This document shows, one piece after another, positions 1 to 4,710 of a stretch of DNA of 4,710 nucleotides. The translations under genes were made by a program, and so were the position numbers. This stretch comes from a virus. Lineage: Duplodnaviria; Heunggongvirae; Uroviricota; Caudoviricetes. The stretch lies in the IMG/VR virus record IMGVR_UViG_2728369185_000005, one strand, 5' to 3'. A model generated the notes under the pieces. It was not told the DNA's origin. It saw nothing but the letters and a program-made list of their open reading frames with translations, and ran no database searches. Each line of letters starts with the position of its first letter. The first letter of the stretch is position 1.

Positions 1-2
1 TG

Positions 3-740
3 AAGGCGATGTATGCAGCGACGATTGAAAGTGAACTTGATACCGAAAAGGCCTTTGAATATATCGCCGGCGCGCCACAGGAGCAGAAGGATAATCCGCT
101 TATTAATATTCTGGAGAAGTTTTCCAGCTGGTATGACACGAATAACGTGACACTGGGCGGTGTCAAAATTCCGCACCTTTTCCCTGGTGATGATCTGAAA
201 CTACAGACTGCGCAGGATTCAGACAATGGATTTTCTGCGCTTGAACAGGCGCTGCTGCGGTATATCGCCGCCGGTCTTGGCGTTTCCTACGAACAGTTGT
301 CCCGTGNNNNNNNNNNNNNNNNNNNNNNNNNNNNNNNNNNNNNNNNNNNNNNNNNNNNNNNNNNNNNNNNNNNNNNNNNNNNNNNNNNNNNNNNNNNNNN
401 NNNNNNNNNNNNNNNNNNNNNNNNNNNNNNTTTTGATTTTTATCAGGCGCGATCAGCCTGGTCACGGGCAGAGTGGATTGGTGCCGGAAGAATGGCCATT
501 GACGGGCTCAAGGAAGTCCAGGAATCAGTGATGCGCATTGAGGCCGGACTGAGCACGTATGAGAAAGAGCTGGCGCTGATGGGCGAGGATTATCAGGACA
601 TTTTCCGCCAGCAGGTCAGGGAATCTGCAGAGCGGCAAAAAGCCGGACTCTCACGTCCGGTGTGGATAGAGCAGGCGTATCAGCAGCAGATAGCGGAGAG
701 TCGTAGGCCGGAAGAGGAGACAACACCACGTGAGACGTAA
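3..740 (+). CDS. B: Portal protein, C-terminal part (5'-truncated at window edge); frame is open from position 3, first ATG at 9 is not the true start
   Basis: Long ORF open to the window start, immediately upstream of a clear lambda gpC homolog, as in lambda B-C order. C-terminal sequence (…GVSYEQLSR…WIGAGRMAIDGLKE…) resembles lambda-like portal proteins by recall. Stop TAA 738-740. Residues 307-430 are masked (N). Confidence 0.8.
   Translation, partial: KAMYAATIESELDTEKAFEYIAGAPQEQKDNPLINILEKFSSWYDTNNVTLGGVKIPHLFPGDDLKLQTAQDSDNGFSALEQALLRYIAAGLGVSYEQLSRXXXXXXXXXXXXXXXXXXXXXXXXXXXXXXXXXXXXXXXXXXFDFYQARSAWSRAEWIGAGRMAIDGLKEVQESVMRIEAGLSTYEKELALMGEDYQDIFRQQVRESAERQKAGLSRPVWIEQAYQQQIAESRRPEEETTPRET
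307..430. other. Run of 124 undetermined bases (N), masked or unresolved
   Basis: Direct observation. Reading frame of the portal ORF is preserved across the run, so the Ns appear to replace bases 1:1. Confidence 1.
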
Positions 741-2253
741 TCTTTCACACATTATTGCCGCAGCATTCAATGAACCGCTGCTTCTGGAGCCCGCCTATGC
801 GCGGGTTTTCTTTTGCGCGCTGGGGCGCGAGATGGGGGCAGCAAGTCTTTCGGTACCACAACAGCAGGTACAGTTTGATGCTCCCGGAATGCTGGCTGAA
901 ACGGACGAGTACATGGCCGGAGGTAAACGACCGGCCCGTGTTTACCGGGTGGTGAACGGTATTGCTGTACTGCCGGTGACCGGCACGCTGGTGCACCGGC
1001 TGGGTGGTATGCGGCCATTTTCCGGAATGACAGGCTATGACGGCATTGTCGCCTGTCTTCAGCAGGCAATGGCGGATAGCCAGGTGCGGGGCGTACTGCT
1101 GGACATTGACAGTCCGGGCGGGCAGGCCGCCGGCGCGTTTGACTGCGCTGACATGATTTACCGCCTCCGTCAGCAGAAGCCGGTCTGGGCACTGTGCAAT
1201 GACACGGCCTGTTCTGCAGCCATGCTGCTGGCGTCGGCCTGCTCCCGACGGCTGGTTACCCAGACATCCCGTATCGGCTCCATTGGCGTGATGATGAGCC
1301 ATGTCAGCTATGCCGGTCATCTGGCGCAGGCCGGTGTGGATATCACGCNNNNNNNNNNNNNNNNNNNNNNNNNNNNNNNNNNNNNNNNNNNNNNNNNNNN
1401 NNNNNNNNNNNNNNNNNNNNNNNNNNNNNNNNNNNNNNNNNNNNNNNNNNNNNNNNNNNNNNNNNNNNNNNNNNNNNNNNNNNNNNNNNNNNATACCGGT
1501 CTGTCTGTTGATGCCGTCACGGGAACAGAGGCTGCCGTTTTTGAAGGTCAGTCCGGCATTGAGGCCGGGCTGGCGGATGAATTAATCAATGCGTCGGATG
1601 CCATCAGTGTGATGGCCACGGCGCTGAACAGTAATGTCAGAGGAGGCACTATGCCGCAATTAACTGCAACGGAAGCCGCCGTGCAGGAGAACCAGCGAGT
1701 GATGGGGATCCTGACATGCCAGGAAGCGAAAGGACGTGAACAGCTTGCCACGATGCTGGCAGGACAACAGGGCATGAGCGTTGAACAGGCCCGGGCGATT
1801 CTGGCCGCGGCGGCACCGCAGCAGCCGGTGGCATCCACGCAGAGTGAAGCCGATCGCATTATGGTGTGTGAAGAAGCGAACGGTCGTGAACAACTGGCGG
1901 CAACGCTGGCGGCGATGCCGGAGATGACGGTGGAAAAAGCCCGCCCGATCCTGGCTGCTTCACCGCAGGCGGATGCCGGACCATCACTCCGTGATCAGAT
2001 CATGGCACTGGATGAGGCAAAAGGGGCTGAGGCGCAGGCTGAACAGCTGGCTGCCTGCCCGGGAATGACAGTGGAGAGCGCCCGGGCTGTGCTGGCTGCG
2101 GGATCAGGTAAGGCAGAACCGGTCTCTGCATCCACAACCGCCATGTTTGAACATTTCATGGCGAACCATTCACCGGCAGCGGTACAGGGTGGCGTGGCAC
2201 AGACGTCAGCAGACGGTGATGCGGACGTGAAAATGCTCATGGCCATGCCATGA
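730..2253 (+). CDS. C: Head maturation protease / minor capsid protein C (S49 SppA/ClpP-like peptidase) with C-terminal scaffold (Nu3-like) domain
   Basis: 507-aa ORF. N-terminus NLSHIIAAAFNEPLLLEPAYARVFFCAL closely matches lambda gpC NLPHIASMAFNEPLMLEPAYARVFFCAL (recall). Conserved S49 motifs: GIAVLPVTGTL, GMTGY, LDIDSPGG, GAFDCAD, KPVWAL, CSAAMLLASACSRRLVTQTSRIGSIGVMM (presumed catalytic Ser in 'CSA'). GTG start at 730 with GAGGAG (714-719) 10 nt upstream; overlaps B stop by 11 nt. Stop TGA 2251-2253. Positions 1349-1492 masked. Confidence 0.9.
   Translation: MRRNLSHIIAAAFNEPLLLEPAYARVFFCALGREMGAASLSVPQQQVQFDAPGMLAETDEYMAGGKRPARVYRVVNGIAVLPVTGTLVHRLGGMRPFSGMTGYDGIVACLQQAMADSQVRGVLLDIDSPGGQAAGAFDCADMIYRLRQQKPVWALCNDTACSAAMLLASACSRRLVTQTSRIGSIGVMMSHVSYAGHLAQAGVDITXXXXXXXXXXXXXXXXXXXXXXXXXXXXXXXXXXXXXXXXXXXXXXXXXTGLSVDAVTGTEAAVFEGQSGIEAGLADELINASDAISVMATALNSNVRGGTMPQLTATEAAVQENQRVMGILTCQEAKGREQLATMLAGQQGMSVEQARAILAAAAPQQPVASTQSEADRIMVCEEANGREQLAATLAAMPEMTVEKARPILAASPQADAGPSLRDQIMALDEAKGAEAQAEQLAACPGMTVESARAVLAAGSGKAEPVSASTTAMFEHFMANHSPAAVQGGVAQTSADGDADVKMLMAMP
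1349..1492. other. Run of 144 undetermined bases (N) inside the C protease domain
   Basis: Direct observation. Frame preserved. By analogy to lambda gpC this block likely covers the region carrying the catalytic Lys of the Ser-Lys dyad, so the active site cannot be verified from this sequence. Confidence 1.
1651..2253 (+). CDS. nu3: Capsid scaffolding protein (Nu3-like), nested in-frame in the 3' part of C via an internal start
   Basis: In-frame ATG at 1651 preceded by a strong SD AGGAGG (1641-1646). Product starts MPQLTATEAAV…ENQRVMGILTCQEAKGREQ, parallel to lambda Nu3 (MTKETQ…ENSRIMGILNCEEAHGREE, recall). Lambda nu3 is likewise nested in-frame in C. Predicted 200 aa with a triplicated repeat module. 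Confidence 0.6.
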   Translation: MPQLTATEAAVQENQRVMGILTCQEAKGREQLATMLAGQQGMSVEQARAILAAAAPQQPVASTQSEADRIMVCEEANGREQLAATLAAMPEMTVEKARPILAASPQADAGPSLRDQIMALDEAKGAEAQAEQLAACPGMTVESARAVLAAGSGKAEPVSASTTAMFEHFMANHSPAAVQGGVAQTSADGDADVKMLMAMP

Positions 2254-2289
2254 AGTCAGTGCTGACCATCAATAGGAGGTTTTTACAAT

Positions 2290-2637
2290 ATGGTGACGAA
2301 AACCATCACTGAACAGCGTGCGGAAGTACGTATTTTTGCCGGTAATGATCCGGCTCATACCGCCACAGGCAGCAGCGGGATTTCCTCGCCAACACCGGCA
2401 CTGACGCCCCTGATGCTGGATGAAGCCACCGGGAAACTGGTGGTCTGGGACGGACAGAAAGCCGGTAGTGCGGTTGGCATACTGGTACTGCCGCTTGAAG
2501 GCACAGAGACGGCGCTGACGTATTACAAGTCGGGAACCTTTGCGACGGAGGCAATCCACTGGCCTGAAAGTGTGGATGAACACAAAAAGGCCAACGCCTT
2601 TGCTGGCAGTGCCCTGAGTCACGCGGCGCTGCCGTAA
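2290..2637 (+). CDS. D: Head decoration protein (gpD-like)
   Basis: 115-aa ORF; motifs DPAHTAT, TPLMLD, KLVVWDG, AVGIL, YKSGTF, FAGSA match lambda gpD (about 110 aa, recall). SD AGGAGG 2274-2279, 10 nt before ATG 2290. Stop TAA 2635-2637. Confidence 0.92.
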   Translation: MVTKTITEQRAEVRIFAGNDPAHTATGSSGISSPTPALTPLMLDEATGKLVVWDGQKAGSAVGILVLPLEGTETALTYYKSGTFATEAIHWPESVDEHKKANAFAGSALSHAALP

Positions 2638-2644
2638 CACGTTA

Positions 2645-2666
2645 TCAGGCCACCGCGGTGGCCTGA
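2645..2666. repeat. Perfect 22-bp palindrome TCAGGCCACCGCGGTGGCCTGA in the D-E intergenic spacer
   Basis: Checked base by base: 2646-2665 is its own reverse complement and the flanking T/A pair extends it to 22 bp. Could fold as an approximately 9-bp GC-rich stem with a CGCG loop in mRNA. No downstream U-tract. Confidence 0.85.
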
Positions 2667-2694
2667 CTGATTTCTGAATGAAAGGAACTGATTT

Positions 2695-3729
2695 ATGGGA
2701 TTGTTTACGACCCGCCAGTTACTCGGTTATACCGAACAAAAAGTTAAATTTCGTGCGCTGTTTCTGGAGCTGTTTTTCCGCCGTACGGTGAATTTCCATA
2801 CCGAAGAGGTGATGCTGGACAAAATTACCGGAAAAACGCCGGTGGCGGCCTATGTCTCCCCGGTTGTTGAAGGAAAAGTGCTGCGTCATCGTGGTGGTGA
2901 AACCCGCGTGTTGCGTCCGGGCTACGTCAAGCCGAAACACGAATTTAATTACCAGCAGGCGGTTGAGCGCCTTCCTGGTGAAGNNNNNNNNNNATCTCAA
3001 CTGAATGATCCGGCTTACCGCCGTCTGCGTATCATTACCGATAACCTCAAACAGGAAGAGCACGCGATTGTCCAGGTGGAAGAAATGCAGGCGGTAAATG
3101 CTGTGTTGTATGGCAAATACACCATGGAAGGAGACCAGTTCGAGAAAATTGAGGTCGATTTTGGCAGGTCGACGAAGAATAACATCACTCAGGGTAGTGG
3201 TAAGGAGTGGTCAAAACAGGATCGTGACACGTTCGATCCTACACATGATATTGACCTCTACTGCGACCTGGCCAGCGGTCTTGTGAATATTGCCATTATG
3301 GACGGTACCGTCTGGCGTCTTCTGAATGGTTTTAAGCTGTTCCGCGAAAAACTGGATACCCGTCGCGGTTCAAATTCTCAACTCGAAACGGCAGTGAAAG
3401 ATCTGGGCGCAGTGGTGTCCTTCAAGGGGTATTACGGCGATCTGGCCATTGTGGTGGCGAAAACGTCTTATATAGCAGAAGACGGTATCGAAAAACGTTA
3501 TCTTCCAGATGGCATGCTGGTTCTGGGGAATACTGCTGCAGATGGGATCCGTTGTTACGGTGCCATTCAGGATGCTCAGGCGTTGTCCGAAGGTGTGGTG
3601 GCCTCTTCCCGTTATCCGAAACACTGGCTGACGGTAGGGGATCCCGCCCGTGAATTTACCATGACGCAGTCCGCGCCGCTGATGGTGTTGCCGGACCCGG
3701 ATGAGTTTGTGGTGGTACAGGTGAAATAA
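2695..3729 (+). CDS. E: Major capsid protein (gpE-like)
   Basis: 344-aa ORF; N-terminus MGLFTTRQLLGYTEQKVKF…LFLELFF vs lambda gpE MSMYTTAQLLAANEQKFKF…LFLRLFF (recall); many conserved blocks (PGYVKPKHE, DPAYRR, VEEMQAV, KLDTRRGSNS-LETAVKDLG, GDPAREFTM-QSAPLM, DPDEFV). SD AAAGGAA 2681-2687. Stop TAA 3727-3729. 10 N at 2984-2993. Confidence 0.95.
   Translation: MGLFTTRQLLGYTEQKVKFRALFLELFFRRTVNFHTEEVMLDKITGKTPVAAYVSPVVEGKVLRHRGGETRVLRPGYVKPKHEFNYQQAVERLPGEXXXXSQLNDPAYRRLRIITDNLKQEEHAIVQVEEMQAVNAVLYGKYTMEGDQFEKIEVDFGRSTKNNITQGSGKEWSKQDRDTFDPTHDIDLYCDLASGLVNIAIMDGTVWRLLNGFKLFREKLDTRRGSNSQLETAVKDLGAVVSFKGYYGDLAIVVAKTSYIAEDGIEKRYLPDGMLVLGNTAADGIRCYGAIQDAQALSEGVVASSRYPKHWLTVGDPAREFTMTQSAPLMVLPDPDEFVVVQVK
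2984..2993. other. Run of 10 undetermined bases (N) inside E
   Basis: Direct observation; frame preserved. Confidence 1.
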
Positions 3730-3737
3730 TCCGTGAG

Positions 3738-3766
3738 CGGGGGCGAAATGCCCCCGTGTCTTTTTT
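3738..3766 (+). terminator. Intrinsic (rho-independent) terminator-like hairpin immediately after E: stem CGGGGGC/GCCCCCG, loop GAAAT, then TGTCTTTTTTC
   Basis: Seen directly: 7-bp all-G/C stem (3738-3744 pairs with 3750-3756), 5-nt loop, T6 run at 3761-3766, 9 nt after the E stop codon. Confidence 0.7.
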
Positions 3767-3780
3767 CACAGGGGGCTGAT

Positions 3781-4155
3781 ATGGCAACGAAAGAGCAAAA
3801 TCTGAAACGGCTTGATGAACTGGCCCTGATTCTGGGGCGTGAGCCGGATATATCCGGGAGTGCCGCAGAGATAGCGCAGCGGGTGGCAGAATGGGAAGAG
3901 GAAATGCAGTCATCCGGCGATGATGTACAGGTTATGAATATGGATATCCGGGAGCGGGAAACCGCGGCTCATGATGTTCGTGAGGAAACATCCGGCGCGT
4001 TAACGCGCATCAGAGTTCTGACCTGCCTCCATCTCTGTGGCGTTGATGGTGAAACGGGGGAATCCGTTGAGCTTGCGGATGTTGGTCGGGTGATTCTGAT
4101 TATGTCCTCAGATGCAAAAACACACGTTGATGGTGGAATGGCTGTTTATGCGTGA
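3781..4155 (+). CDS. FI: Head-DNA packaging accessory protein FI-like
   Basis: Position after E; N-terminus MATKEQNLKRLDEL… resembles lambda gpFI MTKDELIARLRSL… (recall); acidic central region as in gpFI. SD GGGGG 3771-3775, 5 nt before ATG 3781. The ORF-track start at 3733 would translate through the terminator hairpin and is rejected. Stop TGA 4153-4155. Confidence 0.75.
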   Translation: MATKEQNLKRLDELALILGREPDISGSAAEIAQRVAEWEEEMQSSGDDVQVMNMDIRERETAAHDVREETSGALTRIRVLTCLHLCGVDGETGESVELADVGRVILIMSSDAKTHVDGGMAVYA

Positions 4156-4501
4156 TTTTCAGAATGCCTTTGATGCCGCCCTTGCCGGGGTGGACAGTAC
4201 GATTGTTGAAGTGATGGGCATCAGTGCGCAGTTCACCTCCGGTGCACAGCGTGGCGGCGAGGTTCATGGCGTTTTTGACGATCCGGAGTCGCTGGGTTTT
4301 GCCAGTAGTGGGATCCGTATTGAAGGAAGTAACCCGTCATTATTTGTGCTTACGGATACGGTTTGTGCTGTACGGCGTGGTGACACGCTGACCATTAACG
4401 GCGAGATGTTCTGGGTGGACCGTGTTTCTCCGGATGACGGAGGGAGTTGTTATCTCTGGCTCAACCGGGGGCAACCACCTGCCGCCAGCCGTCGCCGCTG
4501 A
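4148..4501 (+). CDS. FII: Head-tail joining protein FII-like
   Basis: 117 aa from ATG 4148, same length as lambda gpFII. MRDFQNAFDAALA… and C-terminal …RRGDTLTI…FWVDRVSPDDGGSC-LWL-RG-PPA--RRR strongly resemble lambda gpFII (recall). Start overlaps FI stop (ATGCGTGA). GGTGGA 4131-4136 as weak SD. Upstream ATGs at 4112 and 4130 lie inside FI and are less likely. Confidence 0.85.
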   Translation: MRDFQNAFDAALAGVDSTIVEVMGISAQFTSGAQRGGEVHGVFDDPESLGFASSGIRIEGSNPSLFVLTDTVCAVRRGDTLTINGEMFWVDRVSPDDGGSCYLWLNRGQPPAASRRR

Positions 4502-4512
4502 AAGGGGGATGT

Positions 4513-4710
4513 ATGGCCATAAAAGGTCTTGAGCAGGCCGTTGAAAACCTCAGCCGTATCAGCAAAACGGCAGTGCCTGGTGCCGCCGCAATGGCCATTA
4601 ACCGCGTTGCTTCATCCGCGATATCGCAGTCGGCGTCACTGGTTGCCCGTGAGACAAAGGTACGCCGGAAACTGGTAAAGGAAAGGGCCAGGCTGAAAAG
4701 GGCCACGGTC
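4513..4710 (+). CDS. Z: Tail completion protein Z-like, N-terminal part (3'-truncated at window edge)
   Basis: Not in the ORF track because no stop falls within the window. My translation from ATG 4513: MAIKGLEQAVENLSRISKTAVPGAAAMAINRVASSAISQSASLVARETKVRRKLVKERARLKRATV…, which closely matches my recollection of the lambda gpZ N-terminus. SD GGGGGA 4504-4509; 11 nt after FII stop. Confidence 0.8.
   Translation, partial: MAIKGLEQAVENLSRISKTAVPGAAAMAINRVASSAISQSASLVARETKVRRKLVKERARLKRATV

Follow-up and report, generated by a model that had tools for sequence, protein, structure and literature searches.

Judging by its sequence, the window analyzed here (the whole stretch of 4,710 nucleotides) is the head-gene operon of coliphage 21, or that of a nearly identical prophage. 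Positions 1500–2290 were found to be 99.9% identical, across all 791 nt, to GenBank M81255.1, entitled “Bacteriophage 21 head gene operon”, and to OL657228.1, the complete genome of phage 21. Other E. coli lambdoid phages (ev017, 4A7, D2 and the PhiR series) match the same segment at 92–99.7%. In the announcement of the phage 21 genome, M81255 is given as a previous, partial sequence of that phage (PMC9119081). The order of ORFs is lambda-like, with the end of a portal gene followed by an S49 ORF (730–2253) and then by ORFs for HDPD, Phage_cap_E, Packaging_FI and Phage_attach, the FII counterpart. The head-gene synteny portal, C/Nu3, D, E, FI, FII is therefore present, as read from Pfam matches of the downstream ORFs and from the portal gene upstream. 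Two overlapping genes and one translation signal are of concern here:

730..2253, plus strand: gene 5, the counterpart of lambda C, encoding a prohead protease of the S49 family with a scaffold region fused to its C-terminus; GTG start
1641..1646, plus strand: internal Shine-Dalgarno (SD) sequence AGGAGG, which coincides with the Gly-Gly codons of a GGTM motif and is the ribosome-binding site (RBS) in both phage 21 records
1651..2253, plus strand: gene 6, the counterpart of lambda Nu3, 200 aa plus a stop codon, in frame with gene 5 and with the same C-terminus as gp5

The identity of the gene 5 product is well supported by Pfam Peptidase_S49 (PF01343; E 4.5e-18), by PHROG 53, head maturation protease (E 8.5e-195), by the SppA structures 3rst and 4kwb in the PDB (E ~4e-16), and by 58% identity to lambda gpC. 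A preliminary description of this DNA put the length of the protein at about 507 aa, which is too long. The gp5 of phage 21 itself, with the same GTG start, has 501 aa, and the extra length of the ORF in the window arises because one of its masked N-runs (1349–1492) exceeds the real sequence by 18 nt. The gene 6 product matches PHROG 8399, head scaffolding protein (E 3.5e-34), and has no family in Pfam or NCBIfam. A promoter and terminator scan of 1500–2750 found nothing inside the gene.

Gene 6, which the preliminary description had proposed as a nested Nu3-like gene, is annotated in both phage 21 records. With positions converted to M81255 by adding 3824, the gene 6 CDS of that record (5475–6077, putative RBS at 5464–5468) is exactly 1651–2253 of the window. 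The record also marks three repeat_regions within gene 6 (“Tri1 box”, “Tri box” and “Tri3 box”), each with the remark “function unknown; putative”. In OL657228, the nested CDS CPT_21_06, “scaffolding protein”, has its own RBS and lies within a CDS named “capsid protease/scaffolding protein”, which in M81255 is gene 5. The coordinates of the CDSs, RBS and repeats are the same in phage 21 and in the window, which differs from it by its N-runs and by one residue, a V/A difference in gp6 (TEAAV versus TEAAA; 99.5% aa identity). The public record thus already contains both the nested gene and its triplication, in GenBank since the early 1990s. The M81255 deposit and its Tri boxes are presumably those of Smith and Feiss 1993 (Gene 126:1). 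The observation is correct but not new, and its importance as a discovery is limited, since the deposit of the phage 21 head operon already contained it.

The internal start of gene 6

Direct reading of 1641–1653 gives AGGAGG-cact-ATG, with the SD sequence 4 nt upstream of the ATG at 1651. This pair of signals, on which the proposal of separate translation had been based, is also conserved in homologues. A strong SD-like hexamer with an in-frame ATG occurs at the equivalent place in 61 of 79 non-redundant homologous C genes, drawn from Enterobacterales, Aeromonadaceae, the Pseudomonas group (Halopseudomonas, Metapseudomonas and Ectopseudomonas) and marine gammaproteobacteria. Among the three-unit relatives discussed below, the Salmonella and Trabulsiella loci have an internal SD and ATG 15 residues before the first repeat unit, as in phage 21, and no strong SD was found in the Providencia locus.

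Codon choice provides a further line of evidence. The homologous start sits at the end of the protease region, within a G-G-x-M motif, and the first Gly codon of this motif is GGA in all 99 of the non-identical genes compared, versus 18% GGA among the remaining Gly codons of these genes; many of the 99 are close relatives and so not independent events, and the set spans proteins that are only 40–50% identical. Such uniformity reflects selection for GGAGG at the level of nucleotides and speaks for an internal start that is functional. Translation of phage 21 gene 6 would thus probably begin at 1651, given the SD and ATG signals, the annotation and the precedent of lambda.

The arrangement in lambda C/Nu3 is the same as that of phage 21, with an S49 protease followed by a scaffold region, an internal SD and ATG, the repeat module, and a common gene order. 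At the equivalent place lambda reads GGAGGgcgaATG, and its Met309 is preceded by GGAGG-gcga. The RefSeq lambda nu3, in contrast, is a 201-aa protein starting at Met239, where there is no SD upstream. The lambda start homologous to 1651 is Met309, which gives a product of 131 aa, so the 200-aa scaffold of phage 21 is about 69 aa longer than that of lambda. The length of roughly 200 aa originally suggested for the phage 21 scaffold agrees with its ORF, and the similar length of RefSeq nu3 is a coincidence.

Gene 6 contains three further in-frame ATGs, at 1702, 1861 and 2002, which were considered as additional nested starts and rejected. Those at 1861 and 2002 have no SD at a usable distance upstream; an AGGAGA lies ~12 nt upstream of the ATG at 1702. 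The methionines encoded by the ATGs inside the units occupy a conserved hydrophobic position (I/L/M).

Three diverged copies of one protein module

Downstream of the internal start, the region common to gp5 and gp6 is made up of three repeat units and a tail:

1696..1815, plus strand: unit 1, gp6 residues 16–55 (“Tri1 box”, 1718–1821); profile match of 72–74 bits
1852..1965, plus strand: unit 2, gp6 residues 68–105 (“Tri box”, 1858–1968); profile match of ~80 bits
1993..2106, plus strand: unit 3, gp6 residues 115–152 (“Tri3 box”, 1999–2112); profile match of ~72 bits
2107..2250, plus strand: C-terminal tail, in which a single helix is predicted (AMFEHFMANHSPAA)

The repeat is genuine and ancient, and it can be recognized only in the protein. 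Between pairs of units, BLOSUM62 local alignment scores are 87–101, compared with 25–28 ± 5 for shuffled sequences (z = 11–16), and none of 2000 shuffles reached the observed score. Each unit also aligns with lambda residues 360–399, RIMGILNCEEAHGREEQARVLAETPGMTVKTARRILAAAPQ, at z = 12–17. Unit 1 matches lambda Nu3 with a local score of 121 (z = 17) and is the orthologue of lambda's single unit; it is extended at its N-terminus by RVMG, and its leading helix is long. When a profile of the unit was used, there were three matches in the gp5/gp6 protein and one in lambda gpC; likewise, each of four PHROG profiles of single-unit proteins (8399, 8940, 17040 and 16406) matches the phage 21 protein in three separate stretches. 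The three tandem, diverged copies in phage 21 and the single copy in lambda were thus both described correctly at the outset.

The finer dimensions of the module require some revision. A repeat of 47–53 aa had been reported; the repeat stands, and its core is ~38 aa, the larger figure including the linker. Of the two periods first given, 141 nt is retained and 159 nt is replaced by an in-register value of 150 nt. Nor does each copy begin at an equivalent ATG, although all three ATGs are present. A 3-residue extension (RVMGIL) found only in first units holds the Met at 1702, which is therefore not homologous to those at 1861 and 2002. The tail opens like the vestigial start of a unit and aligns loosely with the lambda tail (DRLMQGAP...LLNTPV), which is shorter. 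A direct repeat (D4) links 1992–2006 with 2148–2162 in the tail.

At the nucleotide level, little of the repetition can be seen. Pairs of units share 53–59% of their amino acids and, over 32-codon cores, 57–66% of their nucleotides; where residues are identical between units, the codon is the same at fewer than half of them, and the longest exact word in common is 8–9 nt. Tandem Repeats Finder (TRF) reported no array, and a nucleotide repeat search returned only fragments of 12–22 nt. The lack of a DNA-level array excludes a recent duplication or an assembly artefact. The original view of an old duplication is borne out by the low nucleotide identity, the TRF result and the positional orthology of units described below.

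On another reading, the Tri boxes would act as DNA or RNA and not as protein modules, either being bound by proteins or forming structured RNA. Besides the repeat_region labels in GenBank, two matches to a CII-consensus pattern lie nearby in OL657228. Such a role is nonetheless extremely improbable, as the copies have diverged in nucleotides, shared words and codons to the extent just given, and it is the amino-acid sequence that is conserved. The search for it also found no Rfam match in the window and no TRF array.

Copy number and its history

Copies of the module in related loci were counted in complete ORFs; a search for homologous proteins had given mostly fragments at contig ends. A scan of viral contigs was saturated by near-identical loci of the phage 21 type, and diversity was instead obtained from genome contigs and from a search of 1.84 billion cluster representatives. 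One unit was found at 64 loci, including lambda and prophages of Enterobacter, Kluyvera, Klebsiella, Citrobacter, Serratia, Vibrio, Photobacterium, Pseudomonas and Marinobacter. Three units were found at 83 loci, comprising 21-type prophages of E. coli, Shigella and E. albertii, those of Trabulsiella guamensis and Providencia alcalifaciens, and IMG/VR contigs ~65% identical that are Salmonella/Gifsy-like by similarity. In the same set of complete ORFs, two loci had two units. The profile search found the module in 1,264 of the 1.84 billion representatives (E <= 0.001), and among the best 150 of these, the 144 that were newly returned divide into 131 proteins with one copy, 10 with two and 3 with three. 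Most relatives, then, carry a single unit, in keeping with the original proposal of an expansion relative to lambda. Across these ~1,260 protein clusters one copy is the norm, and three copies mark one old lineage, that of phage 21, Gifsy-1, Trabulsiella and Providencia. Since two-copy proteins are also found in distant lineages, the module must have been duplicated on more than one occasion.

The age of the triplication can be gauged by comparing units by position (U1, U2 and U3) across the E. coli, Salmonella, Trabulsiella and Providencia proteins. A unit most resembles its positional counterpart in the other three-unit proteins in 14 of 15 comparisons. The units of the Gifsy-1/Salmonella, Trabulsiella and Providencia prophage proteins are, accordingly, positional orthologues of U1, U2 and U3 of phage 21, and a single triplication predates the split of these phage lineages. 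The gpC homologue of Gifsy-1 matches gp6 from end to end at 53.5% identity; Gifsy-1-related proteins as a group are 53–71% identical to phage 21 and differ from it in their linkers and tails.

Copy number is still changing. Two-unit forms in E. coli are U1/U2 chimeras with differing crossovers, located either inside GREQLA or at ...EQAR|PIL..., and a third two-unit form in E. coli has kept U1 and U3 and has no U2. At the other extreme, an E. coli protein (P0026) with four units, 70–88% alike, lies within a normal C-D-E-FI-FII module. Full-length proteins always have a tail (median ~46 aa) after the last unit, and single-unit proteins have a low-complexity linker of 32–64 aa upstream of the unit. 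In lambda, the one module follows a Ser/Thr/Ala-rich insert of 36 aa that phage 21 lacks.

Drift of this kind raises the question of whether the additional copies matter at all. They could be mere padding, a neutral gain in length from unequal crossing-over, in which case unit 1 alone would be functional, and the chimeric two-copy and four-copy forms, together with the linker that takes the place of extra units in single-unit proteins, would be consistent with that. Selection speaks otherwise. Across 58 distinct alleles of the 21 type, pN/pS is 0.15, 0.22 and 0.21 for units 1–3, compared with 0.12 for the protease region, 0.23–0.66 for the linkers and the segment before the units, and 0.28 for the tail, from which it follows that all three units are maintained by purifying selection. 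Constraint on units 2 and 3 is as strong as on unit 1, and both have been distinct since before the phage lineages of E. coli, Salmonella and Providencia split. Padding is thus an unlikely explanation. At the same time, natural forms with one and two copies occur in similar head modules, and three copies are therefore not required to build a lambda-type head.

The predicted fold and a role in procapsid assembly

Modeling suggests an arrangement of beads on a string. AlphaFold2, run on gp6 with 19 homologues, predicted three separate helical beads (pLDDT ~76–84) and one tail helix (residues 160–173, with low-confidence flanks), joined by linkers of low confidence (pLDDT below 50–65). Unit 1, modeled from an alignment of 27 units, reached a pLDDT of 80.9 (core ~90) and a pTM of 0.61, with helices at 6–21, 30–37 and 44–53; its invariant EAKGRE motif lies at a short turn. 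The helices predicted for unit 2 are at 66–71, 80–87 and 94–103, and those for unit 3 at 113–118, 127–134 and 141–151. Each unit is therefore predicted to be a small three-helix bundle.

No match with E < 3 was found when the whole gp6 model was compared with the PDB by Foldseek, and a profile search of the PDB with the module found no solved homologue by sequence. Matches of that profile to designed tandem-repeat proteins were rejected as homologues, since they reflect a chance “GVSLEQA..IL” helix motif. Among the predicted viral structures of BFVD, the sole confident matches (probability 1.00, TM 0.70–0.76) were to the C-terminal regions of other prohead proteases of the S49 family, among them that of a Synechococcus phage (a cyanophage). 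The module is, then, a conserved companion of the S49 prohead protease family whose structure is unsolved.

What is known of Nu3 gives some indication of what the module might do. Nu3 is lambda's essential scaffold; its partners are E, C, B and Nu3 itself, and its gene overlaps C (PMC3224144), an overlap for which PMC8508860 cites Shaw and Murialdo 1980. The interactions Nu3-E, Nu3-Nu3 and Nu3-C were found by yeast two-hybrid without mapping of domains (PMC3224144), and Nu3 has also been linked to incorporation of the portal in lambda (PMC3224144; PMC10695390). Scaffolds of other phages grip the capsid protein by means of small helical C-terminal elements (PMC11565965; PMC11922011). The coat-binding helix-turn-helix of P22 gp8, like other helical contacts between scaffold and capsid (phi29, SPP1 and 80alpha), resembles the present case in being a small helical element at the C-terminal end of a largely flexible scaffold. 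It differs in having no sequence similarity or significant fold similarity to the module, which is predicted to be a three-helix bundle and occurs in tandem.

Considered together, these data make it highly probable that gene 6 of phage 21 encodes a three-module counterpart of Nu3, and the modules may bind the procapsid in a multivalent manner. Ribosomes would start at the internal SD and ATG within gene 5 to produce the 200-aa scaffold, which would consist of three small three-helix bundles on flexible linkers followed by a short tail. As the whole gp6 sequence is also the C-terminus of the protease, the common region would carry the protease into the procapsid with the scaffold. Each module would bind a partner in the procapsid, for which the major capsid protein is the likeliest candidate. 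In the 21/Gifsy lineage, a tandem triplication of long standing took the module from one copy to three and, in doing so, may have made both scaffold and protease multivalent. The function of the module is thus probably to bind the capsid protein, with copy number setting the valency.

Another possibility is that the modules are units of self-association, binding the scaffold and the identical C-terminus of the protease to one another, while the capsid is bound elsewhere, such as by the tail. The Nu3-Nu3 and Nu3-C interactions reported for lambda fit this arrangement, as does a tail that is itself conserved, has a helix and is never missing from full-length proteins. The most conserved, charged loop (EAKGRE) is nevertheless in the module and not in the tail, and pN/pS of the tail is slightly above that of the units; we would give self-association an appreciable but clearly minor chance. 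The modules might also bind the portal (gene 4, lambda B) for its recruitment, in line with the need for Nu3 in incorporating lambda B. Copies of the scaffold far outnumber the 12 portal subunits. A module that is present in every scaffold copy, at 3–4 per chain, better fits a partner that is repeated in the lattice, and binding to the portal is accordingly improbable.

It is also conceivable that copy number (1 to 4), gained and lost by recombination, serves as an evolvable “valency dial” for the grip of scaffold and protease on the capsid lattice, a proposal that is tentative and for which we would claim less than an even chance. The variation in copy number, the recombinant two-unit forms and the fold of the module had no description in the literature searched and are modest additions to what was recorded with phage 21. 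What remains of value is a natural experiment, in which homologous lambda-type heads are built with scaffolds having one, two, three or four copies of the same module. Such a natural series could be used to map the binding of lambda Nu3 and to learn whether valency affects the fidelity of assembly or the loading of the protease.

Masked runs, gene lengths and an intergenic hairpin

The following features were noted in the window:

307–430, masked run of N
1349–1492, masked run of N
2984–2993, masked run of N
2645–2666, GC-rich hairpin with a perfect 9-bp stem, TCAGGCCACCGCGGTGGCCTGA, located in the short intergenic space that separates shp/D (decoration gene) from 7/E (major capsid gene)

The run at 1349–1492 is 18 nt longer than the matching sequence of real phage 21, and ORF lengths read directly from the window are therefore inflated, with gp5, the prohead protease, appearing as 507 aa rather than 501 aa. 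The capsid gene, too, reads as 344 aa in the window, where the annotated CDS of 1029 nt gives 342 aa. The hairpin between shp/D and 7/E was marked as terminator-like by the promoter/terminator scan, but it has only a weak T-run.

Anomalous relatives in public collections

Near-identical copies of the lambda C gene (loci L094, L096–L103 and others) were found on low-coverage contigs, several of them close to 48.4 kb long, from assemblies whose organisms are unrelated, namely Neobacillus, Chromatium, Kitasatospora, Shewanella, Pseudomonas, Oceanobacillus, Leeuwenhoekiella and an Akkermansia MAG. Such a distribution looks like contamination of public assemblies with lambda control DNA. A separate oddity is P0207, a three-unit scaffold from the protein profile search. 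Throughout this protein Val, Ile/Met, Leu and Phe systematically take the places of Ala, Thr, Pro and Ser, respectively. The entry appears to be the translation of reads that underwent C-to-T conversion, either chemical or computational, and thus to be an artefact within the protein collection.

Internal start, linker and tail of the scaffold

In the RefSeq annotation of lambda (L003, NC_001416; locus 833–1438), nu3 starts at Met239 (position 5132) and encodes 201 aa; no SD is visible upstream of that codon. A GGAGG followed by an ATG at 5342 (locus position 1043) corresponds to Met309 and would give a 131-aa product, and this start is conserved and homologous to that of phage 21 gene 6.

At the other end of the scaffold, the beginning of the phage 21 tail (2148–2162) resembles a unit start (1992–2006), with EHFMA matching DQIMA at 80% nucleotide identity over 15 nt; the lambda tail opens with DRLM (DRLMQGAP). 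Two possible explanations of the tail start are a vestigial partial unit and a conserved first-helix start once used as a recombination register.

Spacing between the internal start and the unit also varies among these proteins. Single-unit scaffolds have 32–64 residues there, Ser/Thr/Ala-rich in many cases, and the lambda segment is 36 residues longer than that of phage 21. In three-unit scaffolds, the distance is 15 residues at nearly all loci with a detected start. Unit number and linker length appear to trade off in these scaffolds.

Follow-up and report, generated by a model that had tools for sequence, protein, structure and literature searches.

Genes and hairpins of the capsid region

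The window, by which we mean the whole stretch of DNA analysed here (4,710 nucleotides of the IMG/VR record IMGVR_UViG_2728369185_000005, one strand), comes from the head-gene region of Escherichia phage 21 or of a near-identical prophage, with about 99.7% identity to OL657228. Positions 3635-8362 of OL657228 are collinear with it, and the two are three substitutions apart, besides three runs of masked N in the window (307-430, 1349-1492 and 2984-2993, the last of them, of 10 N, lying inside the E gene), whose lengths differ from those of the corresponding segments of the phage 21 reference (124 versus 166 nt, 144 versus 126 nt and 10 versus 4 nt, respectively). The masking lengthens the apparent E and C ORFs, shortens the apparent portal ORF and lowers the apparent protein identity; the 6-nt length difference in E and the two seemingly divergent segments relative to phage 21 are explained by it as well. 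The features of the window are as follows, the genes being assigned by the annotation of M81255 and OL657228 (in the case of C/Nu3 and the head decoration gene, by the ORF list as well).

Window start, plus strand: portal gene, 3' end
730-2253, plus strand: gene C/Nu3
2290-2637, plus strand: head decoration gene, homologue of lambda D (shp of phage 21)
2645-2666, plus strand: hairpin of the D-E spacer, TCAGGCCACC-GCGG-GGTGGCCTGA, palindromic, followed by CTGATTTCTG
2695-3729, plus strand: major capsid gene, homologue of lambda E (gene 7 of phage 21)
3727-3729, plus strand: stop codon of E, TAA
3735-3760, plus strand: E-FI hairpin, the core of which (3737-3757) is GCGGGGGC-GAAAU-GCCCCCGU
3761-3766, plus strand: T6 tract (U6 in the RNA)
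3770-3775, plus strand: Shine-Dalgarno sequence of FI, AGGGGG (GGGGG at about 3771-3775), by the RBS annotations of M81255 and OL657228
3781-4155, plus strand: homologue of FI (ORF1 of phage 21), DNA packaging protein
Window end, plus strand: FII, 5' part only

The neighbour of E on the upstream side is, accordingly, the head decoration gene, the D homologue. The gene calls of the first-pass annotation, which placed E upstream and FI downstream of a terminator-like hairpin, were right, these being gene 7 and ORF1 of phage 21 in both annotated records. As to the rest of the window, its two strongest local RNA folds (1547-1576 and 972-1001; -22.3 and -21.0 kcal/mol) are located inside gene C/Nu3, in the Nu3 (gene 6) part of which the annotation of M81255 marks three "Tri box" repeats without stating their function. 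The only Rfam match in the window, a weak one to the ssnA RNA at 886-928 (17.4 bits versus a gathering score of 37.3, E = 0.76), was taken as chance.

The spacer between E and FI (3730-3780) reads TCCGTGAGCGGGGGCGAAATGCCCCCGTGTCTTTTTTCACAGGGGGCTGAT. A 7-bp all-GC stem, a 5-nt loop and a T6 tract had been described in it, and all of them are present: the stem consists of seven G-C pairs (3738-3744 with 3750-3756) closed by the loop GAAAU (3745-3749). The distances given in the same description also hold, the stem beginning at the ninth nucleotide past the E stop and ending about 14 nt before the FI Shine-Dalgarno sequence. G3737 and U3757 make up an eighth pair; in the version returned by the pattern scan the hairpin has nine pairs and an AAA loop, and in the RNAfold structure two further pairs (A3736-U3759 and G3735-C3760) form a lower stem, in which G3758 bulges out. 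The U6 tract is separated from the perfect stem by 3-4 nt and comes to stand directly at the stem base only when this bulged lower stem forms, the spacing expected of an intrinsic terminator being 0-2 nt. In its stem and loop the hairpin answers the usual definition of an intrinsic terminator (a GC-rich stem of about 5-14 bp and a loop of 3-8 nt). The 21-nt hairpin is very stable, with a predicted folding energy of -16.8 kcal/mol, and it dominates the ensemble: with 100-300 nt of context, its seven GC pairs form with a probability of 0.90-1.00.

No terminator-like pattern ranks above the E-FI hairpin, whether the window or the first 20 kb (late region) of phage 21 is considered. It is the fourth strongest 30-nt fold on the plus strand of the window, the three stronger ones being found in coding sequence. 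Compared with dinucleotide shuffles, its stability is modest (z = -1.40; 16 of 200 shuffles fold as well), because the segment consists of runs of G and C; in addition, the lax terminator pattern is frequent in the window (nine found versus 3.7 expected). Since the single-sequence statistics are modest, the case against chance rests on the comparison with relatives. The covariance-model search of Rfam 15 gave no match at the hairpin. In the 42.9-kb genome of phage 21 it is present in a single copy, with up to three mismatches allowed, which rules out a dispersed repeat of the REP/BIME type. A terminator on the minus strand was rejected as well: read on that strand, the stem is not followed by a run of T, and the scan gives no minus-strand site there. 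The annotations of M81255 and OL657228 do not include the hairpin.

The capsid gene is thus bracketed by two hairpins, that of the D-E spacer and that of the E-FI spacer. The former is a full palindrome (TCAGGCCACCGCGGTGGCCTGA), unannotated in phage 21, which can fold on either strand (-17.4 kcal/mol for the plus strand in a 30-nt window and -19.2 kcal/mol for the minus strand) and is the second-ranked terminator-like site of the window and of the 20-kb late region, the third being the annotated J/stf terminator. Hairpins in the same position are also present in lambda, mEp237, 705R4, Vibrio ST2-1pr and K279, and the counterpart in mEp237 is annotated as a rho-independent terminator. The late operon of phage 21 contains only five spacers longer than 30 nt, four of which (D-E, E-FI, I-J and J-stf) bear a hairpin; in other words, nearly every sizeable spacer of the operon has one, though a Q21-loaded polymerase should ignore hairpins. 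The annotators of OL657228 marked terminators after I and J (the I/J and J/stf terminators at 15649-15673 and 19195-19222 of OL657228, each a canonical hairpin with a U run) and none at E-FI. In the terminators marked in this record (I/J, J/stf, tR' and nin) the U run follows the perfect stem with a spacing of 0 nt. The spacer of V, the major tail gene and another highly expressed one, measures only 15 nt and has no hairpin, which means that the hairpin rule is not general for abundant late proteins.

The E-FI hairpin also bears a resemblance to a translation start. Its 5' arm together with the loop (3739-3750, GGGGGCGAAATG) mimics the true ribosome-binding site and start of FI (3771-3783, GGGGGCTGATATG), and the ATG at 3748, in the hairpin loop, shares the frame of FI. 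A longer FI beginning at this ATG, as annotated in PhiR12_2 (PV340550), was considered and rejected: the upstream open frame is not conserved across clades, and the open in-frame stretch upstream of FI measures 3-12 nt in six of the relatives (L087, L095, L117, L124, L130 and L134). Judging from these sequences, the FI start of PhiR12_2 at the hairpin-loop ATG is probably wrong.

Conservation in close and distant relatives

The close set comprised 202 loci, from IMG/VR and elsewhere, with an E end of the phage 21 type. The initial IMG/VR relatives were 97-99% identical, with an almost invariant spacer, and hence uninformative for covariation. In the 202 loci the E-FI hairpin is almost invariant, and the most variable part of the spacer is the Shine-Dalgarno sequence of FI, for which the variants GGAGGC, GGGGGA, GGGAGC and AGAGGC occur. 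The single substitutions in the stem are all C to T and lead to G-U pairs (GCCTCCG in six loci, GCTCCCG in one, the outer pair in one), and there is one deletion of a C in the stem. The T6 tract is kept in nearly all of these relatives (T7 in eight, TTTATT in one). In one variant of the phage 21 type, found in E. coli ECMA0423 and Shigella flexneri (L090/L091), a compensatory double change from G-C to A-U gives the stem CGGGAGC/GCUCCCG, which is perfect and directly abutted by T5. Prophages carry the E-FI junction in 1,542 of the 5,426 complete E. coli genomes. In E. coli JNEC-KY172 (L291) the capsid gene is a truncated pseudogene, of which the last 20 nt or so are retained together with the hairpin (loop GAUAU) and FI; this layout suggests a recombination joint just 5' of the E stop.

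For the distant set, capsid genes of the E family were taken from phage records and from genomes, with each species represented by one genome; its hosts and groups include Escherichia, Providencia, Serratia, Vibrio, Aeromonas, the Pseudomonas group and Xanthomonas. In about 29 of the 38 distinct E-family loci a GC-rich hairpin starts at most 25 nt past the capsid stop. The sequences of these hairpins are unrelated between clades, the position being what they share, and extra-stable loops (UUCG, UACG, UGCG and GAAA) are frequent among them. The hairpins past the capsid stop include the following.

Lambda (E-FI hairpin, lambda 7163-7180): AUGGCCC-UUCG-GGGCCAU
mEp237: GUGGCCC-UGUC-GGGCCAC
705R4: GAGUC-GAAA-GGCUC
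Providencia: CGGCGGG-GAAA-CCCGCCG
Serratia: GGGGC-UACG-GCCCC
Trabulsiella: 11-bp stem
Others: Vibrio ST2-1pr, Aeromonas and Pseudomonas-group prophages, chi-like Utah, Vibrio K279 and Xanthomonas AhaSv

No hairpin was found after the capsid stop of the Gram-positive phage Lagaffe. The best 30-nt fold in the first 50 nt past the stop has a mean energy of -13.6 kcal/mol, versus -8.2 kcal/mol for random windows of the same loci, and 18 of 34 loci have a post-stop fold within their own top 5% (Mann-Whitney p = 2e-11, the significance being overstated, as this value treats the loci as independent while they are related). Among the lambda-type loci a change from U-A to C-G is seen at the sixth pair, with a covariation score above those of 496 of 500 shuffles; altogether two outer pairs covary in this group (U-A to C-G; A-U, G-C or G-U), and the core is invariant. 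Taken by itself, the lambda-type group gives a weak covariation signal, five of its seven pairs being constant.

The tract following the stem is U-rich, often interrupted, in most enterobacterial relatives. At least seven loci (Trabulsiella L094, L144, L147, L150, Utah, K279 and AhaSv) possess a strong hairpin without any U tract, that is, with no more than three T in the 12 nt past the stem. The joint conservation of hairpin and U tract that belongs to an intrinsic terminator is therefore not observed, the hairpin being kept and the U tract lost in distant relatives. As for the features of a 3' stabilising hairpin, a stable sense-strand hairpin starts 6-9 nt past the stop of the more needed cistron, hairpins are enriched in this position across the 34 loci, and the compensatory changes and the independent hairpins point to selection of the structure rather than of the sequence. 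Taken on this comparative ground, the E-FI hairpin is probably more than a product of chance, and functional.

One group of loci (L096-L111, L135, L139, L141 and L146-L158) includes lambda-identical capsid fragments on short contigs of about 1x coverage, labelled as Bradyrhizobium, Paenibacillus, Kitasatospora, Chromatium, Enterococcus and others. Those of the contigs that reach past the capsid gene carry the exact E-FI spacer of lambda. The fragments are almost certainly lambda DNA contamination of the assemblies in question.

Termination, insulation, translation and chance as possible explanations

The anatomy of the E-FI element brings to mind a partial intrinsic terminator, at which some of the late polymerases would stop at U6, so that FI and the genes beyond it would get fewer transcripts than E. 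If the bulged lower stem is counted, this anatomy is canonical, with ten base pairs, a 5-nt loop and U6 next to the stem; the site is the top terminator-like match in 20 kb, its U run is kept in about 200 of the 202 close relatives, and in one variant T5 follows a perfect stem without a gap. In phiX174 (PMC3335065) and T7, expression is known to be graded by leaky internal terminators, and the authors of the phage L study suggest the same for the terminator past the P22-type procapsid module (PMC8022706). However, structures show Q21 as a nozzle at the RNA exit channel, where hairpin formation is reported to be blocked, and the topological link between Q21 and the RNA keeps it active for tens of thousands of steps (bioRxiv 10.1101/651190). 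Such a nozzle, said to bar hairpins almost absolutely and to be processive across the operon (bioRxiv 10.1101/651190), makes attenuation by the E-FI hairpin unlikely. Moreover, many relatives keep the hairpin without the U tract, and in them termination cannot occur at all, while the comparable D-E hairpin upstream would cut the transcripts of E itself. The 5' arm lies 6-9 nt past the stop of a heavily translated gene, where a terminating ribosome would be expected to cover it, and the site escaped the terminator calls in OL657228. An attenuator role, which the first-pass annotation had offered along with stabilisation of the mRNA, is thus disfavoured, and we regard it as unlikely. Termination confined to polymerase free of Q, which would stop spurious or read-in transcription of the head genes in the prophage or in early infection and be ignored once Q21 is loaded, seems to us quite unlikely as well. 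A hairpin with U6 should indeed act on ordinary polymerase, the junction, being carried by prophages (in 1,542 of the 5,426 complete genomes of E. coli), is for most of the time in the repressed state, and the same proposal has been made for phage L (PMC8022706). Such an insulator, however, leaves unexplained both the placing of hairpins specifically on the two sides of the capsid gene and the hairpins that lack a U tract and are unable to terminate; nor is there a notable promoter-like site just upstream (three matches in the window versus 2.5 expected).

A translational role, in which the hairpin would separate the translation of E and FI or tune the initiation of FI, could be played by two routes: re-initiation by ribosomes leaving E would be blocked, or the 3' arm (GCCCCC) would pair with the FI Shine-Dalgarno sequence (GGGGGC). 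The 3' arm at 3750-3755 is perfectly complementary to 3771-3776 (6 bp), a ribosome at the E stop would be expected to release this arm, and in L090 the arm GCUCC is again complementary to the Shine-Dalgarno region GGAGC. The ratios of lambda late gene products are set largely at translation initiation, which was also counted in favour of this role. The mimicry of the FI start by the 5' arm and loop likewise prompted it. In spite of that, we consider it very unlikely, as the probability of the alternative pairing is at most 0.045, the complementarity is broken in at least 31 close relatives with the Shine-Dalgarno sequence GGAGGC, and in others, the lambda-type hairpins do without it, and the upstream open in-frame sequence of FI is not conserved. 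A switch sequestering the Shine-Dalgarno sequence was rejected on the same grounds, the competing helix having this low probability and being lost in many close variants. As to the absence of any function, i.e. a chance GC-rich inverted repeat in the spacer, it would agree with the z of only -1.4 against shuffles and with the equally strong folds inside gene C. It is hardly credible in view of the conservation of the position across distant clades with unrelated sequences, the enrichment of strong folds (p = 2e-11, overstated by the relatedness of the loci), the compensatory changes and the enrichment of tetraloops.

Candidate role in message stability

We propose, with roughly even confidence and on the basis of sequence comparison, that the E-FI element is an intercistronic stem-loop of the terminator type whose main role in the lytic cycle would be post-transcriptional, namely that of a 3' mRNA stabiliser; protection of the capsid message from decay is more likely than the stopping of transcription. 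The supposed course of events is as follows. The late genes of lambda are transcribed as a single 27-kb Q-dependent mRNA (PMC10695390). In phage 21, the RNA polymerase loaded with Q21 would read through the E-FI hairpin, as the published mechanism of Q21 implies, and the hairpin would fold behind the polymerase, for which its thermodynamics speak. An endonuclease would then cut the long late mRNA further downstream, plausibly in the U-rich linker or in FI, 3'-to-5' exonucleases would trim the product back and stall at the hairpin, and, as a consequence, translatable D-E and E messages would outlive the FI/FII/Z part. These last three steps would follow the example of known stabilisers, among them the galE hairpin and the phiX174 TJ terminator: once Rho has terminated transcription or RNase E has cut the RNA, the galE hairpin stalls 3' exonucleases and stabilises the upstream message (PMC11925234), and disruption of the TJ structure of phiX174 leads to faster decay (PMC3335065). 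The D-E hairpin would protect the D cistron likewise, and the U tract would confer a secondary ability to stop ordinary, Q-free polymerase.

A 3' stabiliser would fit every comparative observation made here. What the loci compared have in common is a very stable hairpin directly past the capsid cistron, and past D, and it is the abundantly needed cistrons that have a hairpin after them. On the other hand, the near-perfect keeping of the U run in close relatives and the U-rich tails of the enterobacterial ones would also suit a terminator. Besides, the rates of lambda late gene expression were reportedly attributed by Sampson et al. in 1988 mainly to translation initiation, which would leave a smaller share to mRNA stability. 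As for FI, virions do not contain it, yet it is known from lambda to be made in fairly large amounts, and the premise of the first-pass annotation that FI is needed far less than E is only partly safe.

A wider proposal, which we make tentatively and hold to be somewhat unlikely, is that the two independently evolving and often tetraloop-capped hairpins, D-E and E-FI, deliberately bracket the capsid cistron in E-family phages as a nuclease-resistant cassette. Such a cassette would be carved from the antiterminated late transcript of more than 20 kb, its upstream hairpin guarding the new 5' end as well as the 3' end of D and its downstream hairpin guarding the 3' end of E. The result would be a general, Q-compatible post-transcriptional boost of the output of D and E. 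In addition, a fragment consisting of the hairpin and its U tail might be released and act as a 3'-derived small RNA.

Several known systems can be set beside the E-FI element. Like the intrinsic terminators inside late operons (that of the procapsid module of phage L, and I/J and J/stf of phage 21), it is a co-oriented GC-rich stem-loop with a U run in an antiterminated operon. In I/J and J/stf, however, the U run sits on the perfect stem, which is achieved at E-FI only via the bulged lower stem, and the E-FI homologues of many relatives, unlike intra-operon terminators, have no U tract. In the case of phage L, both partial termination and a stop of non-antiterminated transcription were listed as possibilities (PMC8022706). 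With galE and the phiX174 TJ structure the element shares the position of a stable hairpin just past the more strongly expressed upstream cistron; exonuclease stalling after downstream cleavage or termination is proposed to result in polarity of expression (PMC11925234, PMC3335065). For galE and phiX174, 3' ends and half-lives have been measured; the E-FI hairpin is described here by its sequence and predicted fold. Other 3' stabilising hairpins are the REP sequences of malEFG and the puf hairpins of Rhodobacter; REP is a dispersed repeat, in contrast to the single-copy E-FI hairpin.

The positional counterpart in lambda is the hairpin of its own E-FI spacer, which lies 3 nt past the E stop, with about 20 nt left to the FI Shine-Dalgarno sequence. 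It, too, combines a GC stem with an extra-stable loop and a U-rich tail (UGUUUCUCUG). In sequence the two hairpins are not similar, the lambda hairpin having a tetraloop and an interrupted U tract and that of phage 21 a pentaloop; the annotations of J02459 and OR974322 do not include the lambda hairpin. In T7, the terminator T-phi, a hairpin with a U run directly past the capsid gene 10, lowers downstream expression relative to that of the capsid gene. It resembles the E-FI element in having a hairpin and a U run past the major capsid gene, but the polymerase is different: T-phi acts on the T7 RNA polymerase, which is not antiterminated, and termination at it has been measured and is substantial. 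Terminator-like hairpins past capsid or procapsid genes inside operons have, then, been noted before. The E-FI hairpin of phage 21 was previously unannotated, and the genome announcement of the phage makes no mention of it; that its position is conserved so broadly, and independently of the U tract, is a useful addition rather than a surprising one.

In general, lambda-type late operons are expressed from one long antiterminated transcript, and the proteins encoded there are made in ratios that differ by orders of magnitude. Over a quarter of the complete E. coli genomes carry the E-FI element in a prophage, and in annotation practice the G run of the hairpin and the ATG of its loop, which resemble a ribosome-binding site and a start, mislead gene callers as to the beginning of FI. 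If the hairpins flanking the capsid gene do act via RNA decay and not via termination, a post-transcriptional layer would be added to the picture of the late operon, and it would become clear why "terminators" persist in operons whose polymerase ignores terminators.
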